A stretch of DNA of 64,000 nt from Owenia fusiformis (lineage: Eukaryota): positions 17,546,001 through 17,610,000 of the forward strand of contig CAIIXF020000001.1 of assembly GCA_903813345.2 (NCBI GenBank), written 5' to 3'. Positions within the stretch are counted from its first letter, which is position 1. Each line of letters starts with the position of its first letter. Positions 1-64,000 of the stretch are shown here, piece by piece. A program made the position numbers and the translations under genes. The notes below the pieces were generated by a model. It had not been told where the DNA came from, did no database searches, and was given only the letters and a program-made list of their open reading frames with translations.

Positions 1-344
1 GGTGTACGGTTTACCTAGTTGCAATCCCATTCTGGTCTTGGGAGCATTCAATAGAAACTCACATTAGATTTCAAAAGTAAAATAAAATGGTGCTAGCCAT
101 GCACATATTTCTTACCTTAATTGATTCTAAACACAAGCCTAAAAGTGTTCTCAAAGCCAAAAAAGTGGCTGTCTCAAATTGCAGTGATACACACTCCAAT
201 CTTTAAATCGACCAGTATTCCAAAACTGTATTTCTAAACTGAGGTTACATACTGAATGTAAAATAATTTCTTCTTTTTCGGCTTTGCTAGTTTTTTTTTC
301 GACTTTTGAAATCTCACGTACGTGAGCTTCTAATTACTTCCTGC

Positions 345-815
345 AAAAGCTATGTGGATTTTGATATAATAGCTTTGCCATGGCGCACTTGGGGCAGCTG
401 AAAATAATAATAGTGACCTTTAAAACATGAATAATGAGATCCGCGGCTTACTTTTTCTCTAACTATGTCTTACATCAGTATCATCAATCCGTGCAAGTAT
501 TGGAGCGCTGAAATACTTCTTTTTCGATCAAGACTTGTAAATTGTTCACAGAGTGAATATTTTTTTGACCCATTTCCAATATGGCGGTCTGGCGGTGAAA
601 AAACATTCACTCAGCTAACAATTACAAGTCTTGATCGAAAAGGAAGTACTTCAGCGCTCCAATACTTGCACGGAAGGATGATAATGATGTATGACATAGT
701 TAGAGAACAAAAGTAAGCCGCGGATCAACTTATTCATGTTTCAAAGGTCACTATTATTCAGCTGTCCATTTCTCCGTTGAAGAGCCATAAGTTTCAAAAT
801 CTAACATGGCTCTCG
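345..815. mobile_element. Foldback/MITE-like long imperfect palindrome
   Basis: Arms are reverse complements, e.g. atccgcggcttact...caagtattggagcgctgaa...ttttcgatcaagacttgtaattg versus caattacaagtcttgatcgaaaa...ttcagcgctccaatacttg...agtaagccgcggatc. Centre near 585. Confidence 0.75.
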
Positions 816-831
816 AAGTGAGTAAAGCTTC

Positions 832-1049
832 TACAGTTTGGAACAAAAATAATGACACATGGATTTGCTGAAGTGAGGATTTCCCATGTTAAAAATAAGA
901 GAATTTTCAAAAGGTCATACATCAGTGGATGAGAGTATGTAATATATATTATTTATATATAATATTTGAGACTATAGGGCTTTCAAAACACCATGGTTTT
1001 GATATGGTGATATAAAATCCACCTGTCATTTATTTTGTTCCAAACTGTA
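832..1049. mobile_element. Tc1/mariner-type MITE, copy 1
   Basis: TA|CAGTTTGGAACAAAA...TTTTGTTCCAAACTG|TA termini; homologous to 2432-2672. Confidence 0.75.
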
Positions 1050-1051
1050 TA

Positions 1052-2234
1052 TAGAGTAGATTTCATGGCCTGACTTCGTCGGTAGAACTTGAAAAATAAG
1101 ATTTATCTGAAGATAAGGAGTCTTACTTACCCTCTAGAGGTTAGAACACACATTTTAATGAAACCATATCAGCTATGTTTTGTTCATGATGAAGCATAAG
1201 CACAGTACTTGATTGAAATTTGTGTTAATGCTTTTTTTCCTCGTGTTTACTTCCGGGACGGCTTTGCCTCTATCACGAAATACTGTATTGACCTTGAAGT
1301 TTAATTTTGTGACATATCATCCAACCATGTCTGATATAAAAATAATTAAAATATTTGAAAATAATGTTTTGTGGTCTGAATGAAATGATGCGTGGAAAGT
1401 ATGAATGGGTTGTCTGCTGTATTAGTCTATTAATATTCTAGGACCTGTTTGTGATGCTTTATAATTTAGACCAAAGTGTAGACGAATACACGCATGTGTA
1501 AATTATAAAATCAACGAACAAAGATTCAATTTTCACAAATATTCGGTAATTTATCGTACTGAAACTTCTAGGAAATCATTCATTTTCACGATCCATAATT
1601 TACCTACCTCTTGGATATAGCCTTTTCCAATGGCCATGATGATATCATGGCTAGTAGGACTAGGGACATCTTGAAGTCTACTTGGATATTGTGTACCCTG
1701 CGTGCAGAGTCTAGTTAAACTACACTCTGCCTAGTAGAGACTATATTACAGTTTAGTAGCCCCACCCCCACGACGGGTACCGGTGACAGTTTGGGTAATA
1801 AATCACTTTTGACCTACGCGCTGACCTTTCTTCCACCAATCAGCGAGCTTGAAGAAACATACGCCAAATGCATTCTAATTAAATATGCACATGTCATTGG
1901 TCAATTCCGGGCTCAATGACGACGTCAGAAGGACTGACCATATATAGAACGTCGGTCAAATTTGGCCGACGAACACTGATTGGCGCGGTGAGTTCACAGG
2001 TTTATTTTAGTTTGAAAGAGTGAAGACGAAGCTCTCTTTTAAGAAGTGAAGTCAAACAAATGCAAAGGGTACATATTGTGCTAAATGCTCTATAGTTGAC
2101 GCAACAAAGTTGATAGAGTTTCAATTTGAAATGTGTGTTCTAACCTCTAGAGGATAAGTAAGACTCCTAATCTTCAGGTAAATCTTATTTTTCAAGTTCT
2201 ACCGACGAAGTCAGGCCATGAAATCTACCGTCTA
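1052..2234. mobile_element. Non-autonomous DNA transposon with TIRs of about 100 bp
   Basis: gtagatttcatggcctgacttcgtcggtagaacttgaaaaataagatt...ttagaacacacattt (about 1056-1155) is inverted at about 2128-2229. Confidence 0.8.
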
Positions 2235-2431
2235 GAATGCTCTCATGAGCAGAATGGTCAAGAGTTCCCCCCACTCACTGTGTACCAGTCTTTTTTTCTT
2301 TGATACACGGGGTGAACTCTTGTTCTTGGGCCTGTGATCATAAAATTCTTTTATTCTGCTTGAGGGAACAGTCTGAACTAAAAAATTCACTGGATCTAGG
2401 CTAGCCTAGATTATAACTATAAGATCTAGCC

Positions 2432-2672
2432 TACAGTTGGGGACAAAAATAAATGACAGGTCGATTTTCGATCACCATTTCCTAATTATGGTCGTCTGAA
2501 AGCCCATAATTTCCAATATTGTCTAGATACATATCCCTTAAAATTTGTATATTTTACATTTTGTATAATCTCATCCACTGATTTATGGTCTCTTGTAAAT
2601 TCTCTTATTTTTAACATGGGAAATCCTCACTTCAGCAAATCCACCTGTCATTTATTTATGTCCCCAACTGTA
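2432..2672. mobile_element. Tc1/mariner-type MITE, copy 2, inverted relative to 832-1049
   Basis: TA|CAGTTGGGGACA...TGTCCCCAACTG|TA. Internal ttaacatgggaaatcctcacttcagcaaatcc is the reverse complement of part of copy 1. Confidence 0.75.
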
Positions 2673-2903
2673 GATTAGATCTAGCCTACATTTAGATATC
2701 GTTTCGAAAAAGGAAAGTAGTCTTTTTACGATAGTTTACACTCAGGAAATCCAAATTAACAACTCAATACGATTCTCCAGTATTTCATGTAAATTTTTAT
2801 ATACGAAGAACCAATTTAAAAGTTCTAACTCGTCTAATACAATGAAAAATTACCTGGAATTTTGTCTGGAAATTTCTTCAAATTTGGGCGATAATTCAGG
2901 ATA

Positions 2904-2911
2904 TCACGTGA
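2904..2911. promoter_or_regulatory. Palindromic E-box TCACGTGA just upstream of the HACD start codon
   Basis: Motif lies 13-20 nt before ATG 2924. bHLH-ZIP (SREBP/USF/TFE-type) binding is an inference. Confidence 0.3.
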
Positions 2912-2923
2912 CCAAGCTCAAAA

Positions 2924-5900
2924 ATGGCGAACGGACCGAAAACTGATTTAACCTATGGGGAAATGTATTTATTGATGTACAATTTCTTTCAAATGCTGGG
3001 GTAAGTAACAACAATAGTATCTCTTCATATTGACTTGGTCTTACTGTCTGAATTACGAATTGAATATGAAATGTGACCATGATAAAATGAATTTTAAAAT
3101 CACATGGGCGATAATAGAGTGAGTTCAATGTGCAGAATTCATAGACCAAACCCTTTTCACCTCTAACAGGCTGATCGCTTCAATCTCTCTCATCTTTCAG
3201 GTACAGATGAGTTCAGTATCACAAGGGAATTGAATAATTTACCGTCCAACAGAGAAATCAAACGTTTAGCGCTTACTAAATGGTAGTCACTTATCGAGTT
3301 CTGGCTTGCTTTATTGACTTCTGTTTTAGTCATGAATTTCTATTACACTCATCTTATTAAGAGTTCATATCGCATAATAACCCTTATTATCGGATTCCAG
3401 CTGTTAGTAGTATTAATTTGAATAAATTAAAACTGAGTAGTACAGCTGAGTGGACATGTATATGCACCGATAACTAGGTCTATTTTTGCTTAGCTGCCAA
3501 CGGAAACACACCTTTATAGGAGACTAGGCTATTTGTACATAGCTGTAAATAGCACATGGATTTTAGTTCAAATGATCTGCTCGACTTGTTGAATTTTTTC
3601 AACAGTCATTTGTTTGCAGTTTTTTGGAACTTTATTTACTAGTCTAGCTACATTTGTTTGGACTTATGAACCATTAGTACGGCTCCTAGTGCTCCTGAAA
3701 TTATGTACTTGGACAGGTAGGGAAATATTATGTTTTTTCAAAATGGAAGTTTGAATACTGAAGGTCTAAATGACCATGGTCTATAATGACCACAGTCAAG
3801 GTCTAAATGACCACAGTTTAGGTCTTAATGACCACAGTTTAGGTCTGAATGACCACAGTTTAGGTCTGAATGACCACATGTTATTTCTAAATGAACACAT
3901 TTTAGGTCTAAATGACCACTGTTTATGTCTGAATGCACACACCAAAGGTCCAAATGACCAAAGTTCAAGGCCTATAAACCAAAGTTTGACCAAGGTTCAA
4001 AATGAGCCGCCATCAGAATAATAGTCATATTAGAGGTCATATTACAGTTTCAGCGAGCATATCCAATTGCATAGCCTCATAATAGGTTCAAATTAATAGA
4101 ATCATTTTTGTTTTGATTCAAGTTCTAGTAATCTAGTGCTTATAGATTCATGTTCTGTTTATCAGCGGTCTATATGTTCAATATGTTTGACTCATTTTTT
4201 GAGAACAAGTCCGAATTGAAGATAACAGACAAGCACGTAAAATCTGTCCATAAATATTGGTCAATAACATTATCCTAGTAGATATCAAAATATGAAGAAA
4301 AGGCTAGAGCAAGCTATCTAGAAAGTAAATGAACTAAAAATGTTCCTAGTCCCAAAGCAGATAGAAATCTACAATTGCAAAATGGGAAATGGCATATGCA
4401 ATACTGGTAATGTGTGTCACATGGACTTCCTGAAATAAAGCTCTTTATCCATGGAATTCGGGTTAACAGCCCTAGATCAAATGACAATACTCGTACAATA
4501 TTTTGCTATTGTTGCTAAACAAGGATTTCCCATAACCAACTACTGTAGTTGAAACAAGCTTCATGCTTCAAATTTTCATTTTGACAAGAGTGAATTGGAG
4601 AATTTTCTGTCTTCATACCATTACCTAACCAAAAAGAGAATACCCCAAGCTGGGCAAAAGAATTGTTTGGTGATGACTCAACAAAGATTTTGTCAAAGAC
4701 AGATCAAAATCTTTCAATAGATTATAAATACAAGTATTTGACAGCCTTTTGAATAGGCCAGTGAAAGCAGAAACTGTCAGCTGCCAATAGCTATACAGCT
4801 AGAAGTCATGACAAACAATGTCATTATAGACGATGTCGCTCCAGCACAACTTAGGCTGTAGAAAAATCCTTGTCCAATGACAGGTACGTCAATTTTATTT
4901 TTAAAATTAAACCAAAATGGATCTAAAAAAGATGAATGTTTTGACATAACATCAGATCTAGAAAAAACAATCTGGAAGTTCACTAAAACAGAAACTTAGG
5001 TAAATCACATATACTTTTTGAAGTTTCAAAGTCACCTACATAGAAATATGAAGTATGGTCAAGGTTACCAGAGATTCTGAGAAATGATAACAATATAGCT
5101 TAAGATTTCTAAATGGAAAGCAGCTTTAATATTTCTAAAAACTGCGTTTTTAAGCAATCGGATGTTTTGTCCATCCTTTAAAAACAGGAGATTCATTTAA
5201 CTCTTAAACATGCAACAGAAAAGCAAAGTCAAGCATAGATCAATTTCTGTGTCACATATTGTTTTTCACATGATTGTTCCCAGAGACTCGTTCTCAATCT
5301 AAACTCTAAAAAATCTAAACCTTAACCATTTAGTTGGTATGAATATTTCAAAATGGAAGACATGGTAACTCTAAGAAACATGAGATGGCCAAACAATTAC
5401 CGATGGTGAAAGTCCATGCTAAGGATGCTTATATGACCATAAGCATACATTTGAGGCACAGGAAATAGCTCTGTTGAATGATATAACATCATTTGAGATC
5501 ATTACTATGGACCTTGCTTCCCTCAAACTCGTGAAAATACCGTAAGCACTATTGTGGAATATTTAATTTGGTTTTGAATCTTTTATTGATTCTCTAATGT
5601 CATTAAGCTCTCGCCTATCTGCTACTCATGAACATGATTTCAAGTTAGTGAAATATTTGTTTCAAACTGAAGTTTCTGATAAATGGGGGAAAGCCTATTG
5701 TTGCATTTTCCCATCATAAAATGGAGCTTTGTAGGTTTGTGATCAATACAATTGAGATGAACTTGAAGGCCTTAATAGAAATGATAGTTTCTATCAAAAT
5801 TCTCGCAAAGACTTTGTAGGGATAGAATCAACCCTAGTCAGTAATCTTACTCAAGTTATTGAGATACTTTTGAATTGTACTTTAGTCTGTAATCTGTATA

Positions 5901-8900
5901 TTGAACCTCTACATTTATTGACACTTGCAAAGGTCAAAGCAGTCCTACATGTATGCATTGATTGCCAAAATAACTCACAAAAAAATGAATTCAAAATTTG
6001 ATAGTGATTGGTCCAAGAAGTCGAAATTCAGAATACTAATAGTGTTATCCGAATCAATAATTACAATAACAACAAAAAAGCAGCCTGTTTGGCTAAAGTT
6101 CAAGTCTGACGGGACAGTAGCTTAGGGGAAATAGATTAAACAAAAAATTGTTTCATATGAATGAAAGCCATGGATATGGTAGTGAAAGTATTCACAAAAC
6201 TTAGACAATGTTATATAAAATTAACAAGAAAACCACGATGACATTATGTGAACAAAATGTGGGGAACGAGATGGCTAGAAATGTTAAAAGCAATGCAAGA
6301 TCGTTCAGATACCTTTGCCAGAGATATCATTATTACTGTATAATATCTTCCAAGGAATCAGAATTGAATGTCAGATCAAACCTAGAGAAATTCCTCGATG
6401 CATCAAACTAGAAATAAGATTGGGAGATTTTTCCTAATTGAAAGTTTTAAGGTCCAGATAAATTGATTTTGTCGACCAGTAGAAAATTAATATTTCAGGT
6501 GGAAACTAAACCCAGAAACTCTGGAAGTTGACATATTTATTCAGAATAAACAGTCAAATAACTTTCCTCCAATTTCTTAAATCAGCCGATTACTGGTTAA
6601 AGTGAGACAGAAAAAATGCACAGATATGGCTCTTATAGCCCCAATGTGGCAAATGGCTCTGCGGTATCTATAATTGTTGGAAATGTTGGTCTGTATGCCC
6701 ATCTTATTGCCAAACCATATGAAATTACTAATATCTAATCTTACAGCCTTTATAAAAAAAGAAGCTACATAACACTAACGGTGTCCAAATGATCATCCTC
6801 AAGTTTGAAACTAGAGGTTTCTGCGACAAACTAGCAATACATGTACATGTATGTTCATTAAATCAAGTAAAGAAAGTACTTAAATTACTTCCAAGGACCC
6901 CTGGAAAACATGGGTATGCTGCAAGTTCTAATAAACATGACATTAATATTTAGCCTCTGATACAAATTTAGCCAATTTCCTAACTGAAATGTCAAATCAG
7001 GTATGTGCTATTCGTTTCTCGATACTTAAAGTCTGCAAAATCAGCATATAATGGAACCATAGATAGGTAAGTCAATACCATGTTCTGGTTGATTTTATGG
7101 AAACTTTTACAATGGAAACCCACTAAATAAAATAAATGAAACTTGGGATGTGAATAAGGTCGTACTGTATCTCACATTGAACATTCGGGTCAGAATAGAA
7201 TTCTCAACTGAAAGTACACAATAAGTCATGTTAATGTCTATTTCAAGCATGTATCCCAGGGCCTCTGAAATAATATGCCATTGGATGGTTGTCAAAGACA
7301 GAATGTCAACACATAAAATTGGGGTTTCAAGTTTTTTCATGAGAATCCATTTAATAATGTTGTACTAGCATTTAGAAAATACCAGAAACATCTGAAACAA
7401 ACTACTAGTAGTAGAAGGGAATCATAAGAAGGAAGTTTAAATTATCCTTGTCAAATGTCATGCGATGCCATGAATGTACATATCCAGTAAAACATCTCAT
7501 ATACATACACATTAGCAGTTTCTATAACAATACATAAAGGTCTTAATTTTATAGAATAATAATAATAGATAGATATTTAATAAATACATTTAAGTACATT
7601 TGAAAGACATATTTAACCAGGTATGCAGTAACAGTACCATAAACTTGAACATTTGATATATCTACAAACCAAGTGATGGGAAATGCAAATTAACTGAATG
7701 CTTAACAATTTTACAATCGGTTAAACTGATAAAGGAAATTAAAGGATTTAGATCAGTTGTTCTGAGGTCATGTTACTTTAAACATGCGATATGAACTCTT
7801 AATAAGATGAGTGTAATAGAAATTTTACAATTTCTTAAGAATCTCGCTAATGAAATTATAATTTTATTAACGAGATCTTATTAAGAGTTCATATATTCCC
7901 CCCTCGCCCACCCAGTCGTTAATTGTCACTAAAACACAGTTTTGTGTTATTTCAGAACATAACCACAGACAACTGAGTTATGAAGGGTAGAATTAACATT
8001 CAACAATCTTCATCAAGTCAAATATTATGTATCTGGATTTTTACACTCTCAAAGTTGTAATGAAAGTTTTTAAAGTTTAAATCTCACAAACAGTGATAGG
8101 TTTATATCCTATACTACACAGGACTTTATTTTAACTTTGCATCCCACAAAGATGTGGGGATAAATTGGACATCTCACAAGCAGTGGATGTAGTTGTTTTC
8201 TTACTTGAAGAATTCACTGATGTTTACTCATAGTAAGGTGAGTTTTTTCAATGGTTTCAGAATATTAAGTTGGCATCTAAGCAATAGACCTAGTTATCGG
8301 TGCATATACATGTCCACTCAGCTGTACTACTCAGTTTTAATTTATTCAAATTAATACTACTAACAGCTGGAATCCGATAATAAGGGTTATTATGCGATAT
8401 GAACTCTTAATAAGATCTCGTTAATAAAATTATAATTTCATTAGCGAGATTCTTAAGAAATTGTAAAAGTATTCAGTGCGCTCTCTAAATTAATAAAGTG
8501 AAAATACTGTACCATGTAACCAAAGGCAGCATTATAGTGCCAGGTGATTTTCACGTTCACGATGATGGGATAAAGACTGTGAAAGAAGAACAAATTCCTG
8601 TGAATGGTTATCCCTGAAATGTAGATCTTCCACTTCAAAACTGTCCCCTGACCTTATTGCTCTTATTGAATCTGATTTCAGATGGACAGCTATATTCTAT
8701 ACTGTATTCCTGCACATAGTGGTAGAAGAGACCAATGTTGGTGTCTATGATGCGGTATCCTTGCTCTTGAAGATCTTCCAAACTGCTGCCATTTTAGAGG
8801 TACATGTACTACAATATCATGGAATTAATCATCTCTCCTGAGGTTGATAGGTCAGAATTATATCCTAGCATTGTGTAAATGCTAAAAAATAACATTTTAT

Positions 8901-10952
8901 CATAACAGTTCGAATCATAAAGTTTTTGTTGTTTCCTACAGTGAAGTGTTTTGAAGCCATCAGTCAGTGATTCTATATTGCATTTACCTATTGTATTGTA
9001 CATGTATCTAGCATTATATTTTATTTTAAACATAAATTGCATACATCAAATGAATGTTAAAAACACTGTTTTGTTTTTATCTGGTTGTATCATCTGTTCT
9101 CCTAGGTTGTCCATTGTATGACTGGACTGGTGAGATCCTCTTGGGTCCTGACTGCCTTCCAGGTGGCATCAAGAGTATTTCTAGTATGGGGAGTCACACA
9201 TAGTGTTAAGCAGGTGAGAAGGATACCATATTCATGTTCCAGTTTTGATTATTCGGGGAATTTAAATTCCACTGATTCTATTTTTGTATTTAGACTGGCA
9301 GTGTACATGTATATTATAATTTGTTTGTAATTAACGATTTGTTGTCTTCAATATTGAGCTTTAACAATGTGCATGTATAATAATTGCCCCCCTTTATCCA
9401 CATGTTATTTGCATATATACTTTATATTATAGACCAGGCATTAACATGACAAAATATCACCACCTTGTAAAGTGTATCAATTGTTACAGACACCAAATAC
9501 CAGTCACAAAGAATGATAGCTATAACAATACTATGACCACTTATTGGTGGTGACAAAAAAGACCAATGTTTGTTCTTTCTAACATCACTTCTTTGTGTCA
9601 AGAAAAGGCCCACTGTAAAAATAAATAGCTTGAATGTAGGTTTAAGAAGTACTCTTTGTGTTTGCAGACTCAAGATACACTTGGAGTTACTCTCTACATT
9701 GCTGCCTGGACTCTGACTGAGGTGATCAGATATGGCTTTTACTGCTGTTCCATCATAGAAAACATGCCCTATATATTACAGTGGCTCAGGTACATTTGCC
9801 TTACTAAACAGTGCTATTCAGATGGTACTGCTTGAAATACTAAGTACTGTTATTCAATTTTGTTCAACCAAATATAGTACAGTAAAACCTGTCAAAGTGG
9901 AACACCTATGGTATCTCTAAAAAGTGCTCCACTTGGGAGGTGTTCAATTTATGGATGTTCATATTATAGTTAAGTCAGTTGTTCTTGGGACTCTGAAGTG
10001 TTCCACTGACAGAGGTGTTCTTCTTCACAGGTTTCACTGTCAGCTGTTCACTGAATGTAATATCTAGTTTGGAACTCATGGATTATACAATTTTAATATG
10101 TGATCTAATCATTTAGGAGCAAAGAACTTAAATATTACCACTTTAATTCAGGTAAATTAATTACATTTTTCTCAAACTTTTCAGATACACATTGTTTATT
10201 GGACTCTACCCCTTAGGAGTAACAGTAAGTTTGAACTAATTTGGTATTTCTTAGAGACTGTAGACTGCTCATATTTTGAAACTCAATGTCAACCAGTGGT
10301 GTGAACCATGAAGCTGTTTGAAGGTCATTCTACACTTTTAGAAAATACTTTTAAAATGTGAAAATGTATCTCAACATAATTTTAACCAAATATTTTGATT
10401 TTCAACTAATGTTTTCTATCATGTGTATTTTGGTCATTAACAGACAATCTTTCCAAGTAGACAAATCATATTCATTGAAATGTTACCTGATTGCAGTTTT
10501 TAATCGTAAAAAAACTAATTAATTTGTGTAAAAATGATGAACATATGTAAAATGAAATAATGATGAGACCAATGTTTAATGTTGAATGATGTCTATCATG
10601 TCTATGTTTGCAGGGTGAACTGATGACCATCTGGAAAGCTCTGCCAGTTGTAGAGAAGACAGGGTTGTACTCTCTCAGATTGCCAAATAGCATCAACTTT
10701 GGATTTGATTACCACTATTTCCTCATTATAGTCATGCTCAATTACATTCCAAGTAAGTCATATGGATAAGTTTTTAAATGTAATTTTCACTTGTAATAGC
10801 ATTGTCAAGGACAGCAATTGTTAAAGCCCAAAAACCTTAATCATGCTTCATAATCATGCTTCCTTGTACTTTCAGTATTCCCACAGTTATATGGACACAT
10901 GTTGAAACAACGAAGGAAAATAATTGGAGGACAAGGAAAGAAGACTGATTAG
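2924..10952 (+). CDS. HACD: Very-long-chain 3-hydroxyacyl-CoA dehydratase (HACD1/2, PTPLA family), 7 coding exons, about 226 aa
   Basis: Exons 2924-3000, 8682-8799, 9106-9213, 9668-9789, 10185-10224, 10614-10752, 10876-10952. All introns are GT-AG and the total is 681 nt in frame. Motifs: [49 protein letters not shown] (catalytic Tyr/Glu), FPQLYGHM, and a C-terminal KKTD ER-retrieval signal. Confidence 0.95.
3335..8468 (+). mobile_element. DIRS1-like (tyrosine-recombinase class) retrotransposon with decayed coding region, in HACD intron 1
   Basis: ITRs 3351-3484 and 8283-8416. The internal complementary region 7784-7894 joins the reverse complements of both element ends. Frameshifted RT-like (FKME...KDAY, about 5340-5450), RNase H-like and PP..LI..KVRQ..LIAP.W (about 6565-6690) remnants are present. 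Confidence 0.85.
3762..3995. repeat. 21-bp minisatellite (ggtctaaatgaccacagttta)n, about 11 degenerate units, inside the DIRS element
   Basis: Periodicity is directly visible and explains ORFs 3770..4021 and 3796..3993. Confidence 0.9.
9878..10040. mobile_element. Short Tc1/Tigger-like MITE in HACD intron 4
   Basis: TA|CAGTAAAACCTGT...ACAGGTTTCACTG termini; a related left end occurs at about 25537. Confidence 0.55.
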
Positions 10953-11929
10953 AACAAAAAAACCATGACAATATTTATAACTCTGATAACCAGAATTTAA
11001 AGATGAGGACAGAACTTAAGCCCAGAATCTGAAATCCACTGATCAGTTTTCACTGGACTTAGTTGACACATCCAATCTCTTGAGTTCAAGTGTCTAATTT
11101 GATAAACTGTTTGATGGTTGATTTAATCAAGTGTGATGTATAATCCAATCAATGTTTAATTTGATATACCTTGATAAAATCAATTTGCCTTTAAGAAGAC
11201 TTTGTTGACAGACCTTGTGGAGTACACACAGCTCCAAATCTGTAGTAACACATCTTGTACACGAGTTCAAGTGTCTTATTTGATAAACTGTTTGATGTTT
11301 GATATACGAGTGTGATTCCAATTCCAGTGTATTTGATACATTTTGATATATGCTGTCCTAATCTTCAGATGAAATAAAGATTAAAAAATTATTTATAATT
11401 TATTATCATGTATTTATTTATTCACTTGTTGAGAAGATGAGTTAACAAATAACACACTATAATGGATTATGTCATGATTCCAATGCACACAATAAATCAG
11501 GTTATGAAACCACCTCTAATATCTCGTATTACAAAAATACCATCACCTCTTAAAAGGGTAATGAGACTACAGATTATGCAATACTATAGTAGTCACTTCT
11601 AACCTGTACTTTGAATGTCTCAAGGATAACTCTGGAATATCTTTGAATTTGGCATTTTCCTTATTCTGGCAGTTCTATAGCATGATTTTTTATTTTAAAC
11701 ATTTGCCATTCGTATTTTCATTCACATAATGAACTCAAAATAGATGATATGAGTTATATAAAATATATCAATGCGCATAAGTAGTTGTATAAAACAATGT
11801 CTACATGTACACTTGAAAATATGGAATGAAAATCGTGAATTATGTTTCTATATATTGTACTAGAATGAAGAATGTGTCTCTTTGAACTTAAAATGTAGTG
11901 TAAATATTTTTTTATATTTTTATCTTGTG

Positions 11930-20652
<8,723 letters not shown>

Positions 20653-21131
20653 CCTAATTTGAACACCTGTAATAAAAACAAACATTTCAGATAAATTGAT
20701 ATTAAAACAACTTGGGGAACCTGTCTATTATCAATTTCTAGACTAGGCCTTGGACTAGATCTAGAATCAAAACGCTTATTCTGGTGACCAGTTCATACGG
20801 TTGAAATAACGAAATGATGAAATGTTACCATGTGTCTACTTACCAGTTTGTTCTATGTCATCCATCCTGCTAGGTTACATTGTGGAACGCAGCCATACAC
20901 AACAATGAAGGCAACAAAATATCAATATTGACATGATCTTAGCAGAATTATTGAAAATTCAGATCGTCCATTTTGCAAGCTCACTTGAGTGACACCCAAC
21001 CATGTCTTCAAGGAGAAGTAAATATTTTGGAAAATGTTTGGCGAGCATTTGCTACTGATTATAGAAGGTCCAATTACGCAACGAACGAAACTGCTTAAGG
21101 TCAGGGTGCATGATGGAAAATTTTCTGCATT

Positions 21132-21479
21132 CCTCAATTGAGTCACATGTTATTTTTCAAACAAGAATCACTCCTTCCCCAGATTGTCTATATCTTCCAG
21201 TTTTGCACATTGAGTGCACTTATGTGCCTAGAAAAGACTTGTGAGAAGAATGTTTTGATAAAATGTATAAAAAACAAGAAAATTCAGTGAAAAAAATCAG
21301 AAAATTTTCAGAAATTTTTTTCACTGAATTTTCTCGTTTTTTATTCATTTTACAAAACAAATGTTCTCACAAGTCTTTTCTAGGCATATAGGTGCACTCT
21401 TTGTGCAAACCTGGAAGATGTAGACAATGTGGGGAAGGAGTGATTCTTGTTTGAAAAATAACATGTGACTCAATTGAGG
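21132..21479. mobile_element. Near-perfect palindromic MITE
   Basis: cctcaattgagtcacatgttatttttcaaacaagaatcactccttcccc is inverted at 21431-21479, with symmetry continuing to a centre near 21305. Confidence 0.85.
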
Positions 21480-22005
21480 GTAGTCATATAAATCCGACCG
21501 TTGTATGCTGTTCTTCGATATTCCTTGTTCTTATTTGGATATTTATTTTTTATCATTTTCTTTGCATACACGGTCGTAGATATTATATGGAACAAATTGC
21601 GGTAAACGCTTTTCTGGCCTGTCTTGGTAACCATAGTTACCATACTAACCAAAGTCACACAAATTATCACGTAATTATTTAGCTCCAACATCAAAGTGTT
21701 AAATCTTACCGTAGACATGTAAAACGCTTGATAATTGACGAAATATAATCAATTGAATTATATTTTCATTATCGCCCGCCATATTGCTGAATGTTGTTTC
21801 CGGTAGTCTAAATGTATAACATGTATCGAAACGGAATCATAATTATTTATTACACAGAGATCGATTCCAAAGCCGTTCTCTGCCACTTATTACTTTTCTT
21901 ATTTTGAAACAATAACTTTTCCAAATAACTTCCCTTCTCAACGACACTGCTTCCCTTTCAACTGAATATTCGTGTAACAACAACTTATGATTTCGTTTGA
22001 TATAC

Positions 22006-22430
22006 CACTCCCCCCAGTTTTCTGCAAGTTAAAATGCTCAATTCTGCAAGTGAAATTAGTGAATTCTGCAAGAAGAAAGGGCTAATTCTGCAGAAATTCC
22101 GCGGATATTAATGGTTTTCGAACCAGTAAACGGGAAAATATCGTGATAGTCAGGTAGTCAGTCACTACATACATGCTGCCATCTAACGGCAGAAATCAAA
22201 CGATGGCGTTTTAGAATTTTCACTTCGCATAATTTGGGTTATTTCTGCAAGGGATTTGACTGAAAACGTGTCAAATTGTTACAGGTAAGACTGACTTTTT
22301 AAACTTTTGGAAAATATATGGATTCTGCGGAAAATTCCGCGGAAATTGACCAAAATAGTTGATTCTGCAATTCCGCGGGCAGAGGCAAATTCCGTCCGCG
22401 CTCTGCAGACACGGAATCCTGGGGGCAGTG
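22006..22430. mobile_element. CACT-terminated small element with ttctgca/ttccgcgg subterminal repeats
   Basis: CACTCCCCCCAG...CTGGGGGCAGTG termini, flanked by the direct repeat atatac (22000-22005 and 22431-22436). Confidence 0.65.
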
Positions 22431-25352
22431 ATATACATGTAGTTTTACATCTAGACTATCAGATTAACCCGGAAGTGACCTTGCTAGGCAAAATGAGAAA
22501 ATTTTAAAATTTAACAGCGTGCTTATATTTCTTCAATTACCAAGCGTTTTACGTGCCTAAGGTAAGATTAAATACTTTATAGTTGAAGCAAAGAAATTAA
22601 TTTATCATTTGTGTGAATTTGGTTGGGTAGACATGCCAGGAAAGCAATTCGCGCAATATAGAAGCGCTAGTGTTTATGACCCTCGTATGCAAGAAAATAA
22701 GAAAAATAAATATCCAAATCAGAAAAAATAACAACAAATAACATCATACGAGGGTCAGATTTATATGACTAAATTGAGGGATGCAGAAAATTTCCCATCA
22801 TGCACCCTGACCTTAATTGTATTTCATGCCAGACAGGCTCAGTACGCAATGAACAAAACTGCTAAATTGTATTTATAGTCTGCTTATTGATCTATTGATT
22901 CATAAAGACCTGAAATGATGCATTCAAATAAGACCGCCTCCAAAATGAAAATACTACACATAAAATGGTGAAAAACAACGAACTAAAGTTGAAAGATTGC
23001 GACGTTCGCTACTTTGTTCAATTCCGGAAATCTCCAAGGGGCTGCAAATGGGAATTTTTTTAGATTTAGATTTCATAACCTCAGAATACTGCCATCAGTG
23101 TCGTGTTTGGTTGAGTTCCACAATGTAACCTAACAGGATGGATGGCATAGAATAAACTGGTAAGTAGACACATGGTAACATTTCTTTATTTCGTTATTTT
23201 AACCTTATGAACTGGTCACCAGAATAAGCGTTTCGATTCTATAAATCTAATTTTTTTTATAACCGAGACCGGTTCAAATTTCAAAACTAATAAGTGAATA
23301 TCTGTAACAGCTAAACTTTAAAACTCATAAAACTTTTGTCAACATAGAAAAATATACCAGTGCATTGTGTTGTAGTATTTGTAATATTACTGTAAGATGC
23401 ATAATCGAGAAATCTTACCTTTTCCAAATAATATTGTAAAAAATAATACCACCTGGAAAAAATGGCGACCAAAAGGACAGATGATACACGATCTTTGATT
23501 GGTTCATATTTCCACTGGACGACAAAGCTAAGGTTTCGACAATAATGCTTTTTTGCTTTTTGATCATTTTATCGGTGATTCTTGTGGTATTCCCTATACC
23601 GGTGAAAGAAATTATAGGATTTAAATCAATATATATGCATCATATACATTAAATCTTGATATTATCAGGGCAAGTCTTGTTTTCCCGGGACAGAGTTCGT
23701 CGACGTGGACAAAAAGTGTAAAAAGATATTTGATTGGTCTTAATTTCTTATTTCGTTTAGTGTACAGCATTAAAGTCCCGGGTACGTTCTTCAACACAGT
23801 TCATTTTACTATACACTATATTTATATCTACATTTAACATCACCATGGATGCTGACAATTACAATAAGCAAAAAAATATGCCAACTCTATCGAACTATTA
23901 TATACAAATTATAGATTTGAAAGATAATTCACACAATAGGCAGGGTATATCAGATTCCAGTCAATCCGAATAAATGTGGGGTCGAATTGCCGAACCCCCC
24001 CCATATGGCTATGGGCCTGTTCCTTTGGTGATTTTGTATCTTTAAGATAATTTTGTTGGTAATATTTGACACTGTGAGTAAAGAGTTTAGCCATTGTTCC
24101 TTTCAGGCATTGTTTCCTAAAATTAACACTCGACACTCTGCATCTCATAGCAGCACTTTCAAGTCCACATTGTATCACCACATATTTACCCATCTACTTA
24201 CCAAAGAAGAAGTCCCAAATCCCCCTCTTTCAGTGTTAATTTTGCGATTGTGCCGGCCGATCTAATTATTTTCGAAGAAATTGATTCAATCTGAAGTTTG
24301 AATATACCAGGAGAGTCCTCCTGTTATCTGATTGGTCGTTGAATTTGTTTATCATGAACCTGATTGGCTGCCTGGTTCAAGGCGCTGGTGTGACTCAATG
24401 GGGATTCCCCTCGCTAGCCGAGGGTTAGATTGTGTTTAATTCTGGAGTTTGGTTGTTCTGATGATTATTTCCGATATTTCGGCAATAATATACCCAAAAG
24501 TTATTCTAAAGATATATCCATGGTATGTGAGATATTATATGAGAAATAACAATAGGACATCATTGATTGTCTGGGGGAGAAACCTATGGTATAATGCATC
24601 TTTAAAATATTATCAGAAAAAGTTGTCTTTTTTATGAAAATTAGGCAGATACCTTTCTGGTTCGTGTCTAGTTAAAGGTGTATGCAAATGACAACTACTG
24701 ACATGGAAACTATTCGCTGATATATGAATACTGGAGAGGAAATATGATTTGCCCATTTATTTCTCATAGGACAAATCTCATACATGCGGTATTTATGTAT
24801 AAAAAAAGTAAACACAACAAAAATATAATCTTTAGTTCTATTTCAACACATATTATTTCATATAAAATGTATTCCACGCTGTTTGGCATTTCTTTGAAGG
24901 AAGGTACATCAACAAGAAAATCCTTTTTAAAGGCTGATGGTTTATTCAAATTATTCTGAAAGTTGTGGTTAATGAGGCATTTGAGAAAACAATTCTCATG
25001 TATGATGCAATTATTTTTTGAAATCATGTTCCACCTGTTTCAAACACTTCAGTACTTTTCTACTTGAGTATGCCAACATCATTCCTGTCAGTAAACCTCA
25101 ACCATAGTTACATTATCTCAGATGTTAACAGCATTACTGCACTGTCATAAGGTCAATAATTGGCATTGGAATAAATGCCCACATTGGTCAAGGCAATTCC
25201 TTTTAAGTTACTTTCAAAGAGATATCCATATAAAGTATATTGAGGAACTCTGGTAAAAGCATGTATCCACAATTGATTTTGGTAGATCCATAATTCTGTA
25301 GATAAACAAATATCCACTATTGTTATTGTCCATGTATCTTATGTTGTACTAG

Positions 25353-31661
<6,309 letters not shown>

Positions 31662-31785
31662 TTTCTAATTATGTATATACTCAGTACAGTAAAATAATAA
31701 ATTTTAACTTGTTTCTGGGAGTAAGAATAGGTTAAAATAACAAAATAAAATAAAATTTGTCATTTGCTTTTCCTTTTTTTGGGTA

Positions 31786-31795
31786 TACTTCCGGT
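31786..31795 (-). promoter_or_regulatory. ETS-type motif (ACCGGAAGT) about 130 nt upstream of the COPS5 ATG
   Basis: tacttccggt on the plus strand. This is a typical housekeeping promoter motif; function is inferred. Confidence 0.3.
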
Positions 31796-32233
31796 TTGCA
31801 CTGAACGAAAACCAACTACAGACTGAGATTTACCCCGGTAACTTGATCAGAGAGTGACCGGAACGAATGGCGTGGCGTAATGGCTCCATCCGCATCGTGA
31901 GATATCACAGACTCCTATCAGTTTCATTCTTTGCATGGCAGAGATGGTCTGAGTATCAGATTGTGATGGCCTAACGCAATGTCATAATCTTACTTGCACA
32001 AAGCTATCTCCTCAGTGCCGAGAGATAGCCATCTATCTAAAGATTGCTGTGTGCAAATATAGTAATCATAATCGTCTCCGAGTAGGCTTAGTAATTTCCC
32101 GCAGTAATTTTTAAGCAACCCCGTCCGAGGAAGGGGGGGGGGGGTCAACGCTTTGCAAGGGTAACTAAGACGCTGGGGCAATCCATCTGTACGCCGCCCC
32201 CCTCCCCCTCCTGGCCAGAAATTCTCTCAAAAT

Positions 32234-32864
32234 TGTTACGCAGTATATGGCATACATTCATGGTTGCGCGGTATTCGTGATACGGGTGAATATGCCATAC
32301 TCACCTGCGGTATATGGCATATTCCGCAGGTGAGTATGCGATATTCCGCAGTGAATATGCGATACATTGATTTCAGTGAATACCCGATACTCACCTGCAG
32401 AATATGTCATACTCACTTGCGGAATATGCCATATACTGCAGGTGAATATGACATATACCACAGGTGAAAACGTAATACAGAAAGCCTTGATTTGATTGGC
32501 TGCGAAAATCGACTCTAAATGTAAAACTACGCTGGATTACCAATATAGTCAGTGCGTCGAGAACTAATATATGAATCCTGGTTTGATTGAGAAAGTTTAT
32601 TACGCGAGATTGGTGACTGATACTTCTGCTAAGTTAATATATTCGATACACAGTACTGTTGATTCAGTAATCATTATAATAATTTACAACGTTTTACTTG
32701 TTCGTTCAATCGATGTAATTGACAATTGCGTACTTCCGTATCGCGTTCTCATTGGTTAGTATGTATGCCATATACCGCAGGTGAATCTGTCATACACCGC
32801 AAGTGAATATGCCATATTCGTTGCGGAATATGACATATTTTTGTATCGTGTTTACCGCGTAACA
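32234..32864. mobile_element. TGT...ACA element of about 630 bp, copy 1
   Basis: TGTTACGC(A/G)GTA...TACCGCGTAACA termini; 5-bp TSD aaaat; internal short palindromic repeats (atactcacctgcgg / ccgcaggtga). Confidence 0.85.
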
Positions 32865-32987
32865 AAAATCATGCAGTTTTTCACAATTCTGAGCACTTTT
32901 TAATTTTTGCCAAAACTGTCAAAAAGCTCCCTCCCCTCGGTAAAACGGCTCCCCTCGGTAAATCCTGGCTATTGGCCTGGTGAATAT

Positions 32988-33611
32988 TGTTACGCGGTAT
33001 ATGGCATACATTCATGGTTGCGCGGTATTTGTGATACGGGTGAATACTCACCTGCGGTATATGGCATATTCCGCAGGTGAGTATGCGATATTCCGCAGTG
33101 AATATGCGATACATTGATTTCAGTGAATACCCGATACTCACCTGCGGAATATGTCATACTCACTTGCGGAATATGCCATATACCGCAGGTGAATATGACA
33201 TATACCGCAGGTGAAAACGTGATACAGAAAGCCTTGATTTGATTGGTTTCGAGAATCGTCTCTAAATGCAAAACTACGCTGGATTACCAATATAGTTAGT
33301 GCGTCGAGTACTAATATATGAATCCTGGATTGATTGAGTAAGTTTATTACGCGAGATTGGTGACTGCTACTTCTGCTAAGTTAATATATTCGATACACAG
33401 TACTGTTGATTCAGTAATCATTATAATAATTTATAACGTTTTATTTGTTCGTTTAATCGATGCAATTGACAATTGCGTACTTCCGTATCACGTTCTCATT
33501 GGTTAGTGTGTATGCCATATACCGCAGGTGAATCTGTCATACACCGCAAGTGAATATGCCATATTCGTTGCGGAATATGACATATTTTTGTATCGTGTTT
33601 ACCGCGTAACA
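32988..33611. mobile_element. TGT...ACA element of about 625 bp, copy 2
   Basis: Highly similar to copy 1, with its own 5-bp TSD aatat. Confidence 0.85.
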
Positions 33612-34481
33612 AATATAACCTGTTGACACCGAAGGTAAAATTGCAAATCTCCAATTCTAAACACGAAACTAAAGCTGATAGGGTATCTGAAGTAGACTAA
33701 GTAGCGCTTGTTTTGTATGCGCGCACACATTACTGTTTTCAGCATATTTCAAATGAAATGACATCTGGATGTATTAGGTCTTTTTTATATTTAGAATTTT
33801 GTCCGCTGCTGACGAAGCAGTTTCAAATGTGAAACATATTTATTACATTTCATCTCTCAGAATACTTGTCATAATTTTAGAAGGAGCTTTGACACTCAAA
33901 CGTTCGCTCCTCTAAAGTGTTTTTGCAAGTTATATATATATATTATAAATTTTAAATTCTTAATGTATTCACACAGCGGACAGCAATTTAAACATCATTT
34001 TTATAAAAAAAAATTAAAAAAGAAAAGCAATAGATCTTATTAATACCTCCAGGGTTATGCTGAAAGCATATGTAAATATTTTTGTATCATTACACGCGCA
34101 TAGTGCCATTAAAAAGTTAAACGAGAATTGATAATTTTTAGAGTATGATTATACCCTTAATACGCCTAGCGTTATAGGACTTCAAGCAGAAGTAAAGGTT
34201 ACAAGCAGATATATCCATTACATGAAGTAGGAAATTTTCGTATACCGAAACCAACGTGTGAGTTCAAAAATAAATTGTAATTTTATTAATAACTTTTTTA
34301 TGGAGAATAGCATGCAAGCGGACAAATCTTTCAAACAGTGAAGCAGATTTTTGCCGGATTTTTGGCAAGATATAAAGATGGCAGCAGGATAATCCTAGTG
34401 ATCCAATTATGAATAAACACAGTTCGATTACCATGCCATCTTTATCACTGTGTTTATTTAAAAATAATTTTAACATGTTTT

Positions 34482-34894
34482 AACACGCGGTCCTAACTTC
34501 GACCGTTAATTTGAATTTTTGACCTACCAGGTGCTTGAAAATCAAGGATTGCGAGTCTCATACTGCACCGTTCTTCTTCAAACTTATACCATTAAAAGCA
34601 GAACAAAATTGCCTTTCTGTAGGTGCATTACTTTATTGTAAAAAGTCCCTCGTTCTAGCAGCGTTTTGGTCCCCAGCTGTTAGAAGGCCTTCTTACAGCT
34701 GGGGACCAAAATGCCGCTGGAAGTAGGGACTCTGTTGAAGAGAATTATGTACCATCAGAAAGGAATTTGTGTTATGCTTTGAATGGAACAAGTTTGAAGA
34801 AAAACGGTGCAGTATGAGACTCGTAATTCTTGATTTTCAAACATCCGGTAGGTCAAAAAATACAAATTAACGGTCGAAGTTAGGACCGCGTGTT
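34482..34894. mobile_element. Foldback/MITE palindrome of about 410 bp
   Basis: aacacgcggtcctaacttcgaccgttaatttg is inverted at 34863-34894, with symmetry continuing to a centre near 34688. Confidence 0.85.
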
Positions 34895-36362
34895 TAACAG
34901 ATTAGGATTACCTAGGAAGTTTGGTTAAATCCCGGGGATCTAAGTAGGATATCCCAAAACCCTTTTTCAATACTAGTAGGAAGTCCTATTTAATTTAACC
35001 AATTCAAATCAGAAAAGCAACAGCTATTCCATGTGTTTATGAGGCACTTGTAAAAGAAACTGAACTTCCACTCCAGGTTACAAGCACTTACCCAAATGTT
35101 TGTCATTATAAAAATAAACTAAATTAAACGGTTTCATGATGAATTGGCCATATTTCACAAATGTGTAACCAATTTGTTGTGGACGCCGAACGAGGGCTCC
35201 GGCGCCGATTAGCGATGAAATAACAAAATGCAGTGGTTTATGTATCACTTTATTTCGAACACTACAAGTCACACTGCCGATATACTTAAGGTACAATTCA
35301 GTAAAGTAAAACAAAACAGTATTATGAAACAAGTGGATTTATTCAGAATCGATCCTTCTGGATGTACCAATATGCATCTTTTCTTTCGCTATGATCACAG
35401 GCCCAGGAAGAAGATTTAACCTCCCCCCCCAGTCACTGTACAATGTAAAAAAAATACAGGCCTGTCTTTTTTTAAGTAATATATAGTGAGTGGAAGGGGG
35501 TTGGACTCTTGTCCCCGTGCCTGTGGCTATGATAATTTAAAAATGATCATGGAAACAGAGTGGGTGAAGTATGATACATAGTACTCGATCTTATACATCT
35601 GAGTATCATTCCCGGGGTATCATTGGGGTGTTAAAACATACTAGGTGATTGCTGCATGCGCCCTGCATTTTCTTGCTTTGACTACATTTGTAACATGGCT
35701 GTCAGGAGATTTATTCCTTCATACACCAACCTTACAAGTAGTCAGGTTTTGAATACAGTCACTAAATTGGCTAAATTATAACCTGATAACAAGTTAAGAA
35801 AATAAAGTTTTTCTTTAAAAGTTCAAAAATTCAGTAAAAATTAAATTTTATCTCTTTAAATCTAAAACAAGGATGGCATGTCTTTGATTTGCTCAATTCA
35901 ATAGATATTACTATCTTATTGAAAATATCAGTCTGAGGGAAATAGCTCTATGGCAAATAATAGTCTATAACAGTACTTTTTCAGATGTCAGGAAACATAT
36001 AAGTATCACTTTCACAGCTAGAATTTCCACCAGTTTAGTTACAGCTTTACATAAGAACATACGTCCGGGATTGATATTTACAATAAGTCCATAGTCCATA
36101 TTATCAAGTGAGTGCTCTACCAAGTGCGGTAGTATTTCAGCAGTACCACAGTTGGTACCATAAAAGTCCAACATACACCAATGGGACATCGAGAGGTAAC
36201 GCATCACATGAGGAATGGGGTTCTAATGAGTTCAGTCTAGGTAAACACAGGGCCTTTCGCCTCTGAGGCCACGCACATTGTTCAATATTGGTTTACATGG
36301 GATTTCTAAATTTGGCATTTGGCCTGCTATGTTCAGTTTAAGATTGAAAATAGATATTTCAA

Positions 36363-39300
36363 TTAAATAAAGTTGGCAGTGATAAGTATCAATGAAACTA
36401 GCAATGAGACTGATGTAGATATTGAAGCTGCGCCATCTGTAGATTCTTGAGTAGTGTTTTCAGCACTACCACTTGCATGATCGTGATCATGATCGTGGTC
36501 GTGAGAATTTCCTTCGTGATGATCGTGAGAATGGCTGTCGCATGTCTTATGAAACCAAGTGTGGTGCAAGTGTTGCAAATGACCATTGTCCTTTAGGGAT
36601 TGTATGGCTTCATTGAAATGTAACACGTGTCGAGAGTTTTTGGGAAAGGCAAGAGCATATCGTCCGAAATTTCCACCTGGGAACTCTATCTCTGTCAGAT
36701 CGCAAGGTTCCTGATGGGCGTAGTATTCAGCGGAAGGAGATTCTACAATAAATGCATAATTGCCTTGTCTGACTTTACGCAGACCGTCAGCAGTAGAACT
36801 GACGTAAGCATCATCGGAATTCAAACGCATCCATCTGGCTGCTTCCTGCACAGTTCTATCATCACTCGATTCTATGTATTTGTCGACACTGCCACCTCGG
36901 ATAGAACCGTACTTAATACCGTCTTCTGCTTGGTTGACGAGGTCTGCAAATGTCTTGATATCTATTTCACCGTTGGATGGTTTCTTTATGAGAATTGCAA
37001 GGCCGAATTCCATGAATGGATCAGAAAAAACAACAGCATTTCCACGCATTGGTGTTACTGTCAGATCTGCAATAGCGATATCAGCATCCTGAAACAATCA
37101 CATTTAATTATATTTAGTTAGTAGATCACTGGTTTATTTTATCTAGCTAGCTTGTATTTGCCAATGCAACTATCGGCTGCCGGCTACCAGGTTAACCCAC
37201 CATTAGCCGGCACCCGAAAGTTGCAATCGCGAATACAAGCCCCGGGATACTAGCTAAATAATCAAATCAAAATTGGTCGTGTTGAGCTTTCACTTCGGAA
37301 CTTGCCGATATTCTTTAAAGGCCCACTTTGCGTATTTTCAATGTTTTTGGGCAAAATAAAGACTTACATTTGAATTTCATAGTATATCCAATGTATTGAT
37401 AAGAACCTGATCTTTCATTTGACACCAACAGCAGCTCAAACAAACCACATCAAAGCTTACAATAAATTATCAAAATATATTTTCTATCTGTCAATATTTA
37501 GTTAGTAGATCACTGGTTTATTTTATCTAGTAAGCTTGTATTTGCGAATGCAACTATCGGCAGTCGGCTACCAGGTTAACCTACTATTAGCCGGCATCCG
37601 AAAGCTGCATTCGCGAATACAAAACCTGGGGATACTAGCAAAGTAATCAAATTAAAATTGGTCGTGTGGAGCTTTCACTTCGGAACTTGCCGATTGTCTT
37701 TAAAGGCCCACTTTGCGTATTTTCAATGTTTTTTGGCAAAATAAAGACTTACATTTGAATTTCATAGTATATCCAATGTATTGATAAGAACCTGATCTTT
37801 CATTTGACACCAACAACAGCTCAAACGAACCACATCAAAGCTTACAATAAAAATTATCAAAATATATTTTCGATCTGTCAAGCTTTATGTATCAAGTTTT
37901 TATCAATGTCATTGAAAGATGGCGAAGTTTTTTGTTAACATGATTTTTATAGAAGTGTCGCCATCTTTTAAATCAACAGCAATATAAAACAAGCACTTTA
38001 CTTAACATGTGCATGCACTTCTAATGATGAAATTCTTTATGCTATGTGAGTTATTTTTTAGAAAATAAAACTCTGTGTCATATTTGAGCGAGTGTGTGTG
38101 TAAAATGTTTCAAGGGTTATTTTTTTCCTTTATTCTTCTAAATTAAGTATAGATGGCCTTTAAGTTAATAATATCACAAAACAAGAAGATGTCAGCCTCC
38201 TAATCTTTTATTATTGTTATAAAGGTAAACTAAATATATTAAACAGCACAGACATCGTCAGGAATGTTCCTTTAACAAAAATGCCCATATTGTAGTCAAA
38301 CAGACTGTCAAACGGGTGTTTAAATTCCGATGTGTGCTGCAAAATCTTATCTTTTTTTATGATCATAGAGCCTTACCTCATTGACGAGCTGCCCTATCAA
38401 ACCATTCCAGCGGTCATTCTCTAGGTATCCATACTTGCCATCAGGAGACTCAGTGATGCTGTACCTAAATTCACCCATGACGTGTTGCAGCTCTTTGATT
38501 AAGTCAATGACGTATCCGGACTCCTTATTAGACACAACTGAGTAAAAGGGTTGACTCTATAAAAAATTTAATATAAACTACATGTGTATCAATTCGATTT
38601 CAATATTTAAGGATTTAAATGAAAAAGATACGAAATCACTAAAACAGCATATCTTCAGTGGAACTTGCAAGGGTAAAATTGGCAAAGCATCAATTTCAAC
38701 ATCAAGAATCAAGTTGTCACCTTGACAACCATTCAACGAATGACCTTGGGTGAGTTATTGGTTGTATAATACATTGCAAATTATATTAAATACTGTGTTC
38801 GGATTCGTGGCTAGAACTCTGGTTAAACTGCAGGTTAAACTGAGCCCAACAAGCCCTTGAAGTCTAACATGTAAGAAAAGAGGCTGAACAAGTGCATTGG
38901 GCTAAATACGGCAAACATTTTAGAAGAAGAAGCTGAATTTCACTCAGAAACCTATAGAAATGTATCTATTATCATTTGAATCATGATAGTTTGAATTCAA
39001 ATTAAATTGTTAATCGAGGAGGAAACTGAATTCTTGAATCACACCTGCATGATTCACTCACATCTATTGTAGTTATCCTGAAGTTTTCATCCGAATGGTC
39101 GTGACCCTCGTGACCTTCATCATGATCTCCGTGATCATGCGCATGATCGTGATCGCCATGGTCACCGTGGTCTTGGGCTGAAATGCACATATGACGCTTT
39201 AATGGAATATTATTTAACCAAAGTTCAATACTCAAATAATCTATTTCAGACATGATCAAAATAAAGTGAATTCAAAATCAAGGAAAAAGTAGACACAAAT

Positions 39301-42300
39301 GTAATGCCCGAACACGAAAAGGCACACTAATTGAAGCCCTACAAAATTTTTGTGACAAAATTTTACTTGGCACATCTGAGGATTCCCCCAAGATTCGCCA
39401 GTTTTAGGTATGTTAGTCTGAGGTTCCGTACATACTACTCAGACTTGGAAAACAATAGTAAATGTTCTGTTCACATTATTCGTAATGGGAAACCAGAAAC
39501 AGACAAGTCGTAATTACTACCAGAAACTTAAAATCGAAACATGTTTTCAAACGGTGCCACGACCAGTGCACCTAGCCACCCACAATTTTTTTTTGTATTT
39601 GTATAAGGCGTACAAGACCTTCTGTTTAAATTAACCATGGAATAGCACCTGTGGAATAATAATATGGCGTTTCGCCAAATGTGGTCGCAAGTGTTGATTT
39701 TCAGATTAATTTTCAGATTAATTTCCCGCCCGAAAATTACAATATGAAAGTAAGGAATTTTAGAAATGTCATTTTTATTGGAAACACGTTTAGTACGTTT
39801 TTATTCCAATTGGCAATAAAATATTTTTGAGACACATGCCACTCAGTTAGTATGCCATGTCTCAACTTTGTTTTGGTAAATGTCTCATGTTTCTTATTCC
39901 AGATCTTCTCGTAGTTTGATTCTGTATTCTATGTATATAAAGGCATAAATCATTTGACAGTCCAACGTACATCGACCAGAAAGAAAGATGAGCAACTCCC
40001 CGGGCACTTACAATATGTTTCTTTAACATGTAACACTCGTATTTGGTCTTATTTCATGTATTTAAGTATGAGATAGCAGTGAACACAATATGCCATCTTT
40101 TTATCCGTTGCTTCTAACATTCCATGATGAACCCTGAATTTAAACTGTCGAGTTATTTGGATATATTTGAACCACCCTCTTTTAGTCGAGAATGTATGAA
40201 ATGCCTGGTGGATCAAGATAAACAAACCAGCAAGTTTCAGAAAATGAACTTCAGGATTTTGAGGTATTTCTTCATCAGGTTAAAATTAGGTAATTTGAGA
40301 TACTCAGGAGTGGTATTCAGTCCTTCTATAAATCTTATGTGTCAATTTTTAACGCAATATTATGTGTGTTTATTTGGAGAATTCCAAATTGGGATTCTAT
40401 GAGAAATAGCATGTGTTGCCCTACTTATTACATGAGCATGCGTCTTTAAGTCACCACCACAAGTGGTGTTAACATAAACATTGATTGCTTCAATGGAAAA
40501 AATAGATTATTCTGACACGAATTACAAACAAATATTGAGATCAAGGTATTGTTTAACAACTGCGCATTCTCAAAACAGAAGTGGTGACATATTGTTAGTC
40601 TCTTTTTATGTGAATGGTGTTTGTCGGTCCGACGGTTCGTGTTCGGTCGTCGGCATCTGTACAAATTCTTACAACTTCCAATAAATTAACAGGTCTATGT
40701 AATGTTGATAATGCCCTTCCATGGGGAATCACAAGACCCATGGTCCTCAAATGTTCACGTTATTGAGTCGTTGAGAGGTCTGGTTACGTTCTTGCTGAGT
40801 ATGCCGTGGTTTCATGTTAATTTGTTCCGTCCCCCCATACACGCCGAGAAAACCCTTTAGCTGTGTCAGGCTTTTGTTTCTGTATTTAGTTCATATACAG
40901 ATTTGTATGCTGCTTCTGATGATTACAAGAACTTTATTTGTTTGCTGACTGACTGTTATGCATTATGATATGAATTGTGTACTTGCTCCTAGACACAACA
41001 TATCGGTTTGGCCTTGTAGAAGGATTCGCTAGGAACATCTGAACTGACAGAGATCTAGTGAGACCGTGAAGGAGCATATAAAAAACAAACATCTTGATGA
41101 ACCATGTCATCTCAGTTCTTCCCAGGCTTGAGATGCCATGACATACATGAAATGAGCTACAGTTGGCGATCTTAGAGCATCATTGGCTAAAGATTACATC
41201 CATGAGCTGCTATGAAAGCAGTGAAGGACCAACCTTAATTGAAGGATGATCTGAGAACCCTGATTTTAAGATTTTTTGGATCTCCCATCTCAGTTTATAC
41301 TACATTGGATTAGGGTCATAAAACTTTTGAGATTGTATCAGCTGGGTTTATATCTAATGATAGTGACAACATAATACAATACATTCTAATGTAGAGACAT
41401 TACTAGCCATGAATATATGATATTCACACATAGCTAGTCAAGGGCATGTGTGTCCAATTCCAGCCAATCAGAACAAGCTATTTCTCGTAACTGCATTCCT
41501 AGAAATTCAGAAAAAATCCAGGGGGTTTCACTTTGACAAATTAAACTTGTTCCAAAATCACTGAAAAATGCTAAAAATTGTGGAAACTACATGATTTTGA
41601 AAGAATTTTTGGCTAGAGGGAGAGGCACCCGAACCTTTCTCACTTATCGACAGGTGACTTTTCCCGTCAGATTCACTAGGATCAAACATCTTATTTCAAT
41701 CAGAGCATTCTGAGTGAAACAAAATTATGTGTTGAGTTTCAGAATGAGAAACAGTGAAAATGTCCGACAAGACACTGACTAGACTTTCAGTGTGCATTCG
41801 TTATTCAAACTGACGGTCCCGTCAGATGAAATAATGATTACCCAATTAGTATTTGAATAGCTTTTATTGCCCTCTGCTGAGAAGTCTGATAGCCACAATC
41901 TACAGAGTGAGGGTCGACTTTTGACTCAACTATCAATCTTATATGTTTACCTAATCTTCAAATGACCATCATTCATAATATCAATAGGCTATTCTGGACC
42001 TTATTGCTTTAATAGCTTTATTGCATGATAACCATCTCAAACTAACACCAAATGACAGCATGTGCGCTGGAAACCTCATAAAACAGATTGTATGACATTA
42101 AATCACCGATAGGTGGAATATTTTCAAGCGAATACACACTCAGTTGACCCCTAAAAGCTGGTACATTGAGGAAATCAACCAAATGACCCTTATGAACTCC
42201 GTTAATGGGCAAATTAGCACTTTAGCAGATTCACATTTGTTACGCTAACGGAGAGACGTGTAATTTAGATCCTCATTATGGTTCGGAATGTCACATTTAT

Positions 42301-43979
42301 CAATTTTTGATGACAGTGATAGCGATAATTTAGACTTTTGACTCTTTTACGATATTTACAAAACATGGTCAATCTCTGCTGCGTCCTCTGGAATAAATGA
42401 AAAAATGTAAAAGACACCCTGCACCAAGCTCCATATTAATTAAAATAAACTGGAACTTGCTTGCCTCCATGAAAAGAATAGTTGTAGATTATTCTGACGC
42501 GACTTACAAACAATTGGTAGCGAAATAGGAACAACTGCGCATTCTCAAAACATATTCAACAAACATATTTGAAAAAAGCTTGCCATGTGTTAACGTACAT
42601 GGAACGATTAGTTCCAATGATAAATGATAACTCAACATACATTTCCCCAAAACTGTTGTGTTTATTCAATGGCCTAGAAACTTGTTTACACTGTACGTAC
42701 GTTACGGCTTTGGAACGTCTATTAACCAATCCCTCTCTTGTTGTTTATCATGTATAGTCTAGTATTAGTCCTAGAAAGAGACCCAGAAAGACATTAAATT
42801 TTCTGATTTCTTCTCTGGCTAAAATTAATGAGGTTGTCACCTAATCTTAAACAATTGATGTTTAATTGCTTTGATTTTGAAATTCAAGCCTACTGAGAAG
42901 TGAGAAGTGTGTGTAGAAGCTTTCAATCTCTAAGCATGATTCTCAACCCCAGGTTCTCAACTCTAAATTTCCATTCTAACCATCTTATAAGAAGTTGAGG
43001 ATTTTTAATCTGAGATTTGATGACATAGTGCTTAGAATCATTGGGTATTATTATCATTATCTGAAATGAGTTCAAATAAAGAAAATCTGGGAGCTTGTTC
43101 TAATAGGGATGGGGGGGGGGGGGGGGGTTCTTGCAAGATACTTCAAACGCGCCGATTATACAGTTTGGGCCAAAACATATTTATATTGAGGCTATCAGCA
43201 TTGTGTCGCTTATCTTCAGCATCTGGTTAATTTATTGATGTTACGTGTTTTATAACATTTTGTCATTACATTCTCACCATTATACCACAAAGTCCCCTAA
43301 GCTTTTGTTAATTCAAGATATGTTTTCAATATTTCGGAAATGTTGATATGAAATAAGATGACTGCTTTCAAAACTGAGTGACATTACAAGTCGCAACACA
43401 ACCCCTTTGTTCACTAGCAAAATGCATCCCTATTGTGCATTGTTATCACTGGTCAGTATCACTGAAAAGTGAAGACGGTCGTTGCCTGGAATTTGAGAAT
43501 CAACATCAACCAATGCATGTGCATCATACGTTTCGTTTTTTGAACGTTGAATTATATATCCAGTGGTATATATCAATACAAGAATGTAGGCCTATCATAT
43601 AGATTGGTTTAAGGGAGTCGTTCTCAAGTCGAATTTTTGTTTTGAATTTGAAGACCTAATTTTGCCAAAAATAAAACATGTTTCCTGGTTATGCTGACCC
43701 ATTCTTCTCGACTCACTCACTCATCTTCCCATTAAAATGCCACTCGTCGGCTTCGTCTGGATTAATAAATAAAGAAATGTTTTTGTAAACTTTCGATCTA
43801 GTTTTATCCGGGCATCATAGTTATTCCACTGTCTGGTTCCCCCCACGTCCGACACAAATCTCCGTCGAGTTATCTGAGCTATCTTGACAGAATAATTCAA
43901 TGTTTAATTAATTTAAAAAATCTAATTACTTACCGCATACAAGGCCGATCAAAAGGAGAAGGAGGGCGCAGATATTCAT
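36363..43979 (-). CDS. Secreted/GPI-anchored ionotropic-glutamate-receptor ligand-binding-domain-only protein with His-rich flanks, 4 exons, about 355 aa
   Basis: Exon 43979-43934 encodes signal peptide MNICALLLLLIGLVC. Exon 39177-39062 encodes a His/Asp tract plus FRITT. Exon 38556-38377 encodes PF...GYVIDLIKEL...DGKYG...WNGLIGQLV. Exon 37088-36363 encodes ADIAIADLTVTPMR...FSDPFM...LIKKP-SNGEID-IKTFADL...YAFIVES...PCDL...YALAFPKNS...WFHKTC, a His tract and a hydrophobic tail. All introns are GT-AG with matching phases. Confidence 0.88.
37110..37881. repeat. Tandem duplication of about 385 bp at the 3' end of intron 3 of the LBD gene
   Basis: Units 37110-37493 and 37494-37881 both start atatttagttagtagatcactgg. 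The second unit overlaps a TTAA|AGGCC...GGCCT|TTAA element (about 37700-38163). Confidence 0.9.
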
Positions 43980-44520
43980 CTCTTAGTTCTTCCAATACGT
44001 TCCACGTGCCCTTTTAAAGTACCTTATCCAAACAGCGTGCAAAGAGTAAGCGTGTACAACTGGAGTTGAAAAATCTGCATCCAATTTCTTCAAGCCCTTC
44101 AACAGAGGTAATGAAACACTAACCAAGAGCCTCTTCGGCGAGGAATCAGATTTGAATTCGTCATGCGTTTGGTACATCAGCGGGTCACGTGGTTGCTTAG
44201 TTTGGATTGTTTACTATGGAGCACCACATTTGTTTCATATCATATTACAGTACGAATCCCAACCGTCATTTTTCGAACTACTGGCAGACCCCCGATATAC
44301 AGTCCTACACTATATGCCCTATATGCGAATGCACAGGCTAACATGGGAGAAGGTGGGATGTCCCCTCCTTTTTTGGTTGTTTTTGTGAATGATTCTAATG
44401 TTGGACTTTTATATGGGGCTAATCTTCGGCCGCTCTCTGAAAAACATTGATAATGTATAGATTAAAAAATAAAAATTGGAAATAGGAGCTTCTAAGAAGA
44501 AGCTTCAATAAAAACATAAT

Positions 44521-45803
44521 TACAGGGTGGTCAAAAAACGGCAACTCCAGTATTCCTAATATCTTTGTCATTCTAAGAAATAACTCCCTGATATTTTACA
44601 CATTTGTACATCATTCAATTTCCTACCAACCTACCATATTTCATATGACCAACGGACTGGTTGTCACAATATTACTGCATTTTAAGCAACACGCCCCAGA
44701 TGGCCACTTTCGGGCTGTCTGAGATGGTTGTAATGCAAATGAACTCCATTTCTAACTTGATGCACTGGTAAACTCTAACAATTATGTATTCTTGGGGAGC
44801 CAAGCACTTTATGAAGTAGTGGAGAGGCACCTTCACATAGACAGATGCACAGATTAGTGTGTTCTCAGAAGATAGGGTCCTTTACCTTTGATGATGCCAA
44901 CGGATATGCAATAACTGTCAACATCAAACTCTATTTTGTGATTCCCATTGAGTTCTTGGGGACTCACGGTGAGTCCAGGGGGGTTGAAAGGCAGCAGCAA
45001 TGGTTCCAACAAGACAGAACCATACCCCATACACCCAATGATGCACAATAATGGCTTTGGGACCACTTCGATGACCACATTATCAGCAGTACAACAGACA
45101 ATGAATGGGCATCCCATAGCCCAGATATTAATGCATTTAATCTTTACCAGTGGGGAAACCTCAAAGATCACTCTTATAAATTATTACTTGGATTTCCTTA
45201 TATTGAGAAATTGTACTACTCATTTTAAGTCAAAAATTACTTAAATAATCTTGAACTACTGAATAATTTTTAAGTAATTTTTAAGTAATTCATTTATGGT
45301 GAATTTACTAATGCAAGGAGAGAAATTGAAATACTTACTGTAGTAATTGTAATACTCAAAATATAACAATATGACAATATAAGTTAAACCTAAGTAAAAT
45401 GAAGTAAAACTAAGTATTTAACTTTAAGTAATTTTTATACTTGGGAAATACTTGGGAAATACTCAAGTAATTCATTTTTAAGAGTGATAGAGTGTAGGGT
45501 AATAACACTAGAAAAACATTTGACCTCAAAATAAAGATCACATGTGTTGTTCAGGCCATACTTGCTGAGGAATGCAGTTATGTCATTGACAGGTTTGGAA
45601 AACATGTGCAGGTTTGCCTATAGCACGAAATTGGAAAACTGGGGCACCTTGTTTAAAGTGCTGTAACATTGCAACTATCAGTCCAATGTTCATGAAATAA
45701 AACAGTCTAGTATGAAATTGAATGATGTACATGTGTGCCAAATTTCTAGAAATGACAAAGATATGAGGAAAAATTAGGGTTGCCGTTTTTTTACCACCCT
45801 GTA
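44521..45803 (+). mobile_element. Decayed Tc1/mariner transposon with transposase remnant
   Basis: TA|CAGGGTGGT.AAAAAACGGCAAC TIRs; remnants WFQQD..PH and W..HSPD.N...WGNLKD-RV of a DDE/D domain, broken by frameshifts and stops. Confidence 0.85.
45169..45486. mobile_element. CAC-terminated (EnSpm/CACTA-like) MITE nested in the Tc1 transposase remnant
   Basis: AT|CACTCTTA...TAAGAGTG|AT. Removing it rejoins the LKD-RV reading. Confidence 0.7.
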
Positions 45804-46245
45804 CATAAGGAAGACACAAAAATCAACATTACAAAATGGACGACGTTGAACTGAAACTTTGAAAACCTAATGACCAAAAACTAATTCATGCGATCACAAA
45901 TCAAAATATCTTAATAGCCGATTCTGATTTGTTCATTAAAAGTCAACATTTGACCGCTGTTGTACGGTTGACCGCTATTAACGTCAATAGGCATTGCTTT
46001 GGGATCCCCTTAAAGGCTCTTAAATTTTGCCTCAACTAGTGGGCCTTTTTGGGCATTATTTTAATTTTTGACTAAATGTGCCTTAAATTAAAAAATTTGG
46101 GCCCAATTTTTGGTTTCAGGAAGGAATAAGGAATGATTCTTTACAGATACGAAATTTGCCACCCACTCCCCTTAGCTTCCAGATCCTAACATATCAGCTG
46201 ATCTAGAAATTCGGGCTCAGGATCAACAGTCTCAGCATACACTTT

Positions 46246-46815
46246 TAACCAAAGCTACCATACTGATGATAAATAAAGCTACCATTCTGATGATAACTAA
46301 AGCTATCATACTGATGATGACCAAAGCTACTGATGATTACCAAAACGACTATTCTGATGATAACCAAAGCTACTATACTGATGATATTCAAAACTATATA
46401 ATGATGATAACCAAAGGTACCATACTGATGATGACCAAAGCTACTGATGATTACCAAAACGACTATTCTGATGATAACCAAAGCTACTATACTGATGATA
46501 TTCAAAACTATATATTGATGATAACCAAAGCTACCATACTGATGATAACCAAAGCTACTATACTGATGATATTCAAAACTATATACTGATGATAACCAAA
46601 GCTACCATACTGATGATAACCAAAGCTACCATTCTGATGATAACCAAAGCTACCATTCTGATGATAACCAAAGCTACTATACTGATGATATTCAAAACTA
46701 TATACTGATGATAACTGATGATAACCAAAGCTACAATTCTGATGATAACCAAAGCTATCATACCAATGATAACCAAAGCTACCATTCTAAGACTACTATA
46801 ATACTGATTACCAAA
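46246..46815. repeat. Minisatellite of about 21 bp (actgatgataaccaaagctacc-like)
   Basis: Periodicity is directly visible and explains the low-complexity ORFs at 46245-46785. Confidence 0.92.
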
Positions 46816-46853
46816 TCCAACACATAGTCACTGTTCCACAGCTGGATGACTAT

Positions 46854-47314
46854 AACTGCAGTTACAGCCTCATTCAAAATGGTTGCCGAAATTTTTTCGG
46901 TTTCGATCCTCCGATTTCAGCTAAACTTGTTGCCAAAGTTGAATCTGGATTCCAAATGTTTACCCTAAAGCTGCGATGGTAAATAACCACACATAGATGC
47001 TCAAACAACCGAGATATAGGAGTATTTTAAAGAAAATTGCTTCACTTAAAACTCTAACTGACGTTATTGATGACGTAATGATGACGTAGATCATCAACTT
47101 CTATTAGAGTCATTCTAAGTGAAGCTATTTTCTTTAAATTCTCTAATATTGCGGGTGTTTGGGCATTCATTTTTTGGTTGAATACAATCGTAGTTTCACT
47201 AATTTGCATGGTGAAAGTTTTGAAATCAAGATTCAACTTAGTTTAGCTGAAATCGGAGGTTTATCGAAAACGAAAGAATTTCAGCAACCATCTTGAATGA
47301 AGCTAACTGCAGTT
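46854..47314. mobile_element. MITE with imperfect TIRs of about 75 bp
   Basis: cattcaaaatggttgccgaaatt...cctccgatttcagctaaact versus agtttagctgaaatcggagg...aatttcagcaaccatcttgaatg. Confidence 0.7.
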
Positions 47315-48115
47315 TGAGGGCCAGCTGTGGAGTGATAGTAAAGTAACCAAAGCTACCATATTTCTGTCATACTGCGATCACGGAAAATATTTATATAAGA
47401 GCAAAACCACCATTCTGTTGACAAAGCGACTGATTTCACTGATTATGACTTCGATCTGAAGATGTATCAAGAAGGCTATCAAAGATTTCACAGCAGTGAA
47501 CACAACAATCATTATGCGACAGATTTATAGAAAGAGAGAGAAAGAACAGAGTTACAGTAACTCCACTAGTGTGTTGACATTTTCTTTTTAAGCGCTCTGC
47601 AAATACTCTTTTAATTGTCAAAAAGCGTGTTTGGTAAACAATAATGAAGAAATCGACAATAGTGTATGATTGTGCTAGATTTTTCTTCTATCAACAATAA
47701 TAGCGATATTGGATGCCAAATTCAATATAAGGTATTGAATCAGTTTTAGGACTGCAAAATTAAGCAACAGTACCATTTAGAATAGTAAAGTGTACATAGG
47801 AACAAAGCTAAATATTTGTTAAGACTATGGGAATGCTACAAGACATAGGGACGAACATGGCTTAACCAAATATGTACCTGGGCAAGGTATTCAGATTTGT
47901 AAATAGAGATGGATTCAAATTCAGCCATTGATCTAATCTAATTTTTGTAGAAGGTGCTGTGAACAAGAACCACCCAGGTCATCATGAACAAACAGACAAT
48001 GAGTTGGCACAAACAGTAAATTGGCTGAAGTTTGTCCAGCAAAGGCGAGTGATCAGACATAACATGAAAAAACATGGATACATAATTAAATAGTACGGTT
48101 GTCATCGTGTCATAA

Positions 48116-51100
48116 ATGATGCATACAGCACGCGCAGATACAGAAGAAGATATCCCAAAAGGGAAAAAGACTCCAATGAGTTACTACTATTTGTTAGGAA
48201 ATGATTATCAAAATTGTAGTGATCACGAAGTTCGTCCCATGGGTCTTATGAGGGGACTCGCAGAGAATACGTCTGCCCATGGAATTACAGAGATCTATTA
48301 CTCCAAAGGTATGTATTCAAAAAAACGATTATCCATACCTATTGGATTTTGTCATCATTTATTTATTGAATGGCAGCAGATCACAACCTCCGGGATCAAC
48401 CCAAATATTGTGTACATCTCAAATTCATTCTAGTGATGATTGTTCAACCCTCCGCCCCTAGTCCATTTCCATCAAACTCGAATACAATTTTCTGAGTAAT
48501 GTATCTCACATTTTAGGATTTTTCAAGATAACGTGTTGGGTGTTATTGACACTAGCAGCAATAGCAGTGATGATTCTTCACATGACAACCCTGTTCATAG
48601 ACTTCTATAGCTATGAGACAACCATGAGCATCTCTGTTCAGAACAAGCGTAGTCTCCCTTTTCCCGCCGTCACCATTTGTAATGTTAACCCCATCAGGGC
48701 CTCAAGACTCAGCCAGAGCACTATACTTCAGAGTACTATTGATGGGAGGGACAACATAACAGGAGCTACACGTAAGATATTCTCCTTCGTCTTAATTTCC
48801 TGGTGCATTCCGATCTATTTTCATATTCTTATTCTAAGTTTTATTGGTTAACCATGATTGAACGCAGGAATATTGTTTGTTTTTTTTCTCTCATGGTCCT
48901 ACATTGGCTGAAATTATGTTAAAATTGTTGTTGAGCATGGGTGTCTATATAATCGTCAATAAACGTCCATATTGCAGGCGATGACAAACAGACTGGGCTG
49001 GGAGCCATGTCCAATGAATTCTTAATTGAAGAACTAATAGAAGAAACAATCGCAGATATTGACACCGACACCAAAATTGCAATGGGCCACCAGTATAGTG
49101 ACTTTATTCTTGACTGCCAATATGATGGATACTATTGTGACGAAGGGTATGTGACATCATACGAAATAAGACTCGAACAGGAAAAAATCATGTTTGTCGG
49201 CCGTCTCTGGATAATTGTGGCCTCAGCATTGCTGCCAAGCATTTGAGCCAGGCCACAGGAAAAGGGGTCTTATCAAAGATTTTTCAATATTTTGTTTATC
49301 TTAAAAAGCACAAAAAGACCTTTCAAATGAGCCATGACTTATGTCTTAACGATTTTTCCTTGCATATACATGTATATATATCTACCAAAAAGTCTTATTT
49401 TAATTTAGCACATTTTCCTCTTAATCTTGGGCACATTTTTGGCTCTGTAGCACAATTTTAATTTTTGTGATAAGACCGGTTTTCCTATGGCCAGGCTCAC
49501 TTTTTTAGTCCACTTCTACTTTCTATCGTCCACTCTTTGAAAGGTAAATCCTAATAAAATGGTCATTCCGACGAGAGTGATATTATTGGTTCATTAGTTC
49601 ACATCAAGAGAAATCATGGCATTCTAATAGCTTCTCTCTAGAAGATATTATAATTTCTTATTTCAAGTCGAAGGCAGAACGATGTGATGAGTATTAGACC
49701 GATTGGTTCATAGTCTTGGGTAAATTTACTATTGATCAACATTATTCGAGGTTTAGACTAGACTTTGTTAAAGCCCTCTCCCGATGAAGGTTCACGCCAT
49801 GCATAGCCATAAGCTGAGGCCCGGGTGTACTGTCATTTATAAAAATATCGGTCTTATTTTTATTCATTAAGCTTATAAAACATCAGTCTTATTCTTATAC
49901 ATGTAAGCAATCTAAGTAAAAGTATAATATACGTACATGTATACACCACGCATTAACAACTCAGTACACTAGCGGACTTTTTAAACATTTTTAACGTATT
50001 CCTGGGCCTCAGGCCATACGCATGATATATTTGTTCGATTCAAATTGTTGGCCCTAACACCCCAGTCACATTTCCTACGACGACCGTGCGGTCTATCATT
50101 TCTGCGGTCAGTAGCATTTCGTACGCTCGCCGTAGAATTTCTGCGGTCAGATACTTTTGCAGTCACATTTCCTACGGCAGCCACACGGCGAGTTTTTGAA
50201 TTTCTGTTGATTGACGTTAATTCTTCTTTTTATTTTACCTACATCAGTACAATTTATAAATATTGCTTGTAGTGTTAGGATATAGTATCGAATAAAAGTG
50301 CAAGTGAAATATAAGTTGCTGTGGTATCAGTGACTTTACATCAAACAGTATACGTATTGTGTTGTGTTAACAGCAAATATATGACCGAAACTGATATAAA
50401 AACTGTTTCCTGAAAGGTACATTGCCCATCAAACCCTACAGTCGACGAAAGTCAACGGCAAAACCGACGTGCGGCCATCGTTGGACCTTTCTGCGGTCTG
50501 ACAACGGCCTTTTGATTTCTACGGGGACCGCAAAAATGAACAAATATCATAATTCCGAGTTATAATTTCTACGGCTACATTGCGGCCTGTAAAATCTGGA
50601 TACGCCGTACGGAGCCCGCAAGGCGAGCGTAGTTTCTCTACGCTCGCCGCAGAAATTCACTGATTTAATTGATCTGCGGTCGACGCACGGCCTCCGTACG
50701 ACAAATGTGACTGGGGTGTTACTGTTCAGTGGTGCGATTTTCAGAGAGAATGGGTTCAGTCGGGTTTGTGGCCATTACTTACGTGAAATTGAATTTTTGA
50801 TTTTCTTTTCAGAGAATTTCTTGCGTTTTATAATTACAAGTATGGAAACTGCTTCACATTCAACTCTGGTTCTAACAGCGACGTATTTCTATCTGGACGC
50901 GCAGGCCCATTGCATGGTAAGTGGCTAACGTTCAATATGTACGTTATTTTCCATCAATTGGTTTGTTATTCAACAGTCCCTGCTTTTTTCAACTTAGGGT
51001 ACATCTGAATTCTTGAGACCATTTGTTTAATAGGTAAACACAACTACATATTCATAACGTGTCTCTTTGAGTGCTACATGTGTATCTAATCTCCTTGAGT

Positions 51101-54100
51101 ATAGACTGAGCCAATATTGATGTAACTTTTCCCAGAACGAATAAAGTTTTCCCGAAGACCACGGTCAACAAGTGGAATAAATACCATTAATTGGATTTTG
51201 ATTTTTGTAGACAGTATCAGTTTCTTATAATCGAGGACGCAAAGAAGGCTATATCTCCCCTAGTACATTTAATTAGTTAAACAACTTTTGACAAGGCGTG
51301 GAGAAACGAGATCTTTGATTTTTTTTATAAAACTGCAAAATTCCCTGCAAAAATCTTGGGATTACAGTATCCATTTACTTTTAGGGTTGAAACTTGTACT
51401 AGATATAGAAGCTGCTGAATATATCGGAGATATGAGTCCAGCGTATGGTGTCCGGGTACTTGTACACAGTCAAGGGGACATGCCCTTCCCAGAGGACCAA
51501 GGTATCACTATTGGTCCTGGTCAAGCAACGGTTATAGGAACTAATATGGTACGAACTACTTCCTTTTAGAGTTTACAATAACAAACAGAATTTACCAAAT
51601 AGGCGGATTACACCAAACCACACCATATCCACTTTCATAATGTTGAGATCCGTTTCATTAATCCGTTTAGTTTTTTGCTCAATTAGTACTTAGTGGCAGT
51701 AGTGGCCACTAGCTGATGTGTACTCTACGGAGATAAAATAAATTGAGTTTTAAATTGTATATATTTTTGGTGTGTTTAGTTAAACATCCAGCTGGCTGGT
51801 GATAAGTACAGCGACTGTACAAACTCCAGTTTCTCTAACGTGAATATAAATGTATATGAAGAGCATTACCCAGGAACAAGCTATACTCAAACCGTAAGTA
51901 ATGAGTAAAATGACAACAAAACGGACCATTTGAATCTGCGGTACTATATTGTACCATATTTCACGGTACTGTACCATATGGGGTCACCATTTGGCTTGTT
52001 TTTGGTACAGTGAACACTGTTAGACTTCTTGTGTACTATTGATGTATTAATCCTTTTTGAACAACCCCAATAATACATTTTTACTTCCGATGGGGCGAGT
52101 GGTTAAAATACGTTTACGTTAAATTTAGGTTAACAATGATTTAAAAGCAGATCTACGGGGAATGGTAAAATTGCAAGCAATCTGTACAGTTGACCTACCA
52201 ATATATTTCTACAATCTCAAATATGATATCTCCTCAAAGATTCACGATATGTTATAAATTGGTGATTCAAAATGCCAAAATGGGAAAAATGTGTAAATTC
52301 TCCCTAATGATACAGGGTGAGCCAAAAAAGGTAACCCAAACAAATGTTAATAACTTAGTCTTTCAGCATGGGTTTAAAATCATAGTTTGCACCATTAAAT
52401 CTTCTTCAATGGTCTTAAGAGTACCAAGTTTCATTGGTCTATTCAAAATTGTCACGATTCTATGGCCATTACAAAACAAGTTCAAAATGCCGGTCTCGCC
52501 TCTGGAGGCAAACTTGAAGGCATCGGGTGAAGTCTTTTGATTACCCGCTCACAGATATCTTGTGTAATGGCTCTTGTTTTCCCTTCTTATCTCTTAATTT
52601 AACTCTATGAGTGATGCTTCAAGGGTAGTTAATACAGAGATTATCTTTGACATTGCCCAAACGATGAAATTCTTTAGGTTCATATCGGCTGATTTTGTAA
52701 TGTTTCGGCATTGGGAAACTCAGCAGAATGAAGGAAGATTGAACAAGGGTCAATTGTGCCAAATATTATTTCAAACTCATGCTGGATGACTAAGTTATTA
52801 ACCTGTGAACATATGTTTTGGTTACCTTTTTGGATATCACGCTGTAAAAAATGGTAACCATATTTATAGAAAAACTTAGCATTATCGTAAAAATCGTTAG
52901 TTTTCCTTTTTATCCCTTACGTTCGTTTATTTACGTTGTAGGCATGCATGAAGACTTGTTATCAGTCACACTTACTATCGGGGTGTCAATGTGGCGACCC
53001 AAGCGTTCCCCTGGATGGGAAAGCTTTCCCGTCAGCATTCCACACCGAACCTGCAACCTCGTGCAACTCGGATAACCAGGCACAAGGTAAGTGGGTAATT
53101 AGCATTAATCACAACGAAGTTTCTTTCATACAAAGGGCCATTGTATCTGATTCTACTGTTTTCATACATATGTATCTAGACAAGATGTGTCAACTCCTTG
53201 AAAAATATTCTTTGAAGTAATTTCGCATCGAATAAAAATGTATGAAATGAATTTGAATTTGACTTGAATGCATTGTGGTTGATTCATTCCGCCCAGGCGT
53301 TGCTTTCTAAATTCTTGCTGCACAGCCATGCAAATATATTTGAAAACAATACCTTAGTTAAATGTTTCAACAACACTGCGTTGAGTCAAGGGCTTTAATC
53401 CTTATAAACATTTTATTATGATGTATCAATGATTCTTAAGAGTGACAAAGATAAATACCTTCTTAGTGTTCCATGTAGCCGTCAGAGGCCTAGTATAATG
53501 AGAAAATGATATCCTCTGTTTTCCCAGCTATATGTATGATGCGACATCTATTCAAACATTAATTGACAAATCTGGGGATATCATCGTTTCCCCAAATTGA
53601 AAAATGAGTGACTTTTGATGAAAAAAGTAATTTGTAATGATCTAAGTGTTACCTCAAATTTGGGAGCAATAAGGCATATACATTATTCTTTATTTGTTTA
53701 TTTAGTTACATGTGAAGAGAATACATATGCATCGTACGTCAATGGATCGTTAAGCTGTACGTGTTATCCCGAATGCAATCAGACCACCTTCGAAGCTCAC
53801 GTGTCGTCGACGTTATGGCCAACCGACCAATATATCTCTCGACTCATACAGGACCTCAGTCCTAAGTTAAACCAATACACAAACGATAGCGCTGGATTGA
53901 GGAAGAATGTTGCACATTTGCAAGTTTATTATGAGGAACTAAACTTGCAAATGATCCAAGAGCAACCTTCATATTCGGTAAATTGTCACATCAATTAGTA
54001 TTTTAAAGAATCAATTGGCTGTTTTCATGGAAGGGATAGTTTTGTTTAAATAACGTTTTCATTGCATGGAACTAGCAAACTATGTCACAATTTTGTTGCA

Positions 54101-54585
54101 ATTCAATTATACTATTACTGACTTGGAGTTAAAGCACCAGTTAAAATGAGTTTTTAGTAAAAACCTCACACAAGCTCAAAAAGCTGTAATAAGACAGTGG
54201 TTCATTTACAACTTCGACTAATAGAAATTAAGCTTGATCCAAAATACTTTTTATATTACAAAACACTTTAACGATTCCTTTGTTGCATATGAGCTGAAAA
54301 GTCATTCTTCGGAAGTTTATGATCGTTGGATGTCATCAAGTGATAGTATTAGAGAGATTGTTTGTACTGAACATTAAATTCCTGTTCCCTTTTCAGACGG
54401 TTCAGTTTGCGTCAGACGTAGGGGGAACAGTAGGACTTTATGTAGGAGCATCATTACTGACTGCATTTGAATTCGGAGAATTCTTTTTAGACTTATTAGT
54501 TTATTTCATAAGGAAACCATTCCATAAAAACAAAGTGAGCGAAGTTAAAATGGAGCAGACGAAATCGAACGTCCAGTTTAGCTGA
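48116..54585 (+). CDS. DEG/ENaC (amiloride-sensitive sodium channel family) subunit, 9 exons, about 534 aa
   Basis: Exons 48116-48308, 48517-48771, 48978-49146, 50813-50916, 51385-51548, 51780-51893, 52942-53086, 53706-53977, 54397-54585; total 1605 nt in frame. Motifs: TSAHG, TM1, FPAVTICNVN, YGNCFTFN, GLKLVL, GVRVLVH, Cys-rich thumb, SDVGGTVGLYVGASLLT (GAS filter). Confidence 0.93.
50055..50721. mobile_element. PIF/Harbinger-like MITE in DEG/ENaC intron 3
   Basis: taacaccccagtcacattt...aaatgtgactggggtgtta TIRs; GC-rich subterminal ctgcgg/ctacg repeats. Confidence 0.75.
52311..52846. mobile_element. Tc1/mariner-type non-autonomous element
   Basis: TA|CAGGGTGAGCCAAAAAAGGTAACC ... GGTTACCTTTTTGGATATCACGCTG|TA. 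Confidence 0.7.
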
Positions 54586-55315
54586 GATGCAGCGTGATAT
54601 GTGTGGATCACATTGGAGGCGCAGGTGCGTTTGAAGAAGGGCAAAACGTGCGAGAATAGATTAAACGTTGTGCATTGCCAGAAGCAGTTTTACGCTGGAG
54701 AGGAGTATTTTTGGCCAGTTTACTGTTTACGAAAAAACAATAAACACCATATTATAGTGCATATTGATTAAAAAAACACCCGAATAAGATCGCTAAATAC
54801 TTTTATGAAAGGTATTCAATACATAAACATTTATGTGGACCCCAAAGTTCTCTGGCATATCCAAGTATTTCGACTCTTGACTAGAGTATTCCAATATTTT
54901 ACTTAATATACTCGATAGATGTCTACTTTGTAAATACTCCTCTCCATTGTTGCCGTATTAAATTGGCAGCACAATCCCTATCCGTTGCATTCGTTCGACT
55001 TCAAAGACAGCTTCCTCGCAGATGACGACTTATATCATAGTCAATAGCCTAGTCTCTTATTTTCACTATAAAAATACATATCGTCGCATGAGAATAACTT
55101 TGTACTATCTCACATTTTTACGCAACTGAGAAATCAAGGTTTGAAAGTTTAGAGGTCTGTATCTTACTTAGTATTGCTATGTGAAACTTGATTTTTTGTA
55201 TGTCACCTGGTCTCACCCTAGAGATATCTTATATGAAATGTCATACCTTGAAACAATTTACAAGATCCTTTTTTAAAACTATGGAAATGGAGTTGATACA
55301 ATTTCCCACTGGAAT

Positions 55316-57140
55316 AACAGCTTATTTCTAATTTCAAATTGTCATATCTGATATCAACTGTTTCAACCAATCAGCTCTCTAAGAATTGGTCATGTGACTT
55401 GCAAAACTTGGAGTTGTAACAATCTTATATTAAAACGAAGTATGCCAATATGCATGTTATTGTATCTAGTATGAAAAATAATGTTTTGCTTTGTAAAAAA
55501 ATCTTCAAAAAAACAAAGAATATTATTTAATAAAATAAAGAAAATTCAATTTATAAAACTTTAAAATCAATTTCTCAAATAAGTACAATTATTTCTTAAT
55601 TTTGGAATCTCAGGACACCCTTCAAAAAGAATTTATTGCCTTTGAAACTAAGGCAAAAGTACAATGCCTTGAAACCAATGATGCCAATACGGTCCCCCAC
55701 ATATTTCCCTCGGTATAAACCCTGTAGCCTAAACCTCCCACCACATTACAATGTAGGCCCTAAGGGCCGGTCCGCTGGTCATTATCAGGTTATTTTTGAT
55801 ACAGACCAGTTGAATCTTTCACTGGGTATAGGAGAATAACATTGCAACTGGTCCGTAATTCCATTTTGACCAGCATAGGTTTCAGATCCTTAGGGCCTAA
55901 GACATAACCAATTTTTATTACATGCACATGGAAGAAATTTGAAAATAGAAAAATAATTTCTAATTAATGTTAGATTAATGAAAGTGATGAAACCTCGATT
56001 TAGGTAATAATATTTTGTTCATTGGGATGCAGCTATCATTATCCATTCATTTTCTGTTGTTTGCTACTCTGTGGAGTACAATTGGGAATTCTCTCAGCAA
56101 TTGTAGAAGTGGAGACTAAGAGTGGCTCTTTGTAAAGAAATTGAACCAATTTGTTACTTTTCCAAAGTAAAATGTAGATGATCTAAAAACAATGATCCCA
56201 AAAAATGCAAAAGAAAGGACAAATCTGAAAAACATACTAGTAAATAACTAAAAAGATCCCAGATGTTCAGTGAAAATTCCAAAGTAAATCATAGATGAAG
56301 AGAAAATAAAATAAGTGTTTTAAGGGACTATACTAACATAAAGATAACTCCTTATTGATATAGTGTATGGTCAGTAAAAGTTAAAGCTAGTTTAAATAGA
56401 TTTAGCTTTTTTTCCACAAACTATAAAACATCATTTTGAAAGAGATTTCAATAGTATACAGACAGTGATTGCCTTTGAGCGATGTAGTGCAAAATATGAC
56501 AGTTACTATTTGTTTTGATTACTATATCTAGTATATAACCTATTATAGTTCTATTTGAAGAAACAAATAAGTAGTCTTTCATTTTCAACATTTAATGATG
56601 ACTGCTTCGTATATATGCATTTCTATTGCATTTGGCCATTCAAACCCCTATAAGACCTGGTAGCAAGGAAGATAAAGGGTACTTTTGACTGCTCACATGA
56701 TCTAATTAACTGGTCATTTGTACTTTTCATCTTCCCTGGTAGCAAGGATTTAGGTTTTCGAGGAAATTAGTAATTCTATTTCATATCATGTGGCCATGAA
56801 TATCAATAATCCAATGAGCATCCATAATACAAAGAGTAATTGAGGGCATATAATTTGAATATGCATGGGATTACACATACTGTATCATTTTATTTTTTGA
56901 TCTACTTGTAATAGTTCTAAAACTAAAACATGAAAGGCCAGGCATGCAAACTGTCTTGGTTTTGTGTTACAAAACATTATTTCATTCTAGATACAATAAC
57001 ATGCATATTGGCATACTTCGTTTTAATATAAGATTGTTATAACTCCAAGTTTTGCAAGTCACATGACCAATTCTTAGAGAGTTGATTGGTTGAAACAGTT
57101 GATATCAGATATGACAATTTGAAATTAGAAATAAGCTGTT
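55316..57140. mobile_element. 1.8-kb non-autonomous element with near-perfect TIRs of about 153 bp
   Basis: 55316-55468 is the reverse complement of about 56987-57140 with few mismatches; no ORF inside. Confidence 0.85.
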
Positions 57141-57827
57141 TGTCTGGAGATGGTACAATTTCACACTGAATTCTAGCTTAATGAGGGGGAATTGAGATGG
57201 GGCATGTATCTGAGATGAAAGCCTGTGTTTCAAATAGTAAAATTCCATGTCTATCTCAATTTTTTGGAAAATGGCAGTTAGTACAAAGTTATTCTCACGC
57301 GACGATATTTACATGCATATGTATAGTACCAGCTAATAAGACGAAAATATATACATTATATTTGGCCCCTAGTGTTCTTGGCTACCATTGAAATATTCTA
57401 ACTTGGCCAAAATATTTAATTTATTTAATTGAGTGCCCTTAATAGATGTCTACTTTAATTCGAAAGACGACCCTTGTCCTCTTGTTTACTTTACTAACTT
57501 ATTTATGATCAGAAACAAAGGAGAAGTGTAAATAATACCATTTTAAGATCAACCTGATTTTCCATTTTCTATTTCATTAATTTACATGATATGGTATTTC
57601 ATTTGCCTTACCATGTTTTGTGCCCATGAGTAAAATGCTGCTTCGGTTATGATTACTTCTAATATTTTTGGACTTGTTCATGGTAATCGTCATTTACATT
57701 TACAGGGTTACACAAAAATGTTACCTGATACCTGAATTTACGTGACCTAATATACTAATATACCTTTAGGGATTAGTTCTCCTCTTAAAAATATTTACTT
57801 GTCCCATAGTGTATAGGTATAAATATG

Positions 57828-58611
57828 ATATATTGGGTGTCCCAATAAAAACGTCACACTTTTTGACAAGAATTTTCTCAGCAATTACTACCTCAAATTT
57901 ATTGAAAATTTCGATAAAGTAGCCCTAGCAAGTTGTACAAATATGATAGAAATCGGTCACACATTATGTAGGATTGACTAATTCAAAAATACATATCAAA
58001 AAATCCAATATTAGAGCTTGCACAATGACACTTTCATAGCATTTGTGCTTTCCAGTATCAGGTGATAAAATGGTCATTCTGTTGTAGTCTTAAAACATCT
58101 TGTCTGTGGGTCGTTTATTATTTGTTTCATTGTTCTCTGTTTTTTGAAATACATTCTGTCCAAAATTTCAGTATTGAGGGATAAACAATGCCTCTAAGTG
58201 ATAGGCGATAAGGCTATACCATTGAAAACTGTGTTTTAAGGTGAAAGGTTTGTGTGGAAGATCAATCGTAAAAGAATTAAGGGCTGGAGTTAGAGTCATG
58301 TTACTGTAAACTTATGAGCATTCGACATTCATAAAAAGACAGTATAATTATGGAATGGGAGGCGATATCAATGGAAAAATACACAAAAGCTGTTTTTAAA
58401 AAACAGCTTTTTTCAGACTGAAACAAGTGGCAATTCCATTGATTTTTTACATGCATTTTTGAATTTGTTAATTCTCACATGATATGTAAAATATTTCTAT
58501 TATACTTCTACACCTTGCTTATAATATCCTAAGGCTACTTTATAGAGCCAGTAATTGCTGAGAAAATTCTTGTCAAAAAGTGAGACGTTTTTATTGGGAC
58601 ACCCGATATAT
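57828..58611. mobile_element. Tc1/mariner-type non-autonomous element
   Basis: gggtgtcccaataaaaacgtcacactttttgacaagaattttctcagcaattact is inverted at about 58550-58605; TA-rich flanks. Confidence 0.8.
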
Positions 58612-59003
58612 AAATTACCTCTTGTAGTCCATATCTTTAAAATAGTAATAGATTGATCATCTAGCACTCTTGAAAACGAAGTTAATCTGATTTAATTAAA
58701 GGTTGGTCGATATTTTTCTGAACCCACTTAGAGCACTCTGTATGAGGAAATAAACAGTTAATTAAACAGAAGAATTAATTTATTAGTATAAATTTCATAT
58801 TTTACATCGTATTTTGCATAATTACATTTGTATAAATAACTAAAAGTTAACACTTCAATTAAGTTGTTGTTATAAAATGTGAGGTATTCAAAGCAGGCTT
58901 CTCATTTCAGATCAGGACCCGTATCAAAACACTGCGTGTCATTTACCTTATTTGGACTTAACAGTTTTTGTAATAATATACATATATATCATTTATATAC
59001 ATT

Positions 59004-61367
59004 TCATTCTTTTAAAAGAGCAAACAAACATGAGCATAACACGATTAACAGTGAAATGTTTGGAAAAACTACATTTCCGGTTCCTGTAGGGTCAGTTGTT
59101 TCTGGTTCAGGGCTTTGAGTAGGTAGAGTGTATACGGGCAGATCTGTAGGACAAGCCTCGTCCCACTGAATGTCCATTCCCTCATTCTGTTTCTCAAGCC
59201 ACGTTATCAGTGGCTGGAAATATTCGATTATAGCTCCAGCGTCCATTGTTGTGTTCCCAGTTACTTTCTCCATGGCAACTGCCCATGGCTTAGACGAGCC
59301 TAAACTCAACATATCACTGAAACATGAAGAAATGATTTGAATTATAAATGCCAATCATACCAACATTCACAAATAGTCATATAAGTACTTTATGTGACAA
59401 GTTGGCCTCTGTAACATCAACGATGGCATGGTTCTGTTTTAATCAGTTTGTTATAGTTTAACATCAAGTCTTCATGATGGAACAGTAACCCCATATTTTT
59501 CTCGTCAAATGTAGTCGTCGGGACAATGGACTTGATTCTTAAGTTTAATTACATTGTTAATTTCTGATTTTAATGAATATGTTCGAGAAATTAATTAACA
59601 AATATTTCTACTTATATATTTCTGTTAGTATTGTTAGAAATAGTGAGTAACTTCTATATCTAGTACAAAAATATTAATAAACATCTAGGACTGTTTAAGG
59701 CCCATCATGTTGCACTCTAAAAATAATATAAAACTCTGGAAATAATATAAGACAAAGGAAAGAATTCTAAAGACAATACACAGAATTTCTGCTAGTATAA
59801 GATTACACACAGCACCAAAAGTTGACATGATGCAGGAAACCCAAAGGCATTTTGCTTGTAGACTAGTAACTGCAAGATAAGCAATTGCTTCTGGTGTAAC
59901 CCCTAAATCAACAGTCGCATGTGCATTGTTAGCATCAGTGCATTCACATCCACATTGCAAACCATTTACATCCAGTTACATTACATTCAGTAAGAAAGGG
60001 GATACCAGACATGTGCCACTCATTAAACAAAATAATGGAAAGTACAACAAATATGACAACGCTGGCATACACAATCCTAATATACACGAAACATGCATGA
60101 CATCAACGCACCCTAATTTTGCACCCGCTAGTTTAGATTTGTATATATCACACTTGTACAATGGACCCATATGGCCTGCATCCTTGCATAGAGCTTGGTG
60201 AAATTGAAACTGGATAATAAAGCTTACAAAATACCTGGAATAAAAAGGAGTGAGAGAATAAGTGAGAAAGAAAGTAAGGTGAAGCAATAAATACTGAAAT
60301 AGGCATGTTGTTGTTAGTATTTGTCGTGTCGACCAAGGACTTGATGGTAGGTATAGCATGTTCTCATATGGCTGATGATACAAATATGATTTGTGAAGAT
60401 CCTAGGTTTTTCCATTGAGGTATATTTGAGGTAGTTCCAAAACATGCAAGGACCTCTATGATAGAGTACCATGATACATGCTAGACATTCCAACATTCCT
60501 ATTGTCGAAGGTAAGCAGTTTTTGATCTTGTGTTACTTTGGTTTGTTATCCATAGAAAGAAGAAAGGTATCCCAGACCATCCCTAACATCTGTGCAGCTA
60601 ACAGACTAAGTAAGTACGGTCAACGAGAACGCTGAAAAGCAGGTTATACCGCAGCTTATTTAGCTAGATCGACTGATTTGTCAAGGATACAGTTGAATAG
60701 AAAACAAACTGCAAAAATCCAGTTATCACCGCCACTTGAGCCTACATGAGAAGGAGAATAGACTTCATTACATCATCTAAATTATTTTGTTAAAAGTGAA
60801 GACTTGGGACAGTACAACATATATGTTGGAATCAGGTGCACCGTTTGGAAGATGGAAAGGCCAAAGCAAATGCTTGGAACAGGTTCCCAAGACTCTCTAA
60901 TTGTCTTACCCCAGCTTAGTTCCGGCGTCATTTGAATTATAAATGTCACATTTGTAGAGTGGTCCAGTTTGATTGGCTGCCTCACATAAAGCTTGGTGGA
61001 ATTGAAACTGGGTGACTTCGCTTATAAAGTACCTAAGACAGCAGTGGTAAATTAATTATAAAATGCAAAATATAACTAAATGGCTGTTGGTCTATTGAGG
61101 AATCCGTGTCACCCGGGAGAAACTTCAGCCTTGGGATCAGCATTTATTAACCGCCGGGTAGGCAGGAACAGGAACACTGAAAGAAATTCAAGCAAAGCAC
61201 ACAATGCAGTATGTGCATATTCCCATTTCATATGTAATATTTACCTCAGCTTGTTGCCGGCCACGTGTGAATTATAAATGTCACATTTGTAGAGTGGTCC
61301 AGTTTGATTAGCTGCCTCACACAAAGCTTGGTGGAATTGGAACTGTATGACATAGCTTACAAAGTAC
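59004..61367 (-). CDS. ACE: 3' part of an angiotensin-converting-enzyme-like peptidase (family M2); upstream exons are not in the window
   Basis: Terminal exon 59316-59004 encodes [11 protein letters not shown]...[21 protein letters not shown], a Ser/Thr/Pro stalk and a hydrophobic tail. Three 123-nt exons of the type RYF.S...QFQFHQALC...GPLYKCDIY lie at 60234-60112, 61032-60910 and 61367-61245. Confidence 0.9.
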
Positions 61368-61809
61368 CTAAGATAACGTGTTATTCATCAAATATGCGTC
61401 AGATACAATATTTCAACTAATTACTAAATTCTAGTTCTAACATAAAAAGTAAATCTATACATAATAAATACCATATATGATATGATATCACAACTTCGAT
61501 CACAATTCAGGCCGATGAAGTTAGATCTACTCATTAGCTTCTAGTTTTCATTTCAATTGTATGTCTCACCAGTCACCATACTTGATGCTCATGAATTAAT
61601 ATATAATCATTAGTGTCTAATGTTAACTTCAATTGTAGATTCACACATGACTTTGGCCTTATATGATGTGTATATATAGTTTGATCTACTAATTATTAGC
61701 TCCTACTTCAAGCTACAGAAGCACAAGTTAATATAGAAAGAACATGGGTCAGCATCAAATGATGTATAATGATCCTGATTACATCCAAATCTACGAACAT
61801 TATTATGAT

Positions 61810-63776
61810 TTTTTTTCTCAGTTTATTTATTTCAATTTCCTTGATATTGATATACAAAAGTATGCCTTTGTTAACTTAATAACATTATCGGCATAGTAAA
61901 TATTAAAAATATAATACAGGAAATACAAAATACAAAAACCACGTAGTATGTTCAGTCTATATGTATGCTTGCTCCCCATCCCACCCATAAGGTTCCCAAA
62001 GGAATTTAGAATGTTTCACTGGCTCTTTAAAACTGTGATTGCTGTTGAGACATAGTGAGCCACGATTTCAATAATTTTGCTATTCATCACATCACTAAGG
62101 TTGGTATCCCCATACAAAAGTGTATCTGATTTCTTAGAGATTGTTAAATTTCTGAAATCTGGCAGACATTCCAGTTCGTCGAGTCCTGCAAGAAGCAATT
62201 CCCTTTCATTTATGAGCAGTGGACATTTGATTAGAAAATGAGAAGTGGTTTGATGAGCTGCACCACATGGACATTTGGGATCATTAATTGTGGTAAAATT
62301 GTGGGCATGTAAATGGCTATTAAGCAAGAGTCCAGCTCTAAGTCTGTTGAAAGTAATTTCAGTTTGTCTTGGCATAGTGTACTCCATTTTGGATGTGGGT
62401 AAGGATACATGGCTCCTTTGCTTCCTGACTGATCTTTTAAATCTTGAGATTGGCTGCCCAACTCGGATAGTTGGTGGAAGCCCATTCCAAGCTGAGATGG
62501 CACTAAAGATTGTAGATTTTTTGGTTGAGACACTAGTATGTAATGGAATCTGATAATCTGGCTGATCTCTCAGCCTTCTAGTGTGAACAATTTCATAAGT
62601 TCTCACCACATCACAGATGAAGGGAGGTAAAGCATTAAAGCGTGCCTTAAAAATAAAATTTTTTAAGTGCTCATCTCTTCTCGATGCCAGCTTTTTCCAA
62701 TTTAGAGAAGAAAGTACCTTATCAGTATTTGACCCATGAATAGCACCTGAAACTAGGCAGGCTGCTCTATAGTGCAGACTTTCGAGAGCTTGGAGCTTAA
62801 GAGCTGATGCTTTATTGTAAATTATGTCACAGTAATCTAAGTGGGGTATGAAGTAAGCATTGTAAATTGTTTCAAGATGTTTGCTTGATAACTTTTTACT
62901 AAGAGCCTTCAATGGCCTCATTAAAATTGTCAATTTGTTAATCAGTTGGTCAATGTGGGCATTAAAGTTTAAGTGTTTATCTAACACTATTCCTAAGTGC
63001 TTATGGGTATCTGTCATTGGTATTTGCTAATTTCCTAAAGTTAATGATGGTTGAGCTGCTAATTGGGTTCTTTGGCCATAAAAGGTTAGATCAGCACTTT
63101 TTTGGGCTTTAAATTGCATGCGCCAAGTGGTTGCCCATTGGTTAAGATTGTTCAGATCTTGTTGAAGGGGTTGATTTAAATTCAATAGCATGTCAGAGTT
63201 TCTGTCATAGGCATCATAAAGTGACGTATCATCAGCAAAAAATAAAAGCTTTGGAGTTTAAGTTGTCAGGTAAATCGTTAATATATATTAAAAAAAGTAG
63301 GGGACCCAAAACAGAACCTTGGGGAACACCGGCATTTATAATGTATTGGGGTTTATTGGGATTATTGACCGGATTGTTGTTGTTACCAATTAATTCAGGA
63401 TCAGAGGACCAATCGGAAAGGCAGTTATTAATACGCACTTTAACCCTTCTGTCTTTAAGATAGGAGGTCATTAATAGAATAATTTCATTGCTACATCCGT
63501 ATGCTTTAAGTTTTTTTATTAAGAGTTTGTGGGGTACCAAATCAAATGCAGACGTCAGGTCTAAAAATATTGAACGGACATTTTTCTGTTGATCAACATT
63601 AGTTTGTATATCATGAACAATGTTGATCAGTTGATTCACCGTATTGTGTTGTGGTAAAAAACCACTTTGAAATTTATACAAGAGATTATTATCCAGTAAA
63701 TGAAGAAGGAGTCTGTTGTGGATTATTTTTTCTAATACTTTGGATAGTGAGCATAGTAATGTAACTGGTCTATATG
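61810..63776 (-). mobile_element. 5'-truncated, inactivated LINE (CR1/L2-group-like RT) in an ACE intron, sense to the gene
   Basis: Motifs YRPVTLLCSLSKVLEKII, QSGF, FLDLTSAFDLV, GVPQGSVLGPLLFLIYIND. There is a frameshift in an A-run just before FADD (about 63237-63243) and an in-frame TAG at about 63027. C-terminal CPCG..QTTSHFLIKC, AATAAA plus A-tail at about 61810-61830, and a possible TSD tatgat. Confidence 0.92.
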
Positions 63777-64000
63777 ATCATGTCTGATACTCATAAAGTT
63801 AAACTTAAAATCTTAATCATAATAGGTGTAACCTAGATGAATATGATCTACAGTGTATACAGAGAGTGCTATCCCTTTTTATAACATCACTAATTTTATC
63901 ATAACTATCATAACGGTTATTTGATTACCTGATGTAAGGCGTGTTTCCAGGTATATGGTATTTGGCACCTGGATCAAAATCGTCTTCTGTTCTTTGTACA

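What the first reader, a model, noticed from the sequence alone, without database searches (positions are those of the whole stretch)
36363..43979. Channel-less glutamate-receptor ligand-binding protein: a natural S1S2 fusion with signal peptide and GPI-type tail
Seen: four in-phase exons give an intact 355-aa ORF. The end of S1 (FGLAILIKKP) joins the start of S2 (IKTFADL) through only SNGEID inside one continuous exon, so the M1-M2-M3 pore is absent from the gene itself rather than skipped. There is no amino-terminal domain. After the last LBD Cys (WFHKTC) come a His tract, a polar spacer, a small-residue site (DGA/AS) and a terminal hydrophobic stretch with no cytoplasmic tail. Established: animal iGluRs interrupt S1 and S2 with the pore, and crystallographers rejoin them with a GT linker; molluscan AChBP is the stand-alone analogue for Cys-loop receptors. 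Inference: this is a surface-tethered amino-acid-binding protein (transmitter buffer, decoy or co-receptor), an iGluR counterpart of AChBP. I cannot tell from here whether such a family has already been described.
Basis: partly seen in the sequence, partly recalled or inferred. Interest (0 to 1): 0.92.

Follow-up and report, generated by a model that had tools for sequence, protein, structure and literature searches.

The report
Pore-less glutamate-receptor binding-domain protein
An annelid worm gene makes only the amino-acid-binding clamshell of a glutamate-receptor channel, with no ion pore, a secretion signal and a membrane-tether tail, and similar unremarked proteins occur in mites, a copepod and many marine transcripts.

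Summary
Four GT-AG exons on the minus strand (43979-43934, 39177-39062, 38556-38377, 37088-36363) give a 355-aa protein identical to an unnamed Owenia fusiformis protein. All three splice junctions are present in assembled contigs of two runs from two studies.

The protein consists of:
- a signal peptide;
- a His/Asp-rich tract;
- a complete iGluR S1-S2 ligand-binding domain, joined by six residues inside one exon;
- a second His/Asp tract;
- a hydrophobic C-terminus.

No pore, M4 or ATD coding sequence lies anywhere in the 64-kb window. The AlphaFold model superposes on S1S2 crystal constructs (TM 0.80-0.88).

The gene is not an oddity. 63 of the 149 best relatives that I classified are natural pore-less proteins. 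Named members are three Owenia paralogues, eight acariform mite species and a copepod. They keep the amino-acid-binding Arg (62/63) and Glu (53/63).

Function is inferred: a surface-tethered or secreted amino-acid binder that acts without gating. GPI anchoring and the ligand are untested. Nine literature searches found no description of this architecture. I rate it a new variant of a known kind, interest about 0.7.

The parts
43980..44127 (-). 5' UTR (minimum extent)
   Evidence: The X1 contig record 6 runs from 44127 to the exon-1 donor. An in-frame TAA lies 6 nt upstream of the ATG (output).
43934..43979 (-). Exon 1: ATG and signal peptide (MNICALLLLLIGLVC, first base of codon 16)
   Evidence: The donor is GT. 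The junction 39177/43934 is seen in X1 and X7. Hydrophobic residues 1-19 were found by the Kyte-Doolittle scan.
39178..43933 (-). Intron 1 (4756 nt), holding interspersed repeats
   Evidence: A joint skipping 4756 nt with CT..AC ends. No iGluR-like coding sequence was found in it by tblastn.
39062..39177 (-). Exon 2: His/Asp-rich tract (10 His and 9 Asp in residues 16-45) and the first strand of S1 (ENFRITTID)
   Evidence: composition. Junctions on both sides are seen.
38377..38556 (-). Exon 3: first part of S1 (SQPFY...DGKYG...WNGLIGQLVNE), holding Tyr96
   Evidence: Pfam PF10613 on this exon alone, E 5.2e-13. Junctions. Tyr96.
37089..38376 (-). Intron 3 (1288 nt), with a tandem duplication of about 385 bp
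   Evidence: A joint skipping 1288 nt. Direct repeats at 37110-37483 and 37494-37868, 91-92% identical.
36363..37088 (-). Exon 4: end of S1, six-residue linker, all of S2, His tract, tail and stop codon (36363-36365)
   Evidence: One continuous frame. Acceptor AG. Holds the binding residues Asp122, Thr124, Arg129, Ser181, Val182 and Glu230, and Cys243/Cys297.
36960..36977 (-). Natural S1-S2 linker SNGEID (residues 152-157), at the place where channel subunits carry M1-M2-M3
   Evidence: Alignments. The engineered construct P0062 has a 2-residue linker at the same place. Coordinates are computed from the exon-4 phase.
36474..36539 (-). C-terminal His/Asp tract (residues 298-319; one search counts 9 His and 6 Asp over residues 298-320)
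   Evidence: An in-frame 6-nt deletion variant lies at 36484 in one X11 contig.
36366..36425 (-). C-terminal hydrophobic end SISTSVSLLVSLILITANFI (residues 336-355), preceded by the small residues DGAAS. It is either a GPI-attachment-type signal or a short membrane anchor.
   Evidence: hydrophobic to the last residue, with no charged residue in the last 6.
36100..36362 (-). 3' UTR (minimum extent; it continues beyond the stretch that was laid)
   Evidence: X1 record 1 (1544 nt) is colinear over 36100-36968, with 675 nt more lying beyond 36100.

Best explanation
This is a real, spliced and expressed Owenia fusiformis gene. Its product enters the secretory pathway and consists of a stand-alone glutamate-receptor-type ligand-binding clamshell (S1 and S2 joined by six residues), flanked by two His/Asp-rich tracts and ending in a hydrophobic C-terminus. 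It has no ion pore, so it cannot gate current.

It most likely sits on the outer face of the cell membrane, held by a GPI anchor (favoured) or by a short terminal helix. There it most likely closes around a free alpha-amino acid, using the same Arg, Thr and Glu contacts as channel subunits. Whatever it does, it does by binding: capturing, buffering or presenting the ligand.

The His/Asp tracts probably bind divalent metal and are specific to the Owenia paralogues.

Shown here: gene structure, splicing, domain content, fold, absence of a pore, and conservation of the binding residues across a family. Inferred: GPI anchoring, amino-acid binding, metal binding and the physiological role.
For: Gene and transcript:
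- Four GT-AG exons give a 355-aa product identical to P0001.
- All three junctions are in contigs of X1 and X7, from two studies. Intron bins there are near zero and exon bins are high.

Domain and fold:
- PF10613 scores E 1.3e-29 and PF00497 E 1.6e-15. No PF00060 is reported at E <= 0.01.
- The best solved relatives are engineered GluA2 S1S2 (E 2.1e-37) and the GluD1 LBD, each matched in one stretch.
- The AlphaFold2 model built with 57 aligned relatives has pLDDT 84.9, mostly above 90 over residues about 45-298. Foldseek gives E about 3e-29 and target-normalised TM 0.80-0.88 to GluK1, GluA2 and GluD1 S1S2 structures.

No pore:
- The S1-S2 junction lies inside one exon.
- tblastn with 83 pore-bearing relatives gave 187 matches, all in exons 3 and 4 and none elsewhere in the 64 kb.

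Binding site:
- P0001 keeps Tyr96, Thr124, Arg129, Ser181, Glu230 and the Cys243-Cys297 pair.
- Among 63 natural pore-less relatives, Arg is kept in 62, Glu in 53, Thr in 48, Tyr in 52 and the two Cys in 60 and 56. These rates are close to those of 83 pore-bearing relatives.

Architecture is heritable:
- Named pore-less members are Owenia (3 paralogues), 8 mite species and a copepod.
- In mite orthologues the LBD part is 93/85/73% identical against 67/30/26% for the tail.

Tail:
- 40 of 84 natural pore-less proteins end in a hydrophobic stretch with 0-2 residues after it, against 12 of 83 pore-bearing ones.
Against: - No ligand, anchor or localisation was tested.
- P0001 has Val at the place of GluA2 Thr655 and Asp at Pro478 (numbering recalled), so the ligand need not be glutamate.
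- Of 9 listed exon-4 variants, 5 change the protein and 4 do not. Within the LBD core the split is 2 against 4. This is at best weak evidence of constraint, and 31 further variants were not shown.
- 44 of 84 relatives lack a hydrophobic C-terminus and 32 of 84 lack a signal-like N-terminus by my crude scan. Some of these are incomplete models.
- The hydrophobic end could be a remnant of M4 rather than a GPI signal.
- The runs carrying the spliced contigs are labelled 'RNA?' by guess. The one run on record as RNA (X18) gave under 1x depth on exon 4.
- The tree does not resolve how the Owenia pair relates to the other pore-less groups.
Confidence: 0.6

Rival explanations
1. It is a regulatory pseudo-subunit. 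The free LBD pairs through the back-to-back LBD dimer interface with LBDs of channel-forming iGluR or IR subunits, or with another surface receptor. It tunes or blocks them, or hands them ligand, rather than acting alone.
For: The fold is that of a channel LBD. Membrane tethering would hold it beside receptors. iGluR LBDs pair back to back in solved structures; LBD dimers are among the hits.
Against: No partner was identified or tested. The place of GluA2 Leu483, a dimer-interface residue (recalled), is Pro in P0001 (alignment). About half of the relatives, including the paralogue P0005, have no tail and would diffuse away.
Confidence: 0.15
2. It is an amino-acid capture protein for uptake. 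Like a bacterial periplasmic binding protein, or a GPI-anchored vitamin receptor, it concentrates dissolved amino acids at an epithelial surface for transporters or endocytosis.
For: It has the same fold and continuous topology as bacterial SBP_bac_3 proteins (PF00497 matched). Many relatives come from unnamed marine transcript collections. X7 shows very high contig depth (a poor measure of expression).
Against: No transporter link was found. Terrestrial mites also carry the family. The sequence is far closer to animal channel LBDs than to bacterial binding proteins: PF10613 scores 103 bits against 57.5 for PF00497, and the listed PDB hits are animal iGluRs.
Confidence: 0.1
3. It is chiefly a metal-binding secreted or matrix protein. 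The two His/Asp tracts are the working parts and the clamshell is a scaffold that no longer binds a small ligand.
For: There are 10 His and 9 Asp in residues 16-45, and 9 His and 6 Asp in residues 298-320. The tracts are kept in the paralogue P0005, and these two are the most His-rich of the 63 pore-less proteins. X7 shows very high depth.
Against: The tracts are absent from all other family members, whereas the binding-site Arg/Glu and the disulfide are kept family-wide and in P0001. The tract length is polymorphic (6-nt deletion).
Confidence: 0.1
4. It is a gene-model artefact or a decaying remnant of a channel gene with no function.
For: Short iGluR-like models in databases are often fragments. 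P0036, for example, keeps pre-M1 and post-M3 residues around a deletion.
Against: The frame is intact with canonical splice sites. Spliced contigs occur in two studies, with a stop upstream of the ATG and a UTR after the stop. There are two further Owenia paralogues and many relatives with the same architecture. The binding residues are kept.
Confidence: 0.03

Closest known systems
Engineered S1S2 ligand-binding cores of AMPA, kainate and delta receptors (e.g. GluA2 S1S2J, PDB 1ftj/1ftk; GluD1 LBD, 8blj)
   Same: Same domain and same topology, with S1 joined directly to S2 by a short linker. There is a one-stretch sequence match (E 2e-37) and a structural match (TM 0.80-0.88, rmsd about 1.7-2.9 A). 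The Arg/Thr/Glu contacts and the Cys pair are kept.
   Different: Those are laboratory constructs cut out of channel genes. Here the fusion is encoded by the genome in one exon, with a six-residue natural linker, a signal peptide, His/Asp tracts and a membrane-tether tail.
Molluscan acetylcholine-binding protein (AChBP)
   Same: By analogy only: a stand-alone extracellular ligand-binding domain of a ligand-gated ion-channel family, made without the channel (recalled knowledge).
   Different: It belongs to an unrelated fold and family (Cys-loop). AChBP is soluble and pentameric and its buffering role was shown experimentally. For this protein, oligomeric state, solubility and role are unknown, and it carries a hydrophobic tail.
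Channel-forming iGluRs and IRs, including ATD-less forms (kainate-binding proteins, most IRs, bacterial GluR0)
   Same: The LBD is homologous. Like those forms, it lacks the ATD. 35 of the 149 relatives classified are short pore-bearing forms of this type.
   Different: All of those keep M1-M2-M3 between S1 and S2. This protein and 62 of its relatives have at most about 30 residues there.
Bacterial periplasmic amino-acid-binding proteins (Pfam SBP_bac_3, e.g. GlnH-type)
   Same: A continuous two-lobed clamshell without a pore, exported and sometimes lipid-tethered. PF00497 is matched.
   Different: The gene is an intron-bearing animal gene. It matches the eukaryotic channel-specific S1 model PF10613 more strongly (103 against 57.5 bits), keeps the iGluR disulfide and the 'KWW...C' end, and its listed solved relatives are animal iGluRs.
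Database entries named 'glutamate receptor kainate-like' in acariform mites (e.g. Sarcoptes scabiei KPM05378, 357 aa; Dermatophagoides P0086 and P0156)
   Same: Same pore-less architecture, with PF00497 + PF10613 and no PF00060, and often a hydrophobic C-terminus. In the quick LG+G4 tree they fall in one all-pore-less clade with P0001 (SH-aLRT 97).
   Different: They are 29-36% identical to P0001 and lack the His/Asp tracts. Many have long low-complexity tails of about 175-280 residues. Under a site-mixture model the grouping with Owenia has support of only 35. They are annotated automatically as receptors. The scabies paper lists KPM05378 among 'ionotropic receptors', and none of the passages seen comments on the missing pore (passages).

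Membership tests
iGluR-type ligand-binding domain (S1S2 clamshell) | Match to the S1 model PF10613 (Lig_chan-Glu_bd) above Pfam's gathering score | tested here: met
   103 bits against a cut-off of 30, E 1.3e-29, covering profile positions 2-114 of 115.
iGluR-type ligand-binding domain (S1S2 clamshell) | Two-lobed fold that superposes on solved LBDs | tested here: met
   AF2 pLDDT 84.9. Foldseek TM 0.80-0.88 by target and E about 3e-29 to GluK1, GluA2 and GluD1 LBDs.
iGluR-type ligand-binding domain (S1S2 clamshell) | Alpha-amino-acid contacts (Arg485, Thr480 and Glu705 in GluA2; numbering recalled) and the lobe-2 disulfide | tested here: met
   Arg129, Thr124, Glu230 and Cys243/Cys297 are present. 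Thr655 is replaced by Val182.
Ionotropic glutamate receptor (ion channel subunit) | Pore module M1-M2-M3 inserted between S1 and S2 (Pfam PF00060) | tested here: not met
   Only six residues lie between S1 and S2, in one exon. No PF00060 hit. No pore-like coding sequence in the window.
Ionotropic glutamate receptor (ion channel subunit) | M4 helix and cytoplasmic tail after S2 | tested here: inconclusive
   A 15-20-residue hydrophobic end exists but has no cytoplasmic residues. Whether it descends from M4 could not be decided.
GPI-anchored surface proteins | N-terminal signal peptide | tested here: met
   A hydrophobic core at residues 1-19, with V-C-A before the His/Asp tract (sequence). No dedicated predictor was available.
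GPI-anchored surface proteins | C-terminal signal: small residues, a short polar spacer, and a hydrophobic stretch running to the last residue | tested here: met
   DGAAS, then SISTS, then VSLLVSLILITANFI, with 0 trailing residues and 0 charges in the last 6. Judged by inspection and a hydropathy scan only.
GPI-anchored surface proteins | Actual cleavage and lipid attachment | not testable with these tools
   Needs NetGPI-type prediction and PI-PLC release.
AChBP-like stand-alone receptor domains (functional analogy) | Ligand-binding domain of a ligand-gated channel family encoded without the channel | tested here: met
AChBP-like stand-alone receptor domains (functional analogy) | Soluble, secreted, and modulates transmission by buffering the ligand | not testable with these tools
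   P0001 has a tail, whereas its paralogue P0005 (312 aa) has none. No functional data exist.
Bacterial SBP_bac_3 binding proteins | Closer to bacterial binding proteins than to eukaryotic channel LBDs; intron-less bacterial gene | tested here: not met
   Three spliceosomal introns. The gene lies on a 62-Mb Owenia contig. PF10613 outscores PF00497. All 60 listed solved relatives are animal iGluRs.

The most novel reading that the evidence does not exclude
Pore-less iGluR ligand-binding-domain proteins are an old and widespread animal family that channel-centred surveys have overlooked because they discard sequences with fewer than two transmembrane helices. On this reading the family was present before annelids and arthropods split. 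Its members work as extracellular amino-acid buffers, decoys or co-receptors, making them the glutamate-receptor counterpart of AChBP. The Owenia members add metal-binding His/Asp tracts.
Probability: 0.25. Interest if true: 0.9.

Novelty: new variant of a known kind. Interest (0 to 1): 0.72.

Why it matters
Glutamate-receptor ligand-binding domains are normally thought of as parts of channels; free S1S2 domains are known as laboratory constructs. A natural, expressed and conserved family of free, tethered or secreted domains would mean that animals use this clamshell for something other than gating. Possibilities include buffering or sensing of amino acids at cell surfaces, decoy or co-receptor action on synaptic or chemosensory receptors, and nutrient capture.

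It would also change gene counts. Such proteins are now counted as 'ionotropic receptors' in genome papers or filtered out of phylogenies by transmembrane-helix filters.

The proteins are small and naturally soluble-domain-like, so ligand screening and crystallography should be easy. The mite members occur in species of medical interest (house-dust and scabies mites).

Tried and rejected
- Whole-genome search: no genome is held for this window, so paralogues and synteny could not be examined. Paralogues came only from protein databases.
- The look-up of sequencing runs: no RNA holder listed. The runs holding the stretch are labelled 'RNA?' by guess.
- X11 showed unspliced, intron-covering contigs and no junctions. 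X18 (raw RNA) gave under 1x depth on exon 4.
- Single-sequence AlphaFold2 failed (pLDDT 37) and was replaced by the alignment-based model.
- The search for homologous proteins with the 57-sequence alignment was swamped: only the 8000 candidates sharing most words were scored, and only 11 passed.
- The careful IQ-TREE search on 101 rows did not finish in three 300-s calls. Only quick trees are reported. The two quick trees disagree on support for Owenia + mites (97 under LG+G4 with 168 rows; 35 under the mixture model with 101 rows). I therefore make no claim on the number or age of pore losses beyond 'at least 10 state changes on one quick tree'.
- Variant counting for selection was too sparse to use.
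- The ESM Atlas hit to a 261-aa 'kainate-like' chordate cluster (score 0.85) is a lead only and was not followed.
- Earlier-findings look-ups gave nothing relevant.
- Literature: searches found no description. I saw passages only of PMC2924276, PMC12226733, PMC4930577, PMC6275457 and PMC7738191. Supplements were closed and may list such sequences.


Full report
**What is in the sequence**

The finding lies on the minus strand. The largest piece is a single open frame, 36363..37097. In it the end of S1 (FGLAILIKKP) runs through SNGEID straight into the start of S2 (IKTFADL). It continues to WFHKTC, a His/Asp tract, a polar spacer and a hydrophobic end.

Reading the splice sites gives four exons:
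- 43979-43934
- 39177-39062
- 38556-38377
- 37088-36363

All introns are GT..AG, with phases 1, 0 and 0. The CDS is 1068 nt. Its 355-aa product is identical to a database protein, 'unnamed protein product [Owenia fusiformis]' (P0001), found on a 62-Mb contig. A TAA lies in frame 6 nt upstream of the ATG (output).

**Transcript evidence**

I laid four public runs on 36100-44200. Contigs of X1 and X7, which come from two studies, carry all three junctions with CT..AC ends on the + strand: 37087/38376, 38556/39062 and 39177/43934. One 529-nt X1 contig joins the 5' UTR and exons 1, 2 and 3. A 1544-nt X1 contig is colinear across the stop codon and far into the 3' UTR.

Contig depth over exons is about 16 in X1 and about 5,000-40,000 in X7. 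Most intron bins are 0-20, except where interspersed repeats lie. The only other joint between these exons is a 2-nt shifted variant at depth 23, against 13,000 for the main form.

X11 looks like DNA or unspliced material. X18, the one run on record as RNA, has under 1x depth on exon 4, with all first mates on the + strand. That orientation fits a minus-strand RNA in a stranded library, but it rests on a handful of reads.

**What the protein is**

Pfam finds PF10613 (Lig_chan-Glu_bd, E 1.3e-29, nearly the whole profile) and PF00497 (SBP_bac_3, E 1.6e-15). It does not find PF00060, the model that holds the pore.

The best solved relatives by sequence are engineered GluA2 S1S2 cores (E 2.1e-37), the GluD1 LBD and the Drosophila KaiR1D LBD. 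Each matches in one continuous stretch.

A single-sequence AlphaFold2 model failed. With 57 aligned relatives the model reached pLDDT 84.9, mostly above 90 for residues about 45-298. Foldseek then gave E about 3e-29, target-normalised TM 0.80-0.88 and rmsd about 1.7-2.9 A to GluK1, GluA2 and GluD1 LBD crystal structures. The ESM Atlas's own model agrees.

The natural linker is four residues longer than the two-residue linker of the construct P0062. tblastn with 83 pore-bearing relatives against the whole 64-kb window gave 187 matches, all in exons 3 and 4. So no pore, M4 or ATD exons lie hidden in the introns or flanks.

**Other features**

- Residues 1-19 are hydrophobic and end in V-C-A.
- After Cys297 comes a second tract with 9 His and 6 Asp in 23 residues.
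- The end is DGAAS-SISTS-VSLLVSLILITANFI, with nothing after it.

This end has the layout of a GPI-attachment signal. It could instead be a short anchor descended from M4. I could not decide between the two.

**Binding site**

I used the stored GluA-type construct P0062 as a ruler; the residue numbers are recalled from GluA2. P0001 keeps Tyr (96), Thr (124), Arg (129), Ser (181), Glu (230) and the disulfide pair (243/297). It has Asp for Pro478 and Val for Thr655. Its paralogue P0005 has Leu at the Thr655 place.

From memory, a hydrophobic residue at that place is a feature of the glycine-binding GluN1 subunit. The ligand may therefore be an amino acid without a distal carboxylate. This is a lead, not a result.

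**A family, not an oddity**

A full HMMER search of 1.84 billion representatives found 3172 relatives at E <= 1e-3. I could classify 149 of the best hits:
- 63 are natural proteins of about 200-480 aa with S1 and S2 contiguous (largest insert under 30 residues).
- 83 carry a pore insert of 78 residues or more.
- 3 were set aside: two are crystallisation constructs and one is a doubtful model.

The 63 keep Arg in 62, Glu in 53, Thr in 48, Tyr in 52 and the two Cys in 60 and 56. These rates are much like those of the pore-bearing set.

Names could be recovered for a minority:
- Two further Owenia paralogues: P0005 (312 aa, on another chromosome, His-rich, no tail) and P0008 (329 aa, on the same chromosome, with a tail).
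- The mites Dermatophagoides pteronyssinus and D. farinae (several paralogues each), Sarcoptes scabiei, Blomia tropicalis, Tyrophagus putrescentiae, Oppia nitens, Medioppia subpectinata and Dinothrombium tinctorium.
- The copepod Eurytemora carolleeae.

All of these have PF00497 + PF10613 without PF00060 and inserts of 33 residues or fewer. The remainder are unnamed 1-2.5-kb contigs from Logan, JGI/IMG, ENA and a marine eukaryote catalogue.

Of 84 natural pore-less proteins, 52 start with Met plus a hydrophobic N-terminus, 40 end in a hydrophobic stretch with 0-2 residues after it, and 20 have both. Only 12 of 83 pore-bearing proteins end that way.

In mite orthologues the LBD part is 93, 85 and 73% identical, while the tail is 67, 30 and 26% identical. 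The His/Asp tracts are peculiar to Owenia P0001 and P0005.

**Phylogeny**

On a quick LG+G4 tree of 168 LBDs the pore / no-pore state changes at least 10 times. Most pore-less proteins sit in three all-pore-less clades of 32, 24 and 12 members (SH-aLRT 97, 92 and 86). The first of these holds P0001, P0005 and nearly all of the named mite proteins.

On a quick site-mixture tree of 101 rows the mite clade (28 members, support 94) and the Owenia pair (support 100) stand, but the branch that unites them has support of only 35. The careful search did not finish.

The architecture is clearly inherited within clades. Whether it arose once before the annelid-arthropod split or several times is open.

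**How it most likely works**

The protein enters the secretory pathway, loses its signal peptide, and is displayed on the cell surface by its C-terminal signal. There the clamshell closes on a free alpha-amino acid through Arg129, Thr124 and Glu230. With no pore it can only act by binding.

The candidate roles are buffering or decoy action, ligand presentation to another receptor, pairing with channel LBDs, and capture for uptake. I rank 'stand-alone binder' above 'pseudo-subunit', 'uptake helper' and 'metal/matrix protein'. 'Artefact or relic' is close to excluded.

The His/Asp tracts probably bind divalent metal. Their length is polymorphic, with an in-frame 6-nt deletion in one contig.

**Comparison with what is known, and novelty**

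In form it is the natural twin of the crystallographers' S1S2 construct. In concept it is the analogue of AChBP. It is a member of the iGluR LBD fold family but fails the defining test for an ionotropic receptor because it has no pore. It is not a bacterial binding protein.

Nine full-text searches found no description of pore-less iGluR LBD proteins. The passages I read point to why they may have been missed:
- A 2025 pan-eukaryote iGluR phylogeny removed sequences with fewer than two predicted transmembrane helices (PMC12226733).
- A scabies-mite paper lists the 357-aa member KPM05378 simply among 'ionotropic receptors' (PMC4930577; the identity with P0174 comes).

Supplements were closed, and subscription journals are outside the library, so an earlier mention cannot be excluded.

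I rate it a new variant of a known kind. Confidence is high for the anatomy and moderate for the mechanism. Interest is about 0.7.

Noticed in passing
window 37110-37868 (intron 3): A tandem duplication with a period of about 385 bp. The copies lie at 37110-37483 and 37494-37868 and are 91-92% identical. RNA-run contigs touch parts of it at raised depth.
   Followed up: partly
window 40436-40706, 41520-41790 and 37726-37996 (introns 1 and 3): These stretches show very high contig or read depth and many loose ends in all four runs, on both strands. They look like copies of interspersed repeats transcribed elsewhere in the genome.
   Followed up: no
window 62016-63777, minus strand: A 181-aa frame matches reverse transcriptase RVT_1 (E 3.8e-25). 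The adjoining 336-aa frame has no Pfam match. Together they look like a LINE-type retrotransposon fragment.
   Followed up: partly
window 36484 (C-terminal His/Asp tract): An in-frame 6-nt deletion is seen in one X11 contig. Three of the five protein-changing variants listed in exon 4 fall in the tail (N308D, S330A, T331K), so the tail is polymorphic.
   Followed up: partly
window 43113-43133 (intron 1): A run of about 21 G.
   Followed up: no
window 46176-46589, plus strand: A 137-aa frame made of repeated 'TKATILMI / DDYQNDYSDDNQSYYTDDIQNY' units, which indicates a tandem DNA repeat rather than an evident gene.
   Followed up: no
proteins P0009, P0011, P0017 and others (35 of the 149 relatives classified): Many relatives are 385-650 aa long. 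They have no amino-terminal domain but keep a full pore insert and a C-terminal helix, the same layout as kainate-binding proteins and most IRs. Most are unnamed.
   Followed up: no
run X7, exons of this gene: Contig word depth over the exons is about 5,000-40,000, against about 16 in X1 and about 10-33 in X11. This hints at very strong expression in that one sample. The sample type is unknown and was not sought.
   Followed up: no
ESM Atlas, first hit for P0001: A cluster of 56 eukaryote proteins of about 261 aa, commonest in Chordata, named 'Glutamate receptor kainate-like protein', with PF00497 + PF10613 in all members (score 0.85, a lead only). They may be fragments or constructs, or pore-less forms in chordates.
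   Followed up: no

Follow-up and report, generated by a model that had tools for sequence, protein, structure and literature searches.

Three tandem variants of an active-site exon, probably used one per transcript, in an ACE gene of Owenia fusiformis

The 64-kb stretch of DNA analysed here (the window) contains the 3' end of a single-domain ACE gene (peptidase M2) from Owenia fusiformis. The gene carries three neighbouring variants of one active-site exon, denoted A, B and C, and the question arises whether this single gene yields peptidases of different specificity through exon choice, as had been proposed in a preliminary description of the locus. ACE is among the best-studied drug targets, and divergence of specificity following duplication has its textbook case in the two domains of the vertebrate enzyme. 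The Owenia gene would reach a comparable result by duplicating a single exon of 41 codons which contains the catalytic tyrosine and a wall of the S2' pocket. The reading in which a tandem-duplicated ACE exon contributes one copy per transcript, and thereby an altered pocket, is given a probability of roughly 80%. The features of the locus are compiled in Table 1.

Table 1. Features at the 3' end of the Owenia ACE gene, in the order of transcription (window positions).
Feature	Positions	Strand	Remarks
Upstream constitutive exon, 3' end	63929..64000	(-)	P0004 residues 483-506; donor GT 63928-63927
Intron upstream of the cluster, 2,561 nt	61368..63928	(-)	mostly a 5'-truncated non-LTR retrotransposon fragment
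Alternative exon C	61245..61367	(-)	Y at the F527-equivalent, NQT sequon; CAH1773416.1 = P0004
C-B intron, 212 nt	61033..61244	(-)	X5 depth low relative to the exons
Alternative exon B	60910..61032	(-)	E at the F527-equivalent, NQT sequon; CAH1773415.1 = P0019
B-A intron, 675 nt	60235..60909	(-)	
Alternative exon A	60112..60234	(-)	F at the F527-equivalent, no sequon
Last intron, 795 nt	59317..60111	(-)	GT 60111-60110, AG 59318-59317
Terminal exon, coding part	59004..59316	(-)	stop TGA 59006-59004; P0004/P0019 residues 548-650, 100% identity
Probable 3' UTR	58761..59003	(-)	AATAAA 58784-58779; X5 contig 58761-58969, depth 641.6

The identity of the gene follows from its terminal exon, which is 100% identical to the deposited Owenia protein CAH1773416.1 (P0004). 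This protein matches the profile PF01401 with 911.8 bits (cutoff 23) over residues 22-593 and profile positions 2-576 of 581, and it can be aligned to both human ACE domains over residues 19-598, with 1454 bits against human ACE chains. Its zinc motif HEMGH (residues 367-371), followed by HEA with E395, is encoded upstream of the window; we take these residues to correspond, via an offset of +16, to human H383, H387 and E411. All three alternative exons start with Y-F, the tyrosine being the equivalent of Y523, and all retain both cysteines. By these matches the gene product is a member of peptidase family M2, with putative peptidyl-dipeptidase activity. The terminal exon completes the M2 domain and adds a stalk rich in Pro and Thr and a hydrophobic C-terminal tail, and the product is a membrane-anchored ACE; its message probably ends at 58761, where the X5 contig stops. 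At the other border of the cluster, the upstream constitutive exon was located by tblastn (100% identity over 24 amino acids of P0004) and ends in ...ATC AG at 63929. The retrotransposon fragment in the following intron has the same orientation as the gene and contains open reading frames at 63777-63232 and 63026-62016, the first of which matches the reverse transcriptase profile RVT_1 (PF00078, E 3.8e-25).

The anatomy given in the preliminary description was reproduced, namely three exons of 123 nt at the coordinates given there, in equal phase with AG/GT borders and without stop codons, their translations (the split first codon aside), one single terminal exon behind the cluster, the F527-equivalent residues, and the NQT sequon of B and C, where A has GHM. 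Each exon consists of one base, 40 codons and two bases. The leading arginine of the exon peptides stems from an AG|G codon across the junction with the upstream exon, and the split last codon is AG|T, a serine, when C is used and GG|T, a glycine, when B or A is used, in agreement with both deposited proteins. A tblastn search of the 64-kb window returned exactly three copies, with E values of 1e-15 to 1e-25, all other matches having E > 0.8, and found no further ACE exon copies in the window besides the gene's own exons. Nucleotide identity ranges from 66 to 87% (C/B 107/123, C/A 81/123, B/A 82/123), while the flanking introns, as had been claimed, have diverged to the point that no alignment extends outside the splice signals. 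Synonymous sites are saturated between A and B/C (dN 0.19-0.23), so that this split is old, and the split between B and C, with dS about 0.4, is younger. The ratio dN/dS, suggested earlier as a check, could be computed for C versus B and amounts to 0.20; being below 1 it lends no support to positive selection, and site tests would need a longer exon.

How the copies are used was followed in four sequence-read sets (X5, X13, X1 and X14). X13 is RNA on record; the run record of X5 is silent on RNA, and this set was taken as cDNA by its behaviour, with a depth of 600-2270 on the exons (1900-2270 on the terminal exon) and of 0-100 on the introns. In X5, the terminal exon is joined directly to each of the three variants, to A by the joint 59315->60112 with the lowest depth (73.9), to B by 59315->60910 (235.2), and to C by 59315->61245 (412.9) and 59316->61245, the deepest of all (883.9). 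The last of these fits the window without any intervening letter; the segment it skips reads CT..AC on the plus strand and GT..AG on the minus strand. At 59316, the other three X5 joints have one other letter, a G. On the upstream side, the X5 contigs that stop at the B and C acceptors (loose ends 61034 and 61369) share 21 identical extra letters, which are the reverse complement of the upstream exon end at 63929, and B and C are thus both joined directly to the common upstream exon. The corresponding joint of A is absent among the X5 loose ends listed (all but 6). About 6% of X13 and of X14 was read. In that portion of X13, two raw reads span the joint of C with the terminal exon, the terminal exon has a depth of about 4, wherever the terminal exon and C are covered the first mate lies on the plus strand, and B and A have no depth; in that of X14, there was none on A, B, C or the terminal exon. 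No C-B, B-A or C-A joint is listed in the four runs, with the proviso that contigs cannot show absence and raw-read depth is very low, and rare in-frame co-inclusion of two variants may occur.

The public annotation agrees with this picture for two of the variants. Two isoforms of 650 amino acids, CAH1773416.1 (with C) and CAH1773415.1 (with B), are already deposited as unnamed products and differ at seven positions, all within residues 509-547, but an isoform with A was not found among the 140 proteins matching the exon A peptide, the best of which is 85% identical. Mutually exclusive use of A, B and C, as proposed in the preliminary description, is hence supported by direct joints, which link every variant to the terminal exon and, in the case of B and C, to the upstream exon as well; the part of the claim that concerns the upstream joint of A found no counterpart among the joints listed.

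It was also considered early on that the triplet might be an artefact of the assembly or might derive from what is left of separate paralogues. No evidence supports this idea, and the probability left to it is negligible. In the DNA-like set X1, positions 59946-61413 are covered colinearly by five overlapping or abutting pieces, introns included, without joints and with few allelic differences, so that these data show the exons in tandem order. The copies differ in 13-34% of their nucleotides and have introns that cannot be aligned, and they are thus not collapsed or duplicated haplotigs. Furthermore, the three copies share a single terminal exon as splice partner, and two of them also share a single upstream exon, in a window that holds no other ACE exon copies. 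Barring an error in the read analysis, the continuous cover together with the joints rules out both the artefact and the separate paralogues.

A more serious objection concerns exon A, which might be a relic, spliced at a low level or present mostly in unprocessed RNA, so that only C and B would be functional alternatives and no meaningful isoform would arise from A. Its junction depth of 73.9 is well below the 235.2 of B and the 412.9 plus 883.9 of C, its upstream joint is missing from those listed, and the deposited isoforms lack it. An X5 contig at 60208-60459 (depth 100.7) runs unspliced across the acceptor of A into the B-A intron and is deeper than the contig of the junction between A and the terminal exon, and part of the A-containing RNA may accordingly lack processing or have its start within the intron. 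The donor of A, GTGCGT, also departs from the usual consensus GTRAGT. Against this, the reading frame of A has stayed open, with AG/GT borders, both cysteines and the catalytic tyrosine retained in spite of saturated synonymous sites. A is the copy closest to vertebrate ACE, identical in 34 of 40 positions to segments of snake ACE, and this degree of identity requires long purifying selection. The sole sequence variant listed within the three exons falls in A and is synonymous, the longest pyrimidine tract of the three precedes the acceptor of A, and its joint to the terminal exon is precise. On balance it is improbable that A is a mere relic, and the reading with three usable variants is preferred.

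Whether exon choice alters the enzyme is the more difficult part of the question. The exon encodes the catalytic tyrosine (Y523 in human testis ACE), the S2' pocket helix that bears F527 and, behind this helix, the Cys-Cys loop; this assignment is based on the alignment to human ACE, in which Owenia Y511 falls on F505 of the human N domain, and on literature about the human S2' pocket. As described in PMC7024173, F505/F527 lies deep in S2' on helix H27 and Y501/Y523 at the entrance of this pocket; the contacts of ACE inhibitors given in PMC11880972 include F527. A survey of 241 distinct segments from 200 proteins showed phenylalanine at the F527-equivalent in 212 and tyrosine in 18, with glutamate only in Owenia B. 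B has furthermore I, V and T at the equivalents of 525, 528 and 529. Judged from sequence, the F/E/Y exchange would, combined with the V/I, I/V and I/T changes next to it, alter the preference for the C-terminal (P2') residue of the substrate, with glutamate plausibly favouring basic P2' residues; the difference between A and C may be functionally mild, since F and Y are both common natural states.

On the other hand, the exon choice may be real and yet neutral or purely regulatory, the isoforms having equal specificity and the cluster being kept by subfunctionalised expression or by drift. This is a possibility to be taken seriously, although it is considered the less probable one. It draws on the fact that a difference in specificity among the isoforms is deduced from their sequences, on the widespread occurrence of F and Y at the F527-equivalent in other ACEs, and on the dN/dS of 0.20 for the B/C pair. 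What speaks for an altered pocket is the placement of the amino-acid differences between B and C, which are grouped in the pocket helix (equivalents of 525, 527 and 529) and again at residues 556-560, while the middle 72 nt contain only two differences, both synonymous. In addition, the replacement of an aromatic residue deep in S2' by glutamate was met in no other segment of the survey, and it changes the charge at a position which, according to PMC7024173, contacts ligands.

For the preferred reading, it can be envisaged that one exon of an annelid ACE gene was duplicated in tandem twice, and that the spliceosome would pick a single copy among C, B and A for each transcript, placing it between the upstream constitutive exon and the terminal exon. 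The outcome would be three enzymes of 650 amino acids that differ by as few as 7 residues (between B and C) and as many as 14 (between B and A), the split last codon included. We infer that A, too, is joined directly to the upstream exon and that exon usage is regulated. What would enforce the exclusivity is not obvious, and none of the recognised mechanisms (frame shift with decay, steric hindrance, incompatible spliceosomes, RNA pairing) could be recognised in this three-member, in-frame cluster. As 123 = 3 x 41, co-inclusion would keep the frame; the introns of 212 and 675 nt are not short, and all are GT-AG. Competing RNA pairing was pursued further. A scan for inverted repeats gave 54 pairs, the 25 longest of which are short and AT-rich, and a duplex screen of 83,890 pairs of 30-nt windows placed the best pair at 61952-62005 (G-rich) and 61123-61214 (pyrimidine-rich), on either side of exon C. 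Its extended duplex reaches -43.6 kcal/mol as compared to -32.4 ± 3.5 kcal/mol for the shuffled C-B intron, and 0 of 200 shuffles attain this value in what is a post hoc test. The pairing of the same G-rich site with the B-A intron and with the intron between A and the terminal exon is ordinary (154/200 and 116/200 shuffles reach it). In the screen-wide control, the best 30-nt window energy of -27.8 kcal/mol was matched by two of eight shuffled sets, and competing RNA pairing is therefore unsupported as the mechanism of exclusivity.

If the reading holds, three natural and otherwise identical enzymes which differ at F527 and a few neighbours would provide a ready experiment on the selectivity for substrates and inhibitors. 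Predicted gene models at NCBI contain further sets of ACE-like isoforms of equal length with one variable block each, a pattern that mutually exclusive exons would produce: four isoforms in Mizuhopecten (residues 358-393), three in Pecten (358-389), and two each in Mytilus californianus (400-433), Branchiostoma (422-441) and Lineus (122-145). One may speculate that the ACEs of marine invertebrates repeatedly evolve active-site exon cassettes, Owenia B being one with altered P2' preference; this generalisation is tentative and itself rather doubtful. Such cassettes would be a counterpart, at the level of splicing, to the duplication into N and C domains in vertebrates, and the Owenia B isoform, for instance with a preference for basic C-terminal residues, would serve a different set of neuropeptides according to tissue or stage. 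The generalisation would place the cassette of Owenia at the Y523/F527 exon, those of scallops, mussel and amphioxus at the HEXXH exon, and that of the nemertean at an N-terminal exon which is not known to line the active site. Among the ten clusters examined, the exon that varies in Owenia varies in none of the nine others. Among the best literature matches, supplements excluded, none dealt with exons that are duplicated or mutually exclusive in any ACE gene, and none with Owenia ACE; neither the A isoform nor the reading of active-site cassettes was found in the literature searched.

In comparison with known systems, tandem-duplicated mutually exclusive exons are an established arrangement, of which exons 7a/7b of human ATE1 and the vertebrate "tandem duplicated exon substitution" are examples; PMC9741552 and PMC7797038 describe arrangements of this kind. 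The Owenia ACE cluster is probably a further case, its exons being adjacent, homologous and of equal length and phase, and its isoforms identical save for one homologous segment. It is distinct in comprising three members, in residing in a peptidase M2 gene and in that co-inclusion would remain in frame, and a competing RNA structure of the ATE1 or Dscam type is not supported for it. The predicted sets mentioned above differ from it in the place of the variable block: the exon of the HEXXH zinc motif in amphioxus and the bivalves, the N-terminal part in Lineus, as opposed to the Y523/F527 exon in Owenia. Mammalian testis ACE, the numbering reference for Y523 and F527, is also a second isoform from an ACE gene; an internal promoter gives rise to it and it has the active site of the C domain, whereas the Owenia isoforms arise by exon choice. 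The N and C domains of vertebrate ACE differ in substrate and inhibitor preference. As in vertebrate somatic ACE, the M2 active sites of the Owenia gene have been multiplied by an internal duplication, but in the vertebrate enzyme a whole domain was duplicated and both copies reside in one polypeptide, whereas in Owenia only an exon of 41 codons was copied and the copies serve as alternatives to one another. According to PMC7024173, phenylalanine is present at this position in both human domains (F505/F527), in contrast to F, E and Y in the three Owenia copies.

The three tandem 123-nt exons of the Owenia fusiformis ACE gene, designated C, B and A in transcript order, share a layout of 1 base, 40 codons and 2 bases. 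The coordinates, common phase and AG/GT borders put forward in the preliminary description were confirmed, and retranslation of the window sequence gave 40-residue peptides identical to those reported there; the Arg written before each peptide is explained by a split codon AG/G, as the upstream constitutive exon ends in ...TAC ATC AG at 63929, where gtaatc follows. The codon split between the cluster and the terminal exon reads AG/T (Ser) with C and GG/T (Gly) with B and A. When the three peptides were searched against the whole window by tblastn, only these three loci matched (E 1e-15 to 1e-25), and no further copy was found in the 64 kb, all remaining matches having E > 0.8. Nucleotide identity amounts to 107/123 for C/B, 81/123 for C/A and 82/123 for B/A, and the divergence of the flanking introns was borne out by an alignment extended by 100 nt on the 5' side and 50 nt on the 3' side, in which only the splice signals match outside the exons. 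Five pieces of contig set X1, which is DNA-like with an even depth of ~9-40 across exons and introns, overlap or abut to cover 59946-61413 with no joints and a few allelic differences; thus, the tandem order of the three copies also holds in X1.

Exons of the ACE gene around the triplet and exon joints in contig set X5 (window positions)
Feature	Position	Strand	Depth	Remarks
Upstream constitutive exon, 3' part	63999-63928	minus		by tblastn; residues 483-506 of CAH1773416.1
Exon C	61367-61245	minus		123 nt; AG before, GT after
Exon B	61032-60910	minus		123 nt; AG before, GT after
Exon A	60234-60112	minus		123 nt; AG before, GT after
Terminal exon, coding part	59316-59004	minus		after ...tttcag; TGA at 59006-59004
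Joint, exon A to terminal exon	59315->60112		73.9	G at 59316
Joint, exon B to terminal exon	59315->60910		235.2	G at 59316
Joint, exon C to terminal exon	59315->61245		412.9	G at 59316
Joint, exon C to terminal exon	59316->61245		883.9	matches window; skips CT..AC = GT..AG on minus strand

Four runs were mapped onto 58000-62000, namely contig sets X1 and X5, both flagged as possibly RNA, and the raw-read runs X13 and X14, both recorded as RNA. X5 was taken as cDNA from its behaviour, with a depth of 600-2270 on exons and 0-100 in most intron bins, and its joints show that A, B and C are each spliced directly to the terminal exon. At the acceptors of both B (61034) and C (61369), X5 contigs run on into an identical stretch of 21 letters, the reverse complement of window 63951-63931 at the end of the upstream exon; direct joining of B and of C to the upstream exon is thus shown. 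An upstream joint of A was absent among the X5 loose ends listed. Joints between any two of A, B and C were not listed in the four runs, in which contigs cannot prove absence. Position 59316, where the terminal exon begins, is polymorphic (+ strand: A in the window, G in X5 contigs). It is the third position of the split codon, and the change is synonymous whichever of the three exons is chosen; within the G-allele contigs the ratio C:B:A is 57:33:10, contig depth being a poor proxy for expression. In X13 (~6% of the run read), two reads span the joint of C and the terminal exon, depth is ~4 on the terminal exon, ~1.2 on C and nil on B and A, and the first mate of reads on the terminal exon and C always lies on +, in keeping with RNA from the minus strand in a stranded library of the usual type. 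X14 (~6% read) gave no depth on A, B, C or the terminal exon, and its few reads fell elsewhere in the stretch.

Public annotation bears on the same point. The 103 full codons of the terminal exon are 100% identical to the 650-aa CAH1773416.1 (handle P0004), deposited as 'unnamed protein product [Owenia fusiformis]' and named angiotensin-converting enzyme in UniRef, whose 90% cluster has one other member, CAH1773415.1 (P0019, 650 aa). The two proteins differ at 7 positions, all in residues 509-547, where exon B in P0019 replaces exon C of P0004; in the depositors' gene models C and B thus already figure as alternatives, and the finding is partly public as two unnamed isoforms. A deposited protein with exon A was not found, the best of 140 peptide matches being snake ACEs at 85% identity. 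Taken together, joints and annotation support the mutually exclusive splicing first proposed from the sequence, strongly for C and B, and for A on the downstream side only.

As 123 is divisible by three, a transcript including more than one variant would stay in frame. C and B are separated by an intron of 212 nt and B and A by one of 675 nt, and all introns have GT-AG borders. The acceptors of C and B are TAG, with donors GTAAAT (C) and GTAAGA (B), while exon A has the longest pyrimidine tract, a CAG acceptor and the least usual donor, GTGCGT. In a screen of 83,890 window pairs, the best candidate RNA pairing joins 61952-62005 with 61123-61214, flanking exon C, which it could loop out; competing pairing was discounted as evidence, since two of eight screen-wide shuffles match its best energy. 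One X5 contig, 60208-60459 (minus strand, depth 100.7), contains the first 27 nt of A together with unspliced sequence of the intron upstream of it and shows 11 differences from the window sequence; coverage ends near 60460-60545. Possible explanations are a retained piece of the intron, an internal start and pre-mRNA from a divergent haplotype; the reading frame of A happens to remain open as far upstream as 60401. Most of the 2,561-nt intron between the upstream constitutive exon and C is occupied by a fragment of a non-LTR retrotransposon, truncated at its 5' end and oriented like the ACE gene (62016-63777, minus strand); it encodes an RVT_1 domain (E 3.8e-25), and another open frame of 336 aa in it has no Pfam match.

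The comparison of the copies called for earlier was carried out, and C versus B gave dS 0.40, dN 0.083 and dN/dS 0.20; their 16 differences are clustered at nt 8-28 and nt 101-122, and the middle 72 nt hold two, both synonymous. For A versus B/C, synonymous sites are saturated and dN is 0.19-0.23; all three copies have thus long been under purifying selection. Exon A is closer to snake ACE C-domain segments (34/40) than to its own neighbours C (29/40) and B (27/40), and the closest segments to C (33-34/40) come from an unnamed three-domain protein, the nemertean Lineus and the mussel Dreissena. Among the variants listed, a single one, synonymous, falls inside the 369 nt of A, B and C, and ten fall in the 313 nt of terminal coding sequence. 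Of these ten, 6 are synonymous and 4 change the protein: L611P, V630I and S635L within 59004-59130, and E592Q at 59183 just upstream.

The gene belongs to the peptidase M2 family (PF01401, 911.8 bits for P0004); P0004 residues 19-598 align with both human ACE domains, and the zinc motif comprises HEMGH at residues 367-371 plus E395. From the zinc ligands, we take the Owenia residue number to be the human testis-ACE number minus 16, and Owenia position 511 aligns with human N-domain F505. The F527 equivalent differs as anticipated, with F in exon A, E in exon B and Y in exon C; the Cys-Cys loop has NQT in B and C and GHM in A. Exon B also carries I, V and T at the 525, 528 and 529 equivalents, a second group of B/C differences falls at the 556-560 equivalents, and all three exons keep the catalytic Tyr and the Cys pair. 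PMC7024173 places F505/F527 deep in the S2' pocket, on helix H27, and Y501/Y523 at the pocket entrance, and the tables of PMC11880972 have F527 among the inhibitor contacts. Across 241 distinct segments from 200 proteins, a set biased to vertebrates by its collection, this position is F in 212, Y in 18, H in 5 and E in one, namely Owenia exon B. It is a reasonable inference that the isoforms differ in substrate preference; Glu instead of an aromatic residue in the wall of the S2' pocket could plausibly shift preference towards basic residues at P2'. The main value of the cluster lies in this natural three-way substitution at a pocket position of a much-studied enzyme.

At the protein end (59004-59130, minus strand), a Pro/Thr-rich stretch is followed by ~17 hydrophobic residues and then only Lys-Glu; this end resembles a GPI-anchor signal or a tail anchor rather than the vertebrate transmembrane segment with cytoplasmic tail. 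Downstream of the gene lie two inverted near-identical pairs, 55363-55407 (+) with 57049-57093 (-) and 57829-57981 (+) with 58500-58691 (-), both noticed in the ORF list and among tblastn noise matches, where their peptide strings are identical or nearly so; they are probably copies of dispersed repeats. The open frame 54298-54585 (+) gave a match to PF00858, the amiloride-sensitive sodium channel family, that covers the C-terminal end of the profile (positions 425-455 of 455; E 7.5e-06); a DEG/ENaC channel gene converging on the ACE gene probably has its last exon here.

Literature searches turned up no paper on a cluster of mutually exclusive exons in an ACE gene, and the protein matches in the search for relatives included no other annelids. 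Ten 90% clusters of invertebrate ACE-like proteins, all gene predictions, were compared member by member, and same-length isoforms differing in one block emerged in six species (sets P0051/P0068/P0073/P0074, P0052/P0069/P0071, P0079/P0080, P0039/P0063, P0042/P0067 and P0028/P0057). The block coincides with the HEXXH exon in Mizuhopecten (four predicted isoforms, residues 358-393), Pecten (three, 358-389), Mytilus californianus (two, 400-433), Branchiostoma floridae x belcheri (two, 422-440) and Branchiostoma lanceolatum (two, 429-441), and is N-terminal in Lineus (two, 122-145). None of the other nine clusters, all of predicted proteins, shows variation in the exon that varies in Owenia. These predictions suggest that mutually exclusive clusters may exist at other exons of ACE-like genes in scallops, mussel, amphioxus and nemertean, and the Owenia triplet is possibly one example of a wider habit among invertebrate ACE genes.
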